Virus record (IMG/VR): IMGVR_UViG_3300020369_000001
Coordinates: 8,840 to 72,839 of that record
DNA: 64,000 nt
Strand: one strand, 5' to 3'
Source of the DNA: a virus
Taxonomy: Duplodnaviria; Caudoviricetes
Made by a program: the position numbers and the translations under genes. Shown one piece after another: positions 1 to 64,000 of the stretch (position 1 is its first letter; every line of letters starts with the position of its first letter). The notes below the pieces were generated by a model that worked only from the letters and a program-made list of their open reading frames with translations, did no database searches and was not told where the DNA came from.

Positions 1-2
1 AG

Positions 3-1415
3 GTCTTGCTTGATAATGTCTATGTATGCGGGTCAGAACTCAACGCAAAATTTCCTAGTAGAACCAGCTCTATTGGAATTAGAGTATCAACAGTTACAGG
101 CTTGCGCATTTCAGATAGCCAGATTTTCTTACTAGGAACCGGTATTGATGTATCCGGTCAGTCAGAAGGAGGAATTTTTTCCGGGCTAACTATAGTGTCT
201 GTCGATGTTGGTATAGAGTTCCATGATTTAATCAGCCCTTCCAATAATCATGTTATAGAGGGTTCGCATATTGCCGCATACACTAGGGGGGTTAGAATCA
301 CAGGATACGGCGTGTCGGAAATGATAACCGCAGTGTTCATCAGTAATTGCTTCATTCTTGAAAGAGAGGAAGCAACCACTACTACTAAAAGTGAATACGT
401 CGCACTTGATATTATAGCGGAGCGTTCTGTTATAAGTAATACAACAATACAGTGTAATACTAGCAGGACACCAAGCAGAACCGCCATAAGGATTCCAAGC
501 AGCAATAACATAATATCCAATATTATTGGATTAAATATAGGATCGCTTATTGATGCTGTAGACTCAGGAGACGGAAGGTTTAGCTATGTTTCAAATTGTA
601 TAGCAAACGGGAATTTAGATTCTTTAACTAAGGGCGCGACACACCTTTTTGTTAAAGGTGGCAATGTAATGGGGTCTATGCAGACGACAGCGCATTGGAA
701 TGCAAACACTTTCGCTGCGGCTGATTTAGACGATAAGAACTTGTTTGAGTTTTCGGGTAGGCGACTACTCCTTGGCGCTGATCGCGACAAGGGCTCTCGA
801 TACATTGACTTTAGAACACTTGTGGCAGGGACAGCAGATTTTGACACAAGAATCCTTTCTATAGGGGGTGGCGCAGCAACGGGGCAAGGGTCTTTGATAT
901 TTTACTCCTCATCGTCAATTTTTGAGGGTCAGATCAGGCCTTCAGTAGATTCTGAATTCTCTACGGGCAGCCCTAGTTACAGGTGGTCGGAGATTTACTC
1001 GACCACGGGCACAATAAACACGTCCGACGAGCGTGAAAAACAGGATATCTCGACTCTTGATGCGTCGGAGGCGCTAGTCGCAAAGCGGCTAAAAAGCCTA
1101 GTCAAAAAATTCCGCTTCCGCGATGCCGTCGAAAAAAAGGGAGCTGATGCTCGCATTCACGTTGGCGTGATTGCACAGGAGGTTGCCGAAGCCTTCGCAG
1201 ATGAAGGGCTTGATGCTCACCGCTACGGCATCCTCTGCTACGACGAGTGGGGCGAGCAAGAAGAGATCATTCAGTCTTGGGAAAATGAGTACGATGGCAA
1301 TGGCGCACTGACTAGATCAGCAGGTAGCGAGGTAGTACAAGAATACCGCCCTGCTGGGAACCGTTACGGCGTGCGCTATGAAGAACTTCTAGCCTTTATT
1401 ATCAGCGCTATGTAA
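3..1415 (+). CDS. Tailspike/tail fibre, 3' part (5' end is outside the window), with C-terminal intramolecular chaperone (peptidase S74-like) domain
   Basis: Beta-helix-like I/V/S/N-rich region, then TSDEREKQDI...HVGVIAQEV...YGVRYEELLAF, typical of auto-cleaving chaperone domains; frame is open to the window start. Confidence 0.85.
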   Translation, partial: VLLDNVYVCGSELNAKFPSRTSSIGIRVSTVTGLRISDSQIFLLGTGIDVSGQSEGGIFSGLTIVSVDVGIEFHDLISPSNNHVIEGSHIAAYTRGVRITGYGVSEMITAVFISNCFILEREEATTTTKSEYVALDIIAERSVISNTTIQCNTSRTPSRTAIRIPSSNNIISNIIGLNIGSLIDAVDSGDGRFSYVSNCIANGNLDSLTKGATHLFVKGGNVMGSMQTTAHWNANTFAAADLDDKNLFEFSGRRLLLGADRDKGSRYIDFRTLVAGTADFDTRILSIGGGAATGQGSLIFYSSSSIFEGQIRPSVDSEFSTGSPSYRWSEIYSTTGTINTSDEREKQDISTLDASEALVAKRLKSLVKKFRFRDAVEKKGADARIHVGVIAQEVAEAFADEGLDAHRYGILCYDEWGEQEEIIQSWENEYDGNGALTRSAGSEVVQEYRPAGNRYGVRYEELLAFIISAM

Positions 1416-1515
1416 CCCTCACGAACAAGCGTTATACAGCAAGCCAGGAGGCTTCCTAATGGCAACAGATATTAACGCCCTCTAGTCCGATCTACCCATG
1501 TCGTCTTGACGCCAC

Positions 1516-1544
1516 ACTCACCCCACACTCTGGGGTGAGTTTTT
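1516..1544 (+). terminator. Rho-independent terminator
   Basis: Perfect 10-bp stem ACTCACCCCA/TGGGGTGAGT, 5-nt loop, T tract. Confidence 0.85.
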
Positions 1545-1625
1545 AATTATAGCTGTCACTTGATACTCTCTAATATATACTACTCTTTAGATCAAACTTA
1601 CTAATAGTTATATTGGATTAATATT

Positions 1626-1958
1626 ATGTCTAATGAGTCATTAGAGGTGCAACTGGCAAGACTAGATGAACGCAATAAAATGATTCTTATGAACATGGAA
1701 AATAGTCAACGTGATTCCAAAGAAGCACGAGAACATTTAAGGGAAGCCTTTGAATCTATTCGTTCTATTGATTCTAGATTGGAGAGATTAGAAGGCAGCT
1801 TTGCTACAACACAGCCTACAATTAATGAGTTCCGATCAGTAAAACAGAAGATAATTGGGGCAGGAATTTTAGGTAGGTGGGTATGGGTGGCTTTAACTGG
1901 TATCCTAGGATTACTCTATACAGTGCGTGAACATGTCATCGCATTTGTCACCAAATAA
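1626..1958 (+). CDS. Holin-like membrane protein (coiled coil plus C-terminal TM helix)
   Basis: 110 aa, heptad-rich N-terminus, hydrophobic GILGRWVWVALTGILGLLYTV. Confidence 0.5.
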   Translation: MSNESLEVQLARLDERNKMILMNMENSQRDSKEAREHLREAFESIRSIDSRLERLEGSFATTQPTINEFRSVKQKIIGAGILGRWVWVALTGILGLLYTVREHVIAFVTK

Positions 1959-1972
1959 TATGAGTAGCATAT

Positions 1973-2119
1973 ATGAATGACGATAATGAAATTCCTACTT
2001 TTAATGCAGCCATGCCCCCAAAGCTCACTGACTGGGAAAAGGAACCAAGCCTAAGAGACTTCGCATACCCTAATCAAACACAAATAGTAAACATAACCTT
2101 AACAGGTGACTTCGCATAA
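1973..2119 (+). pseudogene. 48-codon ORF whose N-terminal part resembles the start of an N4-like (Schitoviridae) portal protein; probable remnant
   Basis: Own translation MNDDNEIPTFNAAMPPKLTDWEKEPSLRDFAYPNQTQIVNITLTGDFA; KLTDWEKEPSL recalls the KLTxWKxExSL N-terminal motif of N4 gp59-type portals (recalled, not searched); 11-bp direct repeat GACTTCGCATA at 2057 and 2108. Confidence 0.5.
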
Positions 2120-2143
2120 ACATTTTTTTAAAGGTGATTTAAC

Positions 2144-4312
2144 ATGACTAAGATTGAAAAACCCTTAAACCTTACGAATACAATTTGGGCAGCAGGTGGG
2201 GAAGCTGTAGAACCCTCTAATTCAAAGAAACTCCAAGGGTGGGTTGCTGAAATCCCCCCTTTCCAATTTGAAAACTGGCTTCAAAACCGTAATGACCGTG
2301 CGCTTGCACATATCATCCAAATGGGTATCCCTGAATGGGATGCAAACACTGAATACCAAGCTAACCAATCTTATGTACAAGATGAAGATGGTGAGGTTTA
2401 CCGTGCAACTGAGACACATACAGGTGTCAATCCTAAGTACGATACTGCAAACGTATGGGAACAACCCTTCTCATTCGATGCTCTAAAAGAACTTGCCACA
2501 GAAGAATCTACAGGTGTTGTTCGTAAAGCTGCTCAACAAGATATTGACCAAGGTACTCCTGGTTCTATCTTTGCAGACCCTTCGCAGATTCGACAGCTTG
2601 TTGAGAATATTAATGCCTCTTGGATAACAGGTGGTGTTCTTTCAAGTGGTACGTTACCAGATGCTACGGAATCTGATAAAGGCGCTGTGCGTAAAGCACG
2701 TCAATCAGACATTGATAATGGTACTGGTGATGATCGTTTCATCAGCCCTCGCCAGTTAAAATCCGTAGCTGATGATATTAAATCAACAACTGCTGGTGTA
2801 GCTTTATCAGGCAATCCTGTGATTACAGCAGGTTCTTCTGAGAATTATCAAATCACTAACTTCTCATCTTTCGATACTTATGAAGTTTCTATTGAGTTTG
2901 ATAATGGTGGTACTGGGAATGTCTCTATCACGGATGATCTAATTTCTGTAGATATTGATGCAGGTGCTACTGGCGGGGTCATTTTAACAGTCACTAAAGG
3001 GGGTGTTGCTTATGACTTCGAACTTGCTATCGGGTCTTCTCGAATTAACCGTCCATCTATTATATTCCCTGTAAATGGTGCTACTAATATGCCTACAAAT
3101 ATCACGTTAGAATCTTCGAACTTCACAACCACACCAGCAGGCTTTGACACACACACTGCAACTGATTGGCAAGTAGCTACTGACATCACGTTTAGTAATG
3201 TTATTGCAGAGTCTTTAAATGACACGACTAATCTTTTACAGTGGTCTGTAGATGCTGATTTACAACCTAATACAACCTACTACGCAAGGGTTCGTTATTA
3301 TGGCAATACATTAACAGTATCCTCTTGGTCACAAACAGCTTCTTTTGAGACTGCTGAGCGGCCTGCCACACCTACTATCACAAGCCCTTCGAATGGTGAG
3401 ATTAATGTTGGAGAAACACCGACAATCACTACGAGTAACTTTTCAAGTCCTATTAGTGAAACCCATCAAGCAACAGATTGGGAAATCCGTTTAGCTTCGA
3501 ATGATTCTTTAGTATGGTCTTCGATGAACAACACTTCTAATCTTACTTCTATTACGGTTCCTTCAGGACAACTTGCTGAGTCTACTGAATACCGTATCCG
3601 TGTAAGACATATCGGTTCTCAGTTAGGAGCTTCTGCATGGGGTACTTCTACATTTACTACTGAAGCGCAGTTCTTTGTATTTGATCCAAGCAGTGCTGGT
3701 GAACCTTTTGGTGGTGGTTATTATGCAGGCGCTAATATCGTTGTAGGTGGTACTACTTATGCGTTGGTAGTTGCTCCTAAAGCGCAAGGTGGTGAAGCCG
3801 GTTCAACATTACCTTGGGAGTGGACTGTTGATCCAGATGTTCCAGGGGCAACCTCTACTAATGATGGTGCAAGTAATACCGCAGCGATTGTAGCGGCAGG
3901 TGGTTCTTCTACAAGTGTTGCGGCGGGGTTTTGCAATAATCTTAGTATCAATGGTTACACTGATTGGCATTTGCCTAGTGCTGATGAACTTGAGATTTGT
4001 TATCGGTATTTGAAACCCACTACTCAGGCTAACTATGTAAATTCTAGTTATGGGCCTAATCCTGGTGGTAATGGTTCTAACCCTAATAGTGATCCTGTTG
4101 GTGGTGATTATACTTCTAGTAATCCTGCACAGACTTCTATTGCTATCTACCAATCTGGTGCGAGTGAGGCGTTTGTTGCTAATTACTACTGGACTTCAAC
4201 GCAGCTCTCCGCTGGGGTCGCTTGGCGCCAGCGCTTCGACAATGGCGACCAGGGCACGTACCTCAAGTCGGACTCGTACTACGTCCGCGCAGTTAGATGG
4301 GTCGAAGTGTAA
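2144..4312 (+). CDS. Tail fibre / receptor-binding protein: baseplate-attachment N-terminus, two FN3/Ig-like repeats, C-terminal DUF1566/Lcl (C-type lectin fold) domain
   Basis: N-terminal WAAGG...GWVAEIPPFQFENWLQNRND...GIPEWD; duplicated P-x-I-x-x-P-x-NG...H-x-ATDW...Y-x-x-RVR modules; C-terminal GYTDWHLPSADEL...YYWTSTQ...YYVRAVR. Confidence 0.85.
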   Translation: MTKIEKPLNLTNTIWAAGGEAVEPSNSKKLQGWVAEIPPFQFENWLQNRNDRALAHIIQMGIPEWDANTEYQANQSYVQDEDGEVYRATETHTGVNPKYDTANVWEQPFSFDALKELATEESTGVVRKAAQQDIDQGTPGSIFADPSQIRQLVENINASWITGGVLSSGTLPDATESDKGAVRKARQSDIDNGTGDDRFISPRQLKSVADDIKSTTAGVALSGNPVITAGSSENYQITNFSSFDTYEVSIEFDNGGTGNVSITDDLISVDIDAGATGGVILTVTKGGVAYDFELAIGSSRINRPSIIFPVNGATNMPTNITLESSNFTTTPAGFDTHTATDWQVATDITFSNVIAESLNDTTNLLQWSVDADLQPNTTYYARVRYYGNTLTVSSWSQTASFETAERPATPTITSPSNGEINVGETPTITTSNFSSPISETHQATDWEIRLASNDSLVWSSMNNTSNLTSITVPSGQLAESTEYRIRVRHIGSQLGASAWGTSTFTTEAQFFVFDPSSAGEPFGGGYYAGANIVVGGTTYALVVAPKAQGGEAGSTLPWEWTVDPDVPGATSTNDGASNTAAIVAAGGSSTSVAAGFCNNLSINGYTDWHLPSADELEICYRYLKPTTQANYVNSSYGPNPGGNGSNPNSDPVGGDYTSSNPAQTSIAIYQSGASEAFVANYYWTSTQLSAGVAWRQRFDNGDQGTYLKSDSYYVRAVRWVEV
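4184..4312 (+). other. DGR-type variable region (VR) at the 3' end of the tail fibre gene
   Basis: YYWTSTQ-x-AW-x-Q-x-F-x-NG-x-Q-x-K-x-YVRAVR scaffold; 17 of 28 codons in 4205-4288 end in C, versus 2 of 33 in 4082-4180. Confidence 0.65.
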
Positions 4313-4489
4313 CGCAGCGAAGCGTAGTTGGAACGAAGTACCCATCCCTATAACCTAAACCTTGGTGGTCGCTGCCTCCGGGCAAGCACCATCTCTACTA
4401 ATCATTGTTGAAGCCCTGAACTGAGTCTTGCTGTTGTAAGGTTTCCAGTATAAACTTTAAAGTACACCTTATGAGTAAAGGAGTTTTAA

Positions 4490-5035
4490 ATGTACTTTAA
4501 ACCATTACCGCAACAGCAATTCCTACAAGAGTGCTTTGACTACAATGACAACACAGGCCAACTTACTTGGAAAGAACGTCCAAGAACACACTTTAACACG
4601 AACAACGCGCATAAAAGGTTTAACAATACACTCTCCGGTAAAATCGTTGGGACTACGCATAAGGGGAGAATGATTGTAAGATTCACATCCCAAGGGAAAG
4701 CATTAAATTACCCAATAGGCAGACTGATCTTCAAACTTGTTACTGGCGAAGACCCTAAAGGTGTCATTGACCATATCGACGGCAACCCTTTCAACAACGC
4801 TTGGGACAACCTGCGTGACATAAGTATAGGTGATAATGTGGCAAATATGCATAGTGTTAAGCGTAAAGGTTTACAAGGTGTTTGTTATGATAAGTCTCGG
4901 GGGAAGTGGTTGGCTAACATTAGGATACGCGGTAAAAAGATTTACTTAGGTCGTTTTGAAACCGAACAAGAAGCATATGACGTTTACATGCAAGCCAAAC
5001 AAAAACGTCTGTCAGAAATTAAAGAAATCATTTAA
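4490..5035 (+). CDS. Free-standing HNH homing endonuclease with C-terminal AP2 domain
   Basis: IDHIDGNPFNNAWDNLR (HNH); GVCYDKSRGKWLANIRIRGKKIYLGRFETEQEA (AP2). Confidence 0.9.
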   Translation: MYFKPLPQQQFLQECFDYNDNTGQLTWKERPRTHFNTNNAHKRFNNTLSGKIVGTTHKGRMIVRFTSQGKALNYPIGRLIFKLVTGEDPKGVIDHIDGNPFNNAWDNLRDISIGDNVANMHSVKRKGLQGVCYDKSRGKWLANIRIRGKKIYLGRFETEQEAYDVYMQAKQKRLSEIKEII

Positions 5036-5059
5036 AAACCAATCAGGAGTATCTACACT

Positions 5060-5674
5060 ATGAAATACATCCGTTACACATTAGTTGATAAGAAAACCAA
5101 TAAACCTGTTTCACAAGAACCTGCAAAGAATGGCCCAAAACATCCTGACGGTGTTACCCCAACATTCGATATTCAATCAACATTCTCAACAGGTGTTCCT
5201 ACAATCTACGGTATTGCTGAAGATACTTTTGAACCCGCTGATTGGATGTTTGAACTCTCCGAAGAATCCTTCTACACCACCATGCGACAAGAATTTAAAA
5301 CACGTGCTTCAGATCGTCGCAAGACTGTAGAGCGTGGTGGGTATTGGGTAACTCCTGAGACTTTTGTAAGAACTGACGAAGGTTCCCAGAACCGTCTTGC
5401 ACAGCTTGTGACAACCATTAATAACGATCCTGATCTTGTATCAGTAGACTTCGAAGTAACACCAGGACAATGGACAACCTTTGATACAGCTACTGCATTA
5501 ACGGTTGCAAAGACAGTATCAAGGCATGTCCAACGTTGCTTTAGCTGGTGTAAAGGTGTCCATGAATCTTTAGATGCTGCAAATACTTTAGATCAAATGC
5601 AACCTATTGTCAACGATATTTCAAACTTTGTTGCTGACGATAACCCGCCTGTGCAGGCTACACAAGATGCTTGA
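5060..5674 (+). CDS. Tail fibre assembly/accessory protein (DUF4376-like C-terminus)
   Basis: RRKTVERGG...VRTDEGSQNRL...HVQRCFSW pattern; lies downstream of the fibre gene. Confidence 0.6.
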   Translation: MKYIRYTLVDKKTNKPVSQEPAKNGPKHPDGVTPTFDIQSTFSTGVPTIYGIAEDTFEPADWMFELSEESFYTTMRQEFKTRASDRRKTVERGGYWVTPETFVRTDEGSQNRLAQLVTTINNDPDLVSVDFEVTPGQWTTFDTATALTVAKTVSRHVQRCFSWCKGVHESLDAANTLDQMQPIVNDISNFVADDNPPVQATQDA

Positions 5675-5828
5675 TTCATTGACTATTAAAGAATGGCAGC
5701 TTATCTACTTCTTAATCACAATGACTTTCACACTGTTTAACACACTCGTCTTGTTATCTTGTGTACGTGTTGTAGATAAACTGTTCCATGAGAGTGAGTT
5801 ATTAAAACTTATTAAGAAACAAACATAA
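5667..5828 (+). CDS. Small single-TM membrane protein (lysis cassette)
   Basis: ATG at 5667 overlaps the upstream stop; hydrophobic WQLIYFLITMTFTLFNTLVLL. Confidence 0.5.
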   Translation: MLDSLTIKEWQLIYFLITMTFTLFNTLVLLSCVRVVDKLFHESELLKLIKKQT

Positions 5829-5846
5829 GACTAAGGATTCTCAATT

Positions 5847-6146
5847 ATGCCACCAACAAGTGATATAGAAAGACGCTTAATGTCTTTGGAGGAAGAGGAT
5901 AGGCGTCTTCGTGATGCTTTAGGAAAACTTGTGACGAATACGGAGGTGATGAATAACACCTTGCAAATCCTTACTGGTGACATTTCTCCAAGGATGGAGA
6001 ACCTTGAAAAAGAAGTAAGAGGTATGCAGAACAGACAATCAACAAACACATTGATATTGGATGTTGTTAAGTGGTTTGCAGCACTTATTGCAGGTTCTTC
6101 AGTAACAATGGCGATGGTTTATTTGTTTCAGAATGGAGGTTCTTGA
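5847..6146 (+). CDS. Holin-like protein (coiled coil plus C-terminal TM helix)
   Basis: Directly upstream of the endolysin (TGATG overlap); TM WFAALIAGSSVTMAMVYLF. Confidence 0.55.
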   Translation: MPPTSDIERRLMSLEEEDRRLRDALGKLVTNTEVMNNTLQILTGDISPRMENLEKEVRGMQNRQSTNTLILDVVKWFAALIAGSSVTMAMVYLFQNGGS

Positions 6147-6640
6147 TGAATTGGTTTGATGAAGTGATTAAAAGGAAACCTGATAAACGAATACCTGTAA
6201 AAGACCTTACACACTCTCAATCTGCTGTTGATATTATTAAGGAGTTTGAAGGTTATCGTTCAAAGGCGTATTTAGATGCAGTCGGGATTCCAACAATAGG
6301 GTATGGGTTCGTTAAAGGTGTTTCTCTTGGTGATACAATTACTAAAGAGGATGCTGTAAAGCGCCTTGAGGATGAAATTAGTGAACATACGGCAGCTATC
6401 CATCAACGTGTAAAAGTTCCTCTGTACCAGCATGAATACGATGCACTAGCTTCTTTTATATTCAATGTTGGTAAAGGTGCATTTGCACGTTCAACACTCC
6501 TGAAGAAACTTAACCAAGGTGATTATAAAGGCGCTGCTGATGAATTGTTAAGATGGGATAAGGCAGGTGGGAAGTCTTTAAGAGGTCTTACTAGGAGACG
6601 TGAAGCAGAACGCAAGATGTTCCTTGGTGGTGATTTATGA
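6146..6640 (+). CDS. Endolysin, GH24 phage lysozyme
   Basis: IKEFEG...AYLDAVGIPTIGYG (E-x8-D-x5-T triad); DALASFIFNVG; GLTRRREAER; likely start is ATG 6146, not 6071. Confidence 0.95.
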   Translation: MNWFDEVIKRKPDKRIPVKDLTHSQSAVDIIKEFEGYRSKAYLDAVGIPTIGYGFVKGVSLGDTITKEDAVKRLEDEISEHTAAIHQRVKVPLYQHEYDALASFIFNVGKGAFARSTLLKKLNQGDYKGAADELLRWDKAGGKSLRGLTRRREAERKMFLGGDL

Positions 6641-6909
6641 TTAAGAAGGTATTACTCAGCAGCCTACTAACAATCACATTAACAGCCTGTACAGCAATCC
6701 AAACACCTTTTGACGAAGATTATACCTTTGGAGACACGTACAAATCTGTGTACACACTTCAACAAACCTATTGCGCATCTACTGATCCTGCACAGCAAGC
6801 ACTTTACAGGGGGCTTCTTAAACGCCTTTATGGTGACTACCCCTCCGAAGGTGTTTGCACAGATATTCTTGAGGTGTTGAATAGTTATGAAGAAGATAAC
6901 CAAGGTTGA
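6637..6909 (+). CDS. Lipoprotein, possible o-spanin/accessory lysis protein
   Basis: Signal peptide with lipobox LTAC immediately after the endolysin. Confidence 0.6.
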   Translation: MIKKVLLSSLLTITLTACTAIQTPFDEDYTFGDTYKSVYTLQQTYCASTDPAQQALYRGLLKRLYGDYPSEGVCTDILEVLNSYEEDNQG

Positions 6910-7306
6910 TGACTTAACACTTTTAGTTACCACACCAGTACCTAGGGATTATCCTGCAAAGCACCTTGCTAAGAAATCTGACAAAGTAATGTTGGTTGAG
7001 GATTATGTTGTAAGGGTTACTTTTGAAGATGGCTCTACGATAATCATCAGAGTTCCTAAACTGTATGTGACAGATGGTTCAAGTGTCCCTAGGTTCTTCC
7101 ACAGGGTCTATCATCCTTTCATTACGGAAGCGCGATGGTCGAGCTGTGTACATGATTATATCTACAGCGACCTTTACAAGTATTACTCAAAGGAATTTGC
7201 TGATGAACTTCTAAGGTTTATGATAAAGCGTGATGGTGGTCATTGGTTTATGCAGCAAGCTTTCCATAAGGCTGTCAGGCTTAATATCAAAGGAGGTGGT
7301 TGGTAA
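6887..7306 (+). CDS. DUF1353-like protein
   Basis: VPKLYVTDGSSVPR...VHDYIY...ADELL motif. Confidence 0.75.
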   Translation: MKKITKVDDLTLLVTTPVPRDYPAKHLAKKSDKVMLVEDYVVRVTFEDGSTIIIRVPKLYVTDGSSVPRFFHRVYHPFITEARWSSCVHDYIYSDLYKYYSKEFADELLRFMIKRDGGHWFMQQAFHKAVRLNIKGGGW

Positions 7307-7473
7307 TGCAATATAAACAGCGTATCAAGGATAACAGTGAAAGCATCTCTGTAAGCGCTTCTGTATTGGCTGTGTGGATCTTTACAACGTATACCAATAC
7401 TAACCCACCAGCAGAAGTCATCGTTGCTTTAGGAACCCTTGTAGGGGCTTTTGCAGCCCGTTTGAAAGGATGA
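7306..7473 (+). CDS. 55-aa two-TM membrane protein, holin candidate (not in the ORF track)
   Basis: MQYKQRIKDNSESISVSASVLAVWIFTTYTNTNPPAEVIVALGTLVGAFAARLKG; TAATG overlap with the upstream stop. Confidence 0.55.
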   Translation: MQYKQRIKDNSESISVSASVLAVWIFTTYTNTNPPAEVIVALGTLVGAFAARLKG

Positions 7474-7490
7474 TACACATAGAAACAAGA

Positions 7491-7540
7491 AAGCCCCTAT
7501 CAGGAACCTTTGTAAAGAGGAACTTGAACAGGGGCTTTTT
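7491..7540. terminator. Likely bidirectional terminator between convergent lysis and nrd blocks
   Basis: AAGCCCCT...AGGGGCTTTTT with A tract upstream. Confidence 0.7.
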
Positions 7541-7552
7541 ATTACTCACTAC

Positions 7553-7813
7553 TTAATCAAATAATTCGTCAGGGTCATGGTATTTATACTTCCTCAAAAG
7601 ATCATCATAACCGCCTACGATTGATGAAGTCCCTTCGAGAGAAGAATCAACAATGAATGGGACAGTCTTACGGTTCATTTCATGTTTAACAAAATGCAGA
7701 GCCTTATCATCTTGTGAAATGTCGATGTATTGGTGATTTAGATTCAAATTCTTAATGTATTCTAAGGCTAGTGTGCAGTATGGGCAGTTGGGTTTACCGT
7801 AAACGAATAGCAT
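7553..7813 (-). CDS. grx: Glutaredoxin
   Basis: CPYC active site, TVP motif, VGGYDDL. Confidence 0.95.
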   Translation of the reverse strand: MLFVYGKPNCPYCTLALEYIKNLNLNHQYIDISQDDKALHFVKHEMNRKTVPFIVDSSLEGTSSIVGGYDDLLRKYKYHDPDELFD

Positions 7814-8028
7814 GTTTTAATTATTCTCCCCACACATTTTTAGGTTTCCATACGTCGCAATATGTCGTGAAGCACCCAAGATTACAAATGTCTTCCAAAT
7901 AGAATTAAAAGTTTGCAGAGCTTGTGAGTGGTTGATGGTGTAGTTTTGGATTTCTTTGTCTAATTGCATGTTAAGTCTCCGTCTGATTGTTGGTTGTTTA
8001 AAAGCCCCCCAAAGAGGGCGCTTGTTAG

Positions 8029-10722
8029 TTATGCTTCGCAAGCCACGCAGTCATCCTTACGGCCCGTAGCAAGTTGTTTAGAGGCGTTCAAGTTGTATTG
8101 GTAGTAGAGTGATACAACACCACGTTCCCAAGCATAATACATAAGACTGTTAATCTCTTTCACAGGCATACTTGGATGAACCATGATATTCAAAGACTGG
8201 CTCTGGTCATAATATACCTGACGATCAGCGGCGTGGTCAATAATTTCTTTAGGACTGATTTCTTGCATTGTCTTGAACACATTCTTTTCATGTTCACTCA
8301 AGAAGTCCAGATGCTGAACACTGCCATCATTTTTAGAAATGCTGTCCCAAACGTCAGGTGTGTCCTTGCCATATTCTTGCAAAAGCTTTTCCAATGCTGA
8401 ACTTTTAACTTCTACCTTGAGCTTTGCAAAATCAGCAATGTAATAGTTAGAGAATAGTGGCTCAATACCCTGCGACACACCGCCAGCCAAAAGACTTGAA
8501 GACTTTGTAGGGGCGCACGCCATGAGCGTTGTGTTACGTCTCCCATACCCTTCAAGCACTTCAGGTTCACCAAACAATCCTGCAAGCTCTTTAGAAGCCT
8601 TGTAAGCCTTCTCTTCAATAACCTTATGGACTTCTTTGTTCAATTCTCTTGCTTCTTCAGACTCAAAAGGGATCATCTTGTCTTGAAGCATTGTGTGGTA
8701 AGCTAGTACGCCCATTCCGAGCGCTCTGTGACGCTTCATAAAACGATATGCACGCTTCATAAAAAAGAATGTTGTTTCCTTTTCATGGTCTTCAGAATCC
8801 CGCATAGCTTCAAGTTTCTCAAGGCTTTCTGTAACTACTGAGTCAAGGAAGTACACAAGTGTTTCTACAGCATCCGTGTCTTTCCAATCATCATACTTCT
8901 TCAAGTTCATTGATGAAAGCACGCACACAAAGCTCTCTTCATTGTTTGAAGGCAGTGATATTTCCGAGCATTGGCCTGTCAAAATACCGTTAAACATACC
9001 CATTCCACGTTTACTTTCAGTGAAACAGTAGGTGTTGTCATAACGCCCCTCATCAATAACTTCTACCACTTTGTTGAAGTGGCTGCATTCACGGTTCCCA
9101 CGATAACTGTAGTCAAGATTAAGGCGGCTAAATTTTATACCTAAATCTACAAGCTTGCCTACTTCATGTTGACCGAGCAATAATCTCCAAGCTTCTTGGC
9201 AATAGAACGCTTTATTCTCACCAGAACCATCATTAGCAGGCATCATCCTTTCACCAGCATCGGCAGCATGGTTGATACGTGAGTTTACCCCAAGCGTTTG
9301 CAGCATCATTTGAACATCTTGCAAAAACCCTTTGTTAATACTCCCCAGTTGCAAGGATTGTGTCTTTCCATTTCTGGCGATTGTCCCATCAGAATCGAAT
9401 ATACCTGCTAACCATTCTAAACGACTTTCTACAGTATAGTCATGGGTAGGCACAAAGAACTTATCTTTCAATACATCGCTGTGACCATACTCCCGGTTCA
9501 AGTTGTCTTGAACATACCAATTTTTAAAGATGTCTCCAAGCCGTTCTTTTACAGCATTGAGTCTTTTGTCGTGGTAGAGGTAAATGCGTTTTCCGTCAGC
9601 AGTTAAGCAGCCATCGCCAGTATAGAAACCGTTTGCGTAAGCGTTGTCTAGGACTTCGGAACCCTCTACGACAGGCAAAGAGTCAAACTTAATCAGCTTA
9701 TCACCGGTTTGCAAGTCCTGTGCGCGCTTTTCAATCACTTTACTACAACTGTAGGAAGTCTGCACATAGAACTTGTGGTAAGGTGTACATTCTAGTTCCA
9801 ATCCATTAGAAGTAATAACCTTTACAAGCTTCTGGTTATCCCCTGTCCTTCGAACTGTAGTTTCAGACCACTCTTTACCATTCCATACTTGTACATCTTC
9901 ATTTTCTAATTCGGCAATTTCGATATAACCTTCAGAAGTTAAGATTTTAGTCTCGGGGGATACACAAAGATTACTAGAGTGAATATCCATACCCTTGTCT
10001 TTGTAGACTTCTGGTTTATTTCGATTTGCGTTATCCAACCACACCAAGTACGGAAAGCCTATCTCTCCACGAACTTTCAAAGTTTTCGCCCAAATCTTAC
10101 GGTTCCGCTTATCTCTTTCAGTCTCCCCGCGTTTAACAGATTCCATAAATTCATCTGAAACAGTGACGCCTGTAGTAACATCTTGGATCAAATTCCCGTC
10201 GCGTGCAATCTCTAAAAACTCTTCTGCGTCCGCGTGCTCAAGACTCAGATAGGGTGCTACCCGACCCCTTCGCTGCGAACCTTGGGAGATTACATCAGTA
10301 ACCTGTTCGAAGAGTCGTGCAAAATGTACTGCTCCAGAAGTCTTTCCATTATTGGTAATGTCGCTACCCCTTGGTCGAATAGGTGTTAGATTAACTGACG
10401 TGCCACCGCCAAGTTTTGACATAATACCAATCTCAGACTGTGTAAAAAGAATGTCTGGAATGCTGTCTTCACAGTGACTGTTAAAACATGAGATAGGCAA
10501 CCCACGATCTTCACGGCCATAGTTTGCCCATACAGGACTCGACAAGCTATAGAAACCCTTTGCCATGTAGTCATACATCTTGTTAGAGAATCCTTCTAAC
10601 CCAAGACGTTTCTCAGCAGCATCGCAAATATCTCGGATACGTCCTTCGGCAGTTTCTCCCTCTAATGTGTATCCAGACTGTAGAAATTTACGTGAGTTTT
10701 CGTTCAACCATTCAAATGACAT
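8029..10722 (-). CDS. nrdA: Class I ribonucleotide reductase alpha subunit (no ATP cone), interrupted by an intein
   Basis: LPISCF, GGGTS, SNLC//SEI, CAPTKSSS, SQSLN, C-terminal CVACEA. Confidence 0.95.
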   Translation of the reverse strand: MSFEWLNENSRKFLQSGYTLEGETAEGRIRDICDAAEKRLGLEGFSNKMYDYMAKGFYSLSSPVWANYGREDRGLPISCFNSHCEDSIPDILFTQSEIGIMSKLGGGTSVNLTPIRPRGSDITNNGKTSGAVHFARLFEQVTDVISQGSQRRGRVAPYLSLEHADAEEFLEIARDGNLIQDVTTGVTVSDEFMESVKRGETERDKRNRKIWAKTLKVRGEIGFPYLVWLDNANRNKPEVYKDKGMDIHSSNLCVSPETKILTSEGYIEIAELENEDVQVWNGKEWSETTVRRTGDNQKLVKVITSNGLELECTPYHKFYVQTSYSCSKVIEKRAQDLQTGDKLIKFDSLPVVEGSEVLDNAYANGFYTGDGCLTADGKRIYLYHDKRLNAVKERLGDIFKNWYVQDNLNREYGHSDVLKDKFFVPTHDYTVESRLEWLAGIFDSDGTIARNGKTQSLQLGSINKGFLQDVQMMLQTLGVNSRINHAADAGERMMPANDGSGENKAFYCQEAWRLLLGQHEVGKLVDLGIKFSRLNLDYSYRGNRECSHFNKVVEVIDEGRYDNTYCFTESKRGMGMFNGILTGQCSEISLPSNNEESFVCVLSSMNLKKYDDWKDTDAVETLVYFLDSVVTESLEKLEAMRDSEDHEKETTFFFMKRAYRFMKRHRALGMGVLAYHTMLQDKMIPFESEEARELNKEVHKVIEEKAYKASKELAGLFGEPEVLEGYGRRNTTLMACAPTKSSSLLAGGVSQGIEPLFSNYYIADFAKLKVEVKSSALEKLLQEYGKDTPDVWDSISKNDGSVQHLDFLSEHEKNVFKTMQEISPKEIIDHAADRQVYYDQSQSLNIMVHPSMPVKEINSLMYYAWERGVVSLYYQYNLNASKQLATGRKDDCVACEA
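8971..9966 (-). mobile_element. Intein (332 aa) with LAGLIDADG endonuclease, inserted just before the NrdA catalytic Cys
   Basis: Starts CVSPETKILT; LECTPYHKF (block B); NGFYTGDG and WLAGIFDSDG (LAGLIDADG); NTYCFTE...FNGILTGQ followed by CSEI. Confidence 0.92.
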
Positions 10723-10738
10723 TATTAAATATCTCCTA

Positions 10739-11971
10739 TTAAAACAAGTCGTCTTCAGTAAATGACTTATTAACCTTGGTGTAGTTTACGTTCTTACGTG
10801 CAAAGAAATCAGGATTGGTGGTACTGTTCACCTGAATTTCAAACCACTGGAACTTCTCTTTCGTCTTATCTTGTACTTCAAAAACCTCTGGGAAACCGAT
10901 CATTTCCATGCTCTTGTTGAAACGCCAACGTAGATAATCTTTGACTTCTTCTTTTGAAACAAAATCTAAATCGCCACCTTCAAAAATCCAATCCAAAATC
11001 TCACTTTCTGCATCCATACTGACTTTGCAAGCATCATGAGTATCTTGAACAAGCGCCTCAGTAAACCAATCAGGATTCTCTTCTTTGATCGTGTTGATGA
11101 TCTCGGCACCAAACATGGCGTGAACGCTCTCATCACAAGCAGAGCTTTGAACAACATTGCTAATGCCTACCAGCATATTCTTGTAGTTGTCAAAGCATGA
11201 CATAATCAAGAATTGCCCAAACAATGATACATTCTCAACAAACATTGAGAAGAGCAACACTGAACGCATGAACTCTTTGTTGCTTGAATCATTGGGTGAT
11301 ACAAAACGCTTTAGGTATTCTTGCCGCTTACGAAGACAATCAATGTTATCAAGGTCTTCAAAAAGCTCATTCATCCCAAGGTACTCTAAAAGCTGTGAAT
11401 AAGCTGTTGCGTGGATAGATTCGTTGTTACTGAAAGCTGCTCCTACATCTGCCACTTCAGGCTTGGGTAAACGGTCGTAAAGTTTTCCCCAGAAGGTTTT
11501 CACAAACCTCGCTTCAATCTGTGAAATAGCCAGCATTGTCCGTTGGATTACTTGGCGTTCATTCTCACTTAGTTCTGAATGATACTCTTGGATAGACGCT
11601 GTGAAGTTAAACTCATCGACTACCCAGAACGCTTGGTGTACAGCATCCATGTACTGCTTAAAATGCGGATACTCAAACGGTTTGTAGTTCTCCCTTGGTC
11701 GAAAAATGTCAGGTTCATGTGCTTTCCGATAAGTAACATACTCTCTCGCAACGTCAAAAGCCTTAGCGTTCATAATACCGTCTTCAACAAGTTTATGAAC
11801 CGTATCAACACTCACAATATCTTCTTCAATATTCTTCTTCACATACCGTACAACCTTATCTTGCAGCTTATCATCTTCATAGTCAGTCCGTGACATTGCT
11901 TTACCAACGGCTGCTTTAATCTTCTCACCATCAAAACTTACAACGTCACCATTACGCTTCAATACTTGCAT
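10739..11971 (-). CDS. nrdB: Ribonucleotide reductase beta subunit with N-terminal ATP-cone fusion (class Id / NrdBi-like)
   Basis: MQVLKRNGDVVSFDGEKIKAAV (ATP cone); KPFEYP, MLAISQIE, VKTFW, LPKPE, ESIH, ENVSLF, DESVH. Confidence 0.9.
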   Translation of the reverse strand: MQVLKRNGDVVSFDGEKIKAAVGKAMSRTDYEDDKLQDKVVRYVKKNIEEDIVSVDTVHKLVEDGIMNAKAFDVAREYVTYRKAHEPDIFRPRENYKPFEYPHFKQYMDAVHQAFWVVDEFNFTASIQEYHSELSENERQVIQRTMLAISQIEARFVKTFWGKLYDRLPKPEVADVGAAFSNNESIHATAYSQLLEYLGMNELFEDLDNIDCLRKRQEYLKRFVSPNDSSNKEFMRSVLLFSMFVENVSLFGQFLIMSCFDNYKNMLVGISNVVQSSACDESVHAMFGAEIINTIKEENPDWFTEALVQDTHDACKVSMDAESEILDWIFEGGDLDFVSKEEVKDYLRWRFNKSMEMIGFPEVFEVQDKTKEKFQWFEIQVNSTTNPDFFARKNVNYTKVNKSFTEDDLF

Positions 11972-11986
11972 TATTATCCCCTATTC

Positions 11987-12322
11987 TTAAAACCCAGTAT
12001 CTTCGGTGGAATGATAGGGGCAATTCATATTGTAAACCCTTCGATCAGTCCCTACCAATTCTTCATTATCAATCTTAGGGCATGTACAGCCCTTCAGATA
12101 AAATTCATACTTCCACATAGAAGGGTTCTCTTCAAAACCCCAACAGTATTGTAAAGTGTATTCAATCTGACGAACCCTCTCAAGCGCTTTATGGTAACTG
12201 TCTGTGAACATCTCAGGTCTTGTTAAGGTGCTGTACATCCGTTTGTACAAGACTTCAAGAAGTTTGATACGTTCTTCTGAAAGACCTTTAGACTCTGCTA
12301 AGGCATAGTTCATGTGAATCAT
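11987..12322 (-). CDS. Hypothetical protein with CTCP...CPYH metal-binding motif
   Basis: In operon, Cys/His motif. Confidence 0.5.
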   Translation of the reverse strand: MIHMNYALAESKGLSEERIKLLEVLYKRMYSTLTRPEMFTDSYHKALERVRQIEYTLQYCWGFEENPSMWKYEFYLKGCTCPKIDNEELVGTDRRVYNMNCPYHSTEDTGF

Positions 12323-12324
12323 GT

Positions 12325-12543
12325 TCAGTCCTCATTCATAGCCTCAATGGCTTTGTTCTGATACCAGATACCCTTTTTCAAATCTTCTTCGTTATCCCAT
12401 TTATCACGCCAAAGGTATTTGATAGAAGTGCCTTTACAGTATGCTATAAAACCTTCTTTACCAAGTGCTGCACGGATAGCATCAATACATTCGATACCAT
12501 TATCAGATTGGTAATGTGGAGGGTGGTTTACCATGTCTGTCAT
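12325..12543 (-). CDS. DUF3310 (SaV-like) protein
   Basis: DMVNHPPHY...IECIDAI...KYLWR...EDLKKGIWY. Confidence 0.85.
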   Translation of the reverse strand: MTDMVNHPPHYQSDNGIECIDAIRAALGKEGFIAYCKGTSIKYLWRDKWDNEEDLKKGIWYQNKAIEAMNED

Positions 12544-13025
12544 TACAAGTTACCTTTGATAATGTCTGTAAGTTTTCCTTCAGGTTGCTCGAATGTGTTG
12601 CCTTTTAAAATCTTGCACCCACCTGTCTCAACAACCTTTCCAACAACTCGGTAAGCGTCTTCACCAACCTTTTCATATTTTACATCGGTGTAACGTGGAT
12701 CGTCAATATAATTCTCAACAGATTTCTTAGCATCTTCTTCAGTTGTTGGGAACTTTGATAAATTTGCTTCATTGACAACTGACAATGCTAATTCTAATTG
12801 CTGACGTGTTAATCCTGCTCGGTAAGAAATCCCAACAGCCGTCACAATAATATCTACAACTCCATCCAAAACACCTGTCATATCACCATCACGGTTAGCT
12901 TCTACAGTCTCACGAACCTCCTCTTGAGCAAGGTTGATAGCTTGTCGAATATTCTCGTAAGAATCATCAATAGGTGTGTTTCCATATTCATTGAACTTGT
13001 AGATTGATTCAAAGTGTGTGTTCAT
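12543..13025 (-). CDS. MazG-like / all-alpha NTP pyrophosphohydrolase
   Basis: EEVRE...GVLDGVVDIIV...VNEANLSK...KILKG. Confidence 0.75.
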   Translation of the reverse strand: MNTHFESIYKFNEYGNTPIDDSYENIRQAINLAQEEVRETVEANRDGDMTGVLDGVVDIIVTAVGISYRAGLTRQQLELALSVVNEANLSKFPTTEEDAKKSVENYIDDPRYTDVKYEKVGEDAYRVVGKVVETGGCKILKGNTFEQPEGKLTDIIKGNL

Positions 13026-13028
13026 TGG

Positions 13029-13459
13029 TTATTCTCCCATCAATACAGCTTTTGCAAGTTTATCTTCATTCTGACTTATCAAGTCTCCCTCTTCCCATGC
13101 TTCGTACATGTGGTAAATAGTACCATCTGTTCCAAGAGTAATCTCTTCAATCATATCAAAAGGAAGATAATCATGGTCATTACCACGTTCCACCAACAGC
13201 AAATTCGGATTAAGTTTTTCAAGTTTCTTTATAGCATCTTTTACTCGCATTTTGTCTTTACTCCGTAGTCACTTGGCATTGCTTCTAAAAGTCCATCCAT
13301 AATATCGCCTATAACTTCTTTGTGCGCAAGGTAATTAATAAATAATTCTTCATCACCTCCAATATTGTACACAATATTCTTCATAACGGCTACAACATAA
13401 TCAGTCAGATTGTCAATCGCTTCGTAGCGTTCGTCAGCTTGGATGTCTTCAATTTCCAT
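13029..13459 (-). CDS. Two small acidic hypothetical proteins (13029-13250 and 13241-13459)
   Basis: Tightly packed, with SD-like GGAG upstream of ATG 13459. Confidence 0.5.
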
Positions 13460-13472
13460 TTCAAATCTCCTA

Positions 13473-13748
13473 TCAATGATCTTCAAGATATAGAGCAGCT
13501 TTACGAAGCAACTCAGGATTGTCTTGGAAGTTAGCAATGCCCCAGTTGCAATACTTGCAAATAAGACCTCTATTGTGCGTCTTATCATGGCAATGGTCAA
13601 GATTGAGAGTTCCGACCTCTTCCTCATGTCTCTCACAAATCATACAACGATTTTTGCAACCTTGCAAGAGGGTTTCGTAAAGTTTTAGAGATAATCCGTA
13701 GCGTCGTCCAATATCTGATTTAAGTTTCTTACGGCATTTGTAGGCCAC
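13473..13748 (-). CDS. Endonuclease VII-like His-Me nuclease
   Basis: CMICE...LNLDHCHD...RGLICKYCNWGIANFQDNPELLRKAALYL. Confidence 0.9.
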   Translation of the reverse strand: MAYKCRKKLKSDIGRRYGLSLKLYETLLQGCKNRCMICERHEEEVGTLNLDHCHDKTHNRGLICKYCNWGIANFQDNPELLRKAALYLEDH

Positions 13749-13763
13749 TTGTCAAGCTCCTTG

Positions 13764-14264
13764 TTAATATTCCTGTTTAGTCTTCACAGCAATCCAGTAA
13801 GCATCTGCTAAGTCTTCCCTGCCCTGAGCTTTGGTAACTACGGAGAACATCTTCTGAACACGTTCTGGTAAAGCATTGAACATATCTTCTTTAGAAGCCT
13901 TGCCTGAACCTGTTGCAATCTTTTTAATGGCGCTTGGTGTGTAAAGTTGCGGGTCATGCCCATCTTCTCTAAGAGCATTGACAATCATATATTGAAGCCC
14001 TGCCAAAGTCTGCAAAGTTGAACCCCGCATGCCAAATGCTAAATTTTCTATACCGATTGCAAAAGATTCCGCATCACTATATTCATCAATCGTGCGGATA
14101 ACATTTGCAATGGATTCCGCAGCATTCTTTGAACGTGTGAAGTAATCGCCGTCATCTTTTAAAGTCTGGACAACTTCAAACTTAACAACGTTGTCTTCAT
14201 TGTCCAATACGACAATTCCAGAATTTCGATAAGACTGGTCAATACCTACGTAATAAATGTTCAT
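13764..14264 (-). CDS. RuvC-like Holliday junction resolvase
   Basis: YVGIDQS, IGIE, IKKIATGSGKASKEDM, DLADAY. Confidence 0.85.
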   Translation of the reverse strand: MNIYYVGIDQSYRNSGIVVLDNEDNVVKFEVVQTLKDDGDYFTRSKNAAESIANVIRTIDEYSDAESFAIGIENLAFGMRGSTLQTLAGLQYMIVNALREDGHDPQLYTPSAIKKIATGSGKASKEDMFNALPERVQKMFSVVTKAQGREDLADAYWIAVKTKQEY

Positions 14265-14267
14265 GTT

Positions 14268-15215
14268 CTATTCCTCCTTTGGAATTTGGTACTCTTCTCC
14301 CTTCTTCCTCCACATATATGCTAAGCGAAGATTCTCTAACATGATTTCTTCAGCAGTCTTGGTAACTTCTTTTCCGTCCCATGTTGTGTAGGTGTACTCG
14401 TCACCAAAGTAATTACGATAAGCTTCTACAGATTTATCATACATTTGCCGCTCTGTAGTACATCCTTCAAGAATCTTTTTAGCTTTCACCTTCCCAATCC
14501 CAGGGACACCTTCATAATTATCCACACTCATATCGCCAGCGAGTGTTTGGATGAAGAGCCACTCTAAACCCTCTTCCGGTGTGATATATCGGAATTGATC
14601 TTTAACCCAATCGTAATGGTGAAGAGGTGCCTGATAAACATCTTTATCTAAATTGGCCGCAACCGCCTTCAAACCTTTTCGATAACAACTCCAAAGACCT
14701 ACCGATAAAACATCATCGCACTCAATATAATCTACAGGTTTTGCACCATGTGTTTGCATCAAGTGTTCGGTAACGGCGTCAATCCAACGAGGTTTTTCCA
14801 TCTTCTCTCTGCTGCCTTTGTACTTATGGATAGTTGAGATTGATAGCCTGTAAGTGTCATTACCTGTTAAGTGCAACTTATACTCATCAGCAGGACAGTT
14901 CTTTTTGATGTGTTCGATAATAAGGTCACATGCGTTCAATGCCTGTCCACGTTCCCCGACTACTTTCTCAGGTTCTTTGTAATACCCTGCTGTGTCAACC
15001 ATCAAGAACTCTTCTAATTCTTGTAAGTGATCTTTAGCAGCCTTAGCAGAATCAAAACGGTCAATATGGTTTCCTTCAGCGTCGTACAAATGCCAATAAG
15101 TTTTCTCTGCTGCAAAGCTACTACGATACTTTATCAAGTCGCAGTCAATGAAACATACATCAAACTTCTCAGGAACATCTTCTTTAGCAATTATTGCCAT
15201 ACCCACTTCTCCCAA
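14268..15215 (-). CDS. 5'-3' exonuclease (T7 gp6/FEN-like)
   Basis: FIDCD, ECDDVL, DKD, GDMSVDNYEGVPGIGKVKA (H3TH). Confidence 0.85.
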   Translation of the reverse strand: MGEVGMAIIAKEDVPEKFDVCFIDCDLIKYRSSFAAEKTYWHLYDAEGNHIDRFDSAKAAKDHLQELEEFLMVDTAGYYKEPEKVVGERGQALNACDLIIEHIKKNCPADEYKLHLTGNDTYRLSISTIHKYKGSREKMEKPRWIDAVTEHLMQTHGAKPVDYIECDDVLSVGLWSCYRKGLKAVAANLDKDVYQAPLHHYDWVKDQFRYITPEEGLEWLFIQTLAGDMSVDNYEGVPGIGKVKAKKILEGCTTERQMYDKSVEAYRNYFGDEYTYTTWDGKEVTKTAEEIMLENLRLAYMWRKKGEEYQIPKEE

Positions 15216-15264
15216 AGAAATAAAAAGGGCAACCTGTCAAAGCTGCCCTTCTGTAAATTAACCC

Positions 15265-16020
15265 TTAATAAAGCTCATCATCCTCTTCGCCAAAGTCAGG
15301 CTGTTCATCTGGCTCAAAAGGTGGTTCTTGTTGGACATCTGAATCCTCTGAAGGCTTGCCAGCATTTTCAGGAACCTCTGCTAACTCAATGTCACCTCCA
15401 AAGAAATCTTGTTCTTCTTCAGACATCTTATTACCACTACCTGAACCTTCATACTCAACAAGTTCTTCGACAAGCATTTTATCAGGGTATGATGACACAC
15501 CATAAGAACCCTGGTCTGCATAGCGCAGCAATAAGTTTACGACTGAACCATTTCCAACTAACTTTTCAAAAGTAATGTCAACATTCTTACCATCAATCTT
15601 CTGGATTGCGCGTGGTTGAAGTTGTGTCAAAGGCGTACCATCCCGCTTCTGACAACGCTGTGCCTTCTTAATTACAAAGAACTTCTTTTGTGAAGGATCA
15701 AGATTAGCTTCTCGGAACTTATCATCGTCAATGTCACCCTCATCATCTACAAGGCGAAACTTCTTAGCAGCTTGTGCTTTAGAAAGCTTCTTAGAAGACT
15801 GTTTATCGCTTACTGTCTCGTCGTAGGCGTCTGCTGTGTCTTCATCAACAACAATCTCTACAGTCCATTCGAAGTTCTTCTGCTGAGCCTTGGGTAAATC
15901 TTTCTCATCGTAGATTACAGCAGGCTCTTTGAACTTCGTGTAGAAGGCTACACCACCCATAATAGCTGCTTTCTCGATGTTGCCTTTCTTAGCCTGTTTG
16001 ATGATCTTGAATTCGCTCAT
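15265..16020 (-). CDS. Single-stranded DNA-binding protein (T7 gp2.5-like)
   Basis: LVGNGSVVN motif, highly acidic C-terminal tail ending in an aromatic residue. Confidence 0.6.
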   Translation of the reverse strand: MSEFKIIKQAKKGNIEKAAIMGGVAFYTKFKEPAVIYDEKDLPKAQQKNFEWTVEIVVDEDTADAYDETVSDKQSSKKLSKAQAAKKFRLVDDEGDIDDDKFREANLDPSQKKFFVIKKAQRCQKRDGTPLTQLQPRAIQKIDGKNVDITFEKLVGNGSVVNLLLRYADQGSYGVSSYPDKMLVEELVEYEGSGSGNKMSEEEQDFFGGDIELAEVPENAGKPSEDSDVQQEPPFEPDEQPDFGEEDDELY

Positions 16021-16217
16021 TTGTGTAAATCTCCTGTGTAGTTTATTTAAAGCTGGATGTTAAAGTTGATCGGTTGAATGTCCATTGTACCTTCAAGTTC
16101 CTGCTGATGCAACTGCTCAAGTACCTCCGCAATATCCTCAACACTCCCTTCAAACGTATGCTCAACAGTTTCAAAGCTTTCACCAACATGCGTGCTTACC
16201 GAATGTGTATAAATCAT

Positions 16218-16448
16218 TTATCCAATCTCCATATTCATGTCTAATTTGTTAAACTTACTCTGTCTTTTCAACCGTTCATCACGCTGCTTACGACGTTCTT
16301 TCGGATCACTGATTTTCTTTGAATCGCCTCGTCCATATTCTTTGTTAGTTACCTTTTCAAAAAGTGTCTCAGGGTGTTCCTCATAAGACTCTTCAAGTTC
16401 TTCAAGATATGCCTTATCAATCTTACCAGCTTGGATATTCATGGTCAA
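16218..16448 (-). CDS. Hypothetical protein
   Basis: ORF with SD in a co-directional run. Confidence 0.45.
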   Translation of the reverse strand: MTMNIQAGKIDKAYLEELEESYEEHPETLFEKVTNKEYGRGDSKKISDPKERRKQRDERLKRQSKFNKLDMNMEIG

Positions 16449-16667
16449 TCCTTAATTACTTTAAATGTTTCAGTGCTTGTGTACTTTCATTATTCAACAA
16501 CAGCGAGTTTCAAAGATACTTCTTTACCAATCTCATGTAAAGCACAGTTAAATGGGTCAATATCATTATTCGAACAGAGTTCTTGGATGCTGTCTAAAGT
16601 CCCTATGTAAGCTCCATCAGATTCAGTGAAGATTACGTATTTAGTGTCGTTCATTTTTAGTCACCTC

Positions 16668-16907
16668 TTAATGTTTGTTAAGCAACTCTTCAGCAGCTTG
16701 CCAAATCTTTTCTTTCTTAGCACGTTCCTCAGCAACAGCGTTTTTGTGAAAGAGCTTGGCAATTTGTTTAATATCTGCCTTACTGTATTCTTCAGAGTCT
16801 TCAGCAGCGGTTTCACAGATGTCTTTGATAGAGTCTTCGATAGAATCTTGTTGCAAAAGGAGTTTTGAAATTTCAATAGCAGCGTTTTCGATTTTCTGGT
16901 CAAGCAT
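16668..16907 (-). CDS. Small helical dsDNA-binding protein (T4 DsbA/GapR-like)
   Basis: 79 aa, DSIKDI...KADIKQIAKLFHK pattern. Confidence 0.45.
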   Translation of the reverse strand: MLDQKIENAAIEISKLLLQQDSIEDSIKDICETAAEDSEEYSKADIKQIAKLFHKNAVAEERAKKEKIWQAAEELLNKH

Positions 16908-17023
16908 TTTGTCTAGTTCCTTTTAATGTTGGTTGGTGTGCGTAGCTGTTTCACAAAGGATTAAGAAGTGATTTCCTAACCCTGTGTAGTTATCTTATCA
17001 AAGGTGGTTGCGGAGGTCAAGGG

Positions 17024-19066
17024 TTATTTTAGAACATCTACAAGTTTTTTCGCTTCAGCAATGTAGTAGTCGTAATCAATATCCCACCGAAAATCCTTCA
17101 CATTATTGCACGTCTTGATGTTCCATTCCTTGTCAATTCCTATATAACGTTCCTTCTCAGGGTCTTTCGGAAGTGGTGGCATGATCTTCACAAGCTTCTC
17201 ACCTTCCTTGCTGATGTAATACCTGCAAATGTTCTGCTGCAAAGTCTCTTCACCGTCTTCGTCAATCGTTACCAAGCGTGATGAACGAGGTACTTTGGTA
17301 CGCAACATGAAATCAAATTTGTCAGTGTGCTTCCGAATAAACTGTTCAACATCGCCACCTTTGATAAGCGCATGTTCAGCAGCTTTGGGGATCACCAATG
17401 AGGATTGATTCTGATGCCATCCTAGACCATCATACTCATAAGACCCTTTACGTTTCACTTTACCATCTTCACCAACTGCTAGGTAGTTGTTCACATCACG
17501 AATGCACATCTTTGTGTAGATCGCTTCTTCAAGCTCAAGTTTAGTAATTTCTTCCCAATGTTTCGCCTTACCATCAAGTTCATGCTTGCGATTTCTTGGC
17601 AAACGAACTGTTAAACCATCCGTGTTTATTTGCAACATTTCAAGACCCTCAATCTTGAACAAGTCTTCAGCAAGCATACAAAGTGAAAGCTGCCCGTTTA
17701 TTGTGATAGCCATTGTATAACGTGGATCGTAAAAAGGGCTAAACTTACTATTACTGTCCCCATACACACCATTTAAAGCAAGCTTCATCATCGCATTTTC
17801 AGGCGTTCCTTTCGCATACGACTTACGCTGCATGTATACATCCTGATAAATATCGCAAAAGTTCTCACTTAAATGTGCTGGGTAAACCCTGTTAGAAATT
17901 GCTAAGTTCGGATAGTAGCTCGCAACATCCAAGTCCACAATGACATTCTCATCATCGGAATTTATTACTTGAGATTCTACAGAACCGTGAATGCCCCCTG
18001 TACCAAAATCAAACTGGAACCCATCAACAACAGTGTTCAGGTTCTTAGCGACTCTCCACATGCCGTAATAACTGATCTTCTTACTCTTCAAAACCTTCTC
18101 TTCGACCCAACCTTTCGGATGTTCCTTGTAAAACTCGTCAAGGTCTTCTTGCGAAGGTTTGTCTTTAAACTTTTTCTTCTTTGTCAGCATTGTCGAATAC
18201 TTCGCAAGCTCTCCAAGATTCTCTTCAGGCAGATCACTAAAAACTCCCTTGGTTTCTGTGATGCGTTGCGTTTGAAGCCATTCGACGACAGATTGAAACT
18301 CCGGTCTTTCAAAATGAACGTAACTAAGGACAATATCTCCCAAATCAACGTATTCACGTTTTGTCTGATTTAACTTCCTAGCACCTCCTGGTAACTGACG
18401 ATAACAAGACCCCGGCATTTCCTGCTCAAGTTTCATTATGAAGTAATCTTTACCGATCTTTGTGTCATTGTGATTCATAAAGTCGCGGTCGTATTTTTGA
18501 CTCAGCTTTTCACGAAACTCAATAGCACCCAAAGACTTCTCGTAAAACAAATACGTTTGGTAAACATCGTGCTTATTATATTCAACAAGCGTTTCCATTT
18601 CATCGAAAGTAAGATTTCTCCCAGGTTCAAACGGTAAATCTTCAATATTGTCAGAACGCATGTTGAACTCCAGCATCTTCAACGATGTCGCACGCGCCTT
18701 GTTATTGAAATGGTGAATTAAATACAAATCTAATTGCTGAATAAACCTCTTATTGGGTGAAATCAAGTGGTTGAACTTCTCGTCATCATCGGCAGTAATA
18801 ATCTGCATTGCCTTTTCATACAAACATTCCGATGTTACATTTTTATTAGTGAGGAAATAATGCAGAATAGGGTAGTCAAATCCTACATTATTGAATCCTA
18901 CCATACGATCTTTATTTTGATACAGTTTCTTTAGAAACTGACGTAAGTGTTTTTCGTCATTACGTCGATCACTAATTTCAAAGACCCATGATTCTTGACC
19001 ATCAACACTTCCTACCGCTGCTGTGAAGCAGTTTGGATAAGTCTCAAGGTCGTAGATGTAGTCCAT
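17024..19066 (-). CDS. DNA polymerase, family B-like, with 3'-5' exonuclease domain
   Basis: YDLETY, GFNNVGFDYP (exo); DLDVASYYPN, KLALNGVYG, QINTDG (pol motifs A/B/C). Confidence 0.9.
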   Translation of the reverse strand: MDYIYDLETYPNCFTAAVGSVDGQESWVFEISDRRNDEKHLRQFLKKLYQNKDRMVGFNNVGFDYPILHYFLTNKNVTSECLYEKAMQIITADDDEKFNHLISPNKRFIQQLDLYLIHHFNNKARATSLKMLEFNMRSDNIEDLPFEPGRNLTFDEMETLVEYNKHDVYQTYLFYEKSLGAIEFREKLSQKYDRDFMNHNDTKIGKDYFIMKLEQEMPGSCYRQLPGGARKLNQTKREYVDLGDIVLSYVHFERPEFQSVVEWLQTQRITETKGVFSDLPEENLGELAKYSTMLTKKKKFKDKPSQEDLDEFYKEHPKGWVEEKVLKSKKISYYGMWRVAKNLNTVVDGFQFDFGTGGIHGSVESQVINSDDENVIVDLDVASYYPNLAISNRVYPAHLSENFCDIYQDVYMQRKSYAKGTPENAMMKLALNGVYGDSNSKFSPFYDPRYTMAITINGQLSLCMLAEDLFKIEGLEMLQINTDGLTVRLPRNRKHELDGKAKHWEEITKLELEEAIYTKMCIRDVNNYLAVGEDGKVKRKGSYEYDGLGWHQNQSSLVIPKAAEHALIKGGDVEQFIRKHTDKFDFMLRTKVPRSSRLVTIDEDGEETLQQNICRYYISKEGEKLVKIMPPLPKDPEKERYIGIDKEWNIKTCNNVKDFRWDIDYDYYIAEAKKLVDVLK

Positions 19067-19074
19067 TGTTACTC

Positions 19075-20844
19075 CTAATATTCTTCTGAAGGTTTATCAA
19101 AACCCCATCCACCAGAAGAAGCCTGTTCAAAATCATCATTCTCGAACTCAGCTAGTTCTGCTTCTTCGTAAGGATCGGAACATGCTTCAATCTTAGCACT
19201 TGATGGATTGTATCGCAACCACCCTGCACTAGATGTCAAACCAGTGCGCCGACACTTGACCAGTGTGAGTTTTGTTGAATTGCGAATCTTTTCATTTTTA
19301 TTCACCTTGTCACGACTCATCAGAATAGTATTAAAAGCAATCTGGTTAATCGCTGAAGACCCTTTCAAGCTGTACTCAGAAACAGCATGAGGCTTATCGT
19401 CGTCTGGTTTCTTCATGTGACTCACCACGACAATGCTCGCCATAGTTTCTTTAGCAAGTTTCAACAGTGAATCCATGAAACTATCAATCACATTGTTTTC
19501 GTTACTTGGTACAGCAGCTTGCAAAGGATCGACAACGACCAATTCACAACCCATACCCTTCACCAACCAACGAATCTTCTCAAACATTTGCTCAACAGAT
19601 GTAAAGGAGCCGTTGTGATTCACTGTCACAATCTTATCGTCACGACCAATCATGTCCTGAAACTGTACTTTCAATTTCTCCATATCCATTTCGGAATACT
19701 TTTGTAGTGCTAGGTTTTGTTCAGTGTGAATACTCAAAAAACTGCGTACAATTTCTCTTGGACTGCTCTCAAGATACATTAAACCGACGCGCTTCGGCGT
19801 ATGGGTAGCTACGTGATAGACCATGTTATTAAGCACTGTTGATTTACCAACACTGGTTAAAGCACCAATGACTGTTACTTCACCAGCAGCAGGCCCACCG
19901 CCCATCAAGTCAGCTAGTTCAGAAAATTGTGGAGGCAGTGGAATAATGTCATCCTCAACCGAGTGTTCAAATTCTTCCCAAAGCTGTCCTAATGTACAAA
20001 CGTCAACTGGACTGAATCGTTCAGCTTTAAAGAACGCAGTACGAAGTTCACTTACACGATTCTGAACAAGCATGTCATTAGGGTCTTTTAAAGGCAACTT
20101 GGCAATATGCGCTTTACCAGGGTTGAGTAAGCGTGCAGCTTCATTAACGTATTTCTGAGCAGCTTCGTCCATATCGAACATAAGCACGACTTTATCAAAC
20201 GAATTGATAAACTCAAAATTGTTTTTTAACTGCTTAATGATTGATCCATCACCAGCAGTAACGCTGACAACAGGTGTCCAATACTCATTGCCGTCCCGAA
20301 TAGTGTTAAGAACTTGAGCAAGCGCTAGACAATCACATTCACCAGTTGTTATCGCAAGATACTTACCTCCGGCTTCCCAAACAGATTGACCAAACAGATC
20401 ATTGTTGGCTTTAGTATTACCAACAGGCTTTGAGAAGTCTTTAGGTAAAATGCGCTGCTTGAACCCTACAACCTCTCCCTTTTTAGTCATTGGGTAATAT
20501 TGTGAGTATAAATCACCATTTTCATCAAAGCGACTGCGTACACCGAACTTTTCACAAGTTTTCTTTGTCAGTTTACGCTCTTTCCACCCACGACATTCCA
20601 AAGACATAATTTCATCAAGGTCTTCTTGTGAAATCTTTGAAGGCTTGTTGTCAGTTTTGTACGATTCTAATTCTTCCACCACGAAGTTCTCCTCAATTTT
20701 TTCAGATGAAATATAGCCACAATTTGAAAAGCAAAATCCTGTATACTTACCATCAGATTGCTTGTATACCGCTAAAGGATCATGTCCCCCACAACTAAAG
20801 CAGGGGAAGTGACCAAGGAAACTACCGCTTTCTCCAGTGTTCAT
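19075..20844 (-). CDS. Primase-helicase (T7 gp4/Twinkle-like)
   Basis: Zn-binding CFSC...CFSNC; TOPRIM TTGECD, FDMDEAA, KDPND; Walker A variant GALTSVGKST; VVDPL; SHMKK. Confidence 0.92.
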   Translation of the reverse strand: MNTGESGSFLGHFPCFSCGGHDPLAVYKQSDGKYTGFCFSNCGYISSEKIEENFVVEELESYKTDNKPSKISQEDLDEIMSLECRGWKERKLTKKTCEKFGVRSRFDENGDLYSQYYPMTKKGEVVGFKQRILPKDFSKPVGNTKANNDLFGQSVWEAGGKYLAITTGECDCLALAQVLNTIRDGNEYWTPVVSVTAGDGSIIKQLKNNFEFINSFDKVVLMFDMDEAAQKYVNEAARLLNPGKAHIAKLPLKDPNDMLVQNRVSELRTAFFKAERFSPVDVCTLGQLWEEFEHSVEDDIIPLPPQFSELADLMGGGPAAGEVTVIGALTSVGKSTVLNNMVYHVATHTPKRVGLMYLESSPREIVRSFLSIHTEQNLALQKYSEMDMEKLKVQFQDMIGRDDKIVTVNHNGSFTSVEQMFEKIRWLVKGMGCELVVVDPLQAAVPSNENNVIDSFMDSLLKLAKETMASIVVVSHMKKPDDDKPHAVSEYSLKGSSAINQIAFNTILMSRDKVNKNEKIRNSTKLTLVKCRRTGLTSSAGWLRYNPSSAKIEACSDPYEEAELAEFENDDFEQASSGGWGFDKPSEEY

Positions 20845-21622
20845 ATTTAGATGCTATCCTTTTTTCAGTAAAGTTAATAAGAGCGTCATACGCGACATCT
20901 GTAATCTGACTTCGGAAATTGTGGGCCAAGTTTTCAAGTTGCCTTTGTTTCATCTCTAAATATTTTTCAAAAGCATCTTCTATTTTTTCATGGCGACCTC
21001 CCCACTCTGAATTTTGCCGCGTGCCACATGAGGCAGAATATTTACCAGTCTGTTTACAATAATGTACCCCAGTTGGGAGATTATCATGTTCTCTCATTTT
21101 TCTCTGGTTATGAGTCATTGCAATGGCAATATTGACTTCATTCGGTATAAAACAACATGTCGCTTCAGAATAGAGTTGAGAGTTACCTATTAAATCTTTA
21201 TCCAGGAAAAAACCTTCTACATAATTTTGGTCAAACCATTCTGCAAAATTCTGAAAATTGTGCCAACTGGTATCAACACTAACATGTCTATATCCTGGGT
21301 CAGTTTCCCAAACAGACTCACAATAACATCTTTTAAGCATGTTTGCCCATGTATTGTGAACTTTTGTGGACTTTTTACAATCGTGTTGACCCACACCACG
21401 ATAACCAACTCCATATAGCGTTCTATCGAATGGCGTTGTTGACCACTTATATTTCAGATTGCAATTCATAGTCCAATAGGGTACATCTTCTGCAATTACT
21501 TCATTGGTAATCGGTTTTACAAGTATATTTTTATAATCTACATATTTTAAAACCTCTACAAAACCATTTTTTAATTCAAGAAAATCCCCCTCTTTAATTT
21601 TTGATGGTCTACCCATAATCAA
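20822..21622 (-). CDS. Free-standing HNH-family homing endonuclease
   Basis: WANMLKRCY...WHNFQNFAEW...LDKDL...YSEATCCFIP..N. Confidence 0.75.
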   Translation of the reverse strand: MIMGRPSKIKEGDFLELKNGFVEVLKYVDYKNILVKPITNEVIAEDVPYWTMNCNLKYKWSTTPFDRTLYGVGYRGVGQHDCKKSTKVHNTWANMLKRCYCESVWETDPGYRHVSVDTSWHNFQNFAEWFDQNYVEGFFLDKDLIGNSQLYSEATCCFIPNEVNIAIAMTHNQRKMREHDNLPTGVHYCKQTGKYSASCGTRQNSEWGGRHEKIEDAFEKYLEMKQRQLENLAHNFRSQITDVAYDALINFTEKRIASKYEHWRKR

Positions 21623-22359
21623 ACCCCCTCAGCACGGTCTTTTTCCATTGCCTTAACAACAGCCTTACAAACCCCACCCCTCTCAATGTCATCACTACTC
21701 GCTTCAGTATACCCGACAATATGTTGAAGATTGTGGCGCTTTACAAAGTCTAATAACCAAGTAATCCCATCAAGACCCTTTTGATCTTTCTGCGTAGGGT
21801 CACCAAGGATAATCAATTTACCACCATCCGCAAGACGTGTCAATATCGTGTACATCTCTTCAGGTGTTGTCAACTGTGCCTCATCAAGAACTGTGATGTA
21901 ATTGAAATTACGCCCTCGGATATATTCAAGAGGTTGTAGTTCAATAGTTCCATTGTGAATGCTTGATTCGTAAAACCCTGCTCCATAGCGCTGCTTGATA
22001 ACGTCAATCATCGGCATCATCAGCGGCTCACATTTTTCAATAGCGCTTCCCTTTAAAAGCCCGATAGAATTACCCATTAAGATGTTTGGGCGAGCGATAA
22101 CAAGCTTATCATAAATACCCTTTTTCAACCAATCGGTAACTTCTGACATTGTTAAGAAGGTCTTACCAACGCCTGCAACAGCATTAAAAATCACAACATC
22201 TTTGGTGTTCAAATGCTTTAGAAATTGCTTCTGGTTCTCATTACGTGCTTGAACAGGTGGCTTGATATATTGCTCTTTAACCTGTTTACCCTTTTCCATT
22301 TTATTCTCCCAACGCTGCTGAACGACTTTTTGCTTATTACGTTTTGGCATTGTCATCAT
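21619..22359 (-). CDS. phoH: PhoH-family ATPase
   Basis: AVAGVGKT, YIRGRNF, LDEAQ, GDPTQKD. Confidence 0.92.
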   Translation of the reverse strand: MMTMPKRNKQKVVQQRWENKMEKGKQVKEQYIKPPVQARNENQKQFLKHLNTKDVVIFNAVAGVGKTFLTMSEVTDWLKKGIYDKLVIARPNILMGNSIGLLKGSAIEKCEPLMMPMIDVIKQRYGAGFYESSIHNGTIELQPLEYIRGRNFNYITVLDEAQLTTPEEMYTILTRLADGGKLIILGDPTQKDQKGLDGITWLLDFVKRHNLQHIVGYTEASSDDIERGGVCKAVVKAMEKDRAEGV

Positions 22360-22379
22360 CCTTCTTCTGGTTACTATCT

Positions 22380-24163
22380 CTAAGCCTTCTCGGCCTCTTT
22401 AACAGCCTTGATCATTTTGTCCTGAATAACCAACGGAAGATCCATCCTTTCATGGTGTTCAAAGGCACGAACAAGTGCTTCATAAAGCTTCTGATTAACA
22501 GCCTTAACTTTCAAGTAATCTTCCTCCTTTACCCAGAAAACATTATCACCATTCTCTCGAAGGTCATCACGAACCCGTATACTATCATAGATCATAACCA
22601 TTTTAAATCTCCTTCTCAGCCTTCACAATCATATCAACATACTTCTGAACTTCGCCAGCACGTCCTTGATACCCATGTGAAGCCATAATCTCACGCCATT
22701 CAATAAGTGTTGATTTGGTCATCCCAAGTGTCTTCAAAATCACTGGCTGAACATCTTCAACACCTAATTCAACAGTTAATTTGTCAATACATTTTGCCAT
22801 TTTAGATATTCCTCAATGATAACACATGAATGCATAAGTCTTAATCTCAACATCATTATCAACAACGTAATCTTTAAATGCCTTTGGTAATGATCTGAAT
22901 ATCTCTGAGTTTGTTAATTTTCCTTTTAAGTCTTCCAGAGACATTACGGGTATGTCAATTGGTTCATAGCGCCCATCATTGCTTTCATAAAGTACCTCAC
23001 CATAAACACCTTCTATGGAGGTCATTGGTGAAATAACTGTGAAGTTATCATCATCCATAAGAACATCATGCTCCTCCTCAGAAACACTGTTAAATACTTC
23101 TTCAGGGATTTTATATCCTTTTACGATGTAAAAATTAATATTAACACCCATATTCAAACCTCCTCAGTTTTCTTCAAACCCTCAACAGCATTATCCCAAG
23201 ACATATCAATCACCTTCTCATCAATCCTTTTACAAACCTCCTCAAAACCATCTAACCATTCCTGCATACGGTTCTGACGATAATGATCAACAAGCTGTAC
23301 AACCTCCCATGCGATACCTTCTTCATCAAACCATGTAAGAAAGTCCTCTTCAACTGATGCGTATACATCGTTCATGTAAAAGTGTTCGATCATTTCCTTT
23401 TGAATTTCTTCAGCAGCCTCTAACATCTTATCTTCTTTATCAAGCTGGTCAAGATGCTTTGCAAGGTCAATGTCTACAGGGTCATTCATGTTCATTGCGG
23501 AATCTCCATAACCTCAAAAGGATTTCAAAGTCTCATCAGTCTCATTGGTATTCGCCAACCACCACCTTAACACGCTTCGGCATACTTTCGTTAATAATTT
23601 CTAACAACTTCTTACGTTCTTGCCGACGCTTGTTCTGTTTATTATCGTGAAGTTCAATCGCGTGTTCAATCTCTGACAATTGTTTTAAATGCTTTTGCAG
23701 CATTGCTCCTTGTGTGTATTGTGGATCAGCTTTCTTATAGACTTTTACAGTTTCTTTTAAAGGTTTTTGTGTAGTATCTTCACCAACAATCTCGAAGTAT
23801 TTGTCTTTCCAAGAATTTAAAAAGTAGTAGGGTTCTATGCCATATCCATCTTCCACACCAGATTCTGTTAAAAGTCCATCAGAGTCTACATGAACTTCAA
23901 CAATATCTCCGTTTTTATACCGACCATCTACAGCCATCTTGCCTGCGTTCAAAATGCGAATCTTCATCTTATTTCTCCTATACCCAAGTTTGTAAGCCTT
24001 CAGACCACTTCCCAACTACTCTACAAACATACACCTCAATACCATCTTCGTCAAGCTCATCCGGAAATTCTAGTGTGCAATAATCATCAGATTTCCAATC
24101 GTGTTGGTGAAGTTCATCTTCATAACACCATGTTGTGTCTGCCCAAACGTATACTGTTTGCAT
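22380..24163 (-). other. Run of about six small hypothetical CDS
   Basis: Abutting or overlapping ORFs 22380-22601, 22603-22800, 22813-23157, 23154-23495, 23542-~23967, 23978-24163. Confidence 0.6.
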
Positions 24164-24220
24164 TTGTACACCTTTTTCATAAGTAATTGATTTATATAGA
24201 AGCTGAAAACGACGCAGTAT

Positions 24221-24616
24221 CTATAGGGATTTATCCATATCTTTCAAACGTTCCGCAATACGTTGACGGTTGATCTTCAAGGCGCCCTCAGTAGGTTCAT
24301 AATCGCCCATCCAGTGTTTCTTGTCAATACCTTGAAGTAAATCTTCGTCAGAAATTGGATTAGGTTTATAACCTCGACTAGTCATCTCCTGTGTAAGTTC
24401 GTGGTAGCGCTTGAGAATATACCCAAGACGTGTGTAGTAGAATTTTACATGCCCCGTACCCATTGTGTATTCAGAGGGTGCTTTCAAATTCCACTTGTTC
24501 ACACCACGTTGTTGAGCCTTACGAACCAATCCAAAAACCCTAGTGATCTCTTTATTTTCACCGAGTAGGTGCATATTTGTAAGTTCTGACACTGGAACTA
24601 CATTGATCCTGGTCAT
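24221..24616 (-). CDS. denV: Pyrimidine-dimer DNA glycosylase (T4 endonuclease V)
   Basis: MTRINVVPVSELTNMHLLGENKEITRVF...YTMGTGHVKFYY...RIAERL. Confidence 0.9.
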   Translation of the reverse strand: MTRINVVPVSELTNMHLLGENKEITRVFGLVRKAQQRGVNKWNLKAPSEYTMGTGHVKFYYTRLGYILKRYHELTQEMTSRGYKPNPISDEDLLQGIDKKHWMGDYEPTEGALKINRQRIAERLKDMDKSL

Positions 24617-24677
24617 TGTCTCTGATACCCTGTATAATCTTGTGAATTACATGGCGTATGCCAATCGCTTCACAACC

Positions 24678-24771
24678 ACTATACACCTCCCTACACGATC
24701 TTGTCAACAGAATTACACGATAAAATAATTTCATCCGGTGTATTGACTTGAGGAACCTATTACGTTACCCT
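24678..24771. promoter_or_regulatory. Divergent sigma70-like promoters
   Basis: Minus strand TTGACA-18-TATAGT (24707 to 24678); plus strand TTGACT-17-TACCCT (24743-24771). Confidence 0.55.
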
Positions 24772-24780
24772 TTTAAAAGA

Positions 24781-24880
24781 ACTTAATAAGTATATTAATA
24801 AGGTCTTTATAGAGTACTTATAAATATCTTATTGGTGTTATATTAAGTAATATATTTACTTATTAATTTCTTTATAAAGA
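24781..24880 (+). repeat. AT-rich element, copy 1 (copy 2 at 44543-44656)
   Basis: Identical 28-mer TTATTGGTGTTATATTAAGTAATATATT (24829-24856 and 44605-44632); shared ACTTAATAAG, TCTTTATAGAG, TATAAATA and palindromic CTTTATAAAG. Confidence 0.85.
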
Positions 24881-24959
24881 CTTCACAAGGTACTTGACAG
24901 CATCCTTCACATGGCGTACCTTTGGAAGTGTCGAAAGCAAATTTACAGGAGATTTGAAA

Positions 24960-25205
24960 ATGAACACCAATGCACAAGAAGCTCTGAAAGAATATCGTGA
25001 AAAGATTCGTACAGGCGAGATTGAGAAGCCACCTCAGAAAACTCCGCTGGATAGACACCTTGAAGACAAGACTTCCAAAGCTAAGGCTATTGTAGCATTC
25101 TGTTTTCAGTGTATATACGACCCTGCTGAAAAGGGTTCTTGGAAGACGCAAGTCCGTAATTGCCCATGTACAGACTGTCCACTTTGGAATGTACGGCCAA
25201 AATAG
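24960..25205 (+). CDS. Small Cys4 zinc-binding protein
   Basis: AIVAFCFQC...VRNCPCTDCPLWNVRP; AGGAG SD. Confidence 0.6.
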   Translation: MNTNAQEALKEYREKIRTGEIEKPPQKTPLDRHLEDKTSKAKAIVAFCFQCIYDPAEKGSWKTQVRNCPCTDCPLWNVRPK

Positions 25206-25284
25206 ACCCTGAACATACCCCTTCTTGCCAAATAACCTTACAGGAACGTGTATAAAACAGAGGTAATAGGGTTTAGGAGGGGCA

Positions 25285-28200
25285 ATGTACAGGGTAGGGT
25301 GTACAAGGGTCGTTTTATATGCAAATTTTAAAGGTTTTGAAGATATGCGTGAAAGCACATGGTACGAAGCATTTTATCCAAGAAGTCCTCTACAGAACTT
25401 CGACATTATCAATCCAGACTCAAATGAGATATTCATGTCCTACAAAGAATTTAAAATTACTGTTGACGTGCCGATTGAACGTGTGTATATTTACACAACA
25501 CTTACTGAGGAAGGAGAATCGAAATGATCGTATCAGATAAAACTTACACAGACTTGTCAAACCTTACAGAAGAGCAGCGTGAATTTGTTGTTGGTGTTTA
25601 TCAACAATGGCTTGATGAGAGTGGTCTTAAACAAGGGCTCATTTATAATGATGATTTAGTGGTTGTAGGGTCGATGATCTATTTACACATCTATAAAGAA
25701 CTCGATGGGGGCTACAGACTATTCGTTGATGATTACGATGGTCTTTCAAACAAACAAGAAGTAACTCACAAAGAAATGGTACAAGATGCTTCCGGTACAC
25801 ACATCGACAGCCGTATTGAATACTGGTACAAGGTCTGTGACCTAATCAATAAGCATACAGAGGATTTAGAATTGCTTGATAAAGTTTCTAAAGCACCTGA
25901 AGACTCTTGTATTGGTGATGCTGCTTTAGAAATTCTTGAAGAAGGTTTGAAGCTTCGTCAGAATAAGCGCAAGCAGGAAATTGAAGATGCTGAATATGCA
26001 GCAAAGAAGGCTGAAGAAGAACTTGTTAAGGGTATTTTAGAGCGTTGGAAATGGGAGTTTGACGAATTAGGTTTCAGTATTTGGTTCAATGAGACAACAA
26101 AGGTTTTTGAGATCACCAGTGATATAGGCGACGTTCCGAAGTACAAAACCACTAATGAAACAGGTATCGAGCGTATCTATATTGCATTAGACAACTTAGA
26201 CGATTATATGTAAAAAACCATACAAACAAGCCCTTGCTAAAGCGACCCCGTAGGTTGGTATGGGTAAGGGCTTTCTAACCTGATTTATACTGCGTGAGCA
26301 TAAGAAAACTCACCTTATAATTGATGTCTGATACCTTTGGAGGTAATGTGTTTAAGTGGCTGAGTAAGATTTGCGAAAGTAACATTAATAGAGCTTCTAA
26401 AGATAATATGAAAACTATTTTAGATTTTGAGGATAAGGCCAAGAAAGATATTAGTGAGCCTGTTTATAAAATAGCTTCGACATTTTCTGAAGAAGGTCGT
26501 TGGAAAGAAGACGAGCACCGCCTAAATATAGAGGATTCTTTAACGGGCTTTCGTTTACCACTAGGCATTGATGATCCCCGACGAATTCTTAAAGAAAGAT
26601 GGATGACTTGGGATGAACAAGTATTTTTAACACGTTCTTACCGAGCAGCGCTTTTTGATGAGAATAAAAGAAAAGCTTCAAAAGAACGTCAAAGAATTCA
26701 CGATTTATATTTTGGAGACCAACATGCAGAAGTTTGACGATACACATTCATATCTTGCTGTCTACGCACCTAACGGAGAGATTGTTGAATACATTGTGAA
26801 CACACAGGAAATCAACAAGGCTTATCAAGAAACCTTCAGAGATATTCAGGAAGCAATCTTGCAAATGCATGACCCTGAAGACCACCCTTTTGAAATGGTA
26901 CTTAGTGATTCACAAACAGGCAATCTTGCTGTAAGGTTAGCAGGGACAATGATCGGTGATTTAGAATTGGTTGAAATGGACTACGCGGCTATTCTCCATA
27001 AACATCCTTCTTTATTCGAACCTGAAGATTTTGAAGATTAATTATTAAGGAGTGTTATAAAATGAAACTTGAAAACCTTTTAGAAGTGATTTTACAGTCT
27101 GGCGCAAACGTTCTTAATAAAGAGATTGTAGGTGAGCTTGATACTGACTATAACCTCAATAGAACAATCCACTTCCAAGCAGGTGGGCAAAATTATAAAA
27201 TCATATGGTTCCATAACATGTCAACGCTTTATGTTGATGAGAATACACAAGTAATGTTTAACAGCGTTGTTTGTCGAAATACTTGGCCTGTAGAAGCTTC
27301 TACAAAATCTAAAAACCAATTGCAGTTTATTTGCAATAATGATAAAGTATGCATCCTTATTACTGAGAGGTATTAAATATGGATATTTATGTGGAAATAA
27401 AATTCAAAGATGGTTTACATGTACGAGAAGTGTGCCAACAATTTTCTAAGAATGCACACGCTTTGATGCTAAAGGATGGTTTCGAAACCAGTGTATTTGA
27501 ATTAAAAGATATTGAGAAAGTAAACATTGAAACTTTTAAAGGACTTTAATTTATGACAATCCAAATCCCACAACATGCTTCAGCAAATGATCGTAAACGT
27601 ACTGACAAATACCTTGAGCCAGAGAACCTTGAACTGATTGTTGACGAATGTATTACCCAAGAGAATTCTCTCAATCGCTTCAAAGTAACCGTTACTGATA
27701 AAGAGCTTGCTCAAGAGCGATGGTTGACAAATAACTCATTATCGTTCGGTGATGCTTTAGAACTATTGCTAATGAAGAAAGTGTCAAGGTATAAAGGGAT
27801 GGTCGCTTGGGATACCACTAAGAAGTCTACGGGTATTGCCTTTATGAATGCTTATTATGAGGTTGACAAAGGTATTTCACATTACTATTATAGGGTTGGT
27901 GCTGATGCAGAATTAACTGATGATGAGGAAGGTGTTTTGAATTGTCCTTCGGAGGTGCTTGTATGAAAACTTTGAAAGAAGAATATGAACGTGAAAAGAA
28001 TTTACGCTTACAAGATGCAGAGTGTATTAGAACAGCGACGGGATATACAAACTCGTACTTAAAATGGGGTAACGTTTGTGATTCATCAGACAGGAATACT
28101 AATAGAATTAATTTTGTATTGCAGGCCGAAGAAAAATTCCTAAAAGACCATACTAAAGATATTTTAGAATTAGCTGCTCAGATGTGTCACGATAGTATTG

Positions 28201-28503
28201 GAGAGTAAAATGACATACATCGTAAACAAACAGCTTTACCAAGCGATTGAACAAGACCTCGAAACATGGTACAAAAGCTATTCATGCCCCTGGTCACGTA
28301 TCTATAAAGACGGTAAACTAGCAGGCTATGAAGGTGTTATGGAAAACCTCGACCTGATTGTTGAAAAGATTTCTGATAAAATCTTAATGGTGTCATTGCA
28401 AGGGAAGATTGATAAGGGTTACAATCCTTTCAAGATGTATTACACATGCGATGCTGAGAAGAATGGGTATTGGTTTGCATTAGAGGAGAAGGTTGATGAG
28501 TAG
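25285..28503 (+). other. Run of hypothetical CDS
   Basis: 25285-25527, 25524-26213, 26321-26737, 26724-27041, 27062-27376, 27553-27966, ~27963-28208, ~28210-28503. Confidence 0.6.
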
Positions 28504-28593
28504 GTATTCAAAAGAGCAGCTTCAACAAATGGCTGCACAGGCTTTAGAGTATAAGATACAGGTTCTTGCACAGGATAAAAAGGGGTTTAACAA

Positions 28594-29028
28594 ATGACTT
28601 TAGCAGCAATCTTAACAGCGTCATTTCTCGCACAAGAATTGCAATGTGCTTCGCAGATTTCATTTTATGAAGCGCGTGGTGAAGAAACATACGCTGCAAA
28701 AGTTGCACCAGTGATTGTCGCAAGGAACCGTGTATTATCTGAGGACTTTCCAGATAGCTTCTGCGAAGTAATGTTGCAAGATCGTCAGTTTGCTTTTGTA
28801 ACGAATGGATTGCATTTGCAAGATATAAGTGATAGTGTTATTGCACAAGAAGCCTGGGAAGTTGCTCAACAAGCTGCCCAAGATGTGTTAGAAATGCCTG
28901 TACATAACTTCCAAAGACCTATGAGGAATGCTTTGTACTTTCATTCAGGAGAAACACCAGCTTGGGATTTAAATAAGATCGAAAAGGTTGTTAAGATTGG
29001 TGGGCATTCTTTCTACAGTGATAAATGA
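28594..29028 (+). CDS. Cell wall hydrolase, SleB/Hydrolase_2 family
   Basis: CASQISFYEARGE...VARNRV...FPDSFCEV...QFAF...ALYFH...KIGGHSFY. Confidence 0.9.
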   Translation: MTLAAILTASFLAQELQCASQISFYEARGEETYAAKVAPVIVARNRVLSEDFPDSFCEVMLQDRQFAFVTNGLHLQDISDSVIAQEAWEVAQQAAQDVLEMPVHNFQRPMRNALYFHSGETPAWDLNKIEKVVKIGGHSFYSDK

Positions 29029-29729
29029 TTGATACAGGAGAACCTAAAATGAAAAATCAAGATTTGAAAGTCGGTGACACGGTGATGCTTTCGAGTGGAA
29101 GCAAGTGGACTATCAATATCCTTGACAACCCTTTAAATGTAGTTGGTGAAGTTGTTGAGAAGGGGAACTCTTGGGTATTTGTGCAATGGTCTAATGGCGG
29201 ATACAATTCATATAAGTCTAAAGACTCAGACTTAATCCTGTGTAATAATTCAGATAAGGAACCTGATATGCAAAAGAATAACACTACAAAAGACCTTATT
29301 GACAATATCTCACACGCTTACGAAATCCTTTGCAATAGTGAAAATGCGGTGCAAATGCTTCAACAAGAAGTCGTAAACAACCGCAAAGCTTACGAAGATG
29401 CTGTTGAAGAGTTGCAAAAGTCTGTACAGGATAAAGGTTTTAAAGTAGAATCCATCCAGGACGCTTCATCGAAACCTAAGAAGAACTTTGATCGGTACTC
29501 GTATTGGGATGTTTCTGAATGGACTGAAGAAGAAATTGAAAAGGCCGCTGATATTCTTGCTGAGGAGTTTGGAGCTAATAAATATTCTTTAGATATTTTT
29601 GGAAGGTATTATCTACTCCTTATTGATGCTGGTAATGATATTCTGGTACAGAGCTATGAAAATCTCACAGAGATATCGGAAGTGATTGGTAAGGAGTTTA
29701 ACCAACGCACTAAACAAGACATTCTATAA
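29025..29729 (+). CDS. Hypothetical protein (N-terminal SH3-like plus coiled coil)
   Basis: LKVGDTVML N-terminus; helical middle. Confidence 0.5.
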   Translation: MIDTGEPKMKNQDLKVGDTVMLSSGSKWTINILDNPLNVVGEVVEKGNSWVFVQWSNGGYNSYKSKDSDLILCNNSDKEPDMQKNNTTKDLIDNISHAYEILCNSENAVQMLQQEVVNNRKAYEDAVEELQKSVQDKGFKVESIQDASSKPKKNFDRYSYWDVSEWTEEEIEKAADILAEEFGANKYSLDIFGRYYLLLIDAGNDILVQSYENLTEISEVIGKEFNQRTKQDIL

Positions 29730-29744
29730 GTAATGCCTTTCAAA

Positions 29745-29776
29745 GCCCGCTTGCTTAATTGCTTGCGGGTATTTTT
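29745..29776 (+). terminator. Rho-independent terminator
   Basis: GCCCGC...GCGGGT followed by ATTTTT. Confidence 0.65.
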
Positions 29777-30105
29777 ATGCGTGGGTGGGAAAAGATAAAT
29801 CAGTTTCAACGGTGAGAAGTTTGTAGTAAGGGTTTCGATGGGCAGCTTCGACGATTTAGATTTGAAAGTTGCTGAAAAATTTGGGGAACGGGGTCGAGCT
29901 TCAGCGGCGGAGCATGTAAAGCGCTTAGAAGTGTTGGTTACTTCTGATTTGTGATTTGTGTTGGGATTTGTTGAAAAGGTCGTGTTACCCAGGATTCAAT
30001 CCGGATTCATACCTTGGTATTATCGCCAAGTGCTTTGCAGGTATGCTAAGCGCGTGCGCGGTGCTATTTAGGCGGATGTCTTGAAAATTTATTTTCTCAG
30101 ACCTA

Positions 30106-30133
30106 TTGACCAGTCCCTTAGAACGTCTATAAT
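30106..30133 (+). promoter_or_regulatory. Strong sigma70-like early promoter
   Basis: TTGACC-16-TATAAT upstream of 30175. Confidence 0.75.
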
Positions 30134-30901
30134 CCTAGGTATCGAAAGCAAACGTACCGAGGAGTGCTAAAAATATGAACGGTTATGAGAAGCTTTTAAG
30201 CAGCATTAACACTAACCATAAGATCGCAGAAGATGTGTTAGACCGTGCGCACGCATACAGGGCATTTAAAGACGACTCGCTAGGTTATATGGATGCGCAT
30301 GAATACGAAGGATTGCGGGAAGGATTGAACGCCTACGCAGTATCGAAGGAGTGCTACAACCAACTACTAAAGCGTTTTGGAGGTGCTGTTGATTATATTC
30401 TTGACACATACAGCGATTGTCTATAATGTCTTACATAGCAACGGCGCATAGGGCGCTTTGCAGTATTAAACCAATGACTCGATAGGTGCTTTATGAAAGC
30501 TAAGGTTACTAATACAATGGTAGGTAGTTTTCTATATAACTTGGGAATCAGTTATCATGAGTATGGCGTACTGAGGTGCTCAAAAACAAAACGCAAGCTA
30601 TACGATTTTTATAAATGCGACTCGGTAACTTCTGAACAGCGTGCAAAAATAGTTGAAAGCATACCAGATGCAGAATTCAAAACAGCGTCACCACAATATG
30701 CACCTGAATTAAAAAGAGTCCTGGTGTGCATCCCAAAGGCAGCATTGAGAGGTAGAAAATAAAATGTATCAATTCATCATAAAATCAGGTATGCTGGCAG
30801 TCGCTCTAAAACGCTATAACCGAGAGTCTGCCGACATCTTACGCAAGCAATTAGACAATGCCGGTATTTATTACAGAGAAGAAATTGTTTTAAAATAGGC
30901 G

Positions 30902-30954
30902 TTGACAGTACTTGGTAAGATTGATAAAGTACGCAGTGTAAGAAACACTCACAC
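30902..30954 (+). promoter_or_regulatory. Promoter plus leader module, copy 1
   Basis: TTGACA-17-TAAAGT then TGTAAGAAACACTCACAC (30937-30954). Confidence 0.75.
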
Positions 30955-31332
30955 ACTATTCGATAGGCGGTGTTATGAAAAACGCACAATTTGTTATCAA
31001 CGGCTTATTTGCAAACGTAGAAAAGGATGATTATGAGCACGGATGCGACATCACAAGCGGTACGAATAAGCAAGTGGACATTATCTTTAAAGCTGATTCT
31101 ATACAGTCGCTTATTGATAAAGTCAACGAATTTGTAGGTAGTTCAGACTATATGGTAAACCCATGCGAAGATGAGCCAAGCCGCATTGACTGGCAAGTTA
31201 TGGAGAATGTTGACGGCCTTCCTGCTAATTCCAGTGATGTAGAACTTTGGAAAGTTGGTAAACGTGACTTATACCTTGTGGATTATACCGCTATTGTACA
31301 GCAAGTGATAGATGTTGACGTGGAAACAGTGC

Positions 31333-31384
31333 TTGCAAAAACTGGTAATAACCTTTAAAGTAACGTTGTAAGAAACACTCACAC
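31333..31384 (+). promoter_or_regulatory. Promoter plus leader module, copy 2
   Basis: TTGCAA-17-TAAAGT then identical TGTAAGAAACACTCACAC (31367-31384). Confidence 0.75.
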
Positions 31385-31404
31385 TTAACCAAGAGACTAA
31401 ACAA

Positions 31405-32076
31405 ATGCTAAACTTTACAAATGCCACTATCAGCGAACTAAACACTTTTGGCGCGTCAATTGCTAAAGGTATGGAATTTCTAGACTTCAAAGAAACAGCT
31501 TTAAAAGCGCTGTTAGAGACTGGCAATATTTCCGACGCTGTACAGGAAACGCTAGAAACGCTTAACGACGATGCAACCGAAGCATGGGCGCATTATACTA
31601 GCTATACCCCTTTTGAGTTTTATGCAAAGGAACTAAACGACCGTGAAGACAGTGACAGCGCTTGGGATGCGATGTTGGATGGTTTTTATGATGCGTATGG
31701 GGATACTGTGCAAGCGCTTGAAAGCGATATTAAGGAATACTTAGTAGAAGCTATTGACGATATAGAAGTGTCAAAACTAGGCATTGAACTTCCCGAGTGG
31801 ATTGAAAGCGATTTGTTAGTGTGTGACGTATACGCTATTAGTGAAGGAGGATGCGCAAGTGGTGCATACATGCCCGCTGTTACGTATTTCATTGCTAATG
31901 AAACAATGGCAGTGCATGGTGACGATGTTTTAGAATACATCGAAAGCACTTTAGGTGAAATACCAACGTTACCGGACAATGAAAGCTGGTCAGGCATTGC
32001 AGTACACTTTTTGAGCATTGCAGTTGAGTTGTTTGCAATGGAAGTAGTAGCACAAATTGACAGTATGAAAGAATAG
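31405..32076 (+). CDS. Highly acidic early protein, possible DNA mimic
   Basis: About 46 D/E versus 8 K/R in 223 aa; GGCASGAYMPAVTY motif. Confidence 0.4.
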   Translation: MLNFTNATISELNTFGASIAKGMEFLDFKETALKALLETGNISDAVQETLETLNDDATEAWAHYTSYTPFEFYAKELNDREDSDSAWDAMLDGFYDAYGDTVQALESDIKEYLVEAIDDIEVSKLGIELPEWIESDLLVCDVYAISEGGCASGAYMPAVTYFIANETMAVHGDDVLEYIESTLGEIPTLPDNESWSGIAVHFLSIAVELFAMEVVAQIDSMKE

Positions 32077-33081
32077 GCTTTAAAGGATACTTGCCAAGGA
32101 TGGCATAAAACGTTATTAATTAACTTATAAAGGCGTTTACACCATGCAATCAATAAACCAGGTTAAACAAGCACTAGCAAACGGTCTGGCAGTTCACTGG
32201 TCAAATAGTGCTTATAAGGTATTAGACGATTCTACGGGATTGTTAGTTTCTTATAACAAAGGGCAGAATTATGCTGGCTTACAAAATACTAAACACGATG
32301 TCTTATGGTGTTATGTATCAAAGGCGGATTGTTTAAAACTTGCCAAGCGCCATGGCGTGAAGTTTGTTTGCTATGAACCAATAGAAGATGCCTACTACTT
32401 CCAAAGTGGTAATTATCAAAACGGCTTTTATGAATATCGGGTTCTAGCGAATAATTTAATATGCGAGAAGTCTTTTGAGATTATGATTGCCAATGGCCTT
32501 ACCGACAATAATAAAGCAACTTTTGAAAAATAAGGGGCGATTCTATTATGAACCCATTAAATGCCAATGACGTTGGTATGGTCTCTATACAGTACCTATC
32601 AAGCACCGGATATAAGCCTAAGCACTTTAAACTTAAAAAACGTGTGAGCCGTGGTATATTCATTGACCTGCAAAGCAAGTTAGAATCTAATCCTAAAGTC
32701 TTAATTGTTAAAGGTTATACGTATAACGGGTATATTTGATCATGGAGACCTTCACAGTACCATCAACACCTGAACAACACTATGAACGTAAGCAAGAAGT
32801 AGCATACTGGCTATCAAAGCCCCCTTCCCATTGTTATCTATACATCGACAGCCTAACGTTGGAGGTGTTGACAGAGTATGGAGACATGGTAGGGAATGCA
32901 TTTTATAAAAAACCTTACCAATATAACGTGGTAGGCACTAACAACATTCTCTATACAGCTAGGCTCGATAGGATGTTGTACCCAAAGGATGATGAGCGCT
33001 TGCAAGGGTATTTTTTATACGCTGAACAGCATGAGCAAAGCAGGATTAAAAGATTATGGAAGAAAAAATTGGTGCGAAGTG

Positions 33082-33109
33082 TTGACGCGGTGCGTAGGTA
33101 TGCTATTAT
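33082..33109 (+). promoter_or_regulatory. Sigma70-like promoter with extended -10
   Basis: TTGACG-16-TATTAT with TGn. Confidence 0.6.
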
Positions 33110-33747
33110 GAATGCATAAACCAACGCATCAAAGGAAACGCAGCCATGACCAACTCACAACTCTTCAAAAAAGCCCATGAGATGACACGTGCAACAGTAC
33201 GCGATGGCGATAATTACCAAGCGACATTTGGAGCATGTCTTAAGATAATCAAAGCGCAATCTGAGCGTAAAGTAGACTTCCTTGAGGTCGTGGGCAGCGC
33301 GTTAAATTCATTTGCCATCATGCTGGTCGTTACTTTTATGCTAGTACTGGTCGGTTCATTGTTCGGTAACATGCTAGGCTACGCTTTAGTAGGTGCGATT
33401 GTAGCGGCTGTTGTAGGAGCCATTGCCACTATTGTTTTCGTAATTGATGATGTCAAATTCACTATCATGTTAACCAACTAGTAAAAAAAAGGTAAGGCCA
33501 ACTATTAAGAGGTGATAAAATGCGAAAGCCTAGCAAACTACCTATTGATGGGCATGTTATTGACCATAATATAAAAAGACTTCCCAAAGCTGTATACGTG
33601 CTATTATTGTGGTGAACCTGCGCCTAACTATTCACGCTGTACATTAACCAAGGTTATGGATGATATTCACTGGTGCAATGAATGTTATAATGCGTGGAAA
33701 GCTTGCCAGCCATTTGATTAATACAATTTGATAGACTTTATCAATAC

Positions 33748-33769
33748 GCCCCTATAAAGGGGCTTTTTT
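33748..33769 (+). terminator. Rho-independent terminator closing the early cassette
   Basis: GCCCCT-ATAA-AGGGGC-TTTTTT. Confidence 0.85.
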
Positions 33770-33779
33770 ATGCGTGGTA

Positions 33780-34750
33780 TTTAGGTCTTGTACAGTGTGT
33801 GGTGTGTCAATATATCCTATTGAGCTTGTCACCCACAAATATACACGCCTTCCCCAGAAATTTAACAATCGCCCTTCACACTACCTACCAAGCCCCTTAT
33901 CAAATATCCTATGCAGCCTGGGCATGGCATTACACACCTATTTAACATAATACGTCTTATGCGTACTCACTGCCCATGCTCACCAAGCATACTATAAAGC
34001 ACCTCTTAATACGCTCTCACAATGCTTCCTGAGCGCTTATAAAGTTACCCTATGGAAAGGTATTGGGTAGGCTGGTAAAAGGCTGTGAAGGGGCTTGTGA
34101 GAGCTTAGGAGGTGGTGTGAAGGGTATTTGTAGGGACTGTGTAGGTGGTATTTCAAGCGGGGGTAGGTAGGTCGTATGGGGTTTAGATAAGCACTCTAAT
34201 ACATTTTGAGGCTTTCCCAATGCCTTTCGACCCCCTTTATATTTTTTGGAGTGATTTCAAAAGTCGCTATAATTTTTCTTGGGATACAGCTTTTTCAGGA
34301 TAGTCAGTAGGATTACTGTACAATACCCTGTTAAGTATGCTTTTGAATACCATACTCATTAGGGATAGTTTTGTTTAAGATATTGGGAAGGATTCTTGGA
34401 AGGGACACTGTAAAGTATCTTACACGACACCACAACATAGATTACACGATACTCAGGATAGTGTTAGTGTATTATAAAGGTGTTGTTAAAGATATGTGCG
34501 GTAGCACAGGTGGTTAACAGGAATTTATAGGGCTATAAGGACTTTAAAAAGAGAGGACGGGATTACGTTAATCCAACCGTCCTTTTCTTCTAAGGAACCT
34601 TTAGACCTATAGAGGGTGTTGGTAAGTGGTGTGCTGGCGCACAGAATGTTTACCAGCACTTCTATAAAAGCCTGTTCAGTATTCTACTAATATGTTTACT
34701 AGTGGAAATTGGCTTTTTGAGGGTATCATTTTTGATACCTTTAGAAACCT
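33780..34750. other. About 1 kb non-coding region with strand-skew switch and inverted repeats (terminus/origin candidate)
   Basis: C/A-rich then G/T-rich halves, several 9-14 bp inverted pairs, no long ORF. Confidence 0.5.
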
Positions 34751-35437
34751 CTAATATTCCTTATCACGTTCTTTGTATTCCTTCCACCATCTTTTTACAG
34801 TAGCTATAGAGACTTTTAGTTCCTCAGCAACTTTCTTCTGTGTCATTTTTTGTTGGTACATTTGATACCCTAAACTTTTATCAGAAAGCTCTTCTATGCC
34901 AGTATGTCTTTTCAAACGATTAATCTCTTTACTGTGCGTATCAACCTCATATTCTAAACCCTCTACACGATCTTCTAATCCTTCTAATTTATCACTGACT
35001 TTCTTATACCGTGACAATCGTGTGATCTGTTGATTGACTGTGTTAGATGATTTCAAAGCCGATTTATCCATAGTACCATTTCTGAGCATTGTCTTCTGTG
35101 CAGGATGATCTTCGTGTGCTTTAACAGTCTCTTTAGAATGGTAATAAGGATTGTGTTTAATACCATCTAACCATTCAAGTGACTTGTCATGTACTGTAAC
35201 AGAGTATTCTAAGGCTTCTCTGGGTGTTCCTCCATTGTCAAGTATGTATTTGTAAGCTGCTAGACCTATGTTGTATGGAACAGTCTCTCTTGTGGTGCCT
35301 TGGTAATTCTTCTTAAAAGTTTTGTCAGTTATTGCTTTCACAGCTTCCCTTTTCTTGAAGTCTTGGTTGTCTGCATTACTGAAGAACTTTGTAAGCATTT
35401 CCTCGACATCTTTAAAATCAGGATCACTCTTGCTCAT
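34751..35437 (-). CDS. DNA-binding protein with coiled coil and C-terminal HTH
   Basis: KMTQKKVAEELKVSIATVKRWW. Confidence 0.7.
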   Translation of the reverse strand: MSKSDPDFKDVEEMLTKFFSNADNQDFKKREAVKAITDKTFKKNYQGTTRETVPYNIGLAAYKYILDNGGTPREALEYSVTVHDKSLEWLDGIKHNPYYHSKETVKAHEDHPAQKTMLRNGTMDKSALKSSNTVNQQITRLSRYKKVSDKLEGLEDRVEGLEYEVDTHSKEINRLKRHTGIEELSDKSLGYQMYQQKMTQKKVAEELKVSIATVKRWWKEYKERDKEY

Positions 35438-37064
35438 AAAACTCTTGCACCTCTTTTTGGACGATAATGTTATTTGGAGAGACGTAATTCACAAACGATA
35501 AATTTCTAAGGTCTTTTACACGGCTTAATGCAACGTATAATTGACCGTGTTCAAAACAGCCTCTTCCAACGTTTATTGTGGCTGCTTCCAATGTCATACC
35601 TTGTGATTTATGGATAGACACTGCCCAACCTAATTTCAAAGGGTATTGTTGATAGGTTGCATCGACAGTCTTTTTAACGCCTTCACTGCCTTTGTTGTAT
35701 TTAACACGTTCCCACTTGTGTTCTTCAACAATAACATCTTGTTGGTCTGAATCTTTGGTCACAACGATACCATAATTATTCATAGACTTGACAGTACCCA
35801 TCATACCGTTCTGGTAAGCACCTTCTGGGTGATTAGCACAGATAACAACCTTTGCACCAACCTTCAATTCTAAACGTGTTGTAACAGGCTTTTCTGATTC
35901 TGACCACTTACCAGAGTAGTTCGCAAAGAATGTCTTTGAAGGTGTCTTTAATTGCTTGAACCAGTAATTATTGATGTTATCAACATCTCTATTGAATACG
36001 CATAAGTTAATGCTAGAGTTGGTCTTATCGTGCGGTTTTGCTTCCTTTTGAATAATGTCTAGCGCATGTTTATGGTTCTTATCTTTTCGACGGATAGATT
36101 TCAGAATGTTTATCTGCCGTTTATCACTTTGTCGGAATACTTTACGAAGCTCTACCTTTTCAAAGTCCCAAGAGTCACTTGAGAAGCAGAATCTTGAAGA
36201 GCGGCCTTCCTCCTGGTAATACTGCTCTTTGTCGTAATTACTGACGATAGGAGGTATTTGGTAGAAATCCCCTACAACCACCATCTGTATTCCACCAAAA
36301 GGCAGATTGTTATTACGTGCTTGCTTCAGTTTCCAATCAATGAGGCTTAGGTAATCAGCTCTCAACATACTGACTTCATCAATCACAATGCGCTTTAGAT
36401 TTTTAGCATTTAATACTTGTCGTGTTGCTGAATCTAAACGGTAATCTTCTTCTGTAACCACTGTGGTAGGCAACCTGAAGATTCTGTGGCAAGTTGACCC
36501 GCCGATGTTAAGTGCTGCAATACCGGAAGGCGCACATAAGATTGTATTGGAATCTGTGACTTTACGAATAATCCAGCTTTTACCACAACCTCCACCACCT
36601 GTTACGAAAACATTTTCACCGTTAAGGATTTTGTATATTGCTAACTCTTGCCCTTTTAGATCATTAGGATCAGATTCCAGAATGTGCTTAAACTCCTCCG
36701 GTGTGTCGTCAATAACACCGAGACTGTCCAAATGGTCTACTACGTCAGAAGGCATTGTTTCGTAAAGCTCACCAAGACGCTTCCTACGTTCAATCTCATT
36801 AAGTTCAAAATCAATTTCAGAGTCAAAAGGTAAACCTAGTTCCTTGCTAATCTTCTCTCCCTTCTCTACAGCTTTTTCCTTGTCGATAGAGAGGTTCTGA
36901 ACATAAAGACTCCCTTTAAAGTCTTTATACCCATTGTTGAATGTACCCCACTTTCGCAGGGTATACATACGTGTTTTCTCACCCGTTGCTATAAACGTTT
37001 TCTCAGCTCTAAACATCCTCTCATCCCTCCTTATAATCTTCCCAACCTGCGCATCCACCACCAA
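35424..37064 (-). CDS. PIF1/RecD-like SF1B DNA helicase with N-terminal extension
   Basis: TGGGGCGKS, APSGIAA, IDEVSM, FGGIQMVVVGDFYQIPP, FRQ, HKSQGMTL, YVALSR; start uncertain. Confidence 0.92.
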   Translation of the reverse strand: MVVDAQVGKIIRRDERMFRAEKTFIATGEKTRMYTLRKWGTFNNGYKDFKGSLYVQNLSIDKEKAVEKGEKISKELGLPFDSEIDFELNEIERRKRLGELYETMPSDVVDHLDSLGVIDDTPEEFKHILESDPNDLKGQELAIYKILNGENVFVTGGGGCGKSWIIRKVTDSNTILCAPSGIAALNIGGSTCHRIFRLPTTVVTEEDYRLDSATRQVLNAKNLKRIVIDEVSMLRADYLSLIDWKLKQARNNNLPFGGIQMVVVGDFYQIPPIVSNYDKEQYYQEEGRSSRFCFSSDSWDFEKVELRKVFRQSDKRQINILKSIRRKDKNHKHALDIIQKEAKPHDKTNSSINLCVFNRDVDNINNYWFKQLKTPSKTFFANYSGKWSESEKPVTTRLELKVGAKVVICANHPEGAYQNGMMGTVKSMNNYGIVVTKDSDQQDVIVEEHKWERVKYNKGSEGVKKTVDATYQQYPLKLGWAVSIHKSQGMTLEAATINVGRGCFEHGQLYVALSRVKDLRNLSFVNYVSPNNIIVQKEVQEFYEQE

Positions 37065-40000
37065 GACCTTTATAACTCACCCAAACCTTCTGCTTAAACT
37101 GTTGAGCAAACTTCTTAGCACGTTCCTTAATCTCTTCGTGACCAATCAGGATAGGTTCTGAAGCACATTCTAAAACCTCCGTATGCACATCGGGACGTGA
37201 CCAAGAGGTTCCTTCAGAACGATGTCTACCAAGTGAAATAACATAAGTGTGATAAGAGTGTCCTCTCACGTCAATACCTGTGTCTTTGAACAAATCTTCA
37301 CCATTACTGTGCCAAGGTGCATGTACATCTTCCACCGAACCATCTTCAAGAGTAAACTTCAACGTGGCCCCTGCCATACCGTTCTTGTTATTGGTTACAA
37401 CATAGATGTTATCTTCGGAGTTTTCTTGAATAGCAACGTACCAAGTACCTCGCTTTCCAACCACCTTACGAAATACTTTTGATTGTGCTTCACCTTGTCC
37501 AGAAATTGTTGGCCCATAAATACTGAACTCTACACTGTCTTTATACATGATCTTCTCCTGTGTTGTACTATTCATAACCCACCCACATAATAATCATACA
37601 TTTCCAAAAGCTCTTCATCACTTACATTCTCAAGTAATGGCAACTCATCCTCCATACCGTTATCAATACACGCTTGCCATTTTCTACTTGAACGGATCAT
37701 GCTAATCACAAGATTTCTCACGACATGCCTCCAAGTTTTCGATAAGCACCTTCATATCTCTCAAGAGCTTTCTCACCAGCTTTCTTAAACTCTGTTTCTA
37801 CAGGTGTCTCTACAACCTTCTTAAAAAACTCCCAATCTTCTTCGGTAAGCTCCCAATGTGTTTTGTCTAGGCGATTTTCAATGTTCATAATCTCACTACT
37901 CCTCTAAAAGATATTCTGCACCACACCGTGTACTTAACAGATAGTCAATATATTCATCATTATCTTTCAAATCCCTGCTGTTATCAAGAGCATTATTAAA
38001 ACCCTCCTGCAAACAATCTTCACAAAAGAATGTCTCAAGCACATCAATAATCTTCTGAGAATCATCTGATTGAAATGTGAAGGATGGTGAAGAACCTTTC
38101 ACAAGGTTGTATTTATACGTTTGTTTCATATTATAAACCTCCTTTCCTATGGGTAAACATCGTATTCATCAGGATTGCCCAACTTTTCAATACGAACTTG
38201 CAAATTGTGTTTCTCAAGCAGTGTCATAAAGAATAGGTACTGTTCTTCGTCATCTAAATCATAGTAATCACTCTGCCAATCACTTCCTATGACGCCTTCA
38301 AACACTAGCACATCTGCGAAACAATCTTCGATAGAGTGTGCAGAGCCATTTTGATCGAAGTCTGGATGTTCGTCAAGGTCAATGTTAAAGACTTCCATAA
38401 GGTCTTCGTAATCACAGCAATCACATGGCGATACATCGTACCAAGAATCGTTGTTGAAGTAATATGTTTTTCTTTTAGTCATAAAGTATCTCCATTCTCC
38501 TCAGCAAGCAACCTTGACAATACCTTAATCACATCTTCAAGCCTTTCAATCTCTTTATCTTGTTGTGCAATAGTGTCCATACAGTTACCAACGTTCTCTG
38601 TAAGGACTTCGTTACGTTCTCGTTCGGCAACAAGCTCTTCAAAATATGTTGGCATCACTGATTCTCCAATTCAAGCATATAGATTTTATTCATTGTAATC
38701 ACCCCTCCAAAGTTGCTAAATAAATCTCATCACCAATATGCCACTTTAAAGCAATCACCACAACCTTATTTCCATCAAACCTCAAAACAAACGGGTCAAC
38801 GCCTTTTGAAATACCTTGTGCAACATCTTTTGCACATTCGCTAGGTATGGATATTGACCCAAAGTTTAGAGACTTGCCTGTTGAGGTTTTGTAAACGATC
38901 TTCATAGACCGTCACCAGTCTCCTGGTAGGGCACCCACCCACCTCCAATTTCTACTTCAGCGTACTCATCTAATTTTTGTACAACAAGCGCTGGATACAC
39001 GTCACCATCAGCAAATAACACAACCTCTGCATCAGGGTCTTGGTGCATAAGTTGTCCAATCAATTCACGAACTGTTAAAGGTTTTCCTGTAGTTTCATTT
39101 ATCATATATCACCTCCGCAATAAGTTCTTCATCAATCATTCTAAACACATTCTTCGGAATATGCAACCCATCATTATGAAGACTCTCAAGTTTCTCGTAA
39201 AGCTCTTCGAGAGAATCTGCCCAATACGTCTTATCAGCGTGTTTTGGATTGATTGGTACGTACTTTAGATTCTTCATTAGCCAATGACGCTTTTCAAGAG
39301 CTAATGAATAGGTTGTTGGGTCGTATGTGTCAATAAGAAAGCGCTTTGCAAGGGTTTCAACATCTTCACCAAGGATTTCGGTATTTGTTGGGTGATTAGC
39401 TTTCACATGGATTATGAAATGACGTATTGATGAATCTTCGTCACCATCATCAACACATGCTTCATAAACATACACGTCAGATTGCATATTATCATCAGAC
39501 CATCGGCAGTAGGACATTTAAATCTCCTTCTAAGTAGTACCCCGCATCCAAATTGTTGCAGCTTGTTTAACCATCTCTGGATAATCTGAATCTTTCTTTG
39601 TGAACAGTGTACCAGCTTGTAAATCTTCTTTAGAAACTAAATAGGCATGCTGGTGGTCTTTCCAATCTTCGTAATTATCCAAAAGCTTCTTAGAAAGTGC
39701 ATCGTACTCATGGTCTTCGACAAGACTTTCAAATTGTATGTAATACATATAGCTGCAACACAAGTAGGCTTGTAAACATTGTTTTGGTGTTAGTTCACTG
39801 ATGAGCACCTATAAAACCTCCTCCTTTTGTTTATTCATTTCTGGAACCCTTTCGCAATAATTGCAAAGGCCATCAAAGGCATCCAGAAGATACACAGTGT
39901 AATAAAGTCAATCACTGTGAAGTCACTTTTAACATTTGCTGCTAAAGATTCTTCTTGATCCCACTTTTGGAATAACGTTGCAATAACACCGCCAATGAAT

Positions 40001-49914: not shown

Positions 49915-51333
49915 ATGGCTGAACAAGAAGTTAAAAAGCAAAAAAGCCCGTATTCTTTAGTAGAACTTGGTGGAACAGGTCTTAAACATTCTGCTGGTAG
50001 TATTGATGAAGAACAAATTATCAATGACCTTAAATGGCCTCGCTGTATTAAGGTTTACCAAGAAATGGAAACAGACCCTTTGATTGCTGGTGCATTATTT
50101 GCTATCCGACAATTTATACGATCTTCCAAGTGGAATGTAGAAGAATACCAAGGCACTGATAAACCTGCGTCAGCAGGTGAAGATGCCAAGTTTGTTGAAA
50201 GTTGTCTTAACGACCTTGACAAACCTTGGTCAGAAGTTTTAACAGACATCTTGTCATTCCTTACATACGGTTTCAGTATCCATGAAATTGTTTATAAGAA
50301 GCGTCAAGGGCGTTCACAAGATGAGCGTTATAATTCTAAATACAAAGATGGTAAGATTGGTTGGAGAGGTTTTCCAATCCGTTCACAAGACACTATCGAA
50401 GATTGGAAAATCACACCGAGAGGTGGTTTAGAAGCTGTCCGACAGTGGGATTCTTACAATGGTATTGATGTGTGGATTCCTAAGCATCGTTTCTTACTAT
50501 TCCGTACAACTGCTTATAAAGATAACCCAAGAGGTCTTTCAATACTGCGAAGCGCTTATCGTGGATATTACTTTCGCAAGAACATTGAAACGTTTGAAGG
50601 GATTGGTATTGAACGTGATCTAAGTGGTGTACCTGTCCTACGTGTCCCTTCAGATATTCTTTCTGAAGATGCTGATAATAATCAAAGAGCCATTCGATCT
50701 TATCTTGAACGTATGGGTGCTTCTTTAAAGCGTAATGAACAAGCGTTTATCATGTTGCCTTCTGAGGTATACGGTGAGACAGGTAATGGTGATAAGATTT
50801 ATGACTTTGAACTTGTAAGTTCTTCTGGTGCTAGACAAGTAGATACGAACGGAGCTATAGAACGTTGGGATAGAAGGATTCTACAAAGTATCTGTTCAGA
50901 CGTGCTACTTGTTGGCGGAGCCAGTGTAGGGAGTTATTCACTAGCCTCTACAAAAGCTGGAATGTTCCAAACGGCAATTATTAGTTACTTGGATACTATT
51001 AAAGATCAGATGAATGAGAAAGCTATCCCAATGCTTATGGAAGCAAATGGGAAAGACGGTTCTCGTTGTCCGAAGCTTGTTCACAATGGTATTGAGAAAG
51101 CTAACTTGAAAGAGATGGCTGAGTTTGTCAAGTTCACTACTGAAGCGGGTGCATTGACACCTGATGCTGGTATTGAATCAGAACTCCGTGATATGGCAGG
51201 TTTCCCTCAGTATAACGATGTTTCTCATGAAGGTCTTATGGATCGTGCTAAGAAACGTCAAAGTATGTTCCAAGATGTGGGAATGGGCGAAGGGAATGGA
51301 GAGCAACCTCCTGAACCACCTACTTTCTCATAA
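49915..51333 (+). CDS. Portal protein
   Basis: ELGGTGL, DNPRGLSILR, GIERDLSG, VGSYSL; follows terL. Confidence 0.88.
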   Translation: MAEQEVKKQKSPYSLVELGGTGLKHSAGSIDEEQIINDLKWPRCIKVYQEMETDPLIAGALFAIRQFIRSSKWNVEEYQGTDKPASAGEDAKFVESCLNDLDKPWSEVLTDILSFLTYGFSIHEIVYKKRQGRSQDERYNSKYKDGKIGWRGFPIRSQDTIEDWKITPRGGLEAVRQWDSYNGIDVWIPKHRFLLFRTTAYKDNPRGLSILRSAYRGYYFRKNIETFEGIGIERDLSGVPVLRVPSDILSEDADNNQRAIRSYLERMGASLKRNEQAFIMLPSEVYGETGNGDKIYDFELVSSSGARQVDTNGAIERWDRRILQSICSDVLLVGGASVGSYSLASTKAGMFQTAIISYLDTIKDQMNEKAIPMLMEANGKDGSRCPKLVHNGIEKANLKEMAEFVKFTTEAGALTPDAGIESELRDMAGFPQYNDVSHEGLMDRAKKRQSMFQDVGMGEGNGEQPPEPPTFS

Positions 51334-52163
51334 TGGCAGAACGTTCACCATTCCCTGAAGAAGATGCTTTAGAAGATGAAGTACGCGAAGAGCTTTTGCT
51401 GTTGCTGGCATTAGCTTTTTTAAATGCTTCACAGAAGATTGTTACTCAGTCTTTTGTCAGATCAGACTTCCAAGCACTTCAAGATAGGTTCAGAAGTGAG
51501 GCTGCTAAAGCTTTACCACAACTTACCAGCATATCCCAACGAGCTGCTGAATTAGCTTTCCAACGTACACCTCTGTCTGCTGATACATTTGATACAGACT
51601 TCTCAGACCAGCGTTACCAACAACTGGTAAGTAACATCTTCAATGACAATATGCAGTATCTTTTAGACACTAATGAACAAGCCTTCATACGACTTCAAGA
51701 GATTGCAGTATCAAGAGGGTGGTCTGACGAAAGGTTTAATGAGTACCTTAGGAAGTTTTATGGTTTAACACCGCAGTACATTCAAACAGTCCTATCTCTC
51801 GAAGATGCTTTAAGGGTTGAAGGTACTGCGCAGAATAAGTTGAACAAGCGTGTACAAGATCGTATTGACCATCTTATTGAGGTTCGTATCTCTTTAGCTT
51901 CTGAGTTGATTGGTACAGAGGTTGTTGAGGGTTCTAAGGAACTTACTTGGACAATCCTTGGTGAAACTGGTCAGTTGGATACTCAGGAGTTTATTAAACA
52001 GTGGGTTTCAACAATTGATTCGGTAACAACCCAAACGTGTTTAGACTCCCATTTAACAACTGCTGAAATTGGTGGATTCTTCTCGAACGGTATGCGAAGT
52101 CCTCCAAACCTCAATGTTGTCCACAGGTGTCGTTCTTCAATGCGTATCATTAGACGTATTTAA
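51333..52163 (+). CDS. Head morphogenesis protein (Mu F/SPP1 gp7-like)
   Basis: KQWVSTID...C...PP...HRCRS C-terminus. Confidence 0.7.
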   Translation: MAERSPFPEEDALEDEVREELLLLLALAFLNASQKIVTQSFVRSDFQALQDRFRSEAAKALPQLTSISQRAAELAFQRTPLSADTFDTDFSDQRYQQLVSNIFNDNMQYLLDTNEQAFIRLQEIAVSRGWSDERFNEYLRKFYGLTPQYIQTVLSLEDALRVEGTAQNKLNKRVQDRIDHLIEVRISLASELIGTEVVEGSKELTWTILGETGQLDTQEFIKQWVSTIDSVTTQTCLDSHLTTAEIGGFFSNGMRSPPNLNVVHRCRSSMRIIRRI

Positions 52164-52246
52164 AAGTTTGAACCGAAAAGGGTAGCTCCCCTGTCTGTAC
52201 CGTTCTACAGGCTAGGTTCATTTATTCAAACCTGAACGGAGGTAGT

Positions 52247-53011
52247 ATGGAACTTATAAAACCGAGTCCGAACTCTAAATATTTCATTAGAGAAGACCTT
52301 TTTAAAGGATTAACACCCGAGGACTCCTATTGGCTAGGCGTTATTATGGCGGATGGGTGTATAAGGGTTGATGGTAACACGAAGAAAACTGGTTTTAATT
52401 ATAAATCTTATAAAATTACTCTTGCGTGGCAATCGAAGGACTTGCATCATTTGAAAAAGTTCCGCGATTATCTTGGAGATTCTAATCGGTCAATCGTAGC
52501 TAACCACTCTCATAACAGCCAGTGTTATCAAGTTAATGTACAAGGAACTTGGTTAAGGGAGAGGGTGAAAAGGTACGGAATAATCCCAAGGAAAACTTCA
52601 GAGTTTTGTGAAGATTATACCCCACCGATTTATGTAAATGACTTTATTGCAGGTTGGTTTGACGGAGATGGTTACATAAATGTCGGTAAAGAAGACCAAG
52701 CGTTCTCTGGATGTGCTTTAAATGTAACTGGTGAACATAAATCTTTGGAGTGGTTGAAAGACCTCATAATTCAGTGCGGGTATTGCGGGACTATCAGAGT
52801 CAAACCAATAAAAGACAAGAATGCAAGTCGACTCCACATAAATGGGAGGGTTCAGTGTCAGCAGTTCTACAGACTGTTTTATAATAGTCAACTATGCCTT
52901 CCTCGAAAATGGGAGAAATTTAAGAAGATCGATTATGACACTGTGAGGTCACTCAGTAGAAACCGGAGGAATGGTGATGTCCAATCTAAAAGTATACGGA
53001 GAAGTCTATGA
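52247..53011 (+). CDS. Free-standing LAGLIDADG homing endonuclease
   Basis: YWLGVIMADG and FIAGWFDGDG motifs. Confidence 0.85.
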   Translation: MELIKPSPNSKYFIREDLFKGLTPEDSYWLGVIMADGCIRVDGNTKKTGFNYKSYKITLAWQSKDLHHLKKFRDYLGDSNRSIVANHSHNSQCYQVNVQGTWLRERVKRYGIIPRKTSEFCEDYTPPIYVNDFIAGWFDGDGYINVGKEDQAFSGCALNVTGEHKSLEWLKDLIIQCGYCGTIRVKPIKDKNASRLHINGRVQCQQFYRLFYNSQLCLPRKWEKFKKIDYDTVRSLSRNRRNGDVQSKSIRRSL

Positions 53012-53493
53012 GTACAACTGAAAAAGACGAATCCGCTAATAAACTTATCAATATGTTTAGCGAATTTGTTACGAAGCACTTTGCAGGTTCTTCTCAAGAA
53101 GATACAAGTAAAGATGAATACAACTATGAAGGTATTGCTAAGAGTGTAGATATTGACAAACAAATCTTCACAGCGGTTGTGTTACGACCAAATGTTGTAG
53201 ATGCCCACGGTGATATTTATAAAGCTGAAGTTGTAGAAGAAGCTTGCCATGAATATAACACTATTTGTCGCAAAGCTTATCTACAACATCTTGTCAAAAC
53301 AGACCTTGCAGAACCCGTTGAGTCTTATATCGCACCTGCTGATTTCACTTTAGGTAATGGTGAGGTTAAGAAAGGTGACTGGGTAATGTCCATGAAGATC
53401 AAAGATGACGAGCTATGGAAAAGTTGTAAAGACGGTGTTTTCACTGCATTTTCCGTAGGATGTAAAGGCCAAGTGGAGATGTTAGATGACTAA
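53008..53493 (+). CDS. XkdF-like putative prohead protease
   Basis: AVVLRPNVVDAHGD...QHL...VESYIAP...GDWVM...FSVG. Confidence 0.8.
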   Translation: MSTTEKDESANKLINMFSEFVTKHFAGSSQEDTSKDEYNYEGIAKSVDIDKQIFTAVVLRPNVVDAHGDIYKAEVVEEACHEYNTICRKAYLQHLVKTDLAEPVESYIAPADFTLGNGEVKKGDWVMSMKIKDDELWKSCKDGVFTAFSVGCKGQVEMLDD

Positions 53494-54436
53494 AAAAGCT
53501 AAACGCGAAGTTAAAAAGTTCATTTTTTCAGGGGAGGATGCTCATGTAAGTTTAGTAGACGCTGGGGCCAACGAACAAGAAGTCCTTGTGATGAAGTCTG
53601 CAAAAGCCTCTGAAGAAGAAATCAGCAAAGCTGTTGAAGTTAATATCAAGATGCCGTTACTACATTACTTCACACGGTTCTTGGATATTGATATTGACGG
53701 TGCTGAGAAAATTGCAGGTCTGATGGGTTATAAATTCGAAGACTTGTATGAAGAAGATGGGATGAATGGCTTCCAAGAAATGGTAGAGAATAATCTACAA
53801 GCCTTGACAATCTCAAAATCCAAAGAGTCTGAGGACTTCTTAAAAGCCTATCAGGACTTTAAAAATAAATACCTTACCAAAGCAACCCAAGCAAATGAGG
53901 AAAACACTATGACAACCGAAGCTGCACAAAACACCCAAGACCTACAGACTGAACTTGAAAAGGCTAAAGCACAAGTTGCTGATCTTCAGAAGGCTAAAGA
54001 AGACCTTGAAAAAGCTAAAGAAGAAAAAGCAAATCTTGAAAAGGCTTTCTCAGAAGTTAATGACACTGTTAAAGTTCTGAAAGCCGCTGAAGAGAAGCGT
54101 AAAGAAGCTGAGTATCTTGAGAAAGCTAAAGAACACACCGCTGTAGTTAATGATGAACTACCTGCTGAAGACTTCGCAAAAGCCCTACGTGCTGTAGAAA
54201 ATGTCGAAGGTGCTGACGTTATTGTTAAAGCTCTTGATGCGTATAAGCAGCTTGCTTCTAGTCAAGGCATGTTCGAAGAGATTGGTAAGTCTAAGACTGA
54301 CGATCAACCCTCTGGCTCTGCTCTTGATGTTGCTATCGAGAAAGCTCAACAAGAACATTCTGTTGGCTATCTTGAAGCAATGGATATTGTTAAGAAGAAG
54401 CAACCTGAACTGTTTGCTGAAGAATACAAGATTTAA
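53486..54436 (+). CDS. Scaffolding/head assembly protein
   Basis: HVSLVDAGAN N-terminus; long EKA-rich coiled coil; EEIGKS. Confidence 0.65.
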   Translation: MTKKAKREVKKFIFSGEDAHVSLVDAGANEQEVLVMKSAKASEEEISKAVEVNIKMPLLHYFTRFLDIDIDGAEKIAGLMGYKFEDLYEEDGMNGFQEMVENNLQALTISKSKESEDFLKAYQDFKNKYLTKATQANEENTMTTEAAQNTQDLQTELEKAKAQVADLQKAKEDLEKAKEEKANLEKAFSEVNDTVKVLKAAEEKRKEAEYLEKAKEHTAVVNDELPAEDFAKALRAVENVEGADVIVKALDAYKQLASSQGMFEEIGKSKTDDQPSGSALDVAIEKAQQEHSVGYLEAMDIVKKKQPELFAEEYKI

Positions 54437-54483
54437 TCTTAACTTCGAGTAAACAAACTTTATTATTTTTGGAGGATTTATAG

Positions 54484-54864
54484 ATGGCTTATAACACAAT
54501 TTCACAGATGGACTTCGGTCAAGCGATTGCATCTGAAGACCTAACTGGCAAGCTTTACTTTCTAGGTGCTCAAGTTGGTGAAACAGTAGGTGTTAATACA
54601 ACTGCTGGTGGTGCTGCAAACGTAGTTATCCATACCGATTCACCTTCTGGTATTGCTGTACGCACTGTCTTTAAAGGTATTACCAAGGCTGTAGCAGGTG
54701 CAGCTATCGCGGCTGATGCTGATCTTGCATCTGATGCTGCTGGTAAAGTTGTTACGGCTGCTACTGGTGATGTCGTAGTTGGTAAGGCTATTACGGCTGC
54801 TGGTGAAGAGAACGAAGTTATCACTATCAATTTCTTTGGTGATGGTCGTCGTACCGCTGCTTAA
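54484..54864 (+). CDS. Head decoration/cement protein (DUF2190-like)
   Basis: Ala/Gly-rich AGAAIAADADLASDAAGK, directly before the capsid gene. Confidence 0.7.
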   Translation: MAYNTISQMDFGQAIASEDLTGKLYFLGAQVGETVGVNTTAGGAANVVIHTDSPSGIAVRTVFKGITKAVAGAAIAADADLASDAAGKVVTAATGDVVVGKAITAAGEENEVITINFFGDGRRTAA

Positions 54865-54915
54865 TAGCTTTTAAGTTTAATCACATATAAAATTTTAATA
54901 TCTAGGAGATAGATT

Positions 54916-55911
54916 ATGCCGTTTCAACCTACTCAGTATCAAATTCTTGACGCGGATCAGCGTCTAACGAATATCTCTATTGCGCAGATGAATGACCCTT
55001 CAGTATTCGTTGCGCAGCAAGTATTCCCGACTGTACCTGTTAATCTGCAAGCTGGTAAGTACGTTACTTATAACAGCGGCGATTTCAACAAGACTGAAAT
55101 GCGCGCTACTGCTGATGGCGCACCTGCACCGCTCGCCGGTTGGGGTCGTGGGGAAGACAATTACTTCTGTGAAGTCTATAAAGAAGGCGCGATTGTCGGC
55201 CCTGCTGCTATTCAAAATGCTACTGCTCCTTTTGATCTTCTTCGTGATACTACCACCATGCTTACTCATCACTCACTAATTCACCGTGAGAAGCAATTCA
55301 AGCAGAACTACATGAAGACTGGTGTTTGGGGTACAGACCGCGAAGGTGTTGCTTCAGGTTCCGTTTCTGGCGATCAATTTGTTAAGTGGTCTGATTATGA
55401 AAACTCTGATCCAATTGGTGATATTCGCAAGTCTTCTACCCGTATGGCTATCACTAACTATGGTCAGCGTCCCACTGGTCTTGCTATGTCTCGTGACGTT
55501 TATGATACTCTTGTAGAGCATCCGCAACTGATCGAACGTATCATCTACATCGCTGGTTCTGAGCCTGCGCGTCTGTCTACACAACACTTGGCAGCTTTGT
55601 TTGAAGTTCAGAACATTACTGTACTAGATGCTGTAGAGAACACTGCTAGTGAAGGTCTGGAAGCTACTCCTGCGTTCATCTTTGAGAATGAAGCGTTCTT
55701 GTACTACCGTCCGAATACTCCTGGCCTGATGACCGCTTCTGCTGGTTACATCTTTAGCTGGAACTACCTATCCGGTCTTGGTGGTACTGCTGTGCGTCGT
55801 GAAGAACGTAATATGCGTGAAGGTGGTGGTATCTACCTAGAGACTGCTATGTCTTACGATATGAAAGTAGTTTCTAAAGACCTCGGCGTGTACATGTACA
55901 ATATCGTTTAA
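54916..55911 (+). CDS. Major capsid protein
   Basis: 331 aa; LTNISIA, FPTVPV, SDPIGDI, SAGYIF; position. Confidence 0.85.
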   Translation: MPFQPTQYQILDADQRLTNISIAQMNDPSVFVAQQVFPTVPVNLQAGKYVTYNSGDFNKTEMRATADGAPAPLAGWGRGEDNYFCEVYKEGAIVGPAAIQNATAPFDLLRDTTTMLTHHSLIHREKQFKQNYMKTGVWGTDREGVASGSVSGDQFVKWSDYENSDPIGDIRKSSTRMAITNYGQRPTGLAMSRDVYDTLVEHPQLIERIIYIAGSEPARLSTQHLAALFEVQNITVLDAVENTASEGLEATPAFIFENEAFLYYRPNTPGLMTASAGYIFSWNYLSGLGGTAVRREERNMREGGGIYLETAMSYDMKVVSKDLGVYMYNIV

Positions 55912-55936
55912 ACAAACTTTATAAGGGGTCTACCAA

Positions 55937-56269
55937 ATGGCTTTAGTCAATGGTTTTGACCCCTCTAAAGAGTATGTAGTTGTTAAAGGTTTCTTTGAAG
56001 GTGGTAAGAATTACCGTCCAGGTGATAAGTATGCACCTAAAACAAAGATTGGTAAATCCAAAGTCTTGTTTCGACATTTCATTGCTAAGCGTATCAAGCT
56101 GGCTGAAGATGAAACTAAGAAGCAGCCTGTAGAGAAAGCAACTACCAATACTCCTGATGAGGGGTTTGTTCAGAAAGAAGTACAAGAAGAAAGCGAAGCA
56201 CCTGTTGAGGAAACTCCGAAGCCTCGTAAGACTAGAGGTCGCCGGAAGAAATCAACAGAAGATGTATAA
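55937..56269 (+). CDS. Hypothetical head-associated protein
   Basis: Follows the MCP; acidic/basic low-complexity tail. Confidence 0.5.
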   Translation: MALVNGFDPSKEYVVVKGFFEGGKNYRPGDKYAPKTKIGKSKVLFRHFIAKRIKLAEDETKKQPVEKATTNTPDEGFVQKEVQEESEAPVEETPKPRKTRGRRKKSTEDV

Positions 56270-56470
56270 TTGATATGTAAAGTATTGTGAGGTGTTAGTC
56301 AATCTCCTGTGTTTTTCGGTGGGTTCAAAGGGTTTCCTCACAGCCTTCCCACCATTTTATTACCATAGAGAGGTTTGCAAACTGTTACTTCACATAACAT
56401 TCTATGAAGGGGTTGTCAATCCTCTTGGCATTAGTGATTCAATCAACACATAAACACTTAGAGGATTCTT

Positions 56471-58358
56471 ATGACGTTTACATACACAGGCGACCTAAAC
56501 CAAAGCATTGACTATGTCCGCTTTAAAATAGGTGATAAAGAAGAAGACGTAGCAATGTTTTCTGATGAGGAAATTCAATACTTCATTAACAAGTTTGGTA
56601 ACAATCCAACTGAGCAAGACCTGAACAGGGTTGCTTTACAGTTCCTTCGTCAGATGCTTAATGAAATCTTACTTGGGCCTTCGAGAGAACGTGCTGGTAA
56701 GTATGAATGGTATTCACAAACTTCAGAGTCTTTGAAACTTGCTATTAGTGAACTTGAGAAACAGATTCGTTTGAATAGTCCCGCTAAGCCTTACTTTGGC
56801 GGTGTTACTAAGAAGGATGTTGAATCTATTCGTGAAGATGAATCATTAGAACCTAATAAGTTCTTTGATGGTCGTATCCTAACAACAGGTCATTATGAAG
56901 ACCCCTCCAGACGTTGGCGGGTATAATGTATGACTAGGATGACAGCAATCCTCGACACAAGGGGCATTAAGAAACTTGAAAAAGACTTGAAACAACTCTC
57001 GTCATCATCTGTTGATTTTGGTTATACACAACCAAAGATTCACAAGGGTTCTGGATTAACTTACGGGCACCTTGCGAGTATTCTTGAGTGGGGTATCAAA
57101 GGTAAAATACCAGCACGTCCCGCGTTAAGAGATACTACCGAATCCTTAATAACTTCTAAGAAGCGCTTTGAACTATCTATTCAGCAGCCTGTATCAATGT
57201 TCTTGTACGGCAACTCAGGAGCCTTGAACAGTATACTGGATACAGCAGGTTCACATTTAGCATCTCGTTACGAAGAGAAGATGGACAACTGGTTATTGAC
57301 AGGCTCGACTGCTACGAATAACGCACCTTTAACAATAGGCATCAAAGGGTTCAACAAACCTTTCGAGGATTCTGGTGAATTGATTAACAACACCGATTAT
57401 ACAATCAACCGATAAATTATAAAGAGGTGTTAATTATGTCACCAAGACCTATGGTTCTTAGTAAAGTAGGCGTTAAGACCTTCCCATTATATCGAAAGGT
57501 TCCTGGTTATCGTGATCCAAATACAGGTAGATGGATCGAAGGTGCTGAAGAGACTTTAGAAGTACGTGGTAATGAACAGCCTTTATCTTCGTATGAAAAG
57601 CAAATGTTGCCAGACGCCTTCCGAACAAGAGATACAAGATTCTTTATATCAAGCACTTTCCTAAACACGCTTGACGAAGCAGATGGGCAATCACCTGATG
57701 AACTTCTTATTGAAGGTTATCGGTATCAGGTCTTTGCTAGAGAGTCTTTCCAAATGCGTATCCGTAAACACTATGAGTATAAACTTGTACGTGTTGAACA
57801 ATCAGCAGGGGGTTAATAAGAATGTCATTTCTAACAAATATAGAAAACTCCTTGCTGATGTTTTATAACAATCATTTTGACAACGTACCAATGATTCCTG
57901 ATTACGATAATGGGCCAGAGCCTGTTGGTGATTATGGGGTTGTTGGTATTACTGTTTTGAATCAACTTAACAAGGGTTCACGCTCAACATCTTCTAAAGG
58001 TACAGGCTCATTAGAGGAATCCTTCAAACAAGACTTCAGAGCCTTAGTAACGATTACTTTCTACGGAGACAGTTGTTACGACAATGCGTTTGAAGCGCAA
58101 TCAATTATAAAAATGTCTGAGGCACTTGACAAACTTTATAACGAAAACTGTTTAAGCATTGTTGATTCTACTGATGTGAGGCGTATTCCAGAATTAAGGG
58201 ATACAAAGTATATCCAAAGAGCAACATTTGATTTAACAATACTGACAGCCTACGAAAACCTTTCTGATATTGATTGGTTCAACATTGTTGGTTATCAAGC
58301 GAATTATCCAGATGCAGGTATTCAGTACAATGAGTACGTGCCTAATCAACCTACCTAA
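56471..58358 (+). other. Four head-tail connector/neck genes (56471-56926, 56930-57415, 57427-57816, 57822-58358)
   Basis: VRFKIGD...FSDEEI adaptor motif; IPARPAL neck motif; position between MCP and sheath. Confidence 0.7.
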
Positions 58359-58381
58359 ACGAGAAATTAGGGGAGAGTAAA

Positions 58382-59683
58382 ATGGCGAGAGTTAATGAGA
58401 TCGTAACGATCAATATTTCAAGGGAGACTCGTGGCGTTAGTCGTCAGGGTTTTGGTACACCACTATTTATTGGTACTACAGGTTTTGGTACTGATGAACG
58501 TGTCCGTACTTATTCCAGTGTTACACAAGCTGAAGAAGACTTTGCAGAGGGCGATGCTGAGCTAGTTGCATTGCGTCGATACTTTGGTCAACAAGTTTCA
58601 CCAACATTTGTTAAGGTTGGTTATCACGATACTGCTGCTGTTGCAAGTGTTACTTATGAAGTGACTGCTGGTGGTACTGAATATGCGGTAACTGTAGACG
58701 GGACTGAAGTAAGTTATACTCCTGAAGTTGGAGCAACTGTACAAGAGATTGTAGATGGTCTTGAACAGGCTTATCGAGATGCGGCTATTGATGGTCGCTT
58801 TGTAGATAATTCTGATGGAACCTTTACACTGATTCCCGCAGACTTTAACAACTTCACTTATTCAACCACCACTACTGAGTTGACTGAGACAGAAAACATT
58901 GAGACTTACGCAGATGCTTATGGTTATATCAAGTCTCAAGATGATGACTTCTACTTCGTTAATGCTGAGACACATGAGCCTGCTGATGTAGAAGCCCTTG
59001 CAGAGATTGTAGAAGCTGAGAAGCGTATTTACGTGACCTCTACATCTGCTGCTCAGGCTAAGAACTCCCTAGTGACTTCTGATATTGGTTCTGTATTGCA
59101 AGCAAAAGACTTAGCACGTACTGTTGTAATCTTTGCTGAGGATGATACTGAATACCCTGAGTGTGCCATTGTAGGATTGCAAGCTCCTAAAGACCCTGGT
59201 TCAACCACTTGGAAGTTTAAGTCTGTATCAGGTGTTACTGTAAGTCGTTTATCAACTACTGAAAGCCTTACTTTGAAAGGTACACGTTTCGATTATGGTA
59301 AAGGTTACAACACCTATGAAAATATTGGTGGTCGTAATATCTTTGCAGAAGGTCGTGTTGTGAACGGTGAATTTGTCGATGTGTTGAGGTTCGCAGATTG
59401 GTTAGAAGCACGTATGCGTGAGCGTATCTACCTAACCTTAGTAAACTCTGAAAAGATTCCTTACACTTCAGCAGGCTTTGCAATCATTGAAGGTCGTATG
59501 CGTGAAGTTCTTAACGAAGGTGTTGCTGTAGGTGGTCTTGCAAGCTATACAGTGAATGTTCCTAATCCTCGGTCACTTGATCCGAACCTACGTGCAAATC
59601 GTGTTGCTGAAGGCTTCTCTTTTGAAGGTACTCTTCAAGGGGCGGTGCACGCAGTTTCTATCCAAGGCCGACTCACGATTTAG
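58382..59683 (+). CDS. Tail sheath protein (DUF3383-like)
   Basis: EIVTINISRET...GFGTPLFI; PGSTTWKFK; KIPYT..G; GAVH.V.I.G. Confidence 0.85.
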   Translation: MARVNEIVTINISRETRGVSRQGFGTPLFIGTTGFGTDERVRTYSSVTQAEEDFAEGDAELVALRRYFGQQVSPTFVKVGYHDTAAVASVTYEVTAGGTEYAVTVDGTEVSYTPEVGATVQEIVDGLEQAYRDAAIDGRFVDNSDGTFTLIPADFNNFTYSTTTTELTETENIETYADAYGYIKSQDDDFYFVNAETHEPADVEALAEIVEAEKRIYVTSTSAAQAKNSLVTSDIGSVLQAKDLARTVVIFAEDDTEYPECAIVGLQAPKDPGSTTWKFKSVSGVTVSRLSTTESLTLKGTRFDYGKGYNTYENIGGRNIFAEGRVVNGEFVDVLRFADWLEARMRERIYLTLVNSEKIPYTSAGFAIIEGRMREVLNEGVAVGGLASYTVNVPNPRSLDPNLRANRVAEGFSFEGTLQGAVHAVSIQGRLTI

Positions 59684-59756
59684 GAATAATTATCAATAGG
59701 GCGTGTAAAAGCGCCCTTTATATGAACACCAATACAAGATTTAGGAGATACTTTAT

Positions 59757-60281
59757 ATGTCTTGCTTAACAACTTATTCACCAGAATTTACTGATTTGAT
59801 TGTCAGTAATGATAACTTTTCAGGGGTGGTTACAGGGTTTGCTGAAGGTACGTTTCTTTCAGTAGAACCTTTCGAAGATCGTATGACGGCTGTTTACGGG
59901 GCCAAAGGGGAATCTTACCGAGCTGTGTCAGCGGTTAAGGCTTTCGACCTTACTGTAACACTTTCACAAACATCACGTTGGAACGATATTTTCACACTAT
60001 TACTCCGTAATGATCGTGACACTCTCGAAGGTACTTTTAACGTAACCCTCAAAGATTCTTCTGGTACTACTATCTTCACAGACCGCTGTGCTTATATTGG
60101 TACAGAACCTACCCAAGCCTTCTCAGGTGGTGGTACTATTGAAGGAAGAGAGTGGCAGATTCACTTACCAAACCCTGAAGGTTATATGATTGGCGGCAAT
60201 AGCCGATTCACTCCTGAACAACGGGATGCTGTAGAAGCACTTGGTGGTACTGTTCCTGAACAATGGCAACCTCAAGACTAA
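59757..60281 (+). CDS. Tail tube-like protein (DUF3277-like), paralog 1
   Basis: TYSP...GFAEGTF...TLSQTS..ND...REW. Confidence 0.7.
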   Translation: MSCLTTYSPEFTDLIVSNDNFSGVVTGFAEGTFLSVEPFEDRMTAVYGAKGESYRAVSAVKAFDLTVTLSQTSRWNDIFTLLLRNDRDTLEGTFNVTLKDSSGTTIFTDRCAYIGTEPTQAFSGGGTIEGREWQIHLPNPEGYMIGGNSRFTPEQRDAVEALGGTVPEQWQPQD

Positions 60282-60373
60282 GAAAAACCTTCACAATACC
60301 TTGGGCAGTTTAATCGCTGCCCATATCTTTGTGAAAACCTTTCTTAGCATCTTTATAAAAGAAGGTATCCATT

Positions 60374-60874
60374 ATGTCTTGCATACGAACATACGCACCT
60401 GAAGAAGTCTCTTTAACAGTCGCTTTACTATACAGCGTCCAAGGGTTCTCACCAGACACTATCATCCGTATTAACAAAGATGACAATTACTTCAACACTT
60501 CAGTAGGTGCTTCAGGAGGTGTTGAAAGAACACATACCCCTTCTAATGTCTACACTCTCGAAGTAAGCCTCTCCCAAACCTCCCCTTCCAATGCAATCTT
60601 GACAGCGTTAGCAACACTTGACGATGTTTCCCGATTAGCAGCTTTCCCAATCTTCGCAAAGGATTCATCAGGGCGCTCTCTCTTTCTCGCCACGTCCTGT
60701 TGGATTGAAAGACCTCCCGAAGTAAGTTATTCAGCTAATCACGAAGACCGTGTATGGGAAATCAAGTGTTCAGATATGGTGTTTAACCTTGCTGGTAATG
60801 GTGAGGATGAGGAACTTTCGACAGACATTGCAAGGCTCACAAGCATTGCTGGACAGTTCTCAAGACTTCTATAA
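60374..60874 (+). CDS. Tail tube-like protein, paralog 2
   Basis: TYAP...GFSPDT...SLSQTSPSN...RVW. Confidence 0.7.
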   Translation: MSCIRTYAPEEVSLTVALLYSVQGFSPDTIIRINKDDNYFNTSVGASGGVERTHTPSNVYTLEVSLSQTSPSNAILTALATLDDVSRLAAFPIFAKDSSGRSLFLATSCWIERPPEVSYSANHEDRVWEIKCSDMVFNLAGNGEDEELSTDIARLTSIAGQFSRLL

Positions 60875-60895
60875 ACACAAAGAGGACTTTATACA

Positions 60896-61360
60896 ATGAA
60901 GCTAGGCACATTTAGTCCTACGGATATAGTCTTAGCTATTAACGATTATGTTATTAGTGACTTCTCTTCTGAATCCTTCTTAGAACTTACTAAAAACTCC
61001 CCATACTTTAGACAGGTTAGAGGTATACGTGGTAAACATACCCGCGTAGCTAATCGTGATAAGTCGGGAGTTTTACGTTTCCAGTTAATGCAAACTTCAC
61101 CTCAAAATGATGTGCTAAGTGACCTTGTGACTGCTGATATGGAGTCACAGACAGCATTGCTTAATGTAACACTTAGAGACGTTGGAGGCACTACTGGAAT
61201 ACAGCTTGTCAATGCTTATGTAGATGGACCACCTAATAAATCATACCAAGGTTCTTCTACAACAGCTAATGAGTGGGTTATCAATTATGATGCGATTGGT
61301 CGTTATCATGTTGGTGGAAATCAGAAGAGTCCTTTGGACTTTCTTTCAAATCTATTTTAA
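60896..61360 (+). CDS. Tail tube-like protein, paralog 3
   Basis: TFSP...LMQTSPQNDVLS...NEW. Confidence 0.65.
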   Translation: MKLGTFSPTDIVLAINDYVISDFSSESFLELTKNSPYFRQVRGIRGKHTRVANRDKSGVLRFQLMQTSPQNDVLSDLVTADMESQTALLNVTLRDVGGTTGIQLVNAYVDGPPNKSYQGSSTTANEWVINYDAIGRYHVGGNQKSPLDFLSNLF

Positions 61361-61385
61361 ATTTAATACTGTGAGGTAATAATCT

Positions 61386-61757
61386 ATGCGCGATACAAAA
61401 GAAATTACTATCAAAGATAATAAATATCAGATTACACAATTTGGCGGTCGTCAGGGGCTGCGCCTCGGAAAAAAAGTTGCTAAGGTGATGTTACCAGCTT
61501 TAGCAGCAGCTTACAAAAAAGGTTCAGCAGAACCCTCGTTAGGTGATCTTCTTGAGGCAGCAGCAAGCCATCTTGATGATATTGATGAGAAGACTATCGA
61601 AGAACTCTTATCATTAACCACCAAGAATAAGTTTGCTATTGACTTTGACAATGAGTTTGCAGGTGATTATGGAACACTCTTAACATTGCTTTGGGAGGTG
61701 ATTTCATTTAACTTTGCAGATTTTTTGCAAGAGGCCCAAGAAGGTATGCCGCAGTAA
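61386..61757 (+). CDS. Tail assembly chaperone (G-like)
   Basis: Between tube and tape-measure genes; slippery T TTT TTG at 61721-61727. Confidence 0.75.
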   Translation: MRDTKEITIKDNKYQITQFGGRQGLRLGKKVAKVMLPALAAAYKKGSAEPSLGDLLEAAASHLDDIDEKTIEELLSLTTKNKFAIDFDNEFAGDYGTLLTLLWEVISFNFADFLQEAQEGMPQ

Positions 61758-62029
61758 AAGCGTCACAACAATCTTCTGATAACAATGGGCAGCAGCAATC
61801 TAAACAAAGCAATGTTCATAGAGTATGGAAGAACTTTACAGAGACTTCCGATATGGAGCCTGAAGTTTACCTCATTGTTTCTAAGGGTAAGGCATCTGTT
61901 GTTGAGTTAGATAGAGATTACTCAGTAACGGATGTTTATGACTTGTTAGAGATAATTGATCTAGAGGCTGACATTGAACAGGCTGCTGAGAAGGATGCTG
62001 AGAGAGCAAAACCTAGAGGTGGCCGCTAA
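61721..62029 (+). CDS. -1 frameshift extension of the tail assembly chaperone (GT-like)
   Basis: The -1 frame is open from the heptamer to TAA 62027-62029: FARGPRRYAAVKAS...MEPEVYLIVSKGKASVVELDRDYSVTDVYDLLEIID... Confidence 0.75.
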   Translation, partial: FFARGPRRYAAVKASQQSSDNNGQQQSKQSNVHRVWKNFTETSDMEPEVYLIVSKGKASVVELDRDYSVTDVYDLLEIIDLEADIEQAAEKDAERAKPRGGR

Positions 62030-62065
62030 TTATAACTTTTAAATACATATAAGAGGGTTTATAAT

Positions 62066-63318
62066 ATGGCCGGATCACCAATTGCAACGTTGTTTGCAAG
62101 GTTGGGTTTTCAGGTTGATAAGAAGGGTTTGCAAGCTTTTGAAGGTCACTTGCAAACCCTTCGCAGAGATATTAACAAGATGGGCACTGCGCAAGCTGCC
62201 ACGTCTAAACAGTATACGAAAGGTGTTAATCAATCTGCTAGAGCTACACAAAACCTAACTAAAGATACCGAGAAGCTTCAGTCAAGACTTGATGGTATTT
62301 TACGGTCTTATGGCAAAGTGCCTGTATCACTTGACCGTGCCAGAAAAGATATGCAAGCAGTTAGAGGTATGTTTTCTGATGGAGATATTGACAGAGCGCA
62401 ATTAGCCTCTGCACAGGCTCGTATCCAACAACGTATTGATACACTTGTTCAAGCTGATAATAAACGCACTCAGAGAGTCCTTGGTAATATCTCCAAGGAA
62501 CAACAAGGCTTAAAAAGAATAAGAAATGACTACTCAGAAATTAACCGTGAATACAGACGTGGTAATGTTTCTTATGAAAGACGTGCTGAGTTGCTTGGGG
62601 GTCTTCGACAAGAGTATAGGAGACAACAACAATTTATAAAACCTGAGCATAAACGTGCAAACTTATTAGAACAAATTGAAAAGCGTTATGACAGGCATGG
62701 TAAGCAACTAAGACAAATACGTAGAGACTTCTCTTATGTAAATACTCAGTACAAAAGTGGTAATATATCTCTTGAAAGACGTAATGAATTACTTGGAGAT
62801 CAATATAGACGCTATCGTGATATACAACGTATAGAGCGGCGTCAAAGAGCTACTGGAAGCCGTGTAGGAAGAGCTGGTGGGATTTATGCAGGTGGTGCTG
62901 ATCCTAGACAAGTAGGAAACCACCGCTTGATAAGTGCGCTGCACAGTGACGTTGGCTTAGGAACAATGGTTGCAGGTTTTGGTGCTGTACAGTCTTCCTT
63001 AGCTTATCAAAACTATGTGGCAATGGAACAGGGTTTGGTTGCTGTAACAGGAAGCGCCGAAGAAGCTGGCAAGCAATTCGAGTATCTACATAGCGTTTCT
63101 GACAAGCTTGGTGTGAACATTACTAGTTTAGGTAGTGCCTACACACAATTTGCAGCAGCTATGAAAGGGTCTGATTTACAGACTGGCGAAATGCAAGAAA
63201 CCTTCGAAGGTTTTGTCTCGTATGCGAGGGTGTTGAATCTCTCGGCAGCAGACATGGACGGAGTTTTCCGAAGCGTTATTCAGATGGCGAACAAAGGCCA
63301 GATAATGGCCGAAGAGCT
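62066..63318 (+). CDS. Tape measure protein, exon 1
   Basis: IATLFARLGFQVD N-terminus; helical repeats; tape-measure motif QMANKGQIMAEEL breaks off at the intron. Confidence 0.85.
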
Positions 63319-64000
63319 TGATTCTAGGCTCGCTGCACAGTAATGTGCAGGCAATAATCCATTTTTATGCTGGAAACCCCTAAAGCTTGACAGACCACAA
63401 CGTAATGTGTGAACATAAGCGTGACGGTTTGAAAACTGTCAAGATATTACAATGGGCAATCAGCAGCGAAGAAATCTTAGAAATCGCTCTGAATTACAGT
63501 AGGAGATTAGTATGAACGAATTTAAAATAAGCGGTGTTTTAGTACGAACTGTTCCAGACGCTCCAAATTATGCGGTGTCAAAATGTGGAAGGGTCTTTCG
63601 TATTGATACAGAAAAAGAGATGACAAGAACTCCCAGGGGGAAGCCTCTATATCTCAATTTTCGCACATCCCACAGCAATGTTACAGGCTTCTACAGATTG
63701 CACATAGCTGTTGCTAAAGCGTGGCTACCCCCAAAGGAGAACGAAAGACAGGTAGATGTCAATCACAAAGATGGAAACAAGTTTAACAATCATGCGGAAA
63801 ACCTTGAGTGGGTCACAAAGTCTCAAAACCAGCGTCACGCTCTCGACATGGGATTAAAACAGTCTGGTGAAGACCTGTACAATTCCAGCATGACCAATGA
63901 CATTGCACACCTAGTCTGTCAAGAATTACAAGAAGGTATTAGAGTCAAGGACGTGGCAGATAAATATGGGCTAACTAAGGATGTTGTACGCAAAATAAAG
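63319..64000 (+). mobile_element. Group I intron (IA-like), 5' part; continues beyond the window
   Basis: P1 GAGCU^U/AGGCUC with U-G splice pair; P2 CTGCACA-GTAA-TGTGCAG; P element ATGCTGGAAA; P5a CTTGACAG/CTGTCAAG; Q element GGGCAATCAGCAG. Confidence 0.85.
63512..64000 (+). CDS. Intron-encoded NUMOD4-HNH endonuclease (3' end outside the window; not in the ORF track)
   Basis: AGGAG SD; MNEFKISG...PNYAVSKCGRV...LHIAVAKAWL...VNHKDGNKFNNHAENLEWVTKSQNQRHA. Confidence 0.88.
   Translation, partial: MNEFKISGVLVRTVPDAPNYAVSKCGRVFRIDTEKEMTRTPRGKPLYLNFRTSHSNVTGFYRLHIAVAKAWLPPKENERQVDVNHKDGNKFNNHAENLEWVTKSQNQRHALDMGLKQSGEDLYNSSMTNDIAHLVCQELQEGIRVKDVADKYGLTKDVVRKIK

What the first reader, a model, noticed from the sequence alone, without database searches (positions are those of the whole stretch)
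4184..4312. Orphan DGR variable region on the tail-fibre tip, with no template repeat, avd or RT in 64 kb
Seen: the last ~40 codons of the DUF1566/C-type-lectin domain switch abruptly from T-ending codons (25 of 33 in 4082-4180) to C/G-ending codons (25 of 28 in 4205-4288, of which 17 are NNC). NNC codons (CTC, TCC, GTC, CGC, CGC, GAC, GAC, GGC, TAC, CTC, GAC, TAC) fill the slots between the invariant W/T/S/T/Q, AW, Q, F, NG, Q, K and YVRAVR residues. Established: DGR templates carry AAC codons at these slots, and adenine-specific mutagenesis turns them into NNC. No second copy of the segment and no RT was found by eye on either strand. Inference: the receptor-binding site was diversified by a DGR acting from elsewhere (rest of the genome, a host or co-infecting element), or a finished VR was recombined in. 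A lytic phage using someone else's DGR in trans would be notable.
Basis: partly seen in the sequence, partly recalled or inferred. Interest (0 to 1): 0.8.

Follow-up and report, generated by a model that had tools for sequence, protein, structure and literature searches.

The report
Relic DGR target in tail fibre
The GC-rich tip of this marine phage's tail-fibre gene was written by a diversity-generating retroelement, but a selfish homing-endonuclease gene now sits where sister phages still carry that retroelement, so the receptor-binding site is most likely a frozen relic, not the target of a DGR acting from elsewhere.

Summary
Window 4199-4288 (90 nt) is a real DGR variable region (VR) at the C-terminus of an Lcl_C/DUF1566 lectin-fold tail fibre. 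The complete 72.8-kb genome has no template repeat (TR), Avd or reverse transcriptase (RT).

The missing engine is found in sister phages with 95-98% identical backbones. They carry avd-TR-RT in the slot between the fibre gene and the next gene (DUF4376). The TR of sibling L203 differs from the window's VR at 18 positions, 17 of them template adenines (P=9e-9).

In the window that slot holds a 181-aa HNH-AP2 homing endonuclease gene (4490-5035). Homology to the DGR-bearing siblings stops at 4413. It resumes at 5036 with the last 8 codons of the lost RT.

Other relatives show a second endonuclease allele (37% identical), decayed endonuclease genes, an Avd::AP2 fusion, or an empty slot. Their VRs carry ordinary non-adenine mutations.

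A 1,486-bp tract (VR plus endonuclease) is 100% identical between lineages that are otherwise 3% apart. This suggests the VR allele travels with the endonuclease by co-conversion.

In-trans rewriting by co-infecting siblings is not excluded (about 10%), but nothing supports it. Earlier reports of this scan describe HNH genes replacing DGR cores in other phages, on other DNA.

The parts
2144..4312 (+). Tail-fibre gene (722 aa, P0001): two Ig-like repeats followed by a C-terminal Lcl_C/DUF1566 lectin-fold domain.
   Evidence: ORF list. Pfam Ig_Rha78A_N and Lcl_C. Its position after the baseplate wedge genes in relatives.
3905..4297 (+). Lcl_C (DUF1566) C-type-lectin-like domain, residues 588-718.
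   Evidence: Pfam PF07603, E=1.2e-10, 42.1 bits against a cut-off of 34.9. Model pLDDT 95.3; best PDB match 8q4e, the Lcl C-terminal domain.
4199..4288 (+). DGR variable region (90 nt, from ACGCAG to GTCCGC). It has 12 NNC codons at the positions where the sibling TRs have AAC.
   Evidence: Against TR_L203 there are 18 mismatches, 17 at template adenines, hypergeometric P=9e-9. VRs of relatives differ almost only at these positions.
4296..4346 (+). Conserved stem-loop just 3' of the VR, spanning the stop codon. The stem pairs 4296-4303 with 4338-4346, and an inner CGC/GCG mini-hairpin lies at 4313-4324. It is a candidate cis target-recognition element.
   Evidence: The 8-bp stem is 100% paired in 11 relatives, with 2 pairs changed on both sides. 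Its function is inferred by analogy with the BPP-1 hairpin/cruciform (PMC3240598).
4364..4393 (+). GC-rich hairpin with a UCCG-type loop. The structure is kept in relatives with different sequences. It could be a terminator-like or target-site element.
   Evidence: Alignment of 11 relatives and DNA fold. Its function was not tested.
4400..4413 (+). Left junction. This is the last stretch homologous to the DGR-bearing sibling L187, and it is the start of an antisense-TR element that is complete only in L187 and L203.
   Evidence: Homology to L187 ends at window 4413. The antisense-TR repeat in L187 is shown.
4490..5035 (+). HNH_3 + AP2 homing endonuclease gene (HEG-A, 181 aa). It lies in a 622-bp module (4414-5035) that occupies the place of the roughly 1,750-bp avd-TR-RT.
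   Evidence: Pfam HNH_3 and AP2, phrog_99, junction mapping.
5036..5063 (+). Scar of the lost reverse transcriptase. The last 8 codons plus stop of the RT ORF (5037-5063) are 100% identical to L187 and L203, and the stop overlaps the start of the next gene.
   Evidence: BLAST and direct comparison of the sequences.
5060..5674 (+). DUF4376 gene (204 aa; phrog 'tail fiber protein'). It forms the right border of the polymorphic slot in all relatives.
   Evidence: Pfam, PHROGs, gene contexts.
3614..5098 (+). A 1,486-bp tract that is 100% identical to lineage L194, which is about 3% divergent on both sides. It is a putative homing co-conversion tract carrying the lectin domain, the VR and HEG-A together.
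   Evidence: Distribution of differences along the locus.

Best explanation
Window 4199-4288 is a genuine DGR variable region. It was written by adenine-specific mutagenic retrohoming from a TR that lay about 0.7 kb downstream, in an avd-TR-RT cassette between the fibre gene and the DUF4376 gene, as in sister phages today. In this lineage a free-standing HNH-AP2 homing endonuclease gene replaced that cassette. The most likely route (inferred) is double-strand-break repair during co-infection, using the conserved VR 3' flank and the DUF4376 gene as homology arms. What remains is the VR, its 3' cis elements and the last 8 RT codons. The receptor-binding sequence is therefore frozen. The endonuclease module appears still able to move, taking this VR allele along on a roughly 1.5-kb co-conversion tract. 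Shown here: the VR/TR relationship, the absence of the cassette, the junctions, the RT scar, and the polymorphism of the slot. Inferred: the homing mechanism, the order of events, and that no rewriting occurs now.
For: (1) Four DGR-bearing relatives have VRs that differ from their own TR at 14-17 positions, all at template adenines. The window's VR differs from TR_L203 at 17 adenines plus one synonymous non-A site, P=9e-9. I had predicted an ACG codon for the cognate TR from the endonuclease-bearing VRs, and TR_L203 has it. (2) L187 and L203 have backbones 94.7-97.6% identical to the window and carry Avd (126 aa), TR and RT (351 aa, RVT_1) in the slot. (3) Homology to L187 stops at 4413 and resumes at 5036 at 100% identity, including the RT's last 8 codons. 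(4) The whole closed genome has no RT, Avd or TR. (5) The slot shows a decay series. It runs from HEG-A, to HEG-B (37% aa identity to HEG-A), to frameshifted and truncated HEG-B, to a chimera of Avd residues 1-88 with an AP2 tail, to an empty slot. (6) VRs without an RT carry private non-adenine substitutions in 6 of 8 alleles, against 0 of 4 in DGR-bearing phages (Fisher P=0.03). (7) The VR is identical in every locus examined from the 41 contigs that carry the three HEG-A fibre variants. (8) A 1,486-bp tract of 100% identity surrounds the VR and HEG-A.
Against: Five HEG-B genomes each carry a different VR, differing at about half the adenine sites, although their HEG-B genes differ by only 5-20%. 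Without trans action this requires several independent captures, or crossovers within the roughly 75-nt 3' flank. That 3' flank is as conserved in RT-less genomes as in DGR-bearing ones; for example it is 100% identical between L014 and L197, whose neighbouring sequence differs by 6-10%. So the flank may still be in use. The identical VR across the HEG-A contigs can be explained by recent co-conversion, so it shows stasis only over a short time. No reads could be examined, so minority variants would not be seen.
Confidence: 0.78

Rival explanations
1. The VR is still being rewritten in trans. DGR-bearing sister phages co-infecting the same cell would supply Avd, RT and TR RNA, which retrohome into the RT-less phage because its VR 3' recognition elements are intact.
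For: [quoted passage not shown] Near-cognate TRs exist in siblings with 95-98% identical backbones. The 3' stem-loop is fully conserved in RT-less genomes. HEG-B genomes carry five different VRs.
Against: RT-less VRs carry private non-A substitutions (for example GGC to GGT in L186 and TCC to CCC in L190) that rewriting from a TR would erase. No HEG-A locus examined shows a different VR. TR_L203 has GCC where all RT-less VRs have GCT, and TR_L187 has GAG where they have ACG, so neither sampled TR has overwritten them. Recombination and co-conversion explain the VR/endonuclease combinations without trans action.
Confidence: 0.1
2. This is a variant of the main explanation rather than an exclusive rival. 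The VR allele in this particular genome was not made in its own lineage. It arrived ready-made with HEG-A on a roughly 1.5-kb homing co-conversion tract from another phage.
For: Window 3614-5098 is 100% identical to L194, while the flanks differ by 3-5%. L186 is 99.7% identical to the window in the 640 nt before the VR, then switches to HEG-B-type markers from about 120 nt upstream of the VR onwards.
Against: The direction of transfer (into the window's lineage or out of it) cannot be told from two lineages. A selective sweep or chance conservation of a short tract is possible.
Confidence: 0.4
3. A DGR encoded by the bacterial host, or by a plasmid or prophage in it, targets the phage fibre gene during infection.
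For: None found, beyond the general fact that DGRs can act on non-adjacent targets (PMC5758913).
Against: Two pattern scans of 185,579 species-representative genomes found no cognate or near-cognate TR or VR. The cognate-type TRs that were found all lie in sister phages, at the adjacent slot. The host is unknown and may not be among the representatives.
Confidence: 0.02
4. There was no DGR involvement. The segment would be a GC-rich fragment acquired by ordinary horizontal transfer, or a codon-usage fluke.
For: GC jumps by about 20 points.
Against: The mismatches to sibling TRs are adenine-specific (P=9e-9). The NNC codons coincide one-for-one with the AAC codons of four independent TRs.
Confidence: 0.01

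Closest known systems
Bordetella phage BPP-1 DGR (mtd-avd-TR-brt)
   Same: A phage receptor-binding protein with a C-terminal lectin-fold VR. In the sister phages the order is target, then avd, TR and RT. Mutagenesis is adenine-specific at AAC codons. An inverted-repeat structure lies just 3' of the VR.
   Different: In the window avd, TR and RT are gone. The target domain is Lcl_C/DUF1566, not Mtd. The TR is only 90 nt. VR/TR homology ends at GTCCGC, and the conserved stem-loop begins 8 nt later and encloses about 35 nt. The phage is a roughly 73-kb marine myovirus with no integrase.
DGRs with DUF1566/'CLec2' targets (category d of Wu et al. 2017, PMC5758913; exemplified by Legionella LdtA)
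   Same: The same target domain family and the same VR scaffold (W..ST, AW, F, NG, K, VRxVR). TR motifs of this class are widespread: about 165 loci.
   Different: Here the target is a phage tail fibre with Ig-like repeats, not a bacterial lipoprotein, and the cassette is missing.
Free-standing HNH-AP2 (I-HmuI-like, phrog_99) homing endonuclease genes of phages, with marker exclusion and co-conversion as known for the T4 seg/mob genes (recalled knowledge)
   Same: A small intergenic HNH_3+AP2 gene. It shows presence/absence polymorphism at one locus among near-identical phages, two unrelated alleles in the same slot, decayed copies, and a tract of perfect identity around it.
   Different: It displaces a whole three-part retroelement rather than inserting between genes. 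The cleavage site is unknown. Its co-conversion tract includes a receptor-binding hypervariable site.
Earlier reports of this scan: HNH genes replacing DGR cores in Pseudomonas and Paraburkholderia prophages and in epsilon crAss-like phages (e1-3503105, e1-3641028, e1-5918724, e1-3134000, e1-3643253)
   Same: An HNH gene sits where avd, TR and RT should be. An RT C-terminal stub and already diversified targets are left behind.
   Different: Those are other phage groups and other DNA, and I did not re-test them. Here the whole of avd and the TR is gone. A population series (intact, HEG-A, HEG-B, chimera, empty) is available within one species-level group.

Membership tests
Diversity-generating retroelement (complete, autonomous) | DGR-type reverse transcriptase gene in the genome | tested here: not met
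   No RVT_1 match at E<=10 in the closed 72.8-kb genome. No tblastn match to a sibling's RT, with a positive control on L203. Only the last 8 codons survive, at 5037-5063.
Diversity-generating retroelement (complete, autonomous) | Template repeat in the same genome, differing from the VR only at adenines | tested here: not met
   The best adenine-tolerant match in the genome has 25 non-A mismatches in 90. blastn-short finds nothing.
Diversity-generating retroelement (complete, autonomous) | Accessory protein Avd | tested here: not met
   No match to a sibling's Avd in the genome. The sibling's 126-aa protein gives sub-threshold bAvd and 23S_rRNA_IVP matches.
DGR variable region (product of mutagenic retrohoming) | Mismatches to a cognate TR confined to template adenines, mostly in AAC codons | tested here: met
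   Against the TR of sibling L203, 17 of 18 mismatches are at adenines, P=9e-9. The own VR/TR pairs of the relatives have 0 non-A mismatches.
DGR variable region (product of mutagenic retrohoming) | VR at the C-terminal end of a C-type-lectin-fold target protein | tested here: met
   Pfam Lcl_C above its cut-off. Model pLDDT 95; best PDB match is the Lcl C-terminal domain, followed by C-type lectins and Mtd.
DGR variable region (product of mutagenic retrohoming) | Cis target-recognition structure (hairpin/cruciform) directly 3' of the VR | tested here: inconclusive
   A conserved 8-bp stem (4296-4303 with 4338-4346) is 100% paired in 11 relatives, with 2 compensatory pairs. Its fold energy is not exceptional (z=-0.78) and its role in homing is untested.
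DGR variable region (product of mutagenic retrohoming) | Ongoing hypervariation within populations | not testable with these tools
   No reads are available. At the consensus level the VR is identical in all HEG-A loci examined.
Free-standing HNH-AP2 homing endonuclease gene | HNH nuclease motif plus AP2 DNA-binding domain in a small stand-alone ORF | tested here: met
   Pfam HNH_3 (E=3e-9) and AP2 (E=2e-8), both above their cut-offs. phrog_99, E=1e-44.
Free-standing HNH-AP2 homing endonuclease gene | Presence/absence polymorphism at one locus among close relatives, with a co-conversion tract | tested here: met
   The slot holds avd-TR-RT, HEG-A, HEG-B, a chimera or nothing in relatives. A 1,486-bp tract of 100% identity surrounds HEG-A.
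Free-standing HNH-AP2 homing endonuclease gene | Site-specific cleavage of the endonuclease-free (here DGR-bearing) allele | not testable with these tools
   This needs an enzyme assay.

The most novel reading that the evidence does not exclude
RT-less, endonuclease-bearing phages could keep their VR and its 3' recognition structure intact because DGR-bearing sister phages, with near-cognate TRs and 95-98% identical backbones, rewrite the VR in trans during co-infection. The retroelement would then act as a shared good within a phage population, and the endonuclease carriers would be free-riders.
Probability: 0.1. Interest if true: 0.75.

Novelty: new member of a known kind. Interest (0 to 1): 0.4.

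Why it matters
This finding settles an apparent paradox. A textbook DGR variable region sits in a complete phage genome that has no DGR, and the explanation is an ordinary, documented history rather than a new mechanism.

Three points are useful beyond this locus:

- Within one species-level group of abundant marine myophages, the DGR engine is a dispensable, polymorphic module. Homing endonuclease genes have displaced it at least twice. My two literature searches that combined DGR and homing-endonuclease terms returned no paper describing this, and the scan has met the same pattern in unrelated phages.
- The endonuclease's co-conversion tract appears to include the receptor-binding VR. A selfish nuclease may therefore spread one fixed host-recognition allele through a population that otherwise diversifies it.
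- Surveys that count DGR targets, or that infer trans-acting DGRs from orphan VRs, should first look for displaced cassettes in relatives.

The RT-less lineage is the commoner one in the searched databases. Its fibre variants lie on 41 contigs, many of them from Tara Oceans or other marine metagenome samples, while the RT cluster has only 7 members. Losing the diversifier is evidently not fatal.

Tried and rejected
- **GenBank phages:** blastn of the VR region and megablast of window 1-9000 found no relatives.
- **VR 3'-flank pattern in IMG/VR:** this returned only the four relatives already known.
- **General TR/VR class pattern:** this gave about 165 loci in IMG/VR and metagenomes, but none had a TR cognate to this clade.
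- **Cognate-TR patterns:** two scans of GTDB species genomes and one of IMG/VR found nothing.
- **Dating the cassette loss against VR diversification:** I tried to do this from the divergence of the endonuclease genes and the flanks. I abandoned it because the region is mosaic, with co-conversion tracts. The 'single loss, then diversification' argument for trans action therefore does not hold.
- **The 114,763-nt NCBI MAG contig and the full L187 contig:** neither could be fetched.
- **PDB sequence search of the lectin domain:** this gave nothing significant. The fold search did.
- **Literature:** searches for orphan VRs and for DGRs together with homing endonucleases found no description of this displacement.
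Full report
**1. The observation**

The window is bases 8840-72839 of a 72,839-bp virus record. Its ends repeat 77 bp, which is a k-mer overlap, so the assembly is circularly closed and complete.

ORF 2144-4312 (+) encodes a 722-aa tail fibre. It has Ig-like repeats and a C-terminal Lcl_C (DUF1566) domain at residues 588-718.

In 4082-4180, 25 of 33 codons end in T. In 4205-4288, 25 of 28 end in C or G, and 17 are NNC. NNC codons make up 13.7% of the rest of the gene, so this run has P=4e-8. GC rises from about 0.40 to 0.64.

An AlphaFold model of the last 214 residues (pLDDT 95.3) has the Legionella Lcl C-terminal domain as best PDB match. C-type lectins and Mtd follow.

**2. No DGR engine in the genome**

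Several independent searches of the whole genome came back empty:

- No RVT_1 match at E<=10.
- No second copy of 4150-4420 with 7-mer seeds.
- No adenine-tolerant template; the best candidate has 25 non-A mismatches in 90.
- No tblastn match to the Avd or RT of a sister phage, while the same queries hit L203 at 96-98%.
- No tyrosine integrase.

**3. Relatives show what it is**

IMG/VR and the large protein collection hold a family of about 70-kb marine myophages with this fibre.

Five of them carry an Avd-like gene (126 aa), a 90-nt TR and an RT (351-384 aa, RVT_1). These sit between the fibre gene and the next gene, DUF4376. The five are L003, L006, L187/L188, L189 and L203.

In the four for which both VR and TR are available, the VR differs from its own TR at 14-17 positions. 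All of these are template adenines, and almost all lie in AAC codons.

The window's NNC codons coincide one-for-one with those AAC codons.

From the VRs of the RT-less relatives I inferred that their cognate TR should equal TR_L187, except for ACG in place of GAG at one codon. The TR later fetched in L203 has exactly that ACG.

L203's 6 kb downstream of the slot are 97.6% identical to window 5036-11060. The window VR differs from TR_L203 at 18 positions. Seventeen are adenines and one is a synonymous GCT/GCC (hypergeometric P=9e-9).

The VR is therefore a true product of mutagenic retrohoming. Its limits are 4199-4288.

**4. What replaced the cassette**

Homology between the window and the DGR-bearing sibling L187 runs to 4413. 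It resumes at 5036 at 100% identity.

Positions 5037-5063 encode the last 8 residues and the stop of the sibling's RT. That stop overlaps the DUF4376 start.

Between these points L187 has about 1,750 bp of avd-TR-RT. The window has 622 bp carrying a 181-aa HNH_3+AP2 homing endonuclease, HEG-A, at 4490-5035.

Other relatives fill the same slot differently:

| Slot content | Loci |
|---|---|
| HEG-B, 177 aa, 37% identical to HEG-A | G001 (L014), L186 |
| HEG-B frameshifted | G003 (L015), L197 |
| HEG-B truncated to 60 aa | L190 |
| 130-aa chimera: Avd residues 1-88 fused to an HEG-A-like AP2 tail | L192, L193 |
| Empty; the fibre stop overlaps the DUF4376 start and the VR's third codon positions have drifted | L202 |

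This is a decay series. It implies at least two independent endonuclease invasions of the DGR slot.

**5. Frozen or still rewritten?**

Four observations favour a frozen relic:

- RT-less VRs carry private substitutions at non-adenine sites: one each in L186, L190 and L015, two in L014, several in L192 and L202. Rewriting from a TR would erase these. VRs of DGR-bearing phages have none (6 of 8 against 0 of 4, Fisher P=0.03).
- All seven examined loci of the three HEG-A fibre variants have the identical VR and 3' flank. Those variants lie on 22, 18 and 1 contigs, many from Tara Oceans or other marine metagenome samples.
- Neither sampled sibling TR has imprinted its diagnostic non-A bases on any RT-less VR.
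- No cognate TR exists in 185,579 species genomes or in IMG/VR.

Three observations argue for caution:

- Five HEG-B genomes have five different VRs, although their endonuclease genes differ by only 5-20%.
- The 3' flank is as conserved in RT-less phages as in DGR-bearing ones.

I first read the HEG-B pattern as pointing to trans action. The region proved to be mosaic, which removes that argument. Between the window and L194, 3614-5098 is 100% identical while both sides differ by 3-5%. L186 is 99.7% identical to the window up to about 120 nt before the VR, then switches to HEG-B-type markers.

Homing with crossovers in the conserved 3' flank, or co-conversion through the VR, explains every VR/endonuclease combination seen. 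I put in-trans rewriting at about 10%.

**6. The cis elements**

Eight nucleotides after the VR, an 8-bp stem pairs 4296-4303 with 4338-4346. It encloses a CGC/GCG mini-hairpin and the stop codon.

The stem is 100% paired in 11 relatives. Two of its pairs change on both sides.

A second GC-rich hairpin (4364-4393) keeps its structure with different sequences in relatives.

By analogy with BPP-1 these could be the target-recognition structure (PMC3240598). This is an inference. The single-sequence fold energy is unremarkable.

**7. Comparison with what is known, and verdict**

The system works like a BPP-1-type phage DGR with a DUF1566/'CLec2' target (PMC5758913). The window is not a DGR, because three defining parts were tested and are absent. 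It is the relic target of one.

Displacement by an HNH-AP2 homing endonuclease resembles marker exclusion and co-conversion by free-standing endonucleases in T-even phages (recalled knowledge).

My two literature searches that combined DGR and homing-endonuclease terms returned no paper describing endonuclease displacement of DGR cassettes. Earlier reports of this scan describe the same pattern in Pseudomonas, Paraburkholderia and crAss-like phages. I did not re-test those.

The 'trans DGR' reading is not supported. The finding is a well-documented new member of a known kind, with a modestly novel population-level story.

Noticed in passing
L187:6259-6307 (also the first ~160 nt of L203); remnant at window 4400-4413: In the DGR-bearing siblings, the space between the VR-flank hairpin and avd holds an antisense copy of the central TR. 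One arm is 22 nt and 100% complementary to the TR; the next is 27 nt and 93% complementary. L003 lacks it. It could pair with TR RNA or with the VR. Its function is unknown.
   Followed up: partly
L192:3918-4310 and L193: A 130-aa ORF is a chimera. Avd residues 1-88 (94% DNA identity to L187's avd) are fused in frame to an HEG-A-like AP2 C-terminus, with no TR or RT. It is a deletion product showing that avd and the endonuclease once coexisted in the slot.
   Followed up: partly
L203:1-20: The 7.9-kb contig of the DGR-bearing sibling starts a few bases after the VR, and the other RT-cluster members lie on 1.4-3.1-kb contigs. The endonuclease-bearing genomes assemble as 70-kb contigs. This would fit assemblies breaking at a hypervariable VR only where the DGR is active. 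It was not tested.
   Followed up: no
L200 (NCBI GCA_002706095.1, contig PAJP01000006.1): The exact fibre protein and a 7.3-kb stretch 100% identical to the window lie on a 114,763-nt MAG contig, although the phage genome is 72.8 kb. It could be a concatemeric assembly, a chimera or an integrated copy. The contig could not be fetched.
   Followed up: no
window 1-2044 against L187:3041-3986: The tailspike gene (pectate-lyase fold, endosialidase-like, Peptidase_S74 chaperone) and the 110-aa ORF upstream of the fibre gene have no counterpart in sibling L187, whose fibre gene directly follows the baseplate wedge genes. L186 and L194 carry a different roughly 1,000-aa gene there. This is a second polymorphic receptor-binding module next to the first.
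   Followed up: partly
window 8029-10722 (-): The large-subunit ribonucleotide reductase gene is interrupted by an intein with a LAGLIDADG endonuclease domain, according to the Pfam calls on the identical gene in relatives. This is another selfish nuclease in the same 10 kb.
   Followed up: no
window 7000-7199 against L194: There are 47 differences in 200 nt between the window and L194, against about 5 per 200 nt elsewhere. This is a local hot spot at the end of the DUF1353 gene and the start of the next small ORF.
   Followed up: no
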